NCBI GenBank assembly: GCA_965226885.1 | Contig: CBDDEL010000010.1 | Coordinates: 160,001 to 224,000, forward strand | Direction of reading: 5' to 3' | From: Opitutales bacterium | Lineage (GTDB): Bacteria; Verrucomicrobiota; Verrucomicrobiia; Opitutales; UBA2987 | Length of the DNA stretch: 64,000 nt | Part shown: in pieces, positions 1 to 64,000 of the stretch | How positions within the stretch are numbered: the first letter of the stretch is position 1 | How the letters are laid out: each line of letters opens with the position of its first letter | Notes under the pieces: generated by a model | Database searches by the model: none | What the model was told of the DNA's origin: nothing | Seen by the model: only the letters and a program-made list of their open reading frames with translations | Translations under genes and position numbers: made by a program

Positions 1-805
1 GTTTGAAAAAAGTTTGGAGGATGCCGAAAGACATTTTGCCGAGGGCTTCCACGGGCTGATGGCGGTGAATCCTTTGATCGAGGTCGGTTTGGCCGAATGC
101 ATCCAGTCCCCATTGGCGGTAAACATCAATCAGGTGGGAAGTTTCGACACCATAGCCGACTGGAAAAGGAATACGTTCCAAAACCTCCCGGCGAACCGCG
201 TATTCTCCCGAAAGGGGCTGCAAAATGGCGGCCAGATGGGGGAAAAAGAGAGAGAAGAGCGGGCGGACGAGGATTTCCGTGACACGGCCGCCGCCGGAGG
301 GCCTTATTTTATGGGAGTAGGCCAGGGGACGGTCATAAAATGCTTTCACGTATTTTATCTCATCGCGGTAGATGAGCGGGGCGACGAGGCCATAGACAAA
401 GCGGGGGTGGATGTTTTTGATGTCCGCATCGACATAGCAGATGATGTCGCCCTGGAGTTGATAAATGGCTTTCCAGAGGTTTTCCCCTTTGCCTGGTTTG
501 TCTCCCACTTCGGGAAGGATTTCGGAGGCGAGGTATACATCGGCCCCAAAGGCGGCGGCCACCTCTCTGGTTTTATCGGTCGAACCGGAATCGATGACGG
601 CGATTTCGTCGAGTAGGGGGTATCTTTTTTTTAGCTCGGAAATAAAAAGGACGACCACTTTGCCGATGGTTTTTTCCTCGTTGAGGGTGGGGATGCAAAG
701 CGAGATTTTGAGGTTTTTTTCTTCCTTTGCCTCGATCAGTTTTAGGCGGTCCCAAAAATCCTCGTGGTGGAAGGTGTTGCGCTGAAGCCAATCGTCAATC
801 TTCAT
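1..805 (-). CDS. gpgS: Glucosyl-3-phosphoglycerate synthase (GT-A fold), runs off the left edge
   Basis: Not in the ORF track. My translation from ATG 805 gives MKIDDWLQRNTFHH...ISLCIPTLNEEKTIG...VIDSGSTD...GKGENLWKA...YVDAD...GGGRVTEILVRP...QPLSGEYA...GYGVET, which are GpgS motifs. The start overlaps the stop of the upstream gene. Confidence 0.88.
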   Translation of the reverse strand, partial: MKIDDWLQRNTFHHEDFWDRLKLIEAKEEKNLKISLCIPTLNEEKTIGKVVVLFISELKKRYPLLDEIAVIDSGSTDKTREVAAAFGADVYLASEILPEVGDKPGKGENLWKAIYQLQGDIICYVDADIKNIHPRFVYGLVAPLIYRDEIKYVKAFYDRPLAYSHKIRPSGGGRVTEILVRPLFSLFFPHLAAILQPLSGEYAVRREVLERIPFPVGYGVETSHLIDVYRQWGLDAFGQTDLDQRIHRHQPVEALGKMSFGILQTFFK

Positions 806-1976
806 GGCCGATGCCTTGGTCGATCATTTGCAGGACCCCGATCAGTTGAGCGATGCCTGTAAAGATGGGTTCAATCTGGATTTGTTCGTCAAATTCGTGA
901 AGGTGCTGGCCGGAAGTCAGGCCCAGGGTGATGCCGGGGATTTTTTTTGCGATGAGGGCCGAAAGGGCGCCTACGCTGGGCGCGATTTTGGACTCAATGC
1001 CGAGGGTATCCATGATGGCGCGGGCTCCTTCAATCATCGGGTGGTATTTCCTGATACCGCCGGGTTTTCTGCGGGTGATAATGTGGAGCTTGGCTTGAGC
1101 CGCTGAATCCTCGGCCGTGGCGTGTAGAATTTCTTCGATTTGGCGGTGGATAGAGGTAATTTTTCCGCGCACTTTACTGCGCAGCTCGAACCGGAGGAGG
1201 GCCTTGGATGGGATGGTGTTGAAGGCATTTCCGGCGTTGATGGAACCGAGTATGAGCGAAGTGCCGGGCTCATCCAGCTCTGCAATGGCTAGTATGCGGG
1301 TGAGGATGTCATTGAGGTTTACGATCGCTCCGGCGGCGTTCGATCGTTCCCAGAAGGTTTCCGGCGGGGTTTTGCAGACGATCTCCCCGCGCAGCATGCC
1401 CAGACAGGAATAACTCAATCTGCCCAAGTGGATGCCAGCCAGGCATACGCCGGCATGGATGGGCCTATGGACGTGATTGAGAAAAAACCTGAAGCCGCCG
1501 AGGTCGCCGCGGCCCTGGCTTTGCACTGCGCCCAATAATATTAGGTTGTTGGAAAACCGGATGCCTAATTTTTCCAACAAGAGGGGCAATATGGATATGA
1601 CGGCCGCACCGATGCTGTTGTCGGCTATGCCGGGCCCCGCCAGCACGTCGGTGCCCAGCGTCACGGAGTGGTCAACAGAGCGGTCGAAAACGGTATCCAC
1701 GTGAGCTTCGAGGAGAATATTTTTTTTACGCCCGCCACCTTGGCCGGGAAGGACAGCGGTGGCATTGCCGGCTTCGTCGATGGAAATATTTTGCAGCCCG
1801 CATTCATTGAAACGGTCGCTTAAAAACTGTATGCGCTCCTCTTCTGCATGGGTGGGGGCGGGAATTTCGCCCATCATGACGCTGCTGGCCAGTATAATTT
1901 CCCGATAGCGGCGCAGGGCCTGCCTTAGTTCTGGCAGGGATTCGACGATGCTCTCTGTTTGAAATGCGAGTGACAT
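795..1976 (-). CDS. M20/M25/M40-family metallopeptidase-like protein
   Basis: Motifs AHVDTVF, GPGIADNS, GNAFNTIP and HxxDE. The likely start is ATG 1976 (MSLAFQ); the ORF track extends to 2042. Confidence 0.8.
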   Translation of the reverse strand: MSLAFQTESIVESLPELRQALRRYREIILASSVMMGEIPAPTHAEEERIQFLSDRFNECGLQNISIDEAGNATAVLPGQGGGRKKNILLEAHVDTVFDRSVDHSVTLGTDVLAGPGIADNSIGAAVISILPLLLEKLGIRFSNNLILLGAVQSQGRGDLGGFRFFLNHVHRPIHAGVCLAGIHLGRLSYSCLGMLRGEIVCKTPPETFWERSNAAGAIVNLNDILTRILAIAELDEPGTSLILGSINAGNAFNTIPSKALLRFELRSKVRGKITSIHRQIEEILHATAEDSAAQAKLHIITRRKPGGIRKYHPMIEGARAIMDTLGIESKIAPSVGALSALIAKKIPGITLGLTSGQHLHEFDEQIQIEPIFTGIAQLIGVLQMIDQGIGHED

Positions 1977-2182
1977 TACATGCTGATTCAAGAAATAGTA
2001 TTGGGCACAAGGGAATAGCTGCCAATCCTTTAATTTTTTCACTCATTTACTAAAAATGCGCGGATGGACGCGGATTTTTTGAGTGAGAGCCGGCGAGCCG
2101 CACTATTTATCTGTATTCACGCGTTGGCATCAACTCCTTGGCTCAATGCCATCGTGGGAGCCAGTATTCCCGATGCCTGGTG

Positions 2183-2205
2183 TCAAATATGAATTATGAA
2201 CGTTG
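2183..2205 (+). repeat. 23-bp direct repeat, copy 1 (TCAAATATGAATTATGAACGTTG, followed by ACCCC)
   Basis: 22/23 identical to 3979-4001; ends 6 bp from the regulator stop codon. Confidence 0.85.
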
Positions 2206-2211
2206 ACCCCT

Positions 2212-2865
2212 TTAGATTTGTGAAATTTGATATGCGCAGCGCCGGTCTCCCGATAAAATGTGCTCCGTGCGTTCGAGGCGCACTTGCTTTCCTAAAATCG
2301 ATCGAAAAAAGCATAACTCCGCCTCGCACACTGCATTGCAGGCTGTCGCTGCTTCGCAAATTGGACAATGGTTTTCCACAAATAGAAAGGAAGCTCTGTC
2401 TTTCGAACCGACTTCGGCCATGTAACCCTCTGCCGTTCGAAGCTCGGCAAGGTGGGTCAGTTTTTTTTGCAAGGATGCATTTTTCGAAATTTTATCACGA
2501 TAGGTGGAAATTTGATTTCCAATGGCACTCTTGAGGATTCCTTGAAGCGCCTTGGTTCCGTATTTCGATCCCATTGCTTCGATTAATTTGACCACAAAAG
2601 ACGAGTGATCGTCGGGGAAAAAACGGTTTGCGTATTGCGTCAAGGCCCAGAATTTTTCCGGACGTCCAACACCTTGCGCCCTTTCCCTGCAATTTACGCT
2701 TCCTTCATCCTGAAGTTTATATAGGTGCTGGCGGACGGCCATGGGAGATATTTTTAAGCGTAGCGCCAGGGTGGTGGCATCAGTTGAGCCAAGAGTTTTC
2801 AATAGCTTGAGAATAGCTAAACGGGTTCGACCCTGCCGGTTCCTGCTTCCTTTCGGTTGTTTCAT
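2212..2865 (-). CDS. SufR-like winged-helix metalloregulator (possible Fe-S sensor)
   Basis: N-terminal HTH (ISPMAVRQHLYKL...GVGRP) and C-terminal Cys motif HCPICEAATACNAVCEAE...GDRRCAY. Confidence 0.85.
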   Translation of the reverse strand: MKQPKGSRNRQGRTRLAILKLLKTLGSTDATTLALRLKISPMAVRQHLYKLQDEGSVNCRERAQGVGRPEKFWALTQYANRFFPDDHSSFVVKLIEAMGSKYGTKALQGILKSAIGNQISTYRDKISKNASLQKKLTHLAELRTAEGYMAEVGSKDRASFLFVENHCPICEAATACNAVCEAELCFFRSILGKQVRLERTEHILSGDRRCAYQISQI

Positions 2866-2890
2866 CGTAGGTATAATTATAGATTATGCT

Positions 2891-2946
2891 TTACAATCAA
2901 GGTGTAATTGGTCTTTTTAATAAATAAAGTAAAATCTTTAATTATT
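2891..2946. promoter_or_regulatory. Candidate operators in the divergent intergenic region
   Basis: Inverted repeats TTACA-N7-TGTAA (2891-2907) and AATAAATAAAG-N6-CTTTAATTATT (2919-2946, 10/11 match), just upstream of the sigma ATG. Confidence 0.4.
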
Positions 2947-2950
2947 TGCC

Positions 2951-3973
2951 ATGATAAACAGCGATCTCAGCAGTTCGGGCCGAAAACGGGGACGCCCGAA
3001 AAAAGGGGCAAAGGTTTATCCCAGGATATCGCATCTCGATTCTGAAATGGGGCTGAATTCCTCTCGAAGCAGCTCCTTGGAGCTTTTCTATGAGCGGATA
3101 AAGGATATCCCTTTATTGAGTGTTGATGAAGAAGTTACCCTTGCCCAACAAATCCAGAGAGGCGATGAAAAGGCCCGCCATAAAATGATCCTTTCTAATC
3201 TGCGGCTGGTTTTCAAGATCGCTTTGCATTATAACAATCTTGGGCTTTCGTCCGAAGATCTGGTGAGTGAAGGCATGGTGGGATTGGTTCATGCTAGCGA
3301 GCATTTTTTGCCCCATAAAGCAAAGTTCAGCTCCTACTCTTCGTGGTGGATCCGAAGATTCATGCATGAGGCCATCGCTCGCAATAGTGGGGCTGTCAGC
3401 GTGAGCACTTATACCGCAAACAAGATGATCGTGATGAGCAAAGTCGCCAATGACTTGCATGAGAAAATAGGTAGTGAGGCAAGCGATATGGAAATCGCGT
3501 TAGAGATGAAAATGCCCGAACATAAAGTTGCTTCCCTGCGCATGGTCAGGAAAATTCCAATCTCCTTGCAAGCGTCGGTTAATGATGATTTATCCACTCA
3601 GTTTGTCGAAATTCTGGCGGACCATAGCGCTCCTATCCCGTCTAAGATCTTCGAGCAAAATGCGCTTAAGCGGGAACTTGAAGAGTCTCTTCAATTGCTC
3701 AAGGGGCGTGAAGCCGAGATCCTTCGTCACCGTTTTGGATTGAATGGCTACTGTCCGAAAACCCTCGTGGATGTGGGTGAAATCTATACACTTACGCGAG
3801 AACGCATCCGCCAAATTCAAAACTCGGCGTTGATAAAACTTCGCAAAATATTTAACGAAAAAGCAAAACTGCGTAGCGCCCAAGAACTGGATGAAAATAG
3901 ACTGGAGAGAATTCGATCAGAAATGCTCAAGGAGTTTTTAGAGACCCGGCTTCATGACGTATCTTCTAATTAA
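2951..3973 (+). CDS. RNA polymerase sigma-70 factor, RpoD/RpoS-like paralogue
   Basis: Region 1.2 (IPLLSVDEEVTLA), region 2 (NLRLVFKIA...DLVSEGMVGL...WWIR) and region 4 (RFGL...TLVDVG...LTRERIRQIQ). No region 1.1; N-terminal KRGRPKK. Confidence 0.92.
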   Translation: MINSDLSSSGRKRGRPKKGAKVYPRISHLDSEMGLNSSRSSSLELFYERIKDIPLLSVDEEVTLAQQIQRGDEKARHKMILSNLRLVFKIALHYNNLGLSSEDLVSEGMVGLVHASEHFLPHKAKFSSYSSWWIRRFMHEAIARNSGAVSVSTYTANKMIVMSKVANDLHEKIGSEASDMEIALEMKMPEHKVASLRMVRKIPISLQASVNDDLSTQFVEILADHSAPIPSKIFEQNALKRELEESLQLLKGREAEILRHRFGLNGYCPKTLVDVGEIYTLTRERIRQIQNSALIKLRKIFNEKAKLRSAQELDENRLERIRSEMLKEFLETRLHDVSSN

Positions 3974-3978
3974 TGGCT

Positions 3979-4001
3979 TCAAATGTGAATTATGAACGTT
4001 G
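3979..4001 (+). repeat. 23-bp direct repeat, copy 2 (TCAAATGTGAATTATGAACGTTG)
   Basis: Starts 5 bp after the sigma stop codon; matches 2183-2205. Confidence 0.85.
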
Positions 4002-4011
4002 GTTTTGTATG

Positions 4012-4181
4012 ATCAACGAAGCGTTCATCCGAGAGTTCAATACGCGGGGAGTATGTCCAAGAGCGCGAAAACGTGCTGCTCCTTGGTAATGCCGGTACCG
4101 GTAAAACACACTTGGCCACCGCTCTGGGCTTTGCTGCCTGCGGCCAGGGCCGACGGGTCCGCTTTTTCGGGGTCACCGCCC
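4012..4181 (+). pseudogene. istB: Degenerate IS21 istB fragment
   Basis: Encodes [35 protein letters not shown]. Homologous to about 23500-23670 but with many substitutions and indels. Confidence 0.85.
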
Positions 4182-4980
4182 AAGCGGCTGAAGGATCTGG
4201 AGTGGCGTCAGCACTCAAAGTGGATTCACCGGGCTTTATCAGTGACCTATCGAAAAAGCTGAGGAAGTAGGGGACTATTGAGTTGGAAACCCATTTGAGT
4301 AAGTAGGCTTGGCCGTCGGTTTTTCCAAAGTTTCGATGGCAGTCTATTCAGCGTCCCGGCGGGTTTGCTGGTTGAGTAGGGATTTACAGAGTCTTTAATA
4401 TTAAAGACGGATTCTTTTCAATGATTGCCCGGTATGCTCGAATAGGAATCGGATTACTGGGCCTCCAGACTGGGTCCTTCCCTTGCCTGTCCTTCAGTGG
4501 AAACTCGTATAAATCCAATTTCGACTGGCACCCGATACGGGATGAGGAAGAAAATTTTTCGATACAAAAGGAACCAATGCTGTGGGAACCCCCAACAGAA
4601 GGAAAGACCTTTCCAAGCTTTGACACAGCAAAGGGAAAATCAGCAATAATTGTTTAATACTGCCGATTTGATCATTAAATATTGTAGGAAAGGATTGCCA
4701 TATCACATTGAAAGCAAAAAATTGGATCAAAATATTAGGAAGTAGCTATTTTCAACGATTATCAATGTTCATATGGGCAATCTCGGTTAAAGTACTATTT
4801 CGGGGGAAACTACTTGAATTCAATGACTTATCAATTTAGACCGGTTGATTTGCAAGACATATCCGGTGAACTAATGATGAAGTCTGCTGCCGTCGTAACA
4901 TCTGTAAACAGTTTCCCAACGGATGAAAATTTACTGGGCGAAAAATCTGATTAAGTAGCAGTTGAAGAGAAATCACCCTG

Positions 4981-5158
4981 ATGACGAAAATCTCGGAAAA
5001 TTTGCGCTCTACCCTTGATTTGCTTAAAATCTCTCCCCGCGCTTTCGTAATACCCGGGTTTTTGGGCATTGTGGATTCCATAATGCACCTGGTTGTCCTT
5101 GGATTACTCTTACCCCTTTCACGGTTGCTTCTCTCCGGTGGTGAAAAAACAGGTTTAG
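4981..5158 (+). pseudogene. N-terminal fragment of a membrane protein (ABC exporter permease-like), cut by IS1380
   Basis: Hydrophobic ...IPGFLGIVDSIMHLVVLGLLLPL reading into TTAG and the IS end. Family assignment is tentative. Confidence 0.45.
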
Positions 5159-5905
5159 CCCGGATATTTCATGAAGGGTAAAGTTTGGCTCGTTATTGCT
5201 ATTGGAGATGGATTTCTTTGTATTTTGAGCAGATCGTCTTGATTTTTAGGTGTTTTTCAGGGTGTAGAGACACTGCCCCCTTTCCCCCATTGGTTCGGTA
5301 GTGCCGGGGGCAGCACCAATGCACCCTTTAGGTTGGCACCAATCGGCGGGCCGCATGGTTGAAAAGACTGGCCCAAGGATAACTCTCACTTAGGTGAAAG
5401 TGAATCGTTCGGGTGTTGCGCACGATGACCGCTCCGATCTTGATTAATTTGAGCCGCAGGGTGTGGCATTGGGCCCGCGCCCACTTCGTCCCTTTTAAGG
5501 CTAACCGGCGCATGGCTTCCATCAAGGTGTAGGCCAGCGCCGACAAGAGCAATCGCCACTGATTGGCCCACCATTGATGGGCGCTGGTGCGCTCGCTGAA
5601 CAATTGCATCTGTTCCTTGATTCGGTTCTCCATTTCACCGCGGCCACAGTATACCTTGTCGTAAAGCTCCTGGGGATCGCCCGGCAGGTTCGTCACCACG
5701 AAGCGCGGGTTGGACCCCTGTGCGGTGTGTTCGGCTTTATGGATGACCAACCGCAGCCATCGCCACGAATCGGCAGCATAGACGAAGTCCTGGAATAGCC
5801 GTTGTTTTTTACCCCTTAGTTCGAACCATTCTTTGGCCTGCTTTTGCAACTGCTGGGCGTCTTGCTGCAAGCGTGCATTGCGAGCCATCCCCACGATGTA
5901 ACTAA
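5159..5905 (-). mobile_element. IS1380 right half (host copy, interrupted at internal CTAA)
   Basis: Right IR CCCGGATATTTCATG at 5159; transposase C-terminus 5328-5905; the sequence resumes at 19380. Confidence 0.92.
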
Positions 5906-6228
5906 CCCGGATATTTCGTAAAAAAAGTATCGTTGATATGCTTAACTGCTGATATACAGCAGGATAGATCAATAATTAAAGCAATATCAGCGATGACAAA
6001 AGGTAAACAATTAAAGCTACAGTTGACAAGGGTAAAAGGCCGCCGTGTGCGGGTTGATTTCAAGGGCGGAGAGGTTACTTCGGATGCCGGACTGCTTTTG
6101 ATCCGGGAAGTGGATCGGCAGTTGGGCTTGACCGAACGAGCGGCCCGACAGTTAGTGGACAAACGGCAGAAGGGCAAAGTACGCCATGAGGTATTGGGGA
6201 TGCTGCGGCAGCGCGTTTACGGGCTGGT
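5906..6228 (+). mobile_element. IS1380 left fragment truncated by IS21
   Basis: Left IR CCCGGATATTTCGT at 5906; matches the first 323 bp of the intact copy. Confidence 0.92.
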
Positions 6229-6401
6229 TGTAAACGCCGGGATGAAACCGGTACGGGGGTCGGGGTAAAACCGGTACGCTTGGAATAAGGTTTAGGTTAG
6301 TAATTGCAGGTACGTCAAGGTTTAGGGTTTGGGAGTTGGTTTTGGGGATTGGCTTGGGGTCGGTGAGGAGGCCGGAGGCCGACGAGCCGGGCCCAAGGCG
6401 T

Positions 6402-7169
6402 TTATTGTTTTGTGCCACGGCGACGGCGTCGAGCATCGCGCAAGCGGTAGCTTTGCCCGTTGGCTTCGAGGATATGCACCCGATGGGTGAGTCGGTCCAG
6501 CAGAGCTCCGGTGAGCCGTTCGGAACCGAGCACTTCGATCCAGTTCTCAAAGGGCAGGTTGGTGGTGACGATGAGACTGGTGCGCTCGTAAGCGCGGCTG
6601 ACCACGTCGAAGAGCAGTTCGGAACCGGTCTTGGAAAAAGGGACGTAACCGAGTTCGTCGAGGATGAGTAGGTCGAGCCTTTCGAGTTGCTTCATGAAGC
6701 GCTGCAGGTCGTGGTTGTCGCGTTGCTCGAGCATATGGGTAACCAGGGCGGTGACCCCGAAGAAACGGATCCGCCGGCCCTGGGCACAGGCGGCAAAGCC
6801 CAGGGCGGTGGCCAGGTGCGTTTTACCGGTACCGGCGTTACCGAGGAGCAGCACGTTTTCGCGCTGGTCGACATACTCCCCGCGCATGAGCTCTCGGATG
6901 AGCGCTTCGTTGATCGAGGGCTGCGCTTCAAAGGCGAAGCTCTCGAGGGTCTTGAGCACGGGGAAACGGGCGTTTTTGATCCGCCGCTGGGCGGCCCGCT
7001 GTTCGCGTTCAATGAGCTCCCGTTCGACCAGATGCAACAAAAAGGCGGCGTAATCGAGCCGGTCCCGGGAACAAGCCGCGGCCACCGCCGGCCATTCGCG
7101 CAGGATGGTGGGCAACTTCAGTTTCTTGAGGTGATGGTGTAACAGCAGCTGGTTTTTTTCTTCCTTCAT
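6402..7169 (-). CDS. istB: IS21 helper ATPase IstB
   Basis: Walker A GNAGTGKT, Walker B LILDELGY, and LDRLTH. Confidence 0.95.
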   Translation of the reverse strand: MKEEKNQLLLHHHLKKLKLPTILREWPAVAAACSRDRLDYAAFLLHLVERELIEREQRAAQRRIKNARFPVLKTLESFAFEAQPSINEALIRELMRGEYVDQRENVLLLGNAGTGKTHLATALGFAACAQGRRIRFFGVTALVTHMLEQRDNHDLQRFMKQLERLDLLILDELGYVPFSKTGSELLFDVVSRAYERTSLIVTTNLPFENWIEVLGSERLTGALLDRLTHRVHILEANGQSYRLRDARRRRRGTKQ

Positions 7170-8671
7170 AAAGCCCCTCCTGGAATCTTGAGCAGTTCGC
7201 TGTAGGCACCGAGGTCAGGGGCGGCCACACGGACGTGACGCAGGTGTGGATGGCCGTCCAGCCGGAAGGTTCTGCTCCCGTAGTCTTCCTGAGGATAGAG
7301 ATACTGGGCGATGGCCTCACGAGTCAGTCCCCCCACCCGCAGGGCCGAGACGACGGCCTGCTGCAAGGCCGCCATGGGGTGTTTCTCCAACAGCCGCAGC
7401 ACCCGGATATACTCCCGGGTGCCTTCGCCCCCGCATTGGCTTTCGAGCCGGCGTCTGAGGACCTGCAGGCACTGCGGCAACTGCCAGCCCGAGAGTGGGC
7501 GGGCGAAGTCCAAAGCGCCCGGTTTTTTCTCCAGCAAAGCCAGGTAGTGCACCGGCTCGAAAGAGACTTGCTCTTTATCCCAAATGCGGCGGTGCCGGGC
7601 CACCTCTTGGCCCCCACAGAAGATCACCACCTGCCGACAGGACCCTTCCACCACCACCGGATGGTGGGCGCAGCGCACCGGCACCGAATAGTCGTTGCAC
7701 TCGAAGCGCACCAGCGAGAGGCTGCTGACGCAGGTCGAGCGTTTGCGGCTCGCTTCAAAGGGTATGGGCGGCAACGCCAGCATGACGGCGCGCTCCTCGG
7801 CCAGCAGTTCCTTTTTCACCGCCCTTTTCCCGCGTAATTTACGCTCCATGTCCCGCTCACATGCCTCCAACAGCTTTGCGTTGAGTTCCTCCAGGTCCCG
7901 AACCTGCGGTACCGGTACCAGGAAGTTGGCCCGGGCATAACGCACGATCCCCTCGACCACGCCCTTCTCGTTGGGCCGGGCGGGCAGACAGAAGTGTTCC
8001 TCGAACAGGTAATGGCTCTGTAGCTGCAGAAACCCGTCGGTCAGCTTGCGTTCACGCGAACCGATAATCTTACCCACCGCCACCTTCGAGTTGTCATAGC
8101 TGATGCGCCGGGGCACCGCCCCGAAAAACTCAAAAGCTCGCAGGTGCCCCTCCCAGAAGCTCTCCGTGCACTCCCGTTCGAACACCTGCACGAAAAAGGC
8201 ATCGCTGTAGGGCAGGCTCATGGCAAAAAATGGCCGCCTACGCAATTGCCCCGCCTCCTTCACCAGGGCATGACCGAAGTCCACCTGTCCCTCCCCGGGG
8301 CGGTGCTCCAGCGGCACGAACACTTCCCGCCGCCTCGCTCGCAGCTCGGCCACCACCTCCTTGACCGCCGTGTAGCCCCCTTGGTAGCCCTTCTCCCGAC
8401 CCAAACGCTGGTAGATCCGTTTGGCCGTATGGCGCTGCTTCTTGGGCACGTTCCGGTCCGCTTTGAGCACCTCCTCGATCCAGCCCACATACGGATCGAT
8501 CTTGCGCTCTCGCCTCTTCTTGCGCCGGTATCCCGGCGGCTGGGAATAGGCCAGCATCTTTCCCAGGGTCTCCCAGTGCAGTCCCTCTTCTCGCATTACA
8601 GAGCGCTTGCTCTGCTTGTCCCGCAGCACTTTGTGCCGCACTCTTGTCCATTGCTTCATATCTCGATACAC
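7166..8671 (-). CDS. istA: IS21 transposase IstA
   Basis: GQVDFG, YDN, NEKGVVEG DDE motifs; 501 aa; 4-bp overlap with istB. Confidence 0.95.
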   Translation of the reverse strand: MYRDMKQWTRVRHKVLRDKQSKRSVMREEGLHWETLGKMLAYSQPPGYRRKKRRERKIDPYVGWIEEVLKADRNVPKKQRHTAKRIYQRLGREKGYQGGYTAVKEVVAELRARRREVFVPLEHRPGEGQVDFGHALVKEAGQLRRRPFFAMSLPYSDAFFVQVFERECTESFWEGHLRAFEFFGAVPRRISYDNSKVAVGKIIGSRERKLTDGFLQLQSHYLFEEHFCLPARPNEKGVVEGIVRYARANFLVPVPQVRDLEELNAKLLEACERDMERKLRGKRAVKKELLAEERAVMLALPPIPFEASRKRSTCVSSLSLVRFECNDYSVPVRCAHHPVVVEGSCRQVVIFCGGQEVARHRRIWDKEQVSFEPVHYLALLEKKPGALDFARPLSGWQLPQCLQVLRRRLESQCGGEGTREYIRVLRLLEKHPMAALQQAVVSALRVGGLTREAIAQYLYPQEDYGSRTFRLDGHPHLRHVRVAAPDLGAYSELLKIPGGAL

Positions 8672-8877
8672 TCCTCCTTTCTAGGATAAGCGTACCGGTT
8701 TTAAAGCGCCCTCTTTACCGTACCGGTTTTTCCCCGGCGTTTACAACCATCAATCCGTTGGGTAAGGGAAATGCAGAAACGACAGACCTTCCCATTTCGA
8801 AAAATTGGCCACCTTGTTCGTTTCGACCCAGCCGAGGTAGCAAAATATCTGTCGGCCCGGAATACTGTGGAGGCTAG

Positions 8878-11237
8878 CCCGGATATTTCGTAAAAAAGTA
8901 TCGTTGATATGCTTAACTGCTGATATACAGCAGAATAGATCAATAATTAAAGCAATATCAGCGATGACAAAAGGTAAACAATTAAAGCTACAGTTGACAA
9001 GGGTAAAAGGCCGCCGTGTGCGGGTTGATTTCAAGGGCGGAGAGGTTACTTCGGATGCCGGACTGCTTTTGATCCGGGAAGTGGATCGGCAGTTGGGCTT
9101 GACCGAACGAGCGGCCCGACAGTTAGTGGACAAACGGCAGAAGGGCAAAGTACGCCATGAGGTATTGGGGATGCTGCGGCAGCGCGTTTACGGGCTGATG
9201 AGGATTTGAACGACTTTGATACCCTGCGCCACGATCCATTGTTGCAAACGGTAACGGGGCGCATTGAAACGTTGGCCAGCGCGCCGACTTTGTGTCGTTT
9301 TGAAAACGGGCAGGATCGGCGGGCGGCCTTTGCGGTAAACGAGCTGTTGGTCGAACAGTTCATGGGCTCCTTTGCCGAGGAACCCGAAGAGATCATCCTG
9401 GACTTTGACGCCACCGACAATCCGGTGCACGGGCTCCAGGAGGGACGTTTTTTCCACGGTTATTATGATCATTACTGTTTTCTGCCGCTATATGTTTTTT
9501 GCGGTGATCAGCTGCTGGTGGCCTACCTGCGGCCGAGCAAGATCGATGCCAGCAAGCATGCCGGGGCCATCCTCAAATTGCTGGTTAAGCGGATTCGCCA
9601 AAGCTGGCCCCGTACGCGGATTATTTGGCGCGCCGACAGTGGATTTTGTCGAGACCGGATACTCTCTTGGTGCGACCGCAACGAAGTTAGTTACATCGTG
9701 GGGATGGCTCGCAATGCACGCTTGCAGCAAGACGCCCAGCAGTTGCAAAAGCAGGCCAAAGAATGGTTCGAACTAAGGGGTAAAAAACAACGGTTATTCC
9801 AGGACTTCGTCTATGCTGCCGATTCGTGGCGATGGCTGCGGTTGGTCATCCATAAAGCCGAACACACCGCACAGGGGTCCAACCCGCGCTTCGTGGTGAC
9901 GAACCTACCGGGCGATCCCCAGGAGCTTTACGACAAGGTATACTGTGGCCGCGGTGAAATGGAGAACCGAATCAAGGAACAGATGCAATTGTTCAGCGAG
10001 CGCACCAGCGCCCATCAATGGTGGGCCAATCAGTGGCGATTGCTCTTGTCGGCGCTGGCCTACACCTTGATGGAAGCCATGCGCCGGTTAGCCTTAAAAG
10101 GGACGAAGTGGGCGCGGGCCCAATGCCACACCCTGCGGCTCAAATTAATCAAGATCGGAGCGGTCATCGTGCGCAACACCCGAACGATTCACTTTCACCT
10201 AAGTGAGAGTTATCCTTGGGCCAGTCTTTTCAACCATGCGGCCCGCCGATTGGTGCCAACCTAAAGGGTGCATTGGTGCTGCCCCCGGCACTACCGAACC
10301 AATGGGGGAAAGGGGGCAGTGTCTCTACACCCTGAAAAACACCTAAAAATCAAGACGATCTGCTCAAAATACAAAGAAATCCGGTAGTGTTAACATGACG
10401 AATGTTTGATATTGCTGTTGTATTCCCAGATGAACAAGCACAGGACGCGAAAATGCATGACCAAAGACTTCGAGAATGACAGCGTTTTACGCACATAGCG
10501 TGACAGGGACTGTCGCAAGGTATTGTTCCAGCGTTCGATATGGGCGGTTTGGCCGGATTGTTTCCCGCTGGCGCTGTTGTGAGGGAAAACCTTGTCGTAG
10601 CTTTCCCAGTAATCGCTTACGGTGGCACAGTCGCGATAGGGCTGGGCGATGTTGTGATACAACTGCCAGCACGTTTGATCGCTACGATCACCCAGAGAAA
10701 ACCCGACGACCTGTCGGGTACGTCGACACAAGGCTACCCATAGCCATACCTGCCCCGAACGCTTATCGCCCCAGAATGACCACACCTCGTCCAGTTCCAG
10801 CACATCACTACACTGGCGGGCAAGCAGAGTGGACTCCAGCTTCGGCAAACTCAGGACTTTTTTTTAATCCATTCGATGACCGTCTTTGGGGCTACCCCGA
10901 AGGTACGGTAAATGGCACGCAGGCTCATCCGGTTTTGGTGCGCACGGAGCACCTGCTTGACCAGCGCCGGAGGATGCTCACGACTTTTGGGGTGAAGCCG
11001 AAACTGATAACCACACCCCTTGCATCGATACTTCTGAACCCCTTTCGGATCCTTGCCGTGCTTGATGATGTGATCGCTTCCGCATTGAGGACATTTTACT
11101 GTGATATGGACCATTCCCAGTTCACAACATAATCACGCTAAAAAGTACAGCCTAAACATTCAAAATGTTAACACTACCAGAAATCCATCTCCAATAGCAA
11201 TAACGAGCCAAACTTTACCCTTCATGAAATATCCGGG
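8878..11237 (+). mobile_element. IS1380 copy with a 10-bp deletion frameshift and an IS1-B nested in its 3' end
   Basis: Both IRs present; CTAG on both flanks; GTGGCGGGCT is missing at 9197/9198. Confidence 0.93.
10383..11178 (-). mobile_element. IS1-family type B, 796 bp (insA 10851-11114, insB 10390-10848)
   Basis: IRs GGTAGTGTTAACAT; 8-bp TSD AGAAATCC; zinc-ribbon InsA; DEVW...SDYW...ERWN InsB; A8G run with insB in the -1 frame. Confidence 0.95.
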
Positions 11238-11661
11238 CTAGCACTACTAATTTTCCACCGGAATTCAAATGAGAAGCAGCTTCAATCAATTCTGCGGCAT
11301 CATTCTCTATATGCTCAAGCACATCGATATATAAAATTGCATCGAATTTATCATTGGATTCCAAATCCTTTAGTGTTCCTGTCCTAACCTTTACGCCATC
11401 AAGGGCGGGATCGCTGAAAATCTTTTTTTTTAATTCATTTGCCAGATTGGAATCCGGTTCCATGGCTAACCATGAGGATTGATTCTCATTTTTTAATATT
11501 CGTGTTGTATTTCCCAAACCGGCGCCAACTTCTAGAGTATCTCCTTGTATTGCGTAAGATATAGTTGCTCGAAAATAGGACTTCCAATTTAATGCATGCT
11601 TAAAAACTTCAAGTTCTTTCCCGATATAGTTATAACTATCATCAGAGCTATCTTTAAGCAT
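11238..11661 (-). pseudogene. Class I SAM-dependent methyltransferase, C-terminally truncated by IS1380
   Basis: MLKDSS...LEVGAGLG...YIDVLEHIEND...GGKLVVL ending at CTAG and the IS end. Confidence 0.85.
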
Positions 11662-12634
11662 TCTCTTCCGCCCCCTCGAAAATTGGGTAGTGTATAAAAA
11701 AAGAATGTTATTTTGTATTTTTAGCTGTACAAATAGCGTTAGGCAGTTTATTTTTAGTGCATGGTTACTAAAATTATTAATTGTCGGCACTGTGGAAGTG
11801 AAAATATCATGAAATTTGGCAAGACGCCCAACCATAAACAGCGCTACCGCTGCCATGATTGTGGTAAACAAAGCCGCGAAAACCCCACAGTGAAATACAC
11901 CGAAGAGCAAAAAGAAATGATCCTTCGAGTCTATCAGGAACGCAGCAGTCTACGCGGTTTACAGCGCGCCTTCGGGGTGAGTCCCAACACCGTTTTGAGT
12001 TGGTTAAAAAAAACGACAATCGCTGCGACCGCTCAAAAGCACGATTCTTGCGGCCCGCCGCCATGATGTCATTGAACTGGACGAACTGTGGTCTTTTGTG
12101 GGGCGCAAGAGCGATGCCCAATGGGTTTGGATCGCTCTTTGCCGACGCACCCGTCAAATCCTCTCCTATGCCATTGGGCCTCGGGATTGGTATCGTTGCC
12201 GGGAACTTTACGAGCGTCTGCCACGGGCCTACAAAAGATGTGCCACCTACAGCGACTTTTGGAGCACTTATGATGAAGTCTTTCCTCATAACCGATCCGT
12301 GGGAAAAGAAACCGGTGAAACGACCCATGTGGAACGATGGAACAATACCCTGCGCCAACGACTGGGTCGTTTCACACGCAAAACCCTCTCCTTTTCCAAG
12401 CTTAAGAGTATGCATGAAACCTGTCTGAGACTTTTCATTCATCAATATAATCAAGAATTAGCCACCATTCCTACTTAATACACTACCGAAAATTGTTCTA
12501 CAATCAGCAATATAATCCGTATGATCCCTTGAGGGCATAAACAAAGATGATGAGCGATTGTTCAATATGAATAGTGTCATAATGCCGGCCAGTTGGATTG
12601 CCTGCAGGGAAAATACGATGAGTATAGCTGTTAG
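11655..12634 (-). pseudogene. C-terminal remnant of a probable GT2 glycosyltransferase, split by IS1-A and cut by IS1380
   Basis: Removing IS1-A gives LTAILIVFSLQAIQLAGIMTLFILNNRSSSLFMPSRDHTDYIADCRTIFEGAEENA*, overlapping the methyltransferase start. Family assignment is tentative. Confidence 0.5.
11686..12487 (+). mobile_element. IS1-family type A, 802 bp (insA 11761-12066, insB to 12478)
   Basis: IRs GGTAGTGTAT/ATACACTACC; 8-bp TSD GAAAATTG. Confidence 0.95.
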
Positions 12635-14201
12635 CCCGGATATTTCGTAAAAAAAGTATCGTTGATATGCTTAACTGCTGATATACAGCAGGATAGATCA
12701 ATAATTAAAGCAATATCAGCGATGACAAAAGGTAAACAATTAAAGCTACAGTTGACAAGGGTAAAAGGCCGCCGTGTGCGGGTTGATTTCAAGGGCGGAG
12801 AGGTTACTTCGGATGCCGGACTGCTTTTGATCCGGGAAGTGGATCGGCAGTTGGGCTTGACCGAACGAGCGGCCCGACAGTTAGTGGACAAACGGCAGAA
12901 GGGCAAAGTACGCCATGAGGTATTGGGGATGCTGCGGCAGCGCGTTTACGGGCTGGTGGCGGGCTATGAGGATTTGAACGACTTTGATACCCTGCGCCAC
13001 GATCCATTGTTGCAAACGGTAACGGGGCGCATTGAAACGTTGGCCAGCGCGCCGACTTTGTGTCGTTTTGAAAACGGGCAGGATCGGCGGGCGGCCTTTG
13101 CGGTAAACGAGCTGTTGGTCGAACAGTTCATGGGCTCCTTTGCCGAGGAACCCGAAGAGATCATCCTGGACTTTGACGCCACCGACAATCCGGTGCACGG
13201 GCTCCAGGAGGGACGTTTTTTCCACGGTTATTATGATCATTACTGTTTTCTGCCGCTATATGTTTTTTGCGGTGATCAGCTGCTGGTGGCCTACCTGCGG
13301 CCGAGCAAGATCGATGCCAGCAAGCATGCCGGGGCCATCCTCAAATTGCTGGTTAAACGGATTCGCCAAAGCTGGCCCCGTACGCGGATTATTTGGCGCG
13401 CCGACAGTGGATTTTGTCGAGACCGGATACTCTCTTGGTGCGACCGCAACGAAGTTAGTTACATCGTGGGGATGGCTCGCAATGCACGCTTGCAGCAAGA
13501 CGCCCAGCAGTTGCAAAAGCAGGCCAAAGAATGGTTCGAACTAAGGGGTAAAAAACAACGGTTATTCCAGGACTTCGTCTATGCTGCCGATTCGTGGCGC
13601 TGGCTGCGGTTGGTCATCCATAAAGCCGAACACACCGCACAGGGGTCCAACCCGCGCTTCGTGGTGACGAACCTGCCGGGCGATCCCCAGGAGCTTTACG
13701 ACAAGGTATACTGTGGCCGCGGTGAAATGGAGAACCGAATCAAGGAACAGATGCAATTGTTCAGCGAGCGCACCAGCGCCCATCAATGGTGGGCCAATCA
13801 GTGGCGATTGCTCTTGTCGGCGCTGGCCTACACCTTGATGGAAGCCATGCGCCGGTTAGCCTTAAAAGGGACGAAGTGGGCGCGGGCCCAATGCCACACC
13901 CTGCGGCTCAAATTAATCAAGATCGGAGCGGTCATCGTGCGCAACACCCGAACGATTCACTTTCACCTAAGTGAGAGTTATCCTTGGGCCAGTCTTTTCA
14001 ACCATGCGGCCCGCCGATTGGTGCCAACCTAAAGGGTGCATTGGTGCTGCCCCCGGCACTACCGAACCAATGGGGGAAAGGGGGCAGTGTCTCTACACCC
14101 TGAAAAACACCTAAAAATCAAGACGATCTGCTCAAAATACAAAGAAATCCATCTCCAATAGCAATAACGAGCCAAACTTTACCCTTCATGAAATATCCGG
14201 G
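12635..14201 (+). mobile_element. IS1380-family element, intact, 1567 bp
   Basis: IRs CCCGGATATTTC; flanks TTAG and CTAA are not a direct duplication. Confidence 0.96.
12722..14032 (+). CDS. IS1380 transposase (the only intact copy in the window)
   Basis: FKGGEVTSDAG, LDFDATD, RADSGF, RGEMENRIKE motifs; 436 aa from ATG 12722. Confidence 0.95.
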   Translation: MTKGKQLKLQLTRVKGRRVRVDFKGGEVTSDAGLLLIREVDRQLGLTERAARQLVDKRQKGKVRHEVLGMLRQRVYGLVAGYEDLNDFDTLRHDPLLQTVTGRIETLASAPTLCRFENGQDRRAAFAVNELLVEQFMGSFAEEPEEIILDFDATDNPVHGLQEGRFFHGYYDHYCFLPLYVFCGDQLLVAYLRPSKIDASKHAGAILKLLVKRIRQSWPRTRIIWRADSGFCRDRILSWCDRNEVSYIVGMARNARLQQDAQQLQKQAKEWFELRGKKQRLFQDFVYAADSWRWLRLVIHKAEHTAQGSNPRFVVTNLPGDPQELYDKVYCGRGEMENRIKEQMQLFSERTSAHQWWANQWRLLLSALAYTLMEAMRRLALKGTKWARAQCHTLRLKLIKIGAVIVRNTRTIHFHLSESYPWASLFNHAARRLVPT

Positions 14202-14648
14202 CTAAGGAGATACCTTAAATCGCTTGGCTATTCCCCAAATATTGCTGAAAAGCAATTGCTATCCCCCCTTGAACAGGCGTTTGAAACTATCCAAACCAAA
14301 AACGTCATTCAATACGATGGCCCCTTGGCCGGATATTTCCCCGGACCTTTGAAAGTCGGTGGCGGTAGGGTTCTTGTGACCAGTGGCCCGCAATTGATTG
14401 AAGCAAAACCCGGTGATTTCCCTTTGCTTGCGGGCATTTTGGAAAAAATGTTTTATAATCCAGAATCCGGTTTAGATCAAAGGCCTTATTTGTTTGGCTG
14501 GTTGAAAATTGCAATTGCCATTGAAGCATTAAATTTAGGAAACTTTAAACCAGGCCAGGCATTGACTATTGCAGGCCCACGGGATTCGGGAAAATCGCTG
14601 TTTCAAAATCTTGTAACCCTCATTTTAGGCGGGAGGGTGGCCAATGCC
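14202..14648 (+). pseudogene. Internal fragment of a phage/plasmid-type primase-helicase (SF3-like)
   Basis: Open frame LRRYLKSLG...YDGPLAGY...GQALTIAGPRDSGKSLFQ (Walker A), cut on both sides by IS ends. Confidence 0.65.
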
Positions 14649-14714
14649 GGTAGTGTATAAAAAAAGAATGTTATTTTGTATTTTTAGCTGTACAAATAGC
14701 GTTAGCCCGGATAT
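14649..14714 (+). mobile_element. IS1-A left-end stub (57 bp) fused to a 9-bp IS1380 end stub
   Basis: GGTAGTGTATAAAAAAAG...AGCGTTAG, then CCCGGATAT, then unrelated sequence. Confidence 0.85.
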
Positions 14715-14928
14715 ATTGAAGAAGAACCCAATGCAGTTACCGAACCAATCCAGGAAGTTTGCAGATTTTAGGGGGTGCGACCGCCAAGCAACCAAGGTCT
14801 TTTTAGTTTCTATGAAATATCAAACATACATTAAGGGGGTTATTAGCCCTGAAACTTCCCAAATACTAAAAAGACCTTGGCGGCTTGGCGGTAATTTGGT
14901 TGATTTTTGAGAATATGCCCTTTATCAA

Positions 14929-15141
14929 GTGTTTCCCCTTAGAAACCTCATGATGGTCGAGATCGCCCTTGTTATTATATTTGCCCTTTTAATATTGGGT
15001 ATGCTTCCCGCCATTGTGTTATGCCTTGTGTCATTTGTCGTTGTTGTAATTCAAATGGCTGGAATTATTCTTATTTCAATTGGCAAAATACTGAAATTCT
15101 TGTTTTCACCATTCCTGCGGTTGGGATTTTTTTGGCGCTGA
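14929..15141 (+). CDS. Small hydrophobic membrane protein
   Basis: 70-aa ORF that is almost entirely hydrophobic; no recognised family. Confidence 0.45.
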   Translation: MFPLRNLMMVEIALVIIFALLILGMLPAIVLCLVSFVVVVIQMAGIILISIGKILKFLFSPFLRLGFFWR

Positions 15142-15456
15142 GGTAAAGAATCAGGCCGCTTTCCACTCAAAAGGCCGACTATTGGTTAATCCATTCAGAC
15201 CGCCCAATCCCTTCAAGGAAATATCTATGAAAATCCTTATTAATGTAATCTTGATGTTATTTTTCTTTCATTCTGGGCTTTGTGATCCTCAGCCCATTGG
15301 ATATGACCCAACCTTGTTCACTTTAAGTAACAAGACTCAATCTCCAGCATATGAAAGAAAAAACAATATTTTTTATTTCAACAAATTCAATCTTGACGTG
15401 TACTGGATTTGTTGGACACGGGATTCTCTTATATTCATTGTTTATTGATTAGTGTG

Positions 15457-16374
15457 TCAGGCGGCTTGTTTTGGTAAAGGGTTTTGTTTTCTCGTTGCCC
15501 CCCATGGGGGGCAAATATTTTCCTCGAATTGGACTGGGCTTTGGTAACTCAGAGAGGAATGTTTGCGATATCGGTTGTAGAAGATTTCCACGTATTCGAA
15601 GACAGTTGATCGCAGTTCGCGCTCGTCGGCAAAGTGGCGGCCTCGAATCGTGCTGGTCTTGAAGCGGCCGTAGAACGATTCCATGGCCGCGTTGTCGTAG
15701 CAGTTGCCTTGGGCGCTCATGCTCGGCTTCATGCCTAGTTCAGAGACCAGCCTCTGATAGTCGTCGCTGGCGTAGGGGCTGCCCCGATCGCTGTGATGAA
15801 TAATCCCGGTGCGCAGTGTGCCGCGGGTCATGGCCGCGGCTTTGAGGGCCTTGCCAACCAGCTTCGCGTCGTTGTGGTTGGAAACGCTCCAGCCCAGCAG
15901 GCGTCGGCTGAACAGGTCCATCACCGTGGCCAAGTACATCCACCCGGCCAGGGTCCGTAGGTAGGTCGTGTCCGCCACCCAGACCTCGTCGATATGGGTC
16001 GGCTGGCCATGCTTTTTAAGCACATTGGGGCTGTAACCATAGGGATGGTTACTGTTGGTTTTTAATGGCTTAAAGCGTTTACTCTGGGTGCTTTTGATTC
16101 CCATTTCACGCATCAGACGCAGAGCCCGGTCACGGCCGCAATCGATGCCCTCATCATCCTTCAGATGGCGGTGCATTGGCCGATGCCCATAGCGGCCCTT
16201 GGCCTCTTTGTGTACCTTCAGGATCGCCCCCTTGATTCCCTCGTCCTCGATCCGCCGGGCCGAGGGCGCTCGGGGCCTCCAGCAGTAATAGCCACTGCGA
16301 CAAATCCCCATCGCCGAGCATATTTCCTCGATCTTGAAGCGCCCCTCGTTGTCTTTGACAAACTGGTACTTCAC
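15457..16374 (-). CDS. IS3 OrfB (integrase core, DDE)
   Basis: WVADTTY, HHSDRGSPY, GNCYDNAAMESF. Confidence 0.93.
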   Translation of the reverse strand: MKYQFVKDNEGRFKIEEICSAMGICRSGYYCWRPRAPSARRIEDEGIKGAILKVHKEAKGRYGHRPMHRHLKDDEGIDCGRDRALRLMREMGIKSTQSKRFKPLKTNSNHPYGYSPNVLKKHGQPTHIDEVWVADTTYLRTLAGWMYLATVMDLFSRRLLGWSVSNHNDAKLVGKALKAAAMTRGTLRTGIIHHSDRGSPYASDDYQRLVSELGMKPSMSAQGNCYDNAAMESFYGRFKTSTIRGRHFADERELRSTVFEYVEIFYNRYRKHSSLSYQSPVQFEENICPPWGATRKQNPLPKQAA

Positions 16375-16682
16375 TGTTCGTCCTTGGCAAAGTAGCCCAC
16401 CGTTTTTTTTAGTATCTGGTTGATCCGCTCCGAGCGGCGCAGCTCTTTGCGAAGACGATCTATCTCGGCCGCCATCTCCTTCGGACTGCTCTGTCGCTTT
16501 GAGGTGGCTTCGCCCTGCTGATCGTCCAGATAGAGCCTCTTCCACCTATACAATTGGTTGGTGTTGACCCCAAGTTTGGTCGATACCTCGGTGGCGCTCA
16601 GACCATCGAGTATCATCAGTTGAACTGCCTCATTTTTGAACTCTATACTAAAGCGTCTTCTTCCCATGCTTCGATTCTCCAT
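16371..16682 (-). CDS. IS3 OrfA (HTH)
   Basis: RRRFSIEFKNEAV...LGV...LYRW...ILKK. Confidence 0.9.
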   Translation of the reverse strand: MENRSMGRRRFSIEFKNEAVQLMILDGLSATEVSTKLGVNTNQLYRWKRLYLDDQQGEATSKRQSSPKEMAAEIDRLRKELRRSERINQILKKTVGYFAKDEQ

Positions 16683-17455
16683 TTAGGAGAATCTCGTGTC
16701 CACTTTTTCCAGTGCACATCAATCTTGCTGATTATGACAATGCTGGTTACGAAGAAATCAAAAAACTTTCACTGTACCAGATGCGCATCGTTATTGCATA
16801 TAGAGAAGGGAAAGCAAAAGATGAAAAAATTAAAGCCGAAAGGGTTCAATTAATTACTACTTTATATACCCTGAACCCTGATAAATATCCGTTGAAGTGG
16901 CTCAATGAATTATCTACGGCCCAGGTTAAGGGAATGTATGAAGCAGAAAAAATTCGGGGATTTCCTCAGCCCAAAAAGAAAGCAATATTGCCGCAACCCA
17001 ATGAAAAGGAAAATACACAAGTTAACTTTAACAACCTTTTCAAACCTTTATCGGGCTACAGTGTCGGCCCGATTTCTTTGGATGATTTAATGTCGCCAAA
17101 AACTCAGCAAAAAACCGGGGTTAATAAGCTGACCGCTTTAGAAAAGGTGTATTTGGAAAGTTGGGTAAGAAATGCAATGATAGGTGCGGTGAAGGAAACA
17201 GAGAAAAGATTACAAAAATAATATTTCTTCAATTTCACTGTTCAATATATTCACACGGTTCTGGGTATAAAATGTTAAAAAGAAGCGTTTGCCCTGAATC
17301 CCTTGTGAAGCCAATTTTCTCAATAATGGGCGCAGGCCATTGCCATTGCTTATGAAGCTTATGCAATGGTTTTGCCCTTGGGCCGTTCCTGCCAGGAGGC
17401 GGCCCTTTTCATTGATGGGGAAGGATATGCACCCGCCTGTTGCCAAGGTGGTAGG

Positions 17456-17811
17456 CTAATTGGCGGAGAGGATCGATTCGTATTTTGGTTTATCTACGAA
17501 GAGCAGGTAGAGATTGAACAGGAAGATAACCAAACCTGGGCCGATGCTGGAAGGGTCAAGGACCAGGTGAAAGAGGATGATATGAACGCTCAGAGGGGCC
17601 AAAAGAACCAGGGCCAGAGCAACCCACCTGCCCGCCAGGAGAGATAGGCCGACGGCAATTTGTAGGCCTCCGATAAGCGGGAAAAAGTAACTGGCATTAT
17701 TGAGAGCGCCGAGCAACGCATAAGCCTCCTCGGACATCTTGCCTTGGGGCATAAACTGGAGAAAAACATTTAAACCAAAAACGAATAACATAAGCCCCAA
17801 GAGCAACCTAG
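17456..17811 (-). pseudogene. DoxX-family membrane protein, N-terminus removed by IS1380
   Basis: RLLLGLMLFVFGLNVF...LALVLLAPLSVHIILFH; no start codon before CTAG and the IS end. Confidence 0.8.
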
Positions 17812-19379
17812 CCCGGATATTTCGTAAAAAAAGTATCGTTGATATGCTTAACTGCTGATATACAGCAGGATAGATCAATAATTAAAGCAATATCAGCGAT
17901 GACAAAAGGTAAACAATTAAAGCTACAGTTGACAAGGGTAAAAGGCCGCCGTGTGCGGGTTGATTTCAAGGGCGGAGAGGTTACTTCGGATGCCGGACTG
18001 CTTTTGATCCGGGAAGTGGATCGGCAGTTGGGCTTGACCGAACGAGCGGCCCGACAGTTAGTGGACAAACGGCAGAAGGGCAAAGTACGCCATGAGGTCT
18101 TGGGGATGCTGCGGCAGCGCGTTTACGGGCTGGTGGCGGGCTATGAGGATTTGAACGACTTTGATACCCTGCGCCACGATCCATTGTTAGCAAACGGTAA
18201 CGGGGCGCATTGAAACGTTGGCCAGCGCGCCGACTTTGTGTCGTTTTGAAAACGGGCAGGATCGGCGGGCGGCCTTTGCGGTAAACGAGCTGTTGGTCGA
18301 ACAGTTCATGGGCTCCTTTGCCGAGGAACCCGAAGAGATCATCCTGGACTTTGACGGCACCGACAATCCGGTGCACGGGCTCCAGGAGGGACGTTTTTTC
18401 CACGGTTATTATGATCATTACTGTTTTCTGCCGCTATATGTTTTTTGCGGTGATCAGCTGCTGGTGGCCTACCTGCGGCCGAGCAAGATCGATGCCAGCA
18501 AGCATGCCGGGGCCATCCTCAAATTGCTGGTTAAACGGATTCGCCAAAGCTGGCCCCGTACGCGGATTATTTGGCGCGCCGACAGTGGATTTTGTCGAGA
18601 CCGGATACTCTCTTGGTGCGACCGCAACGAAGTTAGTTACATCGTGGGGATGGCTCGCAATGCACGCTTGCAGCAAGACGCCCAGCAGTTGCAAAAGCAG
18701 GCCAAAGAATGGTTCGAACTAAGGGGTAAAAAACAACGGTTATTCCAGGACTTCGTCTATGCTGCCGATTCGTGGCGATGGCTGCGGTTGGTCATCCATA
18801 AAGCCGAACACACCGCACAGGGGTCCAACCCGCGCTTCGTGGTGACGAACCTGCCGGGCGATCCCCAGGAGCTTTACGACAAGGTATACTGTGGCCGCGG
18901 TGAAATGGAGAACCGAATCAAGGAACAGATGCAATTGTTCAGCGAGCGCACCAGCGCCCATCAATGGTGGGCCAATCAGTGGCGATTGCTCTTGTCGGCG
19001 CTGGCCTACACCTTGATGGAAGCCATGCGCCGGTTAGCCTTAAAAGGGACGAAGTGGGCGCGGGCCCAATGCCACACCCTGCGGCTCAAATTAATCAAGA
19101 TCGGAGCGGTCATCGTGCGCAACACCCGAACGATTCACTTTCACCTAAGTGAGAGTTATCCTTGGGCCAGTCTTTTCAACCATGCGGCCCGCCGATTGGT
19201 GCCAACCTAAAGGGTGCATTGGTGCTGCCCCCGGCACTACCGAACCAATGGGGGAAAGGGGGCAGTGTCTCTACACCCTGAAAAACACCTAAAAATCAAG
19301 ACGATCTGCTCAAAATACAAAGAAATCCATCTCCAATAGCAATAACGAGCCAAACTTTACCCTTCATGAAATATCCGGG
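17812..19379 (+). mobile_element. IS1380 copy with +1 A frameshift (1568 bp)
   Basis: TTGTTAGCAAAC instead of TTGTTGCAAAC at ~18189; both IRs present. Confidence 0.94.
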
Positions 19380-19590
19380 CTAACTTCGTTGCGGTCGCAC
19401 CAAGAGAGTATCCGGTCTCGACAAAATCCACTGTCGGCGCGCCAGATAATCCGCGTACGGGGCCAGCTTTGGCGAATCCGTTTAACCAGCAATTTGAGGA
19501 TGGCCCCGGCATGCTTGCTGGCATCGATCTTGCTCGGCCGCAGGTAGGCCACCAGCAGCTGATCACCGCAAAAAACATATAGCGGCAGAA
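19380..19590 (-). mobile_element. IS1380 internal fragment continuing the 5159-5905 copy
   Basis: Starts CTAACTTCGTTG, exactly where 5905 stops; truncated near IS1-A. Confidence 0.88.
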
Positions 19591-19600
19591 CGCAAAAAAC

Positions 19601-20402
19601 GGTAGTGTATTAAGTAGGAATGGTGGCTAATTCTTGATTATATTGATGAATGAAAAGTCTCAGACAGGTTTCATGCATACTCTTAAGCTTGGAAAAGGAG
19701 AGGGTTTTGCGTGTGAAACGACCCAGTCGTTGGCGCAGGGTATTGTTCCATCGTTCCACATGGGCCGTTTCACCGGTTTCTTTTCCCACGGATCGGTTAT
19801 GAGGAAAGACTTCATCATAAGTGCTCCAAAAGTCGCTGTAGGTGGCACATCTTTTGTAGGCCCGTGGCAGACGCTCGTAAAGTTCCCGGCAACGATACCA
19901 ATCCCGAGGCCCAATGGCATAGGAGAGGATTTGACGGGTGCGTCGGCAAAGAGCGATCCAAACCCATTGGGCATCGCTCTTGCGCCCCACAAAAGACCAC
20001 AGTTCGTCCAGTTCAATGACATCATGGCGGCGGGCCGCAAGAATCGTGCTTTTGAGCGGTCGCAGCGATTGTCGTTTTTTTTAACCAACTCAAAACGGTG
20101 TTGGGACTCACCCCGAAGGCGCGCTGTAAACCGCGTAGACTGCTGCGTTCCTGATAGACTCGAAGGATCATTTCTTTTTGCTCTTCGGTGTATTTCACTG
20201 TGGGGTTTTCGCGGCTTTGTTTACCACAATCATGGCAGCGGTAGCGCTGTTTATGGTTGGGCGTCTTGCCAAATTTAATGATATTTTCACTTCCACAGTG
20301 CCGACAATTAATAATTTTAGTAACCATGCACTAAGAATAAACTGCCTAACGCTATTTGTACAGCTAAAAATACAAAATAACATTCTTTTTTTATACACTA
20401 CC
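19601..20402 (-). mobile_element. IS1-family type A (no matching TSD; adjacent deletion likely)
   Basis: Both IRs present; the flanks belong to two different truncated elements. Confidence 0.94.
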
Positions 20403-21741
20403 CGCCCTTCGGTGCTGGCCCGGCGCTTTTGCAATTGTCTGAACAGTGGTTCCTCCATCCGTTTTTTCAACTGCTTCGGATCGCGTGGACAGAGCGCGTC
20501 GTAGATTCCCTCCTGGGCTAACTGCCGGCGGGCCCGCTGGGAGGCAAATCCCCGGTCCGCGCACATGGCCGCTATGGGTTCTTCCAGGTTGAAGCGGTTC
20601 TGTCTTTGCAAACTCTCTTGCATTTGTTCATTTTCGCTTGGAGTTCGGCTGCCGTAGAGTTTCCAGTCCAGCAGGTACCCTTCAACGCTTTCTCCCAAAA
20701 ACAGGGTGTTGCCGAACTCGACCTCTTGGCCCGCTTTACCTCGCACAATCACCTGCCCATCGAGTTCGTAAACACTCAAGACTTTCTCTGCGTTTTTCAC
20801 CTGGCGGCCGCCAATGATCCGCTCGTGTGCCTGTTTGATGACCACCGGGATTTGCTCGCTCATGCGCTCCATCCGGGCGAGGATCTGTTGGACCTGTTTT
20901 TCGCTGTAATCGCTTTGCTCCCAGCAGGCTTGCAATAATTCCCGGTGACTGCGGGCATGCTCCCCGATCCGTTTGAGCAGCTTTTTCATCTGCCTCAAGA
21001 TACCCTTGCGCTGCCGCGCGCTGTCCTTTCGCCGCCGGCTGTGGGTCATCTGTATGCACAGCCGATTCATCTGCCGAGCCAAGGGCTCCGGTTCGATCGG
21101 CATGCGATGGCGCACACCGGCCTTCTCGCGGATCAGCCGGATCGCTTTGAGCAACGTGCCGGCTACATCCTTGAGTAATACCCAGTCCGTCGGCCAATGA
21201 ATGTTAGCCTCCAAACAGGTGCCGTCGATCAGGCAAATGGTGGGGTCAATCGGCTTGTCCAATCCCACCTGCCGGGCCAGAAGGGCATCGCCCACCACCT
21301 CAGTCAAGGTCCGGTGCAAGGCCCTCAACTGCTCTTCGCTGAAAAACTTCGAGGCCCGCTCCAGGGTGCTTTTGGAGATGCCCCTGATGCCATCGATCTG
21401 CCGGACACGGCAAAAGTCGGCCAACAGATCGCTGCTGCCCAGAGCCCGCGACAAATGCCGAAACGAAATCCCTCCGAGCAGACGGCCCAGCGTATCCATG
21501 CGCAGTGCCTTGATGGCAAAACTGGCCCGCTGCCGCCGGGCCTTTAGACCCATTGGCGGCCACCCCTCCAAGGCCAGCTCAATGGCCTGCGATTCCACCT
21601 CCGAGTCGATCAGCAGCCGATCGATTCGATCAATGGTGGCGCGGAAGTTATCGTAATCGAGGCACCGTGTAAACGCCGGGGAAAAACCGGTACGGTAAAG
21701 AGGGCGCTTTAAAACCGGTACGCTTATCCTAGAAAGGAGGA

Positions 21742-23247
21742 GTGTATCGAGATATGAAGCAATGGACAAGAGTGCGGCACAAAGTGCTGCGGGACAAGCA
21801 GAGCAAGCGCTCTGTAATGCGAGAAGAGGGACTGCACTGGGAGACCCTGGGAAAGATGCTGGCCTATTCCCAGCCGCCGGGATACCGGCGCAAGAAGAGG
21901 CGAGAGCGCAAGATCGATCCGTATGTGGGCTGGATCGAGGAGGTGCTCAAAGCGGACCGGAACGTGCCCAAGAAGCAGCGCCATACGGCCAAACGGATCT
22001 ACCAGCGTTTGGGTCGGGAGAAGGGCTACCAAGGGGGCTACACGGCGGTCAAGGAGGTGGTGGCCGAGCTGCGAGCGAGGCGGCGGGAAGTGTTCGTGCC
22101 GCTGGAGCACCGCCCCGGGGAGGGACAGGTGGACTTCGGTCATGCCCTGGTGAAGGAGGCGGGGCAATTGCGTAGGCGGCCATTTTTTGCCATGAGCCTG
22201 CCCTACAGCGATGCCTTTTTCGTGCAGGTGTTCGAACGGGAGTGCACGGAGAGCTTCTGGGAGGGGCACCTGCGAGCTTTTGAGTTTTTCGGGGCGGTGC
22301 CCCGGCGCATCAGCTATGACAACTCGAAGGTGGCGGTGGGTAAGATTATCGGTTCGCGTGAACGCAAGCTGACCGACGGGTTTCTGCAGCTACAGAGCCA
22401 TTACCTGTTCGAGGAACACTTCTGTCTGCCCGCCCGGCCCAACGAGAAGGGCGTGGTCGAGGGGATCGTGCGTTATGCCCGGGCCAACTTCCTGGTACCG
22501 GTACCGCAGGTTCGGGACCTGGAGGAACTCAACGCAAAGCTGTTGGAGGCATGTGAGCGGGACATGGAGCGTAAATTACGCGGGAAAAGGGCGGTGAAAA
22601 AGGAACTGCTGGCCGAGGAGCGCGCCGTCATGCTGGCGTTGCCGCCCATACCCTTTGAAGCGAGCCGCAAACGCTCGACCTGCGTCAGCAGCCTCTCGCT
22701 GGTGCGCTTCGAGTGCAACGACTATTCGGTGCCGGTGCGCTGCGCCCACCATCCGGTGGTGGTGGAAGGGTCCTGTCGGCAGGTGGTGATCTTCTGTGGG
22801 GGCCAAGAGGTGGCCCGGCACCGCCGCATTTGGGATAAAGAGCAAGTCTCTTTCGAGCCGGTGCACTACCTGGCTTTGCTGGAGAAAAAACCGGGCGCTT
22901 TGGACTTCGCCCGCCCACTCTCGGGCTGGCAGTTGCCGCAGTGCCTGCAGGTCCTCAGACGCCGGCTCGAAAGCCAATGCGGGGGCGAAGGCACCCGGGA
23001 GTATATCCGGGTGCTGCGGCTGTTGGAGAAACACCCCATGGCGGCCTTGCAGCAGGCCGTCGTCTCGGCCCTGCGGGTGGGGGGACTGACTCGTGAGGCC
23101 ATCGCCCAGTATCTCTATCCTCAGGAAGACTACGGGAGCAGAACCTTCCGGCTGGACGGCCATCCACACCTGCGTCACGTCCGTGTGGCCGCCCCTGACC
23201 TCGGTGCCTACAGCGAACTGCTCAAGATTCCAGGAGGGGCTTTATGA
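21742..23247 (+). CDS. istA: IS21 transposase IstA
   Basis: Same protein as 7166-8671. Confidence 0.95.
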   Translation: MYRDMKQWTRVRHKVLRDKQSKRSVMREEGLHWETLGKMLAYSQPPGYRRKKRRERKIDPYVGWIEEVLKADRNVPKKQRHTAKRIYQRLGREKGYQGGYTAVKEVVAELRARRREVFVPLEHRPGEGQVDFGHALVKEAGQLRRRPFFAMSLPYSDAFFVQVFERECTESFWEGHLRAFEFFGAVPRRISYDNSKVAVGKIIGSRERKLTDGFLQLQSHYLFEEHFCLPARPNEKGVVEGIVRYARANFLVPVPQVRDLEELNAKLLEACERDMERKLRGKRAVKKELLAEERAVMLALPPIPFEASRKRSTCVSSLSLVRFECNDYSVPVRCAHHPVVVEGSCRQVVIFCGGQEVARHRRIWDKEQVSFEPVHYLALLEKKPGALDFARPLSGWQLPQCLQVLRRRLESQCGGEGTREYIRVLRLLEKHPMAALQQAVVSALRVGGLTREAIAQYLYPQEDYGSRTFRLDGHPHLRHVRVAAPDLGAYSELLKIPGGAL

Positions 23248-24011
23248 AGGAAGAAAAAAACCAGCTGCTGTTACACCATCACCTCAAGAAACTGAAGTTG
23301 CCCACCATCCTGCGCGAATGGCCGGCGGTGGCCGCGGCTTGTTCCCGGGACCGGCTCGATTACGCCGCCTTTTTGTTGCATCTGGTCGAACGGGAGCTCA
23401 TTGAACGCGAACAGCGGGCCGCCCAGCGGCGGATCAAAAACGCCCGTTTCCCCGTGCTCAAGACCCTCGAGAGCTTCGCCTTTGAAGCGCAGCCCTCGCT
23501 CAACGAAGCGCTCATCCGAGAGCTCATGCGCGGGGAGTATGTCGACCAGCGCGAAAACGTGCTGCTCCTCGGTAACGCCGGTACCGGTAAAACGCACCTG
23601 GCCACCGCCCTGGGCTTTGCCGCCTGTGCCCAGGGCCGGCGGATCCGTTTCTTCGGGGTCACCGCCCTGGTTACCCATATGCTCGAGCAACGCGACAACC
23701 ACGACCTGCAGCGCTTCATGAAGCAACTCGAAAGGCTCGACCTACTCATCCTCGACGAACTCGGTTACGTCCCTTTTTCCAAGACCGGTTCCGAACTGCT
23801 CTTCGACGTGGTCAGCCGCGCTTACGAGCGCACCAGTCTCATCGTCACCACCAACCTGCCCTTTGAGAACTGGATCGAAGTGCTCGGTTCCGAACGGCTC
23901 ACCGGAGCTCTGCTGGACCGACTCACCCATCGGGTGCATATCCTCGAAGCCAACGGGCAAAGCTACCGCTTGCGCGATGCTCGACGCCGTCGCCGTGGCA
24001 CAAAACAATAA
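23244..24011 (+). CDS. istB: IS21 helper ATPase IstB
   Basis: One residue different from 6402-7169. Confidence 0.95.
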   Translation: MKEEKNQLLLHHHLKKLKLPTILREWPAVAAACSRDRLDYAAFLLHLVERELIEREQRAAQRRIKNARFPVLKTLESFAFEAQPSLNEALIRELMRGEYVDQRENVLLLGNAGTGKTHLATALGFAACAQGRRIRFFGVTALVTHMLEQRDNHDLQRFMKQLERLDLLILDELGYVPFSKTGSELLFDVVSRAYERTSLIVTTNLPFENWIEVLGSERLTGALLDRLTHRVHILEANGQSYRLRDARRRRRGTKQ

Positions 24012-24820
24012 ACGCCTTGGGCCCGGCTCGTCGGCCTCCGGCCTCCTCACCGACCCCAAGCCAATCCCCAAAACCAACTCCCAAACCCTAAACCTTGACG
24101 TACCTGCAATTACTAACCTAAACCTTATTCCAAGCGTACCGGTTTTACCCCGACCCCCGTACCGGTTTCATCCCGGCGTTTACAGCACCGGTCGACCACA
24201 GTTAAAGCTGGACGCAGGAGGCATTGGATGGCTATATTTTTCATAGAACATAGAAAGGGCTATATTGATTTTCGCTAACTCAATTATAGAACCCTTTTTT
24301 GGCCGGATCGAGCAAAAACTTGCTCTTTCCGGCTCTTTTTATCAACGTCATCCAGTTGACTATAAAATCTTTATATTTTTGGGACAGCCTCTAACTAGAG
24401 GCTGTCCCAAAAGGGTGATTTTTGCGAGGGCTTTTGATAGGCGCTCATTTTAGAGGTATTTGCATTTGGGAGAGTATCAACTTTGCTCTCCTATGACGTT
24501 AGGATACTGGTTTTGGGGTCCGGTTGCCTGGTTTTCTTTGTATGAGCCGACAGTAAGGCTGTGAAAAAGTATTGTCCTTGCTTTTCCGCTCTCTAGGCCG
24601 CCGCTTTGGTTTTTAGTTCGTCTTGCTGGGCCAGCATCTTGGCTACTTTCCATAGGTTGTGCGAGAGTACCGACCAGGCTACGCTGATCGAGCGGTTGGC
24701 AAAGCCTTTGCTGCGCAACCGCCCGGCCTGCCAGCGATTCTTCAATACCCCGATCCGCCCTTCGGTGCTGGCCCGGCGCTTTTGCAATTGTCTGAACAGT
24801 GGTTCCTCCATCCGTTTTTT

Positions 24821-25622
24821 GGTAGTGTATTAAGTAGGAATGGTGGCTAATTCTTGATTATATTGATGAATGAAAAGTCTCAGACAGGTTTCATGCATAC
24901 TCTTAAGCTTGGAAAAGGAGAGGGTTTTGCGTGTGAAACGACCCAGTCGTTGGCGCAGGGTATTGTTCCATCGTTCCACATGGGCCGTTTCACCGGTTTC
25001 TTTTCCCACGGATCGGTTATGAGGAAAGACTTCATCATAAGTGCCCCAAAAGTCGCTGTAGGTGGCACATCTTTTGTAGGCCCGTGGCAGACGCTCGTAA
25101 AGTTCCCGGCAACAATACCAATCCCGAGGCCCAATGGCATAGGAGAGGATTTGACGGGTGCGTCGGCAAAGAGCGATCCAAACCCATTGGGCATCGCTCT
25201 TGCGCCCCACAAAAGACCACAGTTCGTCCAGTTCAATGACATCATGGCGGCGGGCCGCAAGAATCGTGCTTTTGAGCGGTCGCAGCGATTGTCGTTTTTT
25301 TTAACCAACTCAAAACGGTGTTGGGACTCACCCCGAAGGCGCGCTGTAAACCGCGTAGACTGCTGCGTTCCTGATAGACTCGAAGGATCATTTCTTTTTG
25401 CTCTTCGGTGTATTTCACTGTGGGGTTTTCGCGGCTTTGTTTACCACAATCATGGCAGCGGTAGCGCTGTTTATGGTTGGGCGTCTTGCCAAATTTAATG
25501 ATATTTTCACTTCCACAGTGCCGACAATTAATAATTTTAGTAACCATGCACTAAGAATAAACTGCCTAACGCTATTTGTACAGCTAAAAATACAAAATAA
25601 CATTCTTTTTTTATACACTACC
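24821..25622 (-). mobile_element. IS1-family type A
   Basis: Both IRs; 8-bp TSD CGTTTTTT. Confidence 0.95.
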
Positions 25623-26709
25623 CGTTTTTTCAGCTGCTTCGGATCGCGTGGACAGAGCGCGTCGTAGATTCCCTCCTGGGCTAACTGCCGGCGGGCCCGC
25701 TGGGAGGCAAATCCCCGGTCCGCGCACATGGCCGCTATGGGTTCTTCCAGGTTGAAGCGGTTCTGTCTTTGCAAACTCTCTTGCATTTGTTCATTTTCGC
25801 TTGGAGTTCGGCTGCCGTAGAGTTTCCAGTCCAGCAGGTACCCTTCAACGCTTTCTCCCAAAAACAGGGTGTTGCCGAACTCGACCTCTTGGCCCGCTTT
25901 ACCTCGCACAATCACCTGCCCATCGAGTTCGTAAACACTCAAGACTTTCTCTGCGTTTTTCACCTGGCGGCCGCCAATGATCCGCTCGTGCGCCTGTTTG
26001 ATGACCACCGGGATTTGCTCGCTCATGCGCTCCATCCGGGCGAGGATCTGTTGGACCTGTTTTTCGCTGTAATCGCTTTGCTCCCAGCAGGCTTGCAATA
26101 ATTCCCGGTGACTGCGGGCATGCTCCCCGATCCGTTTGAGCAGCTTTTTCATCTGCCTCAAGATACCCTTGCGCTGCCGCGCGCTGTCCTTTCGCCGCCG
26201 GCTGTGGGTCATCTGTATGCACAGCCGATTCATCTGCCGAGCCAAGGGCTCCGGTTCGATCGGCATGCGATGGCGCACACCGGCCTTCTCGCGGATCAGC
26301 CGGATCGCTTTGAGCAACGTGCCGGCTACATCCTTGAGTAATACCCAGTCCGTCGGCCAATGAATGTTAGCCTCCAAACAGGTGCCGTCGATCAGGCAAA
26401 TGGTGGTGTCAATCGGCTTGTCCAATCCCACCTGCCGGCCCAGAAGGGCATCGCCCACCACCTCAGTCAAGGTCCGGTGCAAGGCCCTCAACTGCTCTTC
26501 GCTGAAAAACTTCGAGGCCCGCTCCAGGGTGCTTTTGGAGATGCCCCTGATGCCATCGATCTGCCGGACACGGCAAAAGTCGGCCAACAGATCGCTGCTG
26601 CCCAGAGCCCGCGACAAATGCCGAAACGAAATCCCTCCGAGCAGACGGCCCAGCGTATCCATGCGCAGTGCCTTGATGGCAAAACTGGCCCGCTGCCGCC
26701 GGGCCTTTA

Positions 26710-27841
26710 TACCAAATCGCAAAAGGATTGATAAAGATTAAAAAACAGCTATAAAGGCGGAATGAGAAGATATATGGGAACCGATGAAGACCGTGAACGT
26801 ATCAAGAAATTGCTCAACAAAGAGGCTGTCGGCTGGCGTAAAGAGCGTTTGGTGGCATTAAAAATGGGCTTCCAGCCGCACCACAGCATTGATGAAATTG
26901 GAGCCATCGTGGGCCGAGGCAAAGCGACGATCCAGCGTTGGTTTGACAAATATCGTGCTGCAGGGCTCGGGGCGGTGCTTACACGCGCCTACAAAGGCGG
27001 GATCAAAAGCCGTTGCGACAAAGAGGTGGAGGCCTTCTTGCTCAATGGTTTGAAGGTCGCGCGCTGGAACACAGCCGTTCAGGCGGGGCAAGAGCTGGAG
27101 CGACATTTCGGGCGCTCCTTCGCCTACAAGACGGTGTGGCGATGGCTAAAAAAATGCGCCGGGGTGCTTCGAGTCCCTCGCCCCGTGCATGAGAAACGGG
27201 ACTCGGCAAAAGCGGAAGCGTTCAAGCGAGACTTTTTTAAGATCCTCCAGGAGCTTTCCCTCACCCGAGGCAATCGGGTTCGGGTGTGGTTTGCCGATGA
27301 AAGCCGTTTTGGTTTGCTTCCGGTGTACCGCCGGTGCTGGACGCAAAGAGGGCTTCGGCCGCACAAAAAATATCAGACAAGATACCAGTGGAGCTACTGT
27401 TACGGAGCCCTCGACGTGGTCAACGGCGAGATGGTATGCATCCAAACCCCTAGCACGAATCTACAGTGGACGGAGGCTTTCCTCCAACAGATCAAAAAGC
27501 AATATCCTGAGGAGGAACATGTGGTTGTATGGGACGGGGCAGGCTTCCATCCGCACGACTCGGAGCACCCCAACGTCCCCCCGGGCATACATATCGTGAA
27601 TTTGCCGCCGTATAGTCCTGAACTCAACCCGATTGAAAGACTTTGGGATATGATACAGGATCAAACGGCCAACAAACTGTGGCCGAGCATTGAGCGACTC
27701 GAAGAAGTCGTCGCAACCCATCTCAAAGACTGGTGGGAGGACACTGAAAAAGTCCTCTCTTTAGTTGGCGGAGGCTGGCAGCACATTCAAGCAAACGCTT
27801 CTGCCAAATAACTTATTATCATACCTAATGAGATTTGGTAT
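26710..27841 (+). mobile_element. IS630-family element
   Basis: IRs TACCAAATC/GATTTGGTA; TA duplication in the host sequence CCTT-TA-GACCC. Confidence 0.92.
26762..27811 (+). CDS. IS630 transposase
   Basis: WFADESRFG, VWDGAGFH, LPPYSPELNPIERLW. Confidence 0.95.
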   Translation: MRRYMGTDEDRERIKKLLNKEAVGWRKERLVALKMGFQPHHSIDEIGAIVGRGKATIQRWFDKYRAAGLGAVLTRAYKGGIKSRCDKEVEAFLLNGLKVARWNTAVQAGQELERHFGRSFAYKTVWRWLKKCAGVLRVPRPVHEKRDSAKAEAFKRDFFKILQELSLTRGNRVRVWFADESRFGLLPVYRRCWTQRGLRPHKKYQTRYQWSYCYGALDVVNGEMVCIQTPSTNLQWTEAFLQQIKKQYPEEEHVVVWDGAGFHPHDSEHPNVPPGIHIVNLPPYSPELNPIERLWDMIQDQTANKLWPSIERLEEVVATHLKDWWEDTEKVLSLVGGGWQHIQANASAK

Positions 27842-28307
27842 TAGACCCATTGGCGGCCACCCCTCCAAGGCCAGCTCAATGGCCTGCGATTCCACCTCCG
27901 AGTCGATCAGCAGCCGATCGATTCGATCAATGGTGGCGCGGAAGTTATCGTCATCGAGGCACCGGTCGACCACAGTTAAAGCTGGACGCAGGAGGCATTG
28001 GATGGCTATATTTTTCATAGAAAGGGCTATATTGATTTTGATTTTCGCTAACTCAATTATAGAACCCTTTTTTGGCCGGATCGAGCAAAAACTTGCTCTT
28101 TCCGGCTCTTTTTATCAACGTCATCCAGTTGACTATAAAATCTTTATATTTTTGGGACAGCCTCTAGCTAATACGAATTAATAACGAATTAATACTTAAA
28201 ATGACTCAAGTTTCGCTTTTTATATTAAATACGCTATTTATCTGATTTTTTTAAATAATTTCCAAATGCCTGAGATTTGAGCATTTTCCGGGCAACCCTG
28301 TTTTTTC

Positions 28308-30221
28308 ATGAGACTACTCTTAACCAGCCAAATAGGTATTTTTTTCCTGATAGGTTCCCTGTCCGCCGGAGCACAATTGGATGTCGCAAATCCCATCCGG
28401 GAGGAGCTGGAAGCATTTGCCGATGCCTGGATGGCGGAAAAATTGGCCGTCAGCCATATCCCGGGCGCCGTTCTCGTGGTGGTGAAAGATGGAAGTTTTT
28501 TATTGGCCAAAGGTTTCGGCCTGGCCGATCTGGAATCGCAAATTCCCATGGATCCTGAAAAAACTATTCTGAGGGTCGCTTCCAATTCAAAATTGTTTAC
28601 TGCCACGGCCGTTATGCAAGTTCATGAGAAAGAGCTGGTGGACCTCAAAACCGATATTCGCGCTTATATCGAGCCTGCCTTGATGCGGTCCTACCCGACT
28701 CCTGTAAACCTGCACCAGCTCCTGACCCACAGCGCCGGAATCGGCGATAAACTTTTCGGCCAGACAGTTGCCATGGCGGAAGACCTGCTCCCTTTGGAAG
28801 CCTACCTGGAACAAGAATTGGCCCGGCCTTTGGCTCCACCCGGTTACTTTATCAACTATTCCAATCATGGCATATCCCTGGCGGCCCACGTGGTGGAAAA
28901 CGTATCGGGGCTCAATTTTGAAGAGTATTGCCGGAAAAATATCTTCGCTCCCCTGGGAATGGAGAACAGCACTTTTATACCGTCGGAACAACTCATGGGC
29001 AGAGCCGCCACCGGGTATAGATACCTGTTGGGCGGTTACCGTATCCTGCCCCTGGGCGGTTACCGTATCCTGCCCCTGAGACACTGGCGGCCCTATCCGT
29101 CTTCCTCTCTCGTCACAACCGGGTATGACATGGGGCGATTCATGATAGCGCACCTTGAGAATGGGTCCTTGAACTTGACCGGGGAGCCCCCAGGAAAGAT
29201 TTTTTCTGCCGCCACGGCGAAAATCATGCACCGCCGGCAATTCACCATGCACCCCAGAGTCCCCGGCATGGCATACGGCTTTTGGGAGATGGAAGCGAAC
29301 GGGAAACGCCTCTTATGGCACAGCGGCCACATGCCCGGCCATCGCACCGGGTTATTCCTCATAAAATCGGGAGGCCTGGGAATCTTTCTCAACAGCAATA
29401 CTGAATTTCGCCTTTTTGACCTGTTTATCGATGATTTTCTCGACCAGTTTTATCCCGCCCCGCCAGTTGACAGGGCTCATACGCCAAGCAGCGAAAACCT
29501 GAATCGCTATGCCGGAGCTTACCGGCACAATTGGCACCCGCGCAGAACCATCGGCAAAATTGTCGCCTTTCACGGAATTCAGGGACAGCAATTGAATGTA
29601 AAACCATCCGCGGACGGCAATTCTCTTCTCATCGACGGTAAAATGTATGACTGGACGGTCAAAAACCTCTTCAGGGAGGTCGGGGGCGATCAAATTGCCG
29701 CTTTTTGGGAGACGACAAGCGGTCGTCCAGTAATCCTTTATCAGGGTGGCATGCTCACCTATTACCGGTTAAGGTGGTATCAAAGGATAGAATTTCACCG
29801 GGTTCTCTCGGTTCTTCTAACGATCAATTTCATCGTTTGCCTGTTCATCTGGGTTCGCGCCCATAAAAGGGATGGATTCCATTTTTTTAACGGAAAATTC
29901 CCGCCGCCTTGGCAAATCGCCGCAATGAGCGCCGGATTAACCTGTGTTCTATACTTGGTCTTTGTCCTCTCAATATTGGTACTGTTGTCAGCCGGTGCCT
30001 ATAAAATGGTTCAGGAGATTCAGTTGCCGCTGAAAGTCATTCTGACCTTGCCATTGTTCAGCTGCGCCTCTTCGGCCATATTGTTCTGCTCGTTATTCGC
30101 CTCCTGGAATCTTGACTCCTTGAGCAGGAAAGAGAAAATTCTCTACACGGTCATACTTCTAAATTCGCTCGCCGCCCTCGGGTTTCTCAGCTATTGGAAA
30201 CTGCTGGGATACCGGTTCTAA
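28308..30221 (+). CDS. Serine hydrolase (class C beta-lactamase/PBP-like) with C-terminal membrane helices
   Basis: Signal peptide, ASNSK (SxxK), LLTHSAG, YSN, HSG; in-frame 24-bp duplication at 29031-29078. Confidence 0.88.
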   Translation: MRLLLTSQIGIFFLIGSLSAGAQLDVANPIREELEAFADAWMAEKLAVSHIPGAVLVVVKDGSFLLAKGFGLADLESQIPMDPEKTILRVASNSKLFTATAVMQVHEKELVDLKTDIRAYIEPALMRSYPTPVNLHQLLTHSAGIGDKLFGQTVAMAEDLLPLEAYLEQELARPLAPPGYFINYSNHGISLAAHVVENVSGLNFEEYCRKNIFAPLGMENSTFIPSEQLMGRAATGYRYLLGGYRILPLGGYRILPLRHWRPYPSSSLVTTGYDMGRFMIAHLENGSLNLTGEPPGKIFSAATAKIMHRRQFTMHPRVPGMAYGFWEMEANGKRLLWHSGHMPGHRTGLFLIKSGGLGIFLNSNTEFRLFDLFIDDFLDQFYPAPPVDRAHTPSSENLNRYAGAYRHNWHPRRTIGKIVAFHGIQGQQLNVKPSADGNSLLIDGKMYDWTVKNLFREVGGDQIAAFWETTSGRPVILYQGGMLTYYRLRWYQRIEFHRVLSVLLTINFIVCLFIWVRAHKRDGFHFFNGKFPPPWQIAAMSAGLTCVLYLVFVLSILVLLSAGAYKMVQEIQLPLKVILTLPLFSCASSAILFCSLFASWNLDSLSRKEKILYTVILLNSLAALGFLSYWKLLGYRF

Positions 30222-30279
30222 ACCAAAAGGATTTCATTGCCATATTGTAGCGGGTGAGATAGCCAAAGAAAAATTAACG

Positions 30280-30735
30280 ATGCCTGAACCAAGTCCACAG
30301 GAAATCGAGGATTATCTGCACGAGCAGATACCGGTGACCCGTTTCATGGGCATTCGCCTTGTTTCGCGCAGTTCGCATGAAATCCGTTTCAGCGCCCCCT
30401 TGGAACCTAATTTAAACCACCGTCAAACCGCATTTGGGGGTAGCATCGCCACCATGGGCATCCTGGCCGGCTGGGCCTTCATTCATTTTAATTTGCAAGA
30501 AATGGGTTTGCCTAGCCGACTGGTCATCAAGAAAAGCACAATCGATTTCATGGAACCGATAACCGGTCAATTCGAGGCTTCCTGCGAGGCGCCGGATCCC
30601 CAGAAATGGAAAATTTTTCTCGAAAATTTAAAACAATATAAAATGGCACGCCTCAATCTCGTTTCCAATTTATACTTTCAGGAAAAAATTACAGGGTGCC
30701 ACCACGGGATTTACGTTGCCCGGCTAGATCGCTGA
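30280..30735 (+). CDS. YiiD-like hotdog-fold thioesterase domain protein
   Basis: IPVTRFMGI...APLEPNLNHRQTAFGGSI...LAGW. Confidence 0.85.
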   Translation: MPEPSPQEIEDYLHEQIPVTRFMGIRLVSRSSHEIRFSAPLEPNLNHRQTAFGGSIATMGILAGWAFIHFNLQEMGLPSRLVIKKSTIDFMEPITGQFEASCEAPDPQKWKIFLENLKQYKMARLNLVSNLYFQEKITGCHHGIYVARLDR

Positions 30736-30760
30736 CGGCTATATATATAATAGAAAAAGC

Positions 30761-30784
30761 GGTCAATGTTCATAATTCATATTT
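30761..30784 (-). repeat. Third, inverted copy of the 23-bp motif
   Basis: Reverse complement is AAATATGAATTATGAACATTGACC, 23/24 identical to 2185-2208. Confidence 0.8.
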
Positions 30785-30834
30785 TGCGTAGGCCTTCTCG
30801 CCTCGTGACCTTGGGGATTATGGGGTGTCAGGTT

Positions 30835-32489
30835 GGTAGTGTATAAAAAAAGAATGTTATTTTGTATTTTTAGCTGTACAAATAGCGTTAGGCAGTTTAT
30901 TCTTAGTGCATGGTTACTAAAATTATTAATTGTCGGCACTGTGGAAGTGAAAATATCATTAAATTTGGCAAGACGCCCAACCATAAACAGCGCTACCGCT
31001 GCCATGATTGTGGTAAACAAAGCCGCGAAAACCCCACAGTGAAATACACCGAAGAGCAAAAAGAAATGATCCTTCGAGTCTATCAGGAACGCAGCAGTCT
31101 ACGCGGTTTACAGCGCGCCTTCGGGGTGAGTCCCAACACCGTTTTGAGTTGGTTAAAAAAAACGACAATCGCTGCGACCGCTCAAAAGCACGATTCTTGC
31201 GGCCCGCCGCCATGATGTCATTGAACTGGACGAACTGTGGTCTTTTGTGGGGCGCAAGAGCGATGCCCAATGGGTTTGGATCGCTCTTTGCCGACGCACC
31301 CGTCAAATCCTCTCCTATGCCATTGGGCCTCGGGATTGGTATCGTTGCCGGGAACTTTACGAGCGTCTGCCACGGGCCTACAAAAGATGTGCCACCTACA
31401 GCGACTTTTGGAGCACTTATGATGAAGTCTTTCCTCATAACCGATCCGTGGGAAAAGAAACCGGTGAAACGGCCCATGTGGAACGATGGAACAATACCCT
31501 GCGCCAACGACTGGGTCGTTTCACACGCAAAACCCTCTCCTTTTCCAAGCTTTTAAGAGTATGCATGAAACCTGTCTGAGACTTTTCATTCATCAATATA
31601 ATCAAGAATTAGCCACCATTCCTACTTAATACACTACCCCCAGATGAACAAGCACAGGACGCGAAAATGCATGACCAAAGACTTCGAGAATGACAGCGTT
31701 TTACGCACATAGCGTGACAGGGACTGTCGCAAGGTATTGTTCCAGCGTTCGATATGGGCGGTTTGGCCGGATTGTTTCCCGCTGGCGCTGTTGTGAGGGA
31801 AAACCTTGTCGTAGCTTTCCCAGTAATCGCTTACGGTGGCACAGTCGCGATAGGGCTGGGCGATGTTGTGATACAACTGCCAGCACGTTTGATCGCTACG
31901 ATCACCCAGAGAAAACCCGACGACCTGTCGGGTACGTCGACACAAGGCTACCCATAGCCATACCTGCCCCGAACGCTTATCGCCCCAGAATGACCACACC
32001 TCGTCCAGTTCCAGCACATCACTACACTGGCGGGCAAGCAGAGTGGACTCCAGCTTCGGCAAACTCAGGACTTTTTTTTAATCCATTCGATGACCGTCTT
32101 TGGGGCTACCCCGAAGGTACGGTAAATGGCACGCAGGCTCATCCGGTTTTGGTGCGCACGGAGCACCTGCTTGACCAGCGCCGGAGGATGCTCACGACTT
32201 TTGGGGTGAAGCCGAAACTGATAACCACACCCCTTGCATCGATACTTCTGAACCCCTTTCGGATCCTTGCCGTGCTTGATGATGTGATCGCTTCCGCATT
32301 GAGGACATTTTACTGTGATATGGACCATTCCCAGTTCACAACATAATCACGCTAAAAAGTACAGCTTAAACATTCAAAATGTTAACACTACCCTTTTCCA
32401 AGCTTAAGAGTATGCATGAAACCTGTCTGAGACTTTTCATTCATCAATATAATCAAGAATTAGCCACCATTCCTACTTAATACACTACC
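30835..32489 (+). mobile_element. Compound IS1: full type A (30835-31638), truncated type B on minus (31639-32392), type A right end (32393-32489)
   Basis: One 8-bp TSD GTCAGGTT brackets the whole compound; the A copy has a TT insertion at ~31552. Confidence 0.92.
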
Positions 32490-32496
32490 GTCAGGT

Positions 32497-33489
32497 TTAC
32501 CCCTCGGAGCTATCGCTTTTGTTTAAGAGGTGTTTGCTCTCCGTTATCTGCCAGAGGAGGATTGCGGGCAGGCCGGTCAGGATGCTGCGGGCGCGCACAA
32601 TAAGTGCGAGGGCCAAACCGGTTTCGGGTGCGATCCCGAACAGGATGCTCAGAAGCATATAACTGCCCTCCTGCACCCCTAGGGCCCCCGGAATGATGAA
32701 GGAGGCGTTGCGGACAGCCTGGGTAAGACCTTCGAGCACAATGGCCACAATGATACTGACCGGATTTTCCAGAAAATACATGATGATGACGATCTGTAGC
32801 GCATTGGCCAGCAATCCGAGAAAGCGCCAGGAAAACCCGATAATAAGGTCCTTGCGGCGAGTATAGATAGAATCCAGCGCCCGGTCCAGCCCAGCAGCGT
32901 TGCCAACGAGGGATTGCCCATCGCCTACCCCAACTTTGACAATGCTTTCGAGCTTGTGGGCCAGCCGGGTGAACAGATTAAGCCGTTGCGCCATATAAAA
33001 CCCGAGGATCAAGACCGAAAAAAAGGCTAATCCGATAACGGCGGCAAAGACTATTTCGTTTGGTCCCTTAACCAAAAAAAGGAGGAGTATACTGACAAAA
33101 CCAAAAACGGACTGGCAGACGATGGCCACGGTGACATCGGCGACGACGCTGGCAGCGGCCAGGGTTCCGGGCACGCCTTTGACCGAAAGCAGGCGAACGC
33201 GCACGTACTCACCGCCCACTTGCGCCACCGGCAGCAATGAGTTGACCGAACCGCAAATCCAGCGCAAGCGCAGCAGGGTGAGCAAGGAGGGCCGTTTATC
33301 CGGTGGCAAAAGACGCCGCCAGCATGCGGCGCTGGCAGCCAGGGGCAATACCTGGTAAAGGCAAACGGCCAGAAGGCCCCATCCAATATTCGTTGCGGCC
33401 GCAAAGACATTACCGGCCCCCTGATGAATAATGAGGCCGAGAACCACCAAAAATCCCAATATCCAAAAAAATAGCGCAGCCCTCTTCAT
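32497..33489 (-). CDS. Lysylphosphatidylglycerol-synthase-domain / HpnL-like membrane protein
   Basis: VNSLLPVAQVGGEYVR and FIIPGALGVQEG motifs; multiple TM helices; likely start MKRAALFF. Confidence 0.85.
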   Translation of the reverse strand: MKRAALFFWILGFLVVLGLIIHQGAGNVFAAATNIGWGLLAVCLYQVLPLAASAACWRRLLPPDKRPSLLTLLRLRWICGSVNSLLPVAQVGGEYVRVRLLSVKGVPGTLAAASVVADVTVAIVCQSVFGFVSILLLFLVKGPNEIVFAAVIGLAFFSVLILGFYMAQRLNLFTRLAHKLESIVKVGVGDGQSLVGNAAGLDRALDSIYTRRKDLIIGFSWRFLGLLANALQIVIIMYFLENPVSIIVAIVLEGLTQAVRNASFIIPGALGVQEGSYMLLSILFGIAPETGLALALIVRARSILTGLPAILLWQITESKHLLNKSDSSEG

Positions 33490-33672
33490 AAAATTTAAGC
33501 GACGAGTTAAAATGGGCTTCCCTCCCCAGAGCAAGGTTTTGCTGTGGATATATTGAAAACTTCGAGCTGAAAAGACGGTCAATTCTGTCAGCGGGTTCCC
33601 GGCAAGGCCCACACGAACCGCTTGTTTGGGCTTGCTGTGCTTTCCTTCCCTCCGCTATCAAATTAGAAAACG

Positions 33673-34857
33673 ATGCAGGCCATACTCTATAAAGCAAAAA
33701 ACGAACCTTGGTTTCGGCTTGGCGGCATGACCCTGCTGGAGCGAAACTTGCGCTACCTGCAAGCCGAGGGCGTATCGCGGGCAACCGTTGTCCTGGCGAA
33801 GGGGGAAAATCTGCCTGCCTTAAGCATCCCGCGGCCGCTTCATCTTTGGCCGAATATCGAGTTCAGGGAAGATGGCATGACAAGTCTTGAGCAGGCCATG
33901 GCCAATTTTACCCTGTCCGATGGCGATGCCGTTTTCATCTACGATGCCAACACCCTGGTCGATCGAAGGGCTTTGGCGGCGCTCAAATCCTGGGATTCTA
34001 CTAGCCTGCTTTTGGATTTCGGGGACCAACCAATGATCGCCTGCCAACGCCCCGACAATCAAACCTTCGATCAGGCCAAGCGCATTTCCATCGGCCACAT
34101 TTCCCCTTATGCAGGCGATATTCGCGGAGATTATCCGGTTTTTATCCTCAAGGTGGGCGAAGAATCGCAGGTCGATGACGCCTGGAATATTTTAATCAAG
34201 CGTCAGCAGAAACGGCAGAATGATTTTATAGAAAAATACACCCACCCGCATATGCAGAACTGGATGGTGAAAAAAATTTGCGACACCGCCGTTACCCCCA
34301 ACCAGATATCGCTGCTTGTCATCGTCGTGGCAATTGCGGCCGCTTTTCTCTTTTATTACGGATTCTACTTTACTGCTTTCCTGGCGGCCTTCGCAGCCAC
34401 CGTTTTGGACGGCGTGGACGGCAAATTGGCGCGTGTCAAGCTGATGACTTCCAAGGTGGGAAAACTAGAGCATGTGTTCGATTATTTCTACGAAAACGCC
34501 TGGTATCTATGCCTGGCCGCCCACCTCGTAACGATGCAAGGTTTCATCGCCTGGAAAGTGGGAATCTCAGTCGTTCTCTTTGACACTCTGGACAAGATTC
34601 AAACGGCGTTATTTCAAAAAAAGGCCGGGCGAACCCTGGACGAAATGTCCGTATTCGACGAGCACTTCCGCCTCATCGGCTGCCGCCGCAGCATCTCCCT
34701 GTTCATCCTCCTTGCGCACTTCATCATTCTGGCCCCCTATGTCGGTTTAAAAACCGTCCTCGTATGGGCCGTCGCCACGGCAGCGATCCACGCAGGTCGA
34801 ATCGCCTGGCATCTCAACAAAAAACCCGAAAATCAAATCAAGCCTGACAAACGATAA
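33673..34857 (+). CDS. CDP-alcohol phosphatidyltransferase with a degenerate N-terminal nucleotidyltransferase-like domain
   Basis: TPNQIS and DGVDGKLAR...G..LEHVFD signature; N-terminal LGGMTLLERNL. Confidence 0.85.
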   Translation: MQAILYKAKNEPWFRLGGMTLLERNLRYLQAEGVSRATVVLAKGENLPALSIPRPLHLWPNIEFREDGMTSLEQAMANFTLSDGDAVFIYDANTLVDRRALAALKSWDSTSLLLDFGDQPMIACQRPDNQTFDQAKRISIGHISPYAGDIRGDYPVFILKVGEESQVDDAWNILIKRQQKRQNDFIEKYTHPHMQNWMVKKICDTAVTPNQISLLVIVVAIAAAFLFYYGFYFTAFLAAFAATVLDGVDGKLARVKLMTSKVGKLEHVFDYFYENAWYLCLAAHLVTMQGFIAWKVGISVVLFDTLDKIQTALFQKKAGRTLDEMSVFDEHFRLIGCRRSISLFILLAHFIILAPYVGLKTVLVWAVATAAIHAGRIAWHLNKKPENQIKPDKR

Positions 34858-34884
34858 TTGGATTAAGCCAATTTTGTTAATCTA

Positions 34885-36701
34885 GAGGCTGTCCCAAAAG
34901 GGTGATTTTTGCGAGGGCTTTTGATAGGCGCTCATTTTAGAGGTATTTGCATTTGGGAGAGTATCAACTTTGCTCTCCTATGACGTTAGGATACTGGTTT
35001 TGGGGTCCGGTTGCCTGGTTTTCTTTGTATGAGCCGACAGTACGGCTGTGAAAAAGTATTGTCCTTGCTTTTCCGCTCTCTAGGCCGCCGCTTTGGTTTT
35101 TAGTTCGTCTTGCTGGGCCAGCATCTTGGCTACTTTCCATAGGTTGTGCGAGAGTACCGACCAGGCTACGCTGATCGAGCGGTTGGCAAAGCCTTTGCTG
35201 CGCAACCGCCCGGCCTGCCAGCGATTCTTCAATACCCCGATCCGCCCTTCGGTGCTGGCCCGGCGCTTTTGCAATTGTCTGAACAGTGGTTCCTCCATCC
35301 GTTTTTTCAACTGCTTCGGATCGCGTGGACAGAGCGCGTCGTAGATTCCCTCCTGGGCTAACTCCCAGCGGGCCCGCTGGGAGGCAAATCCCCGGTCCGC
35401 GCACATGGCCGCTATGGGTTCTTCCAGGTTGAAGCGGTTCTGTCTTTGCAAACTCTCTTGCATTTGTTCATTTTCGCTTGGAGTTCGGCTGCCGTAGAGT
35501 TTCCAGTCCAGCAGGTACCCTTCAACGCTTTCTCCCAAAAACAGGGTGTTGCCGAACTCGACCTCTTGGCCCGCTTTACCTCGCACAATCACCTGCCCAT
35601 CGAGTTCGTAAACACTCAAGACTTTCTCTGCGTTTTTCACCTGGCGGCCGCCAATGATCCGCTCGTGCGCCTGTTTGATGACCACCGGGATTTGCTCGCT
35701 CATGCGCTCCATCCGGGCGAGGATCTGTTGGACCTGTTTTTCGCTGTAATCGCTTTGCTCCCAGCAGGCTTGCAATAATTCCCGGTGACTGCGGGCATGC
35801 TCCCCGATCCGTTTGAGCAGCTTTTTCATCTGCCTCAAGATACCCTTGCGCTGCCGCGCGCTGTCCTTTCGCCGCCGGCTGTGGGTCATCTGTATGCACA
35901 GCCGATTCATCTGCCGAGCCAAGGGCTCCGGTTCGATCGGCATGCGATGGCGCAAACCGGCCTTCTCGCGGATCAGCCGGATCGCTTTGAGCAACGTGCC
36001 GGCTACATCCTTGAGTAATACCCAGTCCGTCGGCCAATGAATGTTAGCCTCCAAACAGGTGCCGTCGATCAGGCAAATGGTGGGGTCAATCGGCTTGTCC
36101 AATCCCACCTGCCGGGCCAGAAGGGCATCGCCCACCACCTCAGTCAAGGTCCGGTGCAAGGCCCTCAACTGCTCTTCGCTGAAAAACTTCGAGGCCCGCT
36201 CCAGGGTGCTTTTGGAGATGCCCCTGATGCCATCGATCTGCCGGACACGGCAAAAGTCGGCCAACAGATCGCTGCTGCCCAGAGCCCGCGACAAATGCCG
36301 AAACGAAATCCCTCCGAGCAGACGGCCCAGCGTATCCATGCGCAGTGCCTTGATGGCAAAACTGGCCCGCTGCCGCCGGGCCTTTAGACCCATTGGCGGC
36401 CACCCCTCCAAGGCCAGCTCAATGGCCTGCGATTCCACCTCCGAGTCGATCAGCAGCCGATCGATTCGATCAATGGTGGCGCGGAAGTTATCGTAATCGA
36501 GGCACCGGTCGACCACAGTTAAAGCTGGACGCAGGAGGCATTGGATGGCTATATTTTTCATAGAAAGGGCTATATTGATTTTCGCTAACTCAATTATAGA
36601 ACCCTTTTTTGGCCGGATCGAGCAAAAACTTGCTCTTTCCGGCTCTTTTTATCAACGTCATCCAGTTGACTATAAAATCTTTATATTTTTGGGACAGCCT
36701 C
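34885..36701 (-). mobile_element. IS5/ISNCY-like element, intact, 1817 bp
   Basis: 15-bp IRs GAGGCTGTCCCAAAA; 7-bp TSD TAATCTA. Confidence 0.93.
35080..36561 (-). CDS. DDE transposase, 493 aa (IS5/ISNCY-like)
   Basis: IDGTCLEANIHWPTD, RGKAGQEVEFG, ADRGF, RASTEGRIGVLK. Exact family is uncertain. Confidence 0.9.
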   Translation of the reverse strand: MKNIAIQCLLRPALTVVDRCLDYDNFRATIDRIDRLLIDSEVESQAIELALEGWPPMGLKARRQRASFAIKALRMDTLGRLLGGISFRHLSRALGSSDLLADFCRVRQIDGIRGISKSTLERASKFFSEEQLRALHRTLTEVVGDALLARQVGLDKPIDPTICLIDGTCLEANIHWPTDWVLLKDVAGTLLKAIRLIREKAGLRHRMPIEPEPLARQMNRLCIQMTHSRRRKDSARQRKGILRQMKKLLKRIGEHARSHRELLQACWEQSDYSEKQVQQILARMERMSEQIPVVIKQAHERIIGGRQVKNAEKVLSVYELDGQVIVRGKAGQEVEFGNTLFLGESVEGYLLDWKLYGSRTPSENEQMQESLQRQNRFNLEEPIAAMCADRGFASQRARWELAQEGIYDALCPRDPKQLKKRMEEPLFRQLQKRRASTEGRIGVLKNRWQAGRLRSKGFANRSISVAWSVLSHNLWKVAKMLAQQDELKTKAAA

Positions 36702-36748
36702 TAATCTACAAATTACTATAGAGTAAACTCGATATTGGAGGCATCATC

Positions 36749-37144
36749 ATGGAAGTTGAAAGAATCATCGCGATAGTATTTTCCCACCTTATGTTTATCC
36801 TCGGGTTGTCCGAACTCATTCAGGCCAAAACCTGGACCCGCTATACTGAAGAATTTCTCAAGTCCGAGCATTTCGCCATCATACTGACCCTTACCTGGCT
36901 GCCCTTCGGACTAGTCATTGTCAACGGACACAACATCTGGGTCATGGGGCCGCCTGTCATTATCACAATTTTGGGCTGGGTAATGGTGATAAAATGCGCT
37001 CTCTACCTGCTGGTTCCACAAGCCATGCTCGGCCTGGCCAAAAAAATGAGGCCAGCCTACCCAACATTATTCAGAATTTCCGGCGTGGGTCAGATCATTT
37101 TTGGAACTTTCGTCATGCTCGACACCTACAATCGATACGGCTGA
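36749..37144 (+). CDS. Hypothetical 4-TM membrane protein
   Basis: GGAGG ribosome-binding site; HNIW...IITILGW motif; hydrophobic. Confidence 0.75.
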   Translation: MEVERIIAIVFSHLMFILGLSELIQAKTWTRYTEEFLKSEHFAIILTLTWLPFGLVIVNGHNIWVMGPPVIITILGWVMVIKCALYLLVPQAMLGLAKKMRPAYPTLFRISGVGQIIFGTFVMLDTYNRYG

Positions 37145-37155
37145 AATTAAGCGAT

Positions 37156-38433
37156 TCAGCCTTTATTAAAATGCATTCCGATGGCAACGGTTATGGTTTC
37201 GCATACGAATCCGCAAAAAAGCGCTGCTACTCCGATTGTAGCGCCGGACAATCCAGTGTATGGCAACAATATTAAAGCGAGCAATATCGCGATAATCCGG
37301 GAGGGTCCGCTTGGGGCCAGGAATTTTGTTTGGCGTTTCTTTAGCGCGACGCCGTGAAAATAAGATCGGGTGGCAACCACGATGGGGAATAAGGCAAAAA
37401 TGATTAACGGCATCATACAGCCATCTACAATATTGCCACTTAATGCCATCAAATCTATGAGGATGAATTCCCTAACCGGGGTCCAAAAGGCAAGGGCCAT
37501 TGAGCTGAATGAAATCAGTCCGCATAGACAGATGAATTTTTTGATTTGCGACAAACTGTTGGGCTCATTTTTAAAAGCGGAGGCCAAACTGCGAAGCTCG
37601 TTCAGCCACCCATAAGGAATATGACCGAGGGAATAAACAACGGCTAGGACAGCCATCGCTTCAACCCCGTCCGGCCCGCGGGAAATAAAGAGATTGACCG
37701 TTGGCCGGCTGATTCCTTGAACGCTCATGGTCAAAGCCAAGGGCCAAAAAAAGCGCAAGATATAGCCATAGGAAAGTTTCCTTTCCGCTTCCATAAAGAG
37801 CTGTTTTGGTGAAAATCGAAGATTGCCAAGATACGTTACTATAAGATGTGAACAAGCGCCCGTATAAGTTGCCAGGATCGGCAGATGTATCGGGTTATTC
37901 CGTATAAATTCGACTTTAAGCGATATGAGCACGGTTAGAATGCTGACCCCAATTCCGATAAACGTTGCCAGAGCAGTAACCTCAGTGCGATGAGCGCGAA
38001 GGAGTAAACCGGAATAAAAACGGATCAACCCCTCAATAAACGGGTAGGGGATGAAACATAGAAAAACATACCGTATGATTGAGGTCAGGCCGACATCCAG
38101 CCGATGTAAATTTTGGATAAACAGGACGCCCAGAGGAGTAAGCGCCAAAAGGGCCAGAACAGCCCCCATGAGGCAGCAGCCGATCAAAACAAAGTTTAGA
38201 ATTTTCCCTTTTGATTGATGATTTGAACCGAGGACCAAAACGAGCTGGTTCAACTGGCCAAAAGGACTGATAATGAACGCAGTTAGTATCCAGGCAATTC
38301 CAAAACCGGCCAGCGTTTGGGCCGCATTCGGCAAGCGCGCCATGCCGCTATTAACAATCGGTCCCCCCAATTCATAAATCACCAATGTTAGAAATAACGG
38401 AAATATAAAGCGTGTGAAACGACTGTAGAGCAT
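37156..38433 (-). CDS. ANKH-like (MATE/MOP superfamily) polytopic transporter
   Basis: FWPLAL...[12 protein letters not shown]...[12 protein letters not shown]...FWTP...[13 protein letters not shown] matches animal ANKH motifs as I recall them. Confidence 0.8.
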   Translation of the reverse strand: [425 protein letters not shown]

Positions 38434-38525
38434 TTCAAATCAATTGCTCACATTTCCTTAAACCAACGTTTACATGCATTTACTGTTGTATTGTCTGGTT
38501 GGTTCGATTTCACCTAAAAATTTAG

Positions 38526-41500
38526 TCATGCGACTTCTTCGGCGGAACCGGTATCTTTGTTGAAGCGCATGGATACAAGTTTGGAGATGCCTTTTTCCTG
38601 CATGGTTACTCCGTAAATGCTGTCGGCAGATGCGATGGTGCGCTTGTTGTGCGTTATGATAATGAACTGGGAGTATTTGGTGAAATTCTGCAGCATGGCC
38701 ACAAAGCGCCCGATGTTGGCGTCGTCGAGAGGCGCATCAAGTTCGTCGAGCATGCAAAAGGGGCTTGGCTTTACCATGTAAATGGCAAATAGAAGGGCCA
38801 CCGCAGTCATCGTTTTCTGGCCGCCGCTGAGTAAGGCTAATGTTTTTAAGCGGGTGCCGGGCGGACGGGCGATAATGTCGATGCCGGATTCCAGAACATC
38901 CTCTTTATCGATTAATTGGAGGTCGGCATAACCGCCCCCGAAAAGAGCGTCGAAGGTATAGGCGAAATTTTTCCGCACCTGGGCAAAGGTATCTTCAAAT
39001 AAACTCTGCGAGGTTTGGTTGATTTTGTCGATCGCCTCCAGCAATTGATCTTTTGACTTCCACAAATCGTCGCTTTGTTCCTTTAAAAATTCGTGCCGTT
39101 CTTTTAATTCCCGATACTCCTCGATCGCTATCAGGTTGACCGGCCCCATCGAAGCGAGTCTCCCGCGTAGGACCTCGACCTCCTTCGTAATTTCATTCCA
39201 ATCGGTGTCATCCAAAGCTTGCAGATCTTCCGTGGAGGGCTCGGCCAACTGCTTTTCTTCCTCCACTTTTTCCAGTGCGTCGGCCTCGTCCAGATCCAGC
39301 CGAACGCGCTGACGGGCCAGTTCACCGGCCTGCCAAAGTTCGTTTTTCCAGTCGACGTTAGGCAGTTCGACCTGATACTCGCGGCGCGCCTCATCGAGCA
39401 AAAAAGAAATCTCGGAATTTTCACGAGCCAGGCGAACTTCATGGCGGTTCAAGGCGCCCTCAGCTGCCCGGTGCTCCTCCCGCTGCAATGCGAGGGCTTC
39501 CTCCCCGGTCTTGATTTCATTTTCCGCCGCAAAATAGGTGAGCCGATTTTTCTCTAACGACTCTTTGGCCGCGTCAAGGGTTTTTTCGATTTCATGGACT
39601 TTGGCCGCCTCATCTTCGGACGTTTTTTCAAGGGCGGCGATCTGCTCTCCAAGAGTGTCGATCTCCTGCTCCCGGCTGATCTTCAATTGCGACAGCTCTG
39701 CGGACTGGCTTTCTATTTCTCCCAAATCACGGTCGATCAGCGCCAATCGCTGCCGCAATTCGGCCACTTCCAAACGGGCTTCGGCGAGACTCTCCCGTTT
39801 TTGGTCGCGTTTCTCCCGAAGTTTTTCCACATCGCTTTCCCCCGTGGTGATTTTCTCCCGCAGGCCGTCGATCTGTGCTTCGCCGCCGGCCAACTCCTTT
39901 TGCGCTTTTTCCAGCCTACTTTGAGAATCGTCCCGATGACGTTCCAGGGCAACCAGTTCTTTCTCCGAAAACTGCGATTTTCGCTTATTTTCCTCGATGT
40001 TTTCGATCGTATTTTTCTCCTGGGCCTGGGCGGCGGAAATTTCCTGAATTGTTTCCATCAACCGGGAGCGGTGGATTTCCACGGCCTCTTCGTCCTTTTC
40101 CAGTTTTTCCAGCGCCTTGTCGGATTTGAGGCGCAAACCCTCCAGCTTTTTCTCTTCTTTGTTTTCCGCTTTTTTCAATTTGGCCAATTCCGCCTTGCGT
40201 TGGAGGTAGGTAGCCGATTCGGCCCGCTTATGTCCGCCATAGACAAGCCCCCGGCGATCGACAAGCTGGCCGCTCTTGGTGGCTGCCAGGAGAAAAGGGA
40301 AGTTCGGGTTTTTACTCCAAAAAGCGAGGAAATCGCCCAGGTTGTCGCAAAAATAGCAGTCCGTAAAAAGACTGTCTGCCAGCGGGCCATCGGAGTTGTT
40401 TTTGGTTTTAACAACCGATCCCGCCGGAATCAGCCAGGAGGGTAGTTTTCCCCTCCCTTTTTGTTCTCGCGGGGCCGGTGGGGCCGTGGGAGCGATTTGC
40501 AGGCAGGCCCGCCCCAGTTTGCGCGATTCCAGCGCTTCCGTTACCGGGACCGCTTTCCCCGAATCGCCAAGCACGATGGTATCCACCGCCGGCCCCAGCA
40601 AGGCAACCAGAGCTTCCGTATAATCGCTCTCCACATTCAGGTTTTTGCTCAGTAGATGAAATGCATCTTCAGGCAGCAGACCGTCCAATTTCCCCTGCAA
40701 TATGGCTTTGGCGCCCTCGCTGAAGCCCTCCAGTTTTTCCTGCAGATCGTGAAGGATGTTTATCCGGGCCGAAATGCCGGCCAATCCACGATCCGCCTCC
40801 TGGATTTCTCCCTGTAATTCCCGAAATTTTTCCTGGGCGACAGCCGCATTTTCCCGCAGTTTTTCCAACTGCGAGTTTTCCTTTTCCCTGTCCTTTTTTC
40901 GTTTTTTAAGAACGGCCTGGATTTCCCCGGATTCTTTTTCCAGCAAGAGGCTTTCCTCCTTCAAACGATAAACTTCTTCGCTCAGGTTGGCGTGGCGCAC
41001 CTGGTAGGTTTTCATATCTACCTCCAGGGTCGTGCAGTTGGAACGCAGGCGGGTGAGGCCGCTCTCGGCCATTAGCAAATCCTGCTTGCATTGCTGTAGC
41101 TCTGCCTCTGACTGGCTGAGCCTTTCCTGCGACTGCATCAGCTCGTTATTGCGCTCCTTGAAGACGTCGTCGGAACTTCCCAATACACTGGCCTGGTCCT
41201 CCCTCTGGCGATTGTCCCCCACAGCCCGTTGGGCCAGGTTTTTTTTGCGTTCGGCTATGTTGGCCAGTTCCTTTTCCAGTTCGACAATGCGGTCCTGCAA
41301 ATCCTTGGCCCGCAAAAGGGCAAATTCTGACTGGTTCTGGGCCTGCTCCCTTTTCGAGGAAAGATTGAAAACGGTCTGCTGCGTCTCCTGCAAGTCATCA
41401 TAGAGGGCGCTCCGCCGGTCCTTTTTTTCAGCCAATTCCTTTTCCCTCCCCTCCATATTGGTGCCGAGAGCTTGCGCTTTTTTACGAAGACCGGCGGCCT

Positions 41501-42239
41501 CCGTCTCCAAACCGGTGATGGACTCGTTCAAACCGCTGTATTTGCGGGCTCCCGAGGCCAGATCGAGGTGAGTCAGGCGGCTTTTGAACCGCTGGTAGCG
41601 CAATGCCTTGGAAGCCTGCCGTTTGAGGGAGCCGATTTGCCGGGAAATCTCCTCCATGACATCGGTCACACGAGCCAGGTTGGTATCGACCAGGGCCAGC
41701 TTGTTGAGGGCCTCGCGCCGCTGGGCCTTGTATTTGGAAATACCGGCGGCCTCCTCGAAAATGGTGCGCCGTTCGGCCGGATTGGTGGAAAGAATCTGGT
41801 CGATTTGCCCCTGCAGCATGAAAGAGTAGGAAACCTGCCCTATGCCCGTATCGAGGAAAAGACGCTGGATGTCTTTCAGGCGGCAGTTCTTACCGTTGAG
41901 GTAATAATCGCTGCCGCCATCGCGCGTCACCCGGCGCTTGATTTCGACTTCGTTGAAGGCGGTGCCCAGTTCCGCCTCGCAATCGGAAAAAACCAGGGAA
42001 ACCTCGCTCAGGTTGACCGGTTTGCGCGCGTCGGTTCCCTGAAAAATGACATCCTGCATGCTGCCTGCCCGCAAGGATTTGGCGCTCTGCTCTCCCAGCA
42101 CCCAGCGGATGGCCTCGGCGATATTGCTCTTGCCGCAGCCATTGGGCCCCACGATGGCGGTCACCCCATCGTCCAAGGAGATCCTCGTGGTATCGGCGAA
42201 GCTCTTAAAGCCGTTTAAGCGAATGTCCTTTAAATACAT
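38526..42239 (-). CDS. smc: Chromosome segregation protein SMC
   Basis: [14 protein letters not shown], coiled coils with hinge, [18 protein letters not shown]; 1237 aa. Confidence 0.97.
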
Positions 42240-42283
42240 TTATTTTTTGAATAACGGGTAAAGATGTTTGAGGTAAAAAATAT

Positions 42284-43889
42284 GGTAGTGTATAAAAAAA
42301 GAATGTTATTTTGTATTTTTAGCTGTACAAATAGCGCTAGGCAGTTTATTCTTAGTGCATGGTTACTAAAATTATTAATTGTCGGCACTGTGGAAGTGAA
42401 AATATCATTAAATTTGGCAAGACGCCCAACCATAAACAGCGCTACCGCTGCCATGATTGTGGTAAACAAAGCCGCGAAAACCCCACAGTGAAATACACCG
42501 AAGAGCAAAAAGAAATGGGTAGTGTTAACATTTTGAATGTTTAAGCTGTACTTTTTAGCGTGATTATGTTGTGAACTGGGAATGGTCCATATCACAGTAA
42601 AATGTCCTCAATGCGGAAGCGATCACATCATCAAGCACGGCAAGGATCCGAAAGGGGTTCAGAAGTATCGATGCAAGGGGTGTGGTTATCAGTTTCGGCT
42701 TCACCCCAAAAGTCGTGAGCATCCTCCGGCGCTGGTCAAGCAGGTGCTCCGTGCGCACCAAAACCGGATGAGCCTGCGTGCCATTTACCGTACCTTCGGG
42801 GTAGCCCCAAAGACGGTCATCGAATGGATTAAAAAAAAGTCCTGAGTTTGCCGAAGCTGGAGTCCACTCTGCTTGCCCGCCAGTGTAGTGATGTGCTGGA
42901 ACTGGACGAGGTGTGGTCATTCTGGGGCGATAAGCGTTCGGGGCAGGTATGGCTATGGGTAGCCTTGTGTCGACGTACCCGACAGGTCGTCGGGTTTTCT
43001 CTGGGTGATCGTAGCGATCAAACGTGCTGGCAGTTGTATCACAACATCGCCCAGCCCTATCGCGACTGTGCCACCGTAAGCGATTACTGGGAAAGCTACG
43101 ACAAGGTTTTCCCTCACAACAGCGCCAGCGGGAAACAATCCGGCCAAACCGCCCATATCGAACGCTGGAACAATACCTTGCGACAGTCCCTGTCACGCTA
43201 TGTGCGTAAAACGCTGTCATTCTCGAAGTCTTTGATCATGCATTTTCGCGTCCTGTGCTTGTTCATCTGGGAATACAACAGCAATATCAAACATTCGTCA
43301 TGTTAACACTACCAAGAAATGATCCTTCGAGTCTATCAGGAACGCAGCAGTCTACGCGGTTTACAGCGCGCCTTCGGGGTGAGTCCCAACACCGTTTTGA
43401 GTTGGTTAAAAAAAACGACAATCGCTGCGACCGCTCAAAAGCACGATTCTTGCGGCCCGCCGCCATGATGTCATTGAACTGGACGAACTGTGGTCTTTTG
43501 TGGGGCGCAAGAGCGATGCCCAATGGGTTTGGATCGCTCTTTGCCGACGCACCCGTCAAATCCTCTCCTATGCCATTGGGCCTCGGGATTGGTATCGTTG
43601 CCGGGAACTTTACGAGCGTCTGCCACGGGCCTACAAAAGATGTGCCACCTACAGCGACTTTTGGAGCACTTATGATGAAGTCTTTCCTCATAACCGATCC
43701 GTGGGAAAAGAAACCGGTGAAACGGCCCATGTGGAACGATGGAACAATACCCTGCGCCAACGACTGGGTCGTTTCACACGCAAAACCCTCTCCTTTTCCA
43801 AGCTTAAGAGTATGCATGAAACCTGTCTGAGACTTTTCATTCATCAATATAATCAAGAATTAGCCACCATTCCTACTTAATACACTACC
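42284..43889 (+). mobile_element. IS1 type A interrupted by IS1 type B
   Basis: Outer 8-bp TSD AAAAATAT. Confidence 0.95.
42518..43313 (+). mobile_element. IS1 type B, 796 bp (insA 42582-42845, insB to 43306)
   Basis: Both IRs; 8-bp TSD AAGAAATG. Confidence 0.95.
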
Positions 43890-44063
43890 AAAAATATTAT
43901 GTGCCGAATTTGAAAGACGCCTCCGCCATTCAGCAAGGCAAAATCGGTTTTTGGGGATAAGTATCCGCCAACGTTTGCCGGGCGCAGGAAATTCATTGCC
44001 CTTTCCCGTCATTTCGGAGACACTGCGGGACAAGTTTCTTTCGGATTAAATCGCTGCCTGCTT

Positions 44064-45284
44064 ATGGATATTAACGCTCTCATTCACGGATTCGGCTCCA
44101 TCGGGATGTTCAACTCGCGGGCTTTCCTGCCTGCTTTTGTCACGGCGGTGTCGCTGCGCTATGGCTCCTCCTTTCCCATCATCGGCAATCTCGACCTGCT
44201 TCAGGCCACCGGGGCCGAGCCCACCTGGTTCACCCACAACGGAACCATCGGGGCGCTGGCGCTGCTGGCCCTGGTGGAGGCCTCGGCCGATAAAATGCCG
44301 GAGGCCAAACCGGTTCTCCAAGGGGTCGACAAATACTCCAAAACGGTCCTCGCCGGGCTGACCTACATGGGAGTGGTCAATGCGGTCGATGTCCAGTTTA
44401 TTGACGATACGCTGGCCTACGCCCATGCCAATGCCGGAATATTCGACACCCTCCCCGCAATGCTGGTGGCGGCTGGCACTTTCCTGACCACTTCCCTGCG
44501 CAACGGCGTCCATGAAATCATCGCTACGGTCGACGAGGATGACGACCTGGGCCTCCAAAACCTGATCAGTTGGGCGGGCGATTTATGGGCCGGGTTCGGC
44601 ATCCTGCTGCTGCTGGCCTTTCCCATCTTGATGCTCCTGGTAACGGGCGGCGCCATCGGGCTGCTCTGGCTGGTCAAAAAATATTTCCTTTACCGCGAGG
44701 AAAAATCGAAGGCCGGGTGCGCCTCCTGCGGCGAACCCATTTACCGCCATGCCCTGGCCTGCCCAAAATGTTCCACCAAGGTGGATAAACCATCCAAAGT
44801 GGGTGTCTTCGGACAATCGAAAAAACAACCCGCTACCAACCTCGAAGTCCAACCCTACCGACTGGCGGCCAAGAAACGCTGCCCCGTCTGCGCCACCCGC
44901 CTGACCGAGCGAACCGTCAAGCAAACCTGCCAAGCCTGCGGCCACCCGTTCATGGAAGACAAAGAGTTCGCTGAAAAATACGCCAGCCGCATCACACGGC
45001 GCTTACCCGGGGTCCTCGTCATAACGGCCCTCCTCAGCCTCATCCCGGTGCTCGGGTTGGTGCCCGGCATCATCTACTACCGGCTGCGCCTGGTGGCTCC
45101 CTTCCGCCAATACATCCCCCGAGGGCGCACCCTCATCCTCAAATGGATGATCCGCCTATTCTTCTTCATCCTCATCGCCCTGCAATGGATCCCCGGCCTC
45201 GGAGGAATAGTAGTCCCCCTCATGGCCCTAACCAGCTACACCGCCTTCAAAAACCAATTCCGCAAATTGGCGGGTATTGGGTGA
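44064..45284 (+). CDS. DUF4126-like membrane protein with a central multi-CxxC zinc-ribbon region
   Basis: N-terminal SRAFLPAF...EASADKMP; CASC, CPKC, CPVC, CQAC; C-terminal TM helices. Confidence 0.75.
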   Translation: MDINALIHGFGSIGMFNSRAFLPAFVTAVSLRYGSSFPIIGNLDLLQATGAEPTWFTHNGTIGALALLALVEASADKMPEAKPVLQGVDKYSKTVLAGLTYMGVVNAVDVQFIDDTLAYAHANAGIFDTLPAMLVAAGTFLTTSLRNGVHEIIATVDEDDDLGLQNLISWAGDLWAGFGILLLLAFPILMLLVTGGAIGLLWLVKKYFLYREEKSKAGCASCGEPIYRHALACPKCSTKVDKPSKVGVFGQSKKQPATNLEVQPYRLAAKKRCPVCATRLTERTVKQTCQACGHPFMEDKEFAEKYASRITRRLPGVLVITALLSLIPVLGLVPGIIYYRLRLVAPFRQYIPRGRTLILKWMIRLFFFILIALQWIPGLGGIVVPLMALTSYTAFKNQFRKLAGIG

Positions 45285-45465
45285 ACTTGTATTGAAATCC
45301 CCAACGAATGCCGTAAGTTTAGATTAGTTTTGCCTAATTTAATCTAGTTCGGAATACCTGGATGAGGCAGAATGACAACTCGCCTGCTTTCGGTCGTGTT
45401 TTCAAATGTGTGCTTGCCGGTTTAACGTGGGAATCGGGGATTTTTTAAAGATAAATCCCTACCCA

Positions 45466-46188
45466 TTAAGGCACTAGCTGCTTTCGGATTCGCAGGAGGT
45501 CTTCTACGTGCTGGCCGGAAATGGATTTGAGGTTGGGTGTAATTTGTAAAGCCACTTGCACGGTTTTGCAATAGGCCTCGATGTTTTCCATTTTCCAGTA
45601 GGCGTCCTCCATATCTTTGCCCCAGGTGATGACTCCGTGGTTGATCATGAGGATGGCCGAATGGTCTTTGCCCACCCGCCCGACCTCCTCGGCGTTTTCG
45701 GGGCTGCCGGGGGTGCGGTATTGGGAAAGCCCGATCTCGCCCAAAAAAATCTCCGCCTCCGGGGTCAGATTGCGTGGCGGAGTTTTGCCCGCCAGGGCAT
45801 AGGCCGTGGCATAGGGCGGGTGGGCATGGCAGCAGGCTAGCGCTTTGGGCTGCCGCTTCATAATCCCGATATGGGTAAGCGCTTCGCTCGTGCGCGGTCG
45901 GCGACCGGCCAATTGCTTGCCCTCCAGATCGATGAGGCACATATCTTCCGGTTGCATAAAACCTTTGGAAATCAGCGTCGGGGTGCACAAAACGAGGTTT
46001 TCATCGACTCGAATGGTCAAATTGCCTCCGTTGCCGTCGGTGAATTCACGCTGCCACATCCTGCGCCCGATATCGCAGAGGCGCTCCTTCAATTCCTCCA
46101 TGTCGGGAGAAACAAACAAGTCCTCGACGCTTTGGCCAGTGGGATCATTTTTTGCCGTTAGTTTACGATGTTTATTATCGTTGCTCAT
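45466..46188 (-). CDS. Class II aldolase/adducin family (fuculose/rhamnulose-1-phosphate aldolase-like)
   Basis: GNGGNLT, TSEALTH, HAHPPYATA, NHG. Confidence 0.9.
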   Translation of the reverse strand: MSNDNKHRKLTAKNDPTGQSVEDLFVSPDMEELKERLCDIGRRMWQREFTDGNGGNLTIRVDENLVLCTPTLISKGFMQPEDMCLIDLEGKQLAGRRPRTSEALTHIGIMKRQPKALACCHAHPPYATAYALAGKTPPRNLTPEAEIFLGEIGLSQYRTPGSPENAEEVGRVGKDHSAILMINHGVITWGKDMEDAYWKMENIEAYCKTVQVALQITPNLKSISGQHVEDLLRIRKQLVP

Positions 46189-46199
46189 ATTTTATCTTT

Positions 46200-47699
46200 C
46201 TAAATTTTCAGAATATTTTTAAAACGCTCATAGGGTTCATTCCAAGCCTTATGGTTGACGGGCTCAAATCTTTCCAGCGGAAACGACCTTCCAATCAGGG
46301 CGCGCCCCTGGCCGAGATCGGAACACTTGCCGCAAGCGATCAATTGCATCAGAATATTCCCCAGTGAAGTCGCCTCCACCGGCCCGGCCAGCACGGTGAT
46401 TCCCGCGGCGTCCGCCGTCATCTGGTTGAGAAGCCGATTTTGCGAGCCGCCCCCGACAATGTGCAGGGTATCGAGTTTGCCATCGTAAATTTCCTTCAAC
46501 CGCTCAAGGGCAAAGCGGTATTTCATGGCCAGACCCTCGAAAATCGTTCGCGCCAGAGAGCCTTTGCTTACCGGCGGAACCTGGCCCGTCTTTTCGCAGT
46601 ATTGCCGGATCTTTTCAGGCATGTCTCCGGGATTGGCAAACTCGCTGAAGTCGGAATCGATGAGAGCGGTGAAGGGCGGCGCTTCAGCGGCCAGTTCAAC
46701 CAGTTTGGCGTAGTCGAGGTCCTCCCCCTCCTCGCTCCAATGCCGGCGGCACTCCTGGATTATCCACAATCCTGCAATACTGGTGAGAACCCGCAAGGTT
46801 CCGAAAACGCCTCCTTCGTTGGTGAAATTATAATCAAAACTCATATCCGAAATAATCGGCCGGTCGCATTCCACCCCGAGCAGGGACCAAGTCCCTGAAC
46901 TGAGATAGGCCCAGGAATTTCCTTCCGCCGGAATGGCAGCGATAGCCGAGCCGGTGTCGTGCGCGGCGACGGCGATTACACGGACACCCCGCAGACCGGT
47001 TCTGGAAGCGATATCCTTTTTCAATAAACCCAGATAAGTCCCCGGAGGCGTCGGATCGGAGAATAATCTTGTAGGAATTCCCAGCCGTGACATGAGGTTG
47101 AAATCCCATTTGCCGCTCCGGACCTCCATACACTGGCTGGTGCTCGCGATGGTGAACTCATTGCCAAATTTGCCGCTCAGCCAATAGTTGATCAGGTCGG
47201 GGATGAAAAGCAGTTTGGCCGCCCGCCCCAGTTCAGATTTGGGTGACTCTTTCTCGGCCATTAACTGAAAAAGGGTGTTGAAAGGCAAAAACTGTATCCC
47301 GGTAGCCTCATAAATATCCTTTTTGGGCACGATCTGAAAGACCCGTTCCATAACGCCAGCGGTACGTTCGTCCCGATAAGCCACCGGTGCGCCCAGCAGG
47401 GTGCCCGCCTCATCGACCAATCCGTAATCCACACCCCACGCATCGACTCCCAGGCTGTGGATTTTTGCCCCATAACGATTGCCGGCTTTTTTCAAACCTG
47501 CGCAAATACCCTCGAACAGGCCCTCGATATCCCACCGCAAATGCCCGGAATCCCGTCGGGCCACATTGGGAAAGCGATGCACCTCTTCCAGCCGGAGGCG
47601 ATCCTCCTCATAAAGACCCGCCACCACGCGGCCGCTCTCGGCCCCCAGGTCAACGGCAAGATAGCAAGTTTCCTCTCCGCCCATGCTTTCTTTCCCCAT
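46200..47699 (-). CDS. rhaB: Rhamnulokinase-family FGGY sugar kinase
   Basis: LAVDLGAESGR, DAWGVDYG, FNTLFQL, HDTGSA, SSGTWSL, VGGGSQN, GPVEAT. Substrate is not certain. Confidence 0.88.
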   Translation of the reverse strand: MGKESMGGEETCYLAVDLGAESGRVVAGLYEEDRLRLEEVHRFPNVARRDSGHLRWDIEGLFEGICAGLKKAGNRYGAKIHSLGVDAWGVDYGLVDEAGTLLGAPVAYRDERTAGVMERVFQIVPKKDIYEATGIQFLPFNTLFQLMAEKESPKSELGRAAKLLFIPDLINYWLSGKFGNEFTIASTSQCMEVRSGKWDFNLMSRLGIPTRLFSDPTPPGTYLGLLKKDIASRTGLRGVRVIAVAAHDTGSAIAAIPAEGNSWAYLSSGTWSLLGVECDRPIISDMSFDYNFTNEGGVFGTLRVLTSIAGLWIIQECRRHWSEEGEDLDYAKLVELAAEAPPFTALIDSDFSEFANPGDMPEKIRQYCEKTGQVPPVSKGSLARTIFEGLAMKYRFALERLKEIYDGKLDTLHIVGGGSQNRLLNQMTADAAGITVLAGPVEATSLGNILMQLIACGKCSDLGQGRALIGRSFPLERFEPVNHKAWNEPYERFKNILKI

Positions 47700-48469
47700 T
47701 ACCAACAGGTAAAACCTCCATCAATGACGAGATCGTGTCCCGTGATATAGTTGGCCGCCGGAGATGCCAAAAAGACCACTGCTCCGCAAATTTCTTCGAC
47801 ATTGGCCAAACGTCCCATAGGTGTATCGCGATTCCAAAGGTCGTGAAATTCTTTCACCTTCAAGGTCATTTCAGTTCCCGTATAACCGGGACTGATGGAA
47901 TTTACGTTGATGCCACGGGAAGCCCATTCGGCAGCCAAAGATTTGGTTAATTGGATCACTCCGGCCTTGGCAGAATTATATGCGCACTGGCATTGGGGAC
48001 GATTCACGATCTGCCCAGACATTGAGGCGGTATTGATAATCCTCCCACCCCGGCCTCCTTTAATCATTGCCCTTCCAGCCGCCCGGGCGCAGTAAAAAAC
48101 GGCATTAAGATCGACGGTGATGACATCCAGCCACTGCTGGTCGGTCATCTCCTCCGCCTCGGCATTAATACAAATGCCCGCATTATTGAAAGCGATGTCA
48201 AGCTTGCCGAACCTCTCCACGACTTCAGCGACCATCGCGTTCACGCTGGCGGAATCTGTTACATCACACTCAATGAAATGCGATCTACGGCCCAGCGCCT
48301 CAATCTGCCTGGTCGTTTTTTTGGCCGTTTCTCCAACCATATCCACCGCCGCGACATCCGCCCCCGCCTCGGCCAGAGCGAGGGCGCAAGCTTTTCCGAT
48401 GCCGCGGCCCGCGCCAGTCACGAAAGCAGATTTGTTCTCCAGTTTGAAGCTATCCAGGATTGTTGGCAT
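47699..48469 (-). CDS. SDR oxidoreductase (polyol dehydrogenase / ketose reductase-like)
   Basis: TGAGRGIG, NNAG, ASMSG, YNSAK, SPGY; TAATG coupling to the kinase. Confidence 0.9.
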   Translation of the reverse strand: MPTILDSFKLENKSAFVTGAGRGIGKACALALAEAGADVAAVDMVGETAKKTTRQIEALGRRSHFIECDVTDSASVNAMVAEVVERFGKLDIAFNNAGICINAEAEEMTDQQWLDVITVDLNAVFYCARAAGRAMIKGGRGGRIINTASMSGQIVNRPQCQCAYNSAKAGVIQLTKSLAAEWASRGINVNSISPGYTGTEMTLKVKEFHDLWNRDTPMGRLANVEEICGAVVFLASPAANYITGHDLVIDGGFTCW

Positions 48470-48717
48470 ATTTGCAATGTTGGTTCAGTTTTCATCAGAT
48501 TACAAGTTCCGGGATGAATTCCGTTAGAAAACTTCTGGGGCCATTATTGAGGCCTGTCGGGAAATTGCTCTGGCGCAGAGCCGAAACTTGACGCCTGGAA
48601 TCGATTGGCGTACTTTTGGCAACGGTCTTTGCAAGGCGTTGAGAGGAAATCCGTTGCCCTGCTGTTGATTTAAATGCATTATTTGAAATGAACAGTCGTA
48701 TTCGATAAATACTCGCT

Positions 48718-50082
48718 ATGAAAAAATTTACCCGGCGAAAATTCGTCAAGAAAACGGCTGCGGCAGCCGCCGGTGTTTACATCTTGCCGCGGTTTAGCAT
48801 CGGGCAGGAAGGCCCGCCGCCCGGCAGCAAGCTGAATATCGCTTTCATCGGCGCGGGAGGCCGTGGAAAAGCAAATTGGGAAGGGTTGGCCGACGAAAAT
48901 ATTGTGGCTCTTTGCGATGTTGAAGCCACCCGCCTCAACAAAGCATTGGAGGAAAATCCTGAGGCAAAGGGTTTTCAGGACTTTCGGGTCATGCTGGACA
49001 AAATGGGCAGCCAGATCGACGCCGTGGTGGTGGCGACACCCGACCACATGCATTTTGCCGCCACCATGGAGGCGATGCAGCGAGGCAAACATGTATTTGT
49101 GGAAAAACCCCTGGCCCATAACATCTGGCAGTGCCGCACGCTCAAAAAAGCGGCCCGCCATTACAATGTCATAACGGCTTTGGGAAACCAGGGGCATGTC
49201 ACCGAAGGCATTCGCCTGGTCAAAGAGTGGGTCGATGCCGGCGTATTGGGCGATGTGACGGAAGTTTTGGCCTGGTTCGATGGTCCGGAGTTTGGCGAGG
49301 GGAAATATTTTCAAAAACCCGACAGTTATCCTCCGGCTGAGGAAGAGGTTCCACAAGGACTGGACTGGGATCTCTGGCTCGGCCCGGCCCGTTGGCGGCC
49401 CTACAGCCAATTTTACCTGCCTCGTCTCTGGCGCGGGTGGTATGATTTCGGATGCGGTGAATTGGGCGACTGGGCCTGCCATACCTTAGACGCTCCTTTC
49501 TGGTCGCTCGATCTGGGCATGCCGACTGAAGTCAAAGCAACGAGGCGTTCGCGCTCCAAGAAAGGATTCGTCCCGGACCGTTCCGTCATTCGCTATAGAT
49601 TCCTGGCTAGGGGCGACAAGCCGCCGGTTACCTTGAAATGGTATGAGGGCGGCCTCAAGCCGCGCCCTCGATCCAAATGGGGAATGAAAGAACTGCCTGG
49701 GTCCGGCATGATCATGGTTGGAGACAAGCTATCCCTCATGACCGGGGGACGCCCCAATAGCCCCAAACTGCTGCCGGAAAAAGTCTGGGAGGAATTCCGT
49801 AAAAATCCACCACCGGAGACGATTCCGCGCATCAAAGGATCCCACTGGACAGAATGGGCCCAAGCAGTCAAGGGCGAAGGCCTGATGCCTTTGTCCGCAT
49901 TTGATTATGGAGCCGAATTAACGGAAATGGCATTGGTCGGCGTGCTGGCCCAACGCTTCGAAACCCTCATCGAATACGACGCCCAGAACATGCGCGTGAT
50001 CAATCATCCCGAATTCGATGCCTATCTAAAAGAGCCCGTTCGCAAGGGCTGGGAATACGGTGAGGAAGTATGGAAAGCTTAG
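48718..50082 (+). CDS. Gfo/Idh/MocA oxidoreductase with Tat signal
   Basis: TRRKFVK, IGAGGRG, ATPDHMH, VEKP, GDWACH. Confidence 0.92.
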   Translation: MKKFTRRKFVKKTAAAAAGVYILPRFSIGQEGPPPGSKLNIAFIGAGGRGKANWEGLADENIVALCDVEATRLNKALEENPEAKGFQDFRVMLDKMGSQIDAVVVATPDHMHFAATMEAMQRGKHVFVEKPLAHNIWQCRTLKKAARHYNVITALGNQGHVTEGIRLVKEWVDAGVLGDVTEVLAWFDGPEFGEGKYFQKPDSYPPAEEEVPQGLDWDLWLGPARWRPYSQFYLPRLWRGWYDFGCGELGDWACHTLDAPFWSLDLGMPTEVKATRRSRSKKGFVPDRSVIRYRFLARGDKPPVTLKWYEGGLKPRPRSKWGMKELPGSGMIMVGDKLSLMTGGRPNSPKLLPEKVWEEFRKNPPPETIPRIKGSHWTEWAQAVKGEGLMPLSAFDYGAELTEMALVGVLAQRFETLIEYDAQNMRVINHPEFDAYLKEPVRKGWEYGEEVWKA

Positions 50083-50148
50083 CAATTTACGAATAAACGT
50101 CTCCGTTATAATGAACAGGAAATTTCACTCGAATATGCCAGCCGCCTC

Positions 50149-51057
50149 ATGACGAAAATTCGCCGAATCATCCTCATTGCAGCTTCTTTCTTGACTGGTC
50201 TTCTTTTGGCCGCTGCGGATGAGGAAAAGATCAAGGTGTTGCTCATTGACGGGCAGAACAATCACCAATGGGGGCATACAACACCGGCGCTGGTGGATGC
50301 ATTGGAGTCGACTGGAGTGTTTGCGGTCGAAGTATCGACAACCCCTCCCGCGACCCCGCAATCTTCAACAGACCCTGCCAAATGGTCCGGTTGGAATCCC
50401 GATTTTTCCTCGTGCGACGTTGTACTGAGCAATTACAATGGAGAACTTTGGCCGGAAAAAGTTCAGGCTAGATTCGAGAAATTCGTTAATAGGGGAGGCG
50501 GATTTGTCTCCGTGCATGCGGCGGACAATGCGTTTACCGATTGGGTTGAATACAACAAAATGATTGGCGTCGGTGGATGGGGAGGGCGCGACCTTGAATC
50601 CGGTCCATGGGTTTATGTCGAAAATGGCGAAATGAAGCTGGACACCGCCACTTTCGGTAAAGCTGGCGCTCACGGCAAGCGATGGCAATTTGTAGTGGAA
50701 ATCATCGATGAGAAGCACCCCGTAACCAAAGGGCTGCCCGTGCAATGGAAACACACCGAAGACGAACTTTACAGCCGCCTGCGGGGACCGGCGGAAAACC
50801 TCACCGTACTGGCCGTCGCGCCCTCCAAGCTAACGACCCGAATTGAACCCATGCTGATGGCCATTCGATACGGAAAGGGACGTGTTTTTCACACCACTCT
50901 TGGACACAATGTTGAGGCCATGAACTGTGTCGGATTTGTCACCACCCTTCTGCGGGGAACCGAATGGGCCGCCACCGGGGAAGTGATTCGGACGGCAGCC
51001 GTTCCGAGGAATTTTCCCACCGAAGAGAACGTTTCACAAATACCATGTCTTTATTAG
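50149..51057 (+). CDS. ThuA-like domain protein
   Basis: DGQNNHQW, GGGFVSVHAA, DELY, GRVFHTTLGH, RGTEWAA. Confidence 0.88.
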   Translation: MTKIRRIILIAASFLTGLLLAAADEEKIKVLLIDGQNNHQWGHTTPALVDALESTGVFAVEVSTTPPATPQSSTDPAKWSGWNPDFSSCDVVLSNYNGELWPEKVQARFEKFVNRGGGFVSVHAADNAFTDWVEYNKMIGVGGWGGRDLESGPWVYVENGEMKLDTATFGKAGAHGKRWQFVVEIIDEKHPVTKGLPVQWKHTEDELYSRLRGPAENLTVLAVAPSKLTTRIEPMLMAIRYGKGRVFHTTLGHNVEAMNCVGFVTTLLRGTEWAATGEVIRTAAVPRNFPTEENVSQIPCLY

Positions 51058-52387
51058 ATCGTCCCAACATCGTCCTTATCATAAGCGACCAGCAACGAGC
51101 CGACACCATGCCGGGAATGGCTCTGGGTTCCGGCCGGGGCGCGGGTCATACCCCTCATCTTGACTGGCTGGCCAGTCGCGGCACGGTTTTCAGTCGCGCA
51201 TATTGCACCACCCCGATGTGCTCACCGGCCAGGGCCTCTCTACTCTCCGGGCTTTATCCACACAGCCACGGCATCGTCGCCAACCACCAGGAGCGGCCCA
51301 TTTCCCGCCAGATGAAGCTCGCACCTTCCATAAAGATTCTGGCCGATTACCTCAAGCCCGCTGGCTACGATTGCGCCTATACGGGAAAATGGCACCTCGG
51401 AACGGGTAGCGACCGCCGCGGGTTCGACACCTTTGTGACTCGCTCAGGAGATCACGATATCGACCGGGAAGAAGATAATGAAATTCTTCAATTCACGAGG
51501 AAAACGGGCATCGGCATCGGGGGGAAAATAAACGGTTTGGACAGCGATCCTAACCGTTACGAGGCGAAAACAAAGGTGGGTGCTTCCCTGCTCCCGCTGG
51601 CTTTTCACCCATCGTTCCGGAACGCCTCCGCAGCAGCCGGTTTCGTGCGTTCGAGGCGACAGCAAGATAACCCCTTCTGTCTTGTTTATTCCTGCCACGA
51701 ACCGCATTTGCCGTTTATCTCACCGCGCCCGTTCGATTCCATTATTTTCCCATCTAAAGTTAAGCTGTCGGAAAATCCTCTGGACGCTTCAGCCGCGCGC
51801 TTGATGGCGAAGCGGTCGATGGACTGGCAGCTTAAATCGACCGCCCGCTTCCGGGAAGAGGAAATCCTGTCCATCCGGTCAGCCTATATGGGAGCGGTCG
51901 CCTATGTGGATCATCTTGTGGGCATAATCCTGGAAGCGCTCATTGATACGAACCAGTTTGAGGATACGCTGTTTATTTTTACATCCGATCATGGCGAGAT
52001 GCTGGGCAATCACGGCATGATTGCCAAAGGCGCCGTATTTTATGAGGAATTGATGAACATACCCCTGCTTGTCCACACGCCTGGTAAAGAGGGAAAAGCC
52101 AATCTCTGCCAATCCCTCGTTTCTCATATCGATTTGCTCCCCACCATTCTGCATTGGTGTGGCCTGGAAGTGCCTTCAAACCTGTCCGGCAAGGATTTTC
52201 GGCCCCTGCTCGAAGGAGAGGCCAAAAAGGTGAACAAGGGCATCGCTTTTCAACATTACGCCTCCAATTGGGGGGAGCGGCCGGTTCCGTTGCGCGCTTG
52301 GCTGACCGATCGTTGGAAATACGTCGAGGATACGGAAGGGCCGGTAGAGCTTTACGACCTGGAAAACGACCCGCAGGAAATGACTAA

Positions 52388-55300
52388 CCCGGATATTTCA
52401 TGAAGGGTAAAGTTTGGCTCGTTATTGCTATTGCTATTGGAGATGGATTTCTTTGTATTTTGAGCAGATCGTCTTGATTTTTAGGTGTTTTTCAGGGTGT
52501 AGAGACACTGCCCCCTTTCCCCCATTGGTTCGGTAGTGCCGGGGGCAGCACCAATGCACCCTTTAGGTTGGCACCAATCGGCGGGCCGCATGGTTGAAAA
52601 GACTGGCCCAAGGATAACTCTCACTTAGGTGAAAGTGAATCGTTCGGGTGTTGCGCACGATGACCGCTCCGATCTTGATTAATTTGAGCCGCAGGGTGTG
52701 GCATTGGGCCCGCGCCCACTTCGTCCCTTTTAAGGCTAACCCGGATATTTCGTAAAAAAAGTATCGTTGATATGCTTAACTGCTGATATACAGCAGGATA
52801 GATCAATAATTAAAGCAATATCAGCGATGACAAAAGGTAAACAATTAAAGCTACAGTTGACAAGGGTAAAAGGCCGCCGTGTGCGGGTTGATTTCAAGGG
52901 CGGAGAGGTTACTTTGGATGCCGGACTGCTTTTGATCCGGGAAGTGGATCGGCAGTTGGGCTTGACCGAACGAGCGGCCCGACAGTTAGTGGACAAACGG
53001 CAGAAGGGCAAAGTACGCCATGAGGTATTGGGGATGCTGCGGCAGCGCGTTTACGGGCTGGTGGCGGGCTATGAGGATTTGAACGACTTTGATACCCTGC
53101 GCCACGATCCATTGTTAGCAAACGGTAACGGGGCGCATTGAAACGTTGGCCAGCGCGCCGACTTTGTGTCGTTTTGAAAACGGGCAGGATCGGCGGGCGG
53201 CCTTTGCGGTAAACGAGCTGTTGGTCGAACAGTTCATGGGCTCCTTTGCCGAGGAACCCGAAGAGATCATCCTGGACTTTGACGCCACCGACAATCCGGT
53301 GCACGGGCTCCAGGAGGGACGTTTTTTCCACGGTTATTATGATCATTACTGTTTTCTGCCGCTATATGTTTTTTGCGGTGATCAGCTGCTGGTGGCCTAC
53401 CTGCGGCCGAGCAAGATCGATGCCAGCAAGCATGCCGGGGCCATCCTCAAATTGCTGGTTAAACGGATTCGCCAAAGCTGGCCCCGTACGCGGAGTATTT
53501 GGCGCGCCGACAGTGGATTTTGTCGAGACCGGATACTCTCTTGGTGCGACCGCAACGAAGTTAGTTACATCGTGGGGATGGCTCGCAATGCACGCTTGCA
53601 GCAAGACGCCCAGCAGTTGCAAAAGCAGGCCAAAGAATGGTTCGAACTAAGGGGTAAAAAACAACGGTTATTCCAGGACTTCGTCTATGCTGCCGATTCG
53701 TGGCGATGGCTGCGGTTGGTCATCCATAAAGCCGAACACACCGCACAGGGGTCCAACCCGCGCTTCGTGGTGACGAACCTGCCGGGCGATCCCCAGGAGC
53801 TTTACGACAAGGTATACTGTGGCCGCGGTGAAATGGAGAACCGAATCAAGGAACAGATGCAATTGTTCAGCGAGCGCACCAGCGCCCATCAATGGTGGGC
53901 CAATCAGTGGCGATTGCTCTTGTCGGCGCTGGCCTACACCTTGATGGAAGCCATGCGCCGGTTAGCCTTAAAAGGGACGAAGTGGGCGCGGGCCCAATGC
54001 CACACCCTGCGGCTCAAATTAATCAAGATCGGAGCGGTCATCGTGCGCAACACCCGAACGATTCACTTTCACCTAAGTGAGAGTTATCCTTGGGCCAGTC
54101 TTTTCAACCATGCGGCCCGCCGATTGGTGCCAACCTAAAGGGTGCATTGGTGCTGCCCCCGGCACTACCGAACCAATGGGGGAAAGGGGGCAGTGTCTCT
54201 ACACCCTGAAAAACACCTAAAAATCAAGACGATCTGCTCAAAATACAAAGAAATCCATCTCCAATAGCAATAACGAGCCAAACTCTACCCTTCATGAAAT
54301 ATCCGGGCTAACCGGCGCATGGCTTCCATCAAGGTGTAGGCCAGCGCCGACAAGAGCAATCGCCACTGATTGGCCCACCATTGATGGGCGCTGGTGCGCT
54401 CGCTGAACAATTGCATCTGTTCCTTGATTCGGTTCTCCATTTCACCGCGGCCACAGTATACCTTGTCGTAAAGCTCCTGGGGATCGCACGGCAGGTTCGT
54501 CACCACGAAGCGCGGGTTGGACCCCTGTGCGGTGTGTTCGGCTTTATGGATGACCAACCGCAGCCATCGCCACGAATCGGCAGCATAGACGAAGTCCTGG
54601 AATAACCGTTGTTTTTTACCCCTTAGTTCGAACCATTCTTTGGCCTGCTTTTGCAACTGCTGGGCGTCTTGCTGCAAGCGTGCATTGCGAGCCATCCCCA
54701 CGATGTAACTAACTTCGTTGCGGTCGCACCAAGAGAGTATCCGGTCTCGACAAAATCCACTGTCGGCGCGCCAAATAATCCGCGTACGGGGCCAGCTTTG
54801 GCGAATCCGTTTAACCAGCAATTTGAGGATGGCCCCGGCATGCTTGCTGGCATCGATCTTGCTCGGCCGCAGGTAGGCCACCAGCAGCTGATCACCGCAA
54901 AAAACATATAGCGGCAGAAAACAGTAATGATCATAATAACCGTGGAAAAAACGTCCCTCCTGGAGCCCGTGCACCGGATTGTCGGTGGCGTCAAAGTCCA
55001 GGATGATCTCTTCGGGTTCCTCGGCAAAGGAGCCCATGAACTGTTCGACCAACAGCTCGTTTACCGCAAAGGCCGCCCGCCGATCCTGCCCGTTTTCAAA
55101 ACGACACAAAGTCGGCGCGCTGGCCAACGTTTCAATGCGCCCCGTTACCGTTTGCTAACAATGGATCGTGGCGCAGGGTATCAAAGTCGTTCAAATCCTC
55201 ATAGCCCGCCACCAGCCCGTAAACGCGCTGCCGCAGCATCCCCAATACCTCATGGCGTACTTTGCCCTTCTGCCGTTTGTCCACTAACTGTCGGGCCGCT

Positions 55301-55533
55301 CGTTCGGTCAAGCCCAACTGCCGATCCACTTCCCGGATCAAAAGCAGTCCGGCATCCGAAGTAACCTCTCCGCCCTTGAAATCAACCCGCACACGGCGGC
55401 CTTTTACCCTTGTCAACTGTAGCTTTAATTGTTTACCTTTTGTCATCGCTGATATTGCTTTAATTATTGATCTATCCTGCTGTATATCAGCAGTTAAGCA
55501 TATCAACGATACTTTTTTTACGAAATATCCGGG
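52388..55533 (-). mobile_element. IS1380 (frameshift variant) split by another IS1380
   Basis: Right IR at 52388, left IR at 55533; inner TSD CTAA at 52736-39 / 54308-11. Confidence 0.92.
52740..54307 (+). mobile_element. IS1380 (frameshift variant) nested in opposite orientation
   Basis: Both IRs; CTAA TSD; same +A insertion as 17812-19379. Confidence 0.94.
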
Positions 55534-57181
55534 CTAACTTCGTTGCGGTCGCACCAAGAGAGTATCCGGTCTCGACAAAATCCACTGTCGGCGCGCCAAA
55601 TAATCCGCGTACGGGGCCAGCTTTGGCGAATCCGTTTAACCAGCAATTTGAGGATGGCCCCGGCATGCTTGCTGGCATCGATCTTGCTCGGCCGCAGGTA
55701 GGCCACCAGCAGCTGATCACCGCAAAAAACATATAGCGGCAGAAAACAGTAATGATCATAATAACCGTGGAAAAAACGTCCCTCCTGGAGCCCGTGCACC
55801 GGATTGTCGGTGGCGTCAAAGTCCAGGATGATCTCTTCGGGTTCCTCGGCAAAGGAGCCCATGAACTGTTCGACCAACAGCTCGTTTACCGCAAAGGCCG
55901 CCCGCCGATCCTGCCCGTTTTCAAAACGACACAAAGTCGGCGCGCTGGCCAACGTTTCAATGCGCCCCGTTACCGTTTGCAACAATGGATCGTGGCGCAG
56001 GGTATCAAAGTCGTTCAAATCCTCATAGCCCGCCACCAGCCCGTAAACGCGCTGCCGCAGCATCCCCAATACCTCATGGCGTACTTTGCCCTTCTGCCGT
56101 TTGTCCACTAACTGTCGGGCCGCTCGTTCGGTCAAGCCCAACTGCCGATCCACTTCCCGGATCAAAAGCAGTCCGGCATCCGAAGTAACCTCTCCGCCCT
56201 TGAAATCAACCCGCACACGGCGGCCTTTTACCCTTGTCAACTGTAGCTTTAATTGTTTACCTTTTGTCATCGCTGATATTGCTTTAATTATTGATCTATC
56301 CTGCTGTATATCAGCAGTTAAGCATATCAACGATACTTTTTTTACGAAATATCCGGGCTAACTTCGTTGCGGTCGCACCAAGAGAGTATCCGGTCTCGAC
56401 AAAATCCACTGTCGGCGCGCCAAATAATCCGCGTACGGGGCCAGCTTTGGCGAATCCGTTTAACCAGCAATTTGAGGATGGCCCCGGCATGCTTGCTGGC
56501 ATCGATCTTGCTCGGCCGCAGGTAGGCCACCAGCAGCTGATCACCGCAAAAAACATATAGCGGCAGAAAACAGTAATGATCATAATAACCGTGGAAAAAA
56601 CGTCCCTCCTGGAGCCCGTGCACCGGATTGTCGGTGGCGTCAAAGTCCAGGATGATCTCTTCGGGTTCCTCGGCAAAGGAGCCCATGAACTGTTCGACCA
56701 ACAGCTCGTTTACCGCAAAGGCCGCCCGCCGATCCTGCCCGTTTTCAAAACGACACAAAGTCGGCGCGCTGGCCAACGTTTCAATGCGCCCCGTTACCGT
56801 TTGCAACAATGGATCGTGGCGCAGGGTATCAAAGTCGTTCAAATCCTCATAGCCCGCCACCAGCCCGTAAACGCGCTGCCGCAGCATCCCCAATACCTCA
56901 TGGCGTACTTTGCCCTTCTGCCGTTTGTCCACTAACTGTCGGGCCGCTCGTTCGGTCAAGCCCAACTGCCGATCCACTTCCCGGATCAAAAGCAGTCCGG
57001 CATCCGAAGTAACCTCTCCGCCCTTGAAATCAACCCGCACACGGCGGCCTTTTACCCTTGTCAACTGTAGCTTTAATTGTTTACCTTTTGTCATCGCTGA
57101 TATTGCTTTAATTATTGATCTATCCTGCTGTATATCAGCAGTTAAGCATATCAACGATACTTTTTTTACGAAATATCCGGG
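55534..57181 (-). repeat. Two tandem 824-bp IS1380 left halves
   Basis: Units 55534-56357 and 56358-57181, each running from CTAACTTCG to the left IR; both lack the +A. Confidence 0.9.
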
Positions 57182-57465
57182 CTAACCGGGTTTCCGACCC
57201 CGACTGTGCCGGCATTGAGACTGAGTTGAGAAATGAACTCAAGTCCTGGCAGTCGGCCACCGGCGATCCATGGCCCCTATATCCATTGCCTGAAAAATTT
57301 GTGAAGAAGCTGCCGGGCGGGACCTGGGTCTCAGATTCGGCTTGAAACCATCCGTATCGACGGTGTACTGGATTTACATAATTTATGTTGAGGTTTTCGC
57401 AACTTAATGCATGGAATAATTGTTTAACCAACAATACGACGCGACGGCGAATTTTAAAATTTACC

Positions 57466-58794
57466 ATGCGGATATACCTTAAAAAACCCTTGTTGATCTT
57501 GACTGCATTGTGGGTGCTTTCGGTGGCTTCGGCCTTTATCGTCGGCCGGCAATTGGCATCCAGTTCCAACGCCGGTAATTCTCCCGCTCGCATTGTGAAA
57601 CCGGATGCTGGGAACAACAAGGTAACTTTCCACCAAGTCGAGGATGTGTATTCCGGCATCGTTGATAGTGAATATGCGGAGCCGGACCGGGACCAGGAAT
57701 ATGTTGACCCTCGTTCGGTCGTGCCCAGCTTGCAGGTCGCCATGAAAATAGCCGACCCGGTCAAACGGCTGCGTCTCATTACCTTGGCCCTTGAAGGGTT
57801 GGATTCGACCAATGTGCGGGAGGCGCTCGCCTTGTTTGAAAACCAGCCCGGCGGCGGTTTTAACCGTGTCCGCGATCTCAACCTCCTCATGTATTCCTGG
57901 GGTAATTTCGACGGCCCGGCGGCACTTGATTATGTAGTCAATGAAATGAGTGGCCAGGGTTCCCGCTTTGCCACCTACACCGCCATGAGCGGCTGGGCCG
58001 CCAACGATCCTCAAGGCGCCCTCGTCTGGACGGAGGAGAATGGCGCCGACGGCAGAACCGTTCTCGGTCTCATTTCCGGGTGGGCCTCCACCGATCTGGC
58101 GGGAGCCACCGATTACGTGGCCGGGCTTGCGGAAGGTTCGGAAAGGTCTCGCGCGGTTGGCATTTTGGTCGATAATTACCTGCAGGAAGGTCCTGATTAC
58201 GCAGTGGCCTGGGCCGAATCTCTCCCCGAGGGCGAATTGATGAGCGATGTCGTTAACAGGCTTTCTCGCGAGTGGACCAGGGTCGATCCCCAATCTTCCG
58301 CCCAGTGGGTTGCCGGTTACGCCGATACAGAGTTGGGAGAACGCGCCGTGCCGGCGGCGGCCTCGCAATGGGCCCGGGAAAACCCGGTGGACGCGGCCGC
58401 CTGGGCCATCTCTCTGCCGGAAGGCGAAGCAAAAGAAAAAGGATTGGCCGCGGTCGTCAATCGCTGGGCCAATTCCGACCCCAATGCGGCAGGGGAATGG
58501 CTCAACAGTCTGCCCGCCGAACCCTCCCTCGATCCCGCCGTTGATGCCTTTGCCCGCCGCATATCCGACGAAGACCCCCTCGGCGCGCTCAACTGGGCGG
58601 AATCGATCATCGACCCCGAACTACGCACCCAAAGCATCCAGAATGTCGGGCAGAAATGGTTTCGGCAGGACCCCGAGGCGGCCGGCCAATGGGTCGAAAG
58701 CAGCCAATTATCCGCCGAAGTGCAATCGGCCATAGTCAACCCGCTGCCGGAAAGTCGCTATGATCGCCGCAGGTTTTTCGACCGCGGACAGTAA
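57466..58794 (+). CDS. Membrane-anchored alpha-helical repeat protein (W..DP.AA..W repeats)
   Basis: N-terminal TM helix; repeats WAANDPQGALVW, WARENPVDAAAW, WANSDPNAAGEW, WFRQDPEAAGQW. Confidence 0.82.
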   Translation: MRIYLKKPLLILTALWVLSVASAFIVGRQLASSSNAGNSPARIVKPDAGNNKVTFHQVEDVYSGIVDSEYAEPDRDQEYVDPRSVVPSLQVAMKIADPVKRLRLITLALEGLDSTNVREALALFENQPGGGFNRVRDLNLLMYSWGNFDGPAALDYVVNEMSGQGSRFATYTAMSGWAANDPQGALVWTEENGADGRTVLGLISGWASTDLAGATDYVAGLAEGSERSRAVGILVDNYLQEGPDYAVAWAESLPEGELMSDVVNRLSREWTRVDPQSSAQWVAGYADTELGERAVPAAASQWARENPVDAAAWAISLPEGEAKEKGLAAVVNRWANSDPNAAGEWLNSLPAEPSLDPAVDAFARRISDEDPLGALNWAESIIDPELRTQSIQNVGQKWFRQDPEAAGQWVESSQLSAEVQSAIVNPLPESRYDRRRFFDRGQ

Positions 58795-58990
58795 AAAATT
58801 GGCGTCCAAAACGAGAGATTCGACCCGAAATAAGTCAATTTTGGGAAAACTAACGATTGTCTCTCTTGTCTTAAAAATATAGAGCAGGTCAAAGATCGAT
58901 ATATGCCGACTTGTTTAACGAAAGAAAACCCAACTACTATTCTATCCACAGGTCGTGACATATCATATGGCAAAAAAGGAAATGTAGCAT

Positions 58991-60481
58991 ATGGCATTTA
59001 AATACAACGAAGTTGTTCCATGGGGAAGGAATTTTGACGAATATACAAGAATGTTCGATTTGAATGAGACCGAATTAAAATCAAAAATATTAGGTTGTGG
59101 TGATGGACCTTCCAGTTTTAATTTTGAATGCAATAAACGAGGTGGGGATGTTGTATCCATTGATCCAATTTATAATTTGACGAAGGAAGAAATACAAAAA
59201 AGAATCAATGAAACTTACAAAATTGTCCTGAGGCAAACAGATAAAAATAAGGATAAATTTAAGGTAGTGTATAAAAAAAGAATGTTATTTTGTATTTTTA
59301 GCTGTACAAATAGCGTTAGGCAGTTTATTCTTAGTGCATGGTTACTAAAATTATTAATTGTCGGCACTGTGGAAGTGAAAATATCATTAAATTTGGCAAG
59401 ACGCCCAACCATAAACAGCGCTACCGCTGCCATGATTGTGGTAAACAAAGCCGCGAAAACCCCACAGTGAAATACACCGAAGAGCAAAAAGAAATGATCC
59501 TTCGAGTCTATCAGGAACGCAGCAGTCTACGCGGTTTACAGCGCGCCTTCGGGGTGAGTCCCAACACCGTTTTGAGTTGGTTAAAAAAAACGACAATCGC
59601 TGCGACCGCTCAAAAGCACGATTCTTGCGGCCCGCCGCCATGATGTCATTGAACTGGACGAACTGTGGTCTTTTGTGGGGCGCAAGAGCGATGCCCAATG
59701 GGTTTGGATCGCTCTTTGCCGACGCACCCGTCAAATCCTCTCCTATGCCATTGGGCCTCGGGATTGGTATCGTTGCCGGGAACTTTACGAGCGTCTGCCA
59801 CGGGCCTACAAAAGAAGTGCCACCTACAGCGACTTTTGGAGCACTTATGATGAAGTCTTTCCTCATAACCGATCCGTGGGAAAAGAAACCGGTGAAACGG
59901 CCCATGTGGAACGATGGAACAATACCCTGCGCCAACGACTGGGTCGTTTCACACGCAAAACCCTCTCCTTTTCCAAGCTTAAGAGTATGCATGAAACCTG
60001 TCTGAGACTTTTCATTCATCAATATAATCAAGAATTAGCCACCATTCCTACTTAATACACTACCAAATTTAATTGGAATGTAATTAAATCTATCGCTGAA
60101 CTCGGAGAGACTAGAATGAATGCAATGAATTCATTTCTAGATTCTTATGAACTAGGTAAAATCAGTAAAAAGTATATACCAACCTCAGTACTTGATTTAC
60201 CATTTGACGATAATGAATTTGATATCTCTTTAAGCTCACATTTTCTATTTTTATATACTGATAATTTACCTTATGAATTTCATCTGCATGCTATAAGGGA
60301 AATGTTACGAGTTTCCAGGGAAATTAGAATATTCCCACTATTGGACTTTAATGCTAACAAATCTAAATATGTTCAGAGAATAATCTCAGATTTTAAAGAT
60401 AATAAACCAGAAATTAGTAGAGTAGATTATGAATTTCAAATTGGTGGAAACAAACTATTAACAATGAAGTCATGGAACTAG
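58991..60481 (+). pseudogene. SAM-dependent methyltransferase interrupted by IS1-A
   Basis: VPWGRNFDEY...ILGCGDGPSSFN; removing the IS restores DKFNWNVIKS...LSSHFLFLY...YEFQIGGN; AT-rich. Confidence 0.88.
59263..60064 (+). mobile_element. IS1-family type A
   Basis: Both IRs; 8-bp TSD AAATTTAA. Confidence 0.95.
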
Positions 60482-60564
60482 GATTCCAGCAAACCCCCTT
60501 ATTGAAAATCAATCTTAATTCTTTAAATTTGCCTACCCACTGGGGCTGTCATTAATGACTTTAG

Positions 60565-62127
60565 CCCGGATATTTCGTAAAAAAAGTATCGTTGATATGC
60601 TTAACTGCTGATATACAGCAGGATAGATCAATAATTAAAGCAATATCAGCGATGACAAAAGGTAAACAATTAAAGCTACAGTTGACAAGGGTAAAAGGCC
60701 GCCGTGTGCGGGTTGATTTCAAGGGCGGAGAGGTTACTTCGGATGCCGGACTGCTTTTGATCCGGGAAGTGGATCGGCAGTTGGGCTTGACCGAACGAGC
60801 GGCCCGACAGTTAGTGGACAACCGGCAGAAGGGCAAAGTACGCCATGAGTGGGGATGCTGCGGCAGCGCGTTTACGGGCTGGTGGCGGGCTATGAGGATT
60901 TGAACGACTTTGATACCCTGCGCCACGAGCCATTGTTGCAAACGGTAACGGGGCGCATTGAAACGTTGGCCAGCGCGCCGACTTTGTGTCGTTTTGAAAA
61001 CGGGCAGGATCGGCGGGCGGCCTTTGCGGTAAACGAGCTGTTGGTCGAACAGTTCATGGGCTCCTTTGCCGAGGAACCCGAAGAGATCATCCTGGACTTT
61101 GACGCCACCGACAATCCGGTGCACGGGCTCCAGGAGGGACGTTTTTTCCACGGTTATTATGATCATTACTGTTTTCTGCCGCTATATGTTTTTTGCGGTG
61201 ATCAGCTGCTGGTGGCCTACCTGCGGCCGAGCAAGATCGATGCCAGCAAGCATGCCGGGGCCATCCTCAAATTGCTGGTTAAACGGATTCGCCAAAGCTG
61301 GCCCCGTACGCGGATTATTTGGCGCGCCGACAGTGGATTTTGTCGAGACCGGATACTCTCTTGGTGCGACCGCAACGAAGTTAGTTACATCGTGGGGATG
61401 GCTCGCAATGCACGCTTGCAGCAAGACGCCCAGCAGTTGCAAAAGCAGGCCAAAGAATGGTTCGAACTAAGGGGTAAAAAACAACGGTTATTCCAGGACT
61501 TCGTCTATGCTGCCGATTCGTGGCGATGGCTGCGGTTGGTCATCCATAAAGCCGAACACACCGCACAGGGGTCCAACCCGCGCTTCGTGGTGACGAACCT
61601 GCCGGGCGATCCCCAGGAGCTTTACGACAAGGTATACTGTGGCCGCGGTGAAATGGAGAACCGAATCAAGGAACAGATGCAATTGTTCAGCGAGCGCACC
61701 AGCGCCCATCAATGGTGGGCCAATCAGTGGCGATTGCTCTTGTCGGCGCTGGCCTACACCTTGATGGAAGCCATGCGCCGGTTAGCCTTAAAAGGGACGA
61801 AGTGGGCGCGGGCCCAATGCCACACCCTGCGGCTCAAATTAATCAAGATCGGAGCGGTCATCGTGCGCAACACCCGAACGATTCACTTTCACCTAAGTGA
61901 GAGTTATCCTTGGGCCAGTCTTTTCAACCATGCGGCCCGCCGATTGGTGCCAACCTAAAGGGTGCATTGGTGCTGCCCCCGGCACTACCGAACCAATGGG
62001 GGAAAGGGGGCAGTGTCTCTACACCCTGAAAAACACCTAAAAATCAAGACGATCTGCTCAAATTACAAAGAAATCCATCTCCAATAGCAATAACGAGCCA
62101 AACTTTACCCTTCATGAAATATCCGGG
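60565..62127 (+). mobile_element. IS1380 copy with a 4-bp deletion frameshift (1563 bp)
   Basis: CATGAGTGGGG instead of CATGAGGTATTGGGG at ~60849; flanks TTAG and CTAG do not match. Confidence 0.93.
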
Positions 62128-62674
62128 CTAGTGATGGGCAACAGTATCCACCGGGAACTCAACCAACATCACTGGATTGGGAAGATTCCCAAGGAGCCAC
62201 CAGTTACGATGTATACCTGGAACTAGATGATTCCGATCCAGATGTGTTAAGAGACACGGTAAGCTCCAGCAATTGGACTCTTAATCTCAGTTTATCTCCG
62301 GGTACCTGGTATTGGAAGGTTGTTGCAAAGAACAGCACGGGCTCCACAGAGGGTGATACTTGGAGCTTTACTATTGAGGAGCTAATTCCACCAGGTAATT
62401 TCGACAATGTAAGCCCTAGTGATGGGCAACAGTATCCACCGGGAACTCAACCAACATCACTGGATTGGGAAGATTCCCAAGGAGCCATCAGTTACGATGT
62501 TTACCTATATGCAGAGGTGACTATACCAGAACAGCAGCCCATTGCTACAGTCACTTCAAGCTTCTGGCAGCTCAATCTTAGTCTTTTATCGGGCACCTGG
62601 AACTGGAAAATAGTCGCCAAAAACAGCGCGGGTTCTACAGAAGGTGTTAATTGGAGCTTCATTATTCGGTATTC
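62128..62674 (+). pseudogene. Fragment of a surface protein with 96-aa fibronectin-III-like repeats
   Basis: 288-bp period (62128 vs 62416); LDWEDSQGAxSYDVYL...WxWKxVAKNSxGSTEG..WSF; bounded by IS ends on both sides. Confidence 0.8.
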
Positions 62675-63344
62675 GGTAGTGTTAACATGACGAATGTTTG
62701 ATATTGCTGTTGTATTCCCAGATGAACAAGCACAGGACGCGAAAATGCATGACCAAAGACTTCGAGAATGACAGCGTTTTACGCACATAGCGTGACAGAG
62801 ACTGTCGCAAGGTATTGTTCCAGCGTTCGATATGGGCGGTTTGGCCGGATTGTTTCCCGCTGGCGCTGTTGTGAGGGAAAACCTTGTCGTAGCTTTCCCA
62901 GTAATCGCTTACGGTGGCACAGTCGCGATAGGGTTGGGCGATGTTGTGATACAACTGCCGGCACGTTTGATCGCTACGATCACCCAGAGAAAACCCGACG
63001 ACCTGTCGGGTACGTCGGCACAAGGCTACCCATAGCCATACCTGTCCCGAACGCTTATCGCCCCAGAAGGACCACACCTCGTCCAGCTCCAGCACATCAT
63101 TACACTGGCGGGCAAGCAGTGTGGACTCCAGCTTCGGCAAACTCAGGACTTTTTTTTAATCCATTCGATGACCGTCTTTGGGGCTACCCCGAAGGTACGG
63201 TAAATGGCACGCAGGCTCATTCGGTTTTGGTGCGCACGGAGCACCTGCTTGACCAGCGCTGGGGGATGCTCACGGCTTTGGGGGTGAAGCCGAAACTGAT
63301 AACCACACCTCTTGCATCGATACTTCTGAACCCCTTTCGGATCC
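62675..63344 (-). mobile_element. IS1 type B (diverged variant) interrupted by IS1-A
   Basis: Right IR at 62675; insB 62682-63140; several substitutions relative to the other B copies. Confidence 0.92.
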
Positions 63345-64000
63345 GGTAGTGTATAAAAAAAGAATGTTATTTTGTATTTTTAGCTGTACAAATAGCGTTA
63401 GGTAGTTTATTCTTAGTGCATGGTTACTAAAATTATTAATTGTCGGCACTGTGGAAGTGAAAATATCATTAAATTTGGCAAGACGCCCAACCATAAACAG
63501 CGCTACCGCTGCCATGATTGTGGTAAACAAAGCCGCGAAAACCCCACAGTGAAATACACCGAAGAGCAAAAAGAAATGATCCTTCGAGTCTATCAGGAAC
63601 GCAGCAGTCTACGCGGTTTACAGCGCGCCTTCGGGGTGAGTCCCAACACCGTTTTGAGTTGGTTAAAAAAAACGACAATCGCTGCGACCGCTCAGAAGCA
63701 CGATTCTTGCGGCCCGCCGCCATGATGTCATTGAACTGGACGAACTGTGGTCTTTTGTGGGGCGCAAGAGCGATGCCCAATGGGTTTGGATCGCTCTTTG
63801 CCGACGCACCCGTCAAATCCTCTCCTATGCCATTGGGCCTCGGGATTGGTATCGTTGCCGGGAACTTTACGAGCGTCTGCCACGGGCCTACAAAAGAAGT
63901 GCCACCTACAGCGACTTTTGGAGCACTTATGATGAAGTCTTTCCTCATAACCGATCCGTGGGAAAAGAAACCGGTGAAACGGCCCATGTGGAACGATGGA
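63345..64000 (+). mobile_element. IS1 type A, runs off the right edge
   Basis: Left IR GGTAGTGTAT; insA 63420-63725. Confidence 0.93.

Follow-up and report, generated by a model that had tools for sequence, protein, structure and literature searches.

Two divergent genes, for a SufR-like regulator and a sigma factor, lie in the genome of an Opitutales bacterium (G000) between two copies of a short direct repeat that enclose essentially only this pair. The locus thereby raises the question of whether the repeats are the ends of a mobile regulatory cassette or have a more general origin. In the window (i.e., the whole stretch of 64,000 nucleotides that was analysed), the repeat TCAAAT(A/G)TGAATTATGAACGTTG occurs in two copies flanking the pair, 2183-2205 and 3979-4001, both on the plus strand and identical at 22 of 23 bases. 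The spacing given in a preliminary description of this DNA agrees with the coordinates, in that copy 1 lies 6 bp from the stop of the SufR-like ORF and copy 2 lies 5 bp from that of the sigma ORF. As it had also stated, no recombinase gene was found among the window ORFs adjoining the pair. The features of the window are as follows.

795..2042, minus strand: M20-type peptidase gene, the left neighbour of the pair
2075..2182, plus strand: stretch preceding copy 1, with weak similarity to the upstream sequence termed family A (assignment uncertain)
2183-2205, plus strand: repeat copy 1, 23 bases, TCAAATATGAATTATGAACGTTG
2183..2215, plus strand: repeat copy 1 in full, a two-heptamer motif with an outer "tip", AAATATGAATTATGAACGTTGA CCCCTTTAG
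2212..2865 (stop included), minus strand: SufR-like ArsR/HTH regulator gene, 217 aa (Pfam HTH_5, 2.3e-6)
2951..3973, plus strand: sigma-70 family factor gene, 340 aa, with regions 1.2, 2, 3, and 4
3979-4001, plus strand: repeat copy 2, 23 bases, TCAAATGTGAATTATGAACGTTG
4011..4270, plus strand: degenerate internal fragment of IS21 istB (Pfam IstB_IS21, 7e-9)
30754..30787, minus strand: repeat copy 3 (21-mer match at 30764-30784), 28 bp past the 3' end of a YiiD_C thioesterase gene

The SufR-like protein matches the NCBIfam model SufR_cyano at 1.5e-37 with 129 bits, which is under the cut-off of 178.8, and its gene has a 44% paralogue on contig C14. The sigma factor is RpoS/RpoD-like, yet it scores under every equivalog cut-off. 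Among nine family genomes, its orthologue (80% identity) is found only in G004, the closest relative, the other matches being at 36-43%; G001-G003, which do not have the pair, contain sigma paralogues at 41-43% only. The SufR-like gene, read from the opposite strand, has its stop codon overlapped by the tip of copy 1, and this copy is the top profile match genome-wide (E 1.7e-8). ACCCC follows it directly, giving the TGACCCC ending that had been pointed out. Copy 2 is the motif without the tip and matches profile positions 3-25 only (E 0.0011); its ...CGTTG end is followed by 9 bp and then by the istB fragment, which is approximately 89% identical to many intact IS21 copies from 30 bases past the start of the 21-mer. 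The likeness of the stretch preceding copy 1 to family A comes from an anchored listing and a MAFFT alignment and was not reported by BLAST.

The two repeats are not peculiar to this pair. When up to three mismatches are allowed, the 21-mer AAATRTGAATTATGAACRTTG matches the window three times, whereas 100 shuffles gave 0.00 matches on average. The third match, copy 3, had not been noted in the preliminary description; it has an orthologous counterpart in G004 that shares 20 of the 21 motif bases. In the whole genome there are 22 copies at up to two mismatches (reversed-pattern control, 0) and 26 at up to three, while an nhmmer profile built from the dispersed copies gives 28 matches at E<0.01, a number that rises to 32 when the limit is relaxed to E<=10. 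The family consensus, of approximately 30 bp, is aAATATGAATTATGAAC(A/G)TTGAc..CTTTt, and most dispersed copies have the two-heptamer form TATGAAT TATGAAC. The motif was found in all four other genomes of the genus, with 1 to 11 copies each, and in 1 of 36 genomes outside it. G004 carries 11 copies, and several copies of G000 are retained at orthologous G004 sites. An orientation bias relative to the local GC skew is seen in 22 of 26 copies. One inverted dimer (C14:556488/556604) folds to a long hairpin (z -5.1), whereas no hairpin was found in single copies, for which five DNA folds gave z values of -0.40, 0.01, 1.49, 0.42, and -0.37.

The motif is not an end of the abundant IS families, in line with the preliminary description, which had excluded an end or target site duplication of any IS in the window. 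A DDE IS or MITE terminus was rejected by BLAST of 26 motif-centred stretches, in which the multi-copy IS sequence ends approximately 0-50 bp off and never at the motif. Among the neighbouring elements, an IS1380-like terminus is found 59 bp away from one copy, and an IS1-like element starts approximately 50 bp from copy 3, on the side away from the thioesterase gene. An IS of about 1.8 kb abuts one copy but has its own terminal repeats, and IS110 is present as a single copy whose flanks have no motif match. Sites of the dif/Xer, IHF, and Ter-like types gave only partial matches of the TTATG type to their consensus sequences and were set aside, and the copy number of the motif also argues against dif. 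A mini-ORF of five codons (ATG AAT TAT GAA CRT TGA) was discarded because its variable positions do not show a synonymous pattern and because the ATG has been lost from several copies.

A search with PF01797 found one full-length Y1_Tnp gene and one short fragment in G000, and on both sides of the full-length gene stands the motif in its one-heptamer form, the two copies making a perfect inverted repeat of 23 bp.

G000:C13:439112-440167: Y1-HUH unit, 1,056 bp, with inverted repeats at 439112-439134 and 440145-440167 around a 329-aa gene (439131-440117)

The profile matches at the two gene ends, ATATGAACGTTGACTCCTTTTT, have E values of 4e-4 and 3.7e-3 and are inverted with their tips outward. 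The protein matches Pfam Y1_Tnp at 7.9e-14 and, among NCBIfam models, scores 63.6 bits against REP_Tyr_transpos (cut-off, 80) vs 26.9 bits against that of IS200. Its sole sequence match in the PDB is E. coli TnpArep (4ER8; E 0.002), with which residues H63-F64-H65 and Y122 align (HUH and YIxxNP motifs). Judged from these matches, its closest relatives appear to be the REP-associated tyrosine transposases. Inverted repeats of at least 10 bp were found at six of eight other homologue flanks examined (G039, G020, G006, G001, G035, and G009), and four of the six have a head of the GGGTCAG or AAAGGGGTCAG type, which is the reverse complement of ...CTGACCC(CTTT). In G039 the repeat is present 24 times genome-wide (control, 0), with inverted doublets 162 and 318 bp apart. 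The orthologous flank of lpxI is found in three states: the whole unit in G000, a compact inverted doublet of the repeat in G002, and nothing in G004, G003, and G001.

A scan of the genome for motif copies near a Y1-HUH gene had been proposed, and it returned approximately 28 copies, including the inverted pair around the full-length gene. The preliminary description had linked the repeats to an HUH enzyme, naming TGACCCC-type ends beside such genes, and also to a cassette. The first link is supported, both by the motif around the only full-length gene and by the heads of the Opitutales homologue repeats; the second is not, in view of the dispersed copies. Because the copies also bracket a RAYT-like gene, they represent a known kind of selfish repeat rather than a demonstrated mobile cassette. 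We consider it probable that both repeats at the regulator/sigma locus are solo copies of a dispersed, lineage-specific family, a closely related form of which serves as the terminal inverted repeat (TIR) of a RAYT-like Y1-HUH unit whose enzyme acts in trans. By analogy with RAYT/REP and IS200/IS605, the 329-aa HUH-tyrosine enzyme would act on single-stranded repeat copies, and it may have propagated or preserved non-autonomous ones in intergenic DNA, for the most part directly past gene 3' ends. The copy at the regulator end would be older than the split from the sister species, and that at the sigma end would be specific to G000 and truncated beside the IS21 remnant. That they face the same way on either side of the divergent pair would then be a by-product of where the repeats accumulate and not a mark of cassette ends. 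The gene-flanking copies have one heptamer and most dispersed copies have two, so the present Y1 gene may not be the direct source.

Several observations stand as counterpoints to this trans-acting explanation. Classical RAYT and IS200 enzymes recognise hairpins, which the single copies do not have. G004 has its 11 copies, yet no cognate Y1-HUH gene is detectable in that genome; the homologues in G001 and G002 reach 41-42% only, and the nearest one (65%) is a fragment in G032. The NCBIfam score lies under the curated cut-off, and no excision product was seen in the contigs. Pairs of copies within 2 kb of each other are also commoner among the 26 copies than expected (3 seen vs approximately 0.24 by rough arithmetic), so that a pair spaced by 1.8 kb goes beyond chance expectation.

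Among the alternatives, there is a slight chance that the copies are live joining points, at which gene-sized DNA would be cut and rejoined by the HUH enzyme at the ...TTGA end, with the copies serving as docking and expression sites and the SufR-like/sigma block (2194-3983) being one relocated segment. Three observations support this reading. A 914-bp stretch (C15:64210-65123) present only in G000 starts exactly after the motif at C15:64188, and its gene, which is found elsewhere in G004 with its own start, is in frame from the motif's ATG in G000; a sulfatase gene begins at the motif's ATG; and an RtcB-like gene in G002 is closely enclosed between two units in inverted orientation. The second ATG of the motif is the start codon of two genes, and differences between the sister species often start exactly at its TTGA end. 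Joining of gene-sized segments at motif sites by the enzyme, if real, would amount to a new way in which genes are shuffled.

That the pair is itself a mobile regulatory cassette is quite improbable. The two same-strand copies would here be the left and right HUH cleavage sites of a block excised and reinserted as single-stranded DNA, in the manner of IS200/IS605 with cargo. The G000/G004 homology block extends from 2194 to 3983, so that one edge falls within copy 1 and the other where copy 2 begins, which speaks for a cassette. However, the left breakpoint is, by reading, ambiguous within approximately 25 nt because of a local direct repeat, and hundreds of IS copies cut both genomes into synteny blocks of 1-5 kb, for which block ends in intergenic DNA are expected. 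The contexts of the pair are unlike, in that it lies beside the M20 gene in G000 and approximately 10 kb from that gene, which is inverted, in G004; the region upstream of the G004 M20 gene has a motif copy of its own, followed by another gene. The pair is also accessory (two of nine family genomes) and low in GC (0.44-0.47 vs 0.52 for the genome), and elsewhere a relocated gene joins exactly at the motif's TTGA end. Against the cassette, the attL/attR-like scars that had been proposed are not a pair in G004: the orthologous place at the regulator end has a shortened copy 1, TCATTTATGGACGTTGACCCCTTT (E 1.7e-4), and no counterpart of copy 2 was found at the 3' end of the sigma gene, even at E<=100 in a 4-kb search. 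Copy 2 in G000 has no tip and abuts the IS21 remnant.

The empty one-copy sites and circle junctions by which the cassette might have been recognised were not found either. No clean empty site was seen among G001-G004, of which G004 carries the pair and G001-G003 do not have it. The G000 orthologue of G004 "gene Y" has an unrelated 3' flank. A copy of family A that lies between hisG and tal (transaldolase) is missing at both matching G004 flanks, but rearrangement of that locus means that it is no clean empty site. A junction of the circle type (~4001 to ~2183) was absent from the contigs of four runs (X1, X3, X4, and X5; window positions 1-9000), which cannot show rare forms. Public-run contigs bridge both copies; e.g., one from X3 spans 1570-4247 with 0 differences. 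A weak skip from 2213 to 5159 in the contigs was distrusted, with a depth of 2 and only 25 letters on one side. The preliminary description itself had named a known IS/MITE end as a ground for abandoning the cassette reading, and on that ground the reading fails, although as a mechanism it keeps a small probability.

A host cis-regulatory element, i.e., a regulon operator or promoter or the core of a small-RNA family, perhaps connected with the neighbouring sigma factor or regulator, is very doubtful. The motif is kept at orthologous intergenic sites at 85-90% species divergence, its copy number is of regulon size, and in five contexts a start codon lies 35-45 bp downstream of it or is overlapped by it; some copies of families A and D have a TAnnTTTG-like box approximately 85-100 nt upstream. 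However, the flanking genes have no coherent function (36 ORFs scanned), and 11 copies face a convergent gene, pointing into its 3' end. By reading, no -35/-10 pair has a steady spacing, and promoters of the sigma-70, ECF, sigma-54, and Bacteroidetes types were rejected by eye because no partner box has a fixed spacing in 26 copies. Rfam on 14 motif loci gave only two tRNAs at E<=1, and nothing relevant was found in the literature on Verrucomicrobia transcription start sites and promoters. The inverted repeats around the transposase gene are also left unexplained by a regulatory element. Individual copies might still have been exapted secondarily as regulatory elements.

Least probable of all is an integron-type docking site, in which the motif would be attI/attC-like, IntI would join cassettes at G|TT, and the upstream "family" sequence would be a promoter. 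AAC(G/A)|TTGAC in the motif resembles the GTTRRRY core, gene content after the motif differs between the sister species, two genes start at the motif as described above, and an IS-split intI lies 21-25 kb before the window. On the other hand, the repeat upstream of intI belongs to a different family, ending ...CATATAGTTAG / ...TATAGTTAG, with 13 other BLAST matches in the genome, and only one of these intI-type repeats lies within 1.5 kb of a motif match. No intI was found at E<=1e-30 in five other motif-bearing genomes, in a search that was also silent in control genomes. Single copies have no hairpin, a crude R''/R' scan (a strict one that may miss real sites) gave 0 attC-like sites, and the neighbour on the 3' side of the motif is, by reading, antisense in 11 cases and co-oriented in 5.

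Compared with known systems, the repeats share with integron attI/attC sites a short recurring sequence with an AAC/GTT-like core and a gene content after the site that differs between relatives; they differ in that the attI-like repeat of the genome is another sequence and that there is neither a hairpin nor an attC at the end of the pair. The Y1-HUH catalytic core is common to the unit described here and to IS200/IS605 elements. The latter have no terminal inverted repeats, carry subterminal hairpins, and encode a TnpA of approximately 130-150 aa, and the 55 IS200/IS605-type genes of G004 are unrelated to the motif. In work on IS608, an orientation bias relative to skew is said to fit single-strand, replication-coupled transposition, and the bias of 22 of 26 copies may point to the same process here.

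REP/REPIN-RAYT systems were reportedly described by Nunvar in 2010 and by Bertels and Rainey in 2011. Here the repeat unit lacks both palindromic symmetry and a GTAG or CGTC head, and it occurs in tens of copies, mostly singlets, rather than hundreds. As in those systems (Bertels et al. 2017, bioRxiv 10.1101/119735), the HUH-tyrosine gene is present once and stands between inverted copies of its own repeat, and the repeats are extragenic and vertically kept in the lineage, with one doublet forming a hairpin. The three states seen at the lpxI site (whole unit, inverted doublet, and nothing) bear on how REP-like palindromes may arise from units of this type.

From its flanking architecture and dispersed TIR, the repeat family together with its RAYT-like unit appears to correspond to the TIRtron/TIRYT arrangement. 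According to the parts of the original description used here, TIRtrons are RAYT-like genes between TIRs, some of which contain GGGGWSAS, and the moderately abundant TIR families occur as singles and dimers (Di Nocera, De Gregorio and Rocco 2013, BMC Genomics 14:522, PMC3733652); the same parts mention GTAG REPs in O. terrae and no Opitutales TIRtron. Likewise, the Y1-HUH gene is bracketed by non-palindromic TIRs, one of which overlaps the 3' end of the gene, and the TIR belongs to a moderately abundant dispersed family of singles and dimers. The TIR head may also correspond to the GGGGWSAS of some TIRtrons, as GGGGTCAA in copy 1 (7/8), GGAGTCAA at the gene (6/8), and GGGGTCAG in G020 (TIR AAAGGGGTCAG, 8/8). 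Unlike TIRtrons, most dispersed copies here have an internal 7-bp tandem duplication that is missing from the gene-flanking copies, and many copies are conserved across species. The class appears, from the parts of these two sources considered, to have been little studied since 2013 (PMC3733652; bioRxiv 10.1101/119735). The striking-looking bracket around two regulatory genes is best explained as part of an ordinary repeat system, and Opitutales (Verrucomicrobiota) adds a clear example of a RAYT-like transposase with non-palindromic TIRs and dispersed, partly conserved repeats.

The repeat that encloses the divergent SufR-like regulator and sigma-factor genes belongs to a family of terminal inverted repeats (TIRs) tied to a RAYT-like HUH transposase, a kind of system that is already known. 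The two 23-bp repeats claimed in the preliminary description lie exactly 6 and 5 bp past the stop codons of the two genes, and they are not private to the gene pair; a third copy is present in the window, and further copies occur genome-wide.

2183-2205, plus strand: copy 1, TCAAATATGAATTATGAACGTTG, from sequence reading
2212-2865, minus strand: regulator ORF, 217 aa; copy 1 is 6 bp past its stop
2951-3973, plus strand: sigma ORF, 340 aa; copy 2 is 5 bp past its stop
3979-4001, plus strand: copy 2, TCAAATGTGAATTATGAACGTTG, from sequence reading
4011-4270: istB fragment
6402-8671: IS21 copy
30764-30784, minus strand: copy 3, from a 21-base pattern match
from near 30836: IS1-like element

The 217-aa product is an ArsR-type HTH protein whose nearest match, cyanobacterial SufR, scores 129 bits, short of the cut-off, and the 340-aa product, of the sigma-70 family, has regions 1.2, 2, 3, and 4 and scores below every equivalog cut-off. 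The GC content of the pair is 0.44-0.47, compared with 0.52 for its contig, C10, and a range of 0.50-0.55 across all contigs. The three matches to the 21-base pattern in the window (up to 3 mismatches) compare with 0.00 expected. Copy 2 is without the last part of the motif; it ends in ...CGTTG and is followed, after 9 bp, by an internal IS21 istB fragment that is approximately 89% identical to many intact IS21 copies.

The window is C10:160001-224000 of the assembly of this genome (G000; 5.48 Mb, 17 contigs). Genome-wide, allowing up to 2 mismatches gives 22 matches to the pattern (12 forward and 10 reverse; reversed-pattern control, 0), and relaxing the limit to 3 and 4 mismatches raises the count to 26 and 35. 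An anchored listing of the 26 copies gives a conserved block of approximately 30 bp, aAATATGAATTATGAAC(A/G)TTGAc..CTTTt, of which the outer CTTT end is here called the tip, and a profile made from 45 instances has 32 hits at E ≤ 10, of which 28 reach E < 0.01. The 20-mer (up to 2 mismatches) is present in all four other genomes of the genus, with 1, 3, 4, and 11 copies, and a search of 36 further genomes of the order, outside the genus, found it in only one (G032, 1 copy). The repeat is real and non-random. Most dispersed copies carry a tandem heptamer, TATGAAT TATGAAC (e.g., window 2188-2201), and a single heptamer is seen in the transposase-flanking copies and in the copy at the regulator end in the closest relative, G004.

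The only full-length Y1_Tnp gene of G000, the other match being a 57-aa fragment, is located on contig C13 between two short-form copies found in the profile search, so that the copies do flank a Y1-HUH gene, as the preliminary description had thought worth looking for, in inverted orientation.

C13:439112-439137, minus strand: short-form copy, ATATGAACGTTGACTCCTTTTT
C13:440145-440167, plus strand: short-form copy, ATATGAACGTTGACTCCTTTTT

Together they make up a 23-bp inverted repeat without mismatches, AAAAAGGAGTCAACGTTCATATT, whose tips point outward, and one of the copies overlaps the stop codon of the gene. With 32 hits in 5.48 Mb, a pair of inverted profile hits no more than 60 bp from the two ends of this single gene is not a chance event (on the order of 1e-6 by rough arithmetic). 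Pfam identifies the 329-aa product (MVFMPRTNRIE...) as Y1_Tnp (7.9e-14), and the product scores 63.6 bits against the NCBIfam "REP-associated tyrosine transposase" (cut-off 80) and 26.9 bits against IS200. Searched against PDB sequences, it matches E. coli TnpArep alone (4ER8; E = 0.002), with whose catalytic motifs HFH (residues 63-65) and YIHLNP (Tyr122) align.

Homologues of this protein were found in 22 of the 41 genomes searched, including G000 (E ≤ 0.001). Inverted repeats of at least 10 bp flank the gene at seven of the nine loci examined (G000, G039, G020, G006, G001, G035, and G009), the exceptions being the G002 locus and the G032 fragment. The heads of the inverted repeats in four relatives are GGGTCAGACTGCG..., AAAGGGGTCAGGC..., GTCAGACTGCGA, and AGGGTCAGTCC. 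These heads, as well as the opposite strand of copy 1, AAAGGGGTCAACG, bear out the statement of the preliminary description that TGACCCC-type ends flank Y1/RAYT-like genes. The G039 repeat has 24 copies in its own genome when up to 3 mismatches are allowed (control, 0), some of them paired as inverted doublets with spacings of 162 and 318 bp, and 13 copies in G006, and within G001 the repeat of that genome occurs only at its own gene.

The 3' flank of the gene neighboring the transposase unit, which is putatively lpxI-like by sequence, is conserved in all four relatives of the genus, and this site exists in three states. G000 has the whole transposase unit (L067:866-1930), G002 has a compact inverted doublet of 46 bp, AAAAGGAGTCAATGTTC-TAATATATATTA-CGAACATTGATTCCTTTT (L149:1447-1499), and neither unit nor doublet is present at the site in G004, G003, or G001. 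The G002 doublet may illustrate the path from a whole unit to a palindromic REP-like element. Since the T-run after the repeat in G000 aligns with the T-run of the empty sites, the tip may consist in part of target sequence, an idea with which a second case, at C14:145470, is at odds. A conserved non-coding stretch of approximately 200 nt upstream of the lpxI-like gene in G004 (L147) and G003 (L148), which ends in a hairpin and a T-run, occupies the position of the G000 transposase unit and an IS1-like element, and may be an RNA gene.

The proposal that the gene pair is a mobile regulatory cassette is not supported by comparison with G004, the only one of nine family genomes with a sigma orthologue (80%); all other matches are of 36-43%, a type of paralogue that G000 itself also carries. 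The regulator and sigma genes of G004 are adjacent and divergent as in G000, and DNA homology spans window 2194-2953 and 2979-3983. The regulator 3' end in G004 is GGGGTCATTTATGGACGTTGACCCCTTTGG, the motif with one of its heptamers missing (E = 1.7e-4 in a profile search of 4 kb), and the same search gave no match at the sigma 3' end even at E ≤ 100. The M20 gene, which adjoins the pair in G000, is approximately 10 kb away and inverted in G004, where its upstream region has its own full motif copy and then another gene. The left breakpoint can be aligned either at the motif edge or approximately 25 nt before it because of the local repeat CGGAT..ACGCGGA, and synteny blocks around the pair extend only 1-5 kb. 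Contigs of four public sequencing runs bridge both copies and contain no circle-type junction for the pair, a check that the preliminary description had suggested. At window 1500-2040, contigs of a second strain or species from runs X1 and X5 (90-95% similar) span the M20 gene and part from the window sequence upstream of approximately 2040, which is consistent with a G004-like arrangement.

Several differences between G000 and G004 start exactly at the TTGA end of the motif. At C15:64188, a 914-bp stretch after the motif is present in G000 only; the sugar-phosphate isomerase-like gene there (C15:64188-65123; L151) is located elsewhere in G004, with 91% identity and its own start, MEKNEP..., and in G000 its native 5' end has been replaced, with the second ATG of the motif opening the frame instead (MNIDPILP...). 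At C16:647450, a difference of approximately 3 kb between the two genomes follows the motif. The orientation of the motif matches the sign of the GC skew around it (±25 kb) in 22 of 26 G000 copies and in 14 of 20 in relatives, counts that include adjacent and orthologous copies and so overstate independence; long ORFs agree in 854 of 1637 cases (52%). The skew-linked orientation could be a trace of replication-coupled single-strand insertion. Groups of copies also have 100-145 bp of upstream sequence in common, which in family D includes the hairpin CAGCCGGAGAGGCTGG followed by a T-run. An RtcB-like gene of G002 (486 aa) lies tightly between two inverted family D units of approximately 145 bp (C53:7640-9460; L029, L082), and the motif tips of both units point toward the gene, one lying 42 bp ahead of the start codon and the other overlapping the stop codon. 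A reading in which the enzyme would link gene-sized segments at motif copies is unlikely, and a small probability is retained because of the differences starting at TTGA, the skew-linked orientation, and the upstream families.

The surroundings of the 26 copies were read from the ORF table and the Pfam names of 36 flanking ORFs. In 11 copies, the CTTT tip faces a convergent non-IS ORF whose 3' end is at a distance of 6-126 bp, in 5 a co-oriented ORF starts within approximately 45 bp or inside the motif, and the remaining copies adjoin IS elements; no common function was evident among the 36 ORFs. It is very unlikely that the motif is primarily a host regulatory site, a reading that leaves the transposase flanks unexplained, and the motif may have a regulatory role as a secondary use. 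Contact with IS elements is expected because the genome is crowded with them: the IS1380-like element has approximately 270 near-full alignments with one common end, coverage of the IS1-like block is 223, and that of other IS blocks is 175-213. The motif as a terminus of these abundant families was rejected, since sequence comparison places it at no such IS end. G004 has 55 IS200-type TnpA genes.

An integron-type site is a highly improbable reading. An integron integrase gene 21-25 kb before the window is split by an insertion of approximately 2.5 kb.

G000:C10:135438-135905: integron integrase, half 1 (TIGR02249, 186.7 bits)
G000:C10:138425-138898: integron integrase, half 2 (TIGR02249, 233.8 bits)

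The sequence upstream of intI has 13 further BLAST matches in G000, most with 68-92% identity; however, this repeat is a different sequence, ending ...GCCGCCTACATATAGTTAG (also given as ...CATATAGTTAG), only one match is within 1.5 kb of a motif hit, and no intI was found at E ≤ 1e-30 in the five other motif-bearing genomes, in a search that was silent in control genomes too.

The TIR family tied to the transposase resembles the units that Di Nocera et al. 2013 (PMC3733652) named TIRtrons, with their enzymes as TIRYTs. TIRtrons consist of a RAYT-like gene between TIRs that bear no relation to REPs, with GGGGWSAS common to some of them, and the TIRs form "moderately abundant families" found as singles, dimers, or groups. 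No hairpin was found in single copies of the present motif (z = -0.40, 0.01, 1.49, 0.42, and -0.37 in five DNA folds); the sole inverted doublet of G000, C14:556488/556604, which G004 shares, does fold (z = -5.1). Because single copies are without the palindrome that defines REPs, we place the family among the TIRtrons rather than the REP/REPIN elements, and the likeness lies in a RAYT-like gene inside inverted repeats together with a dispersed family of that same repeat.
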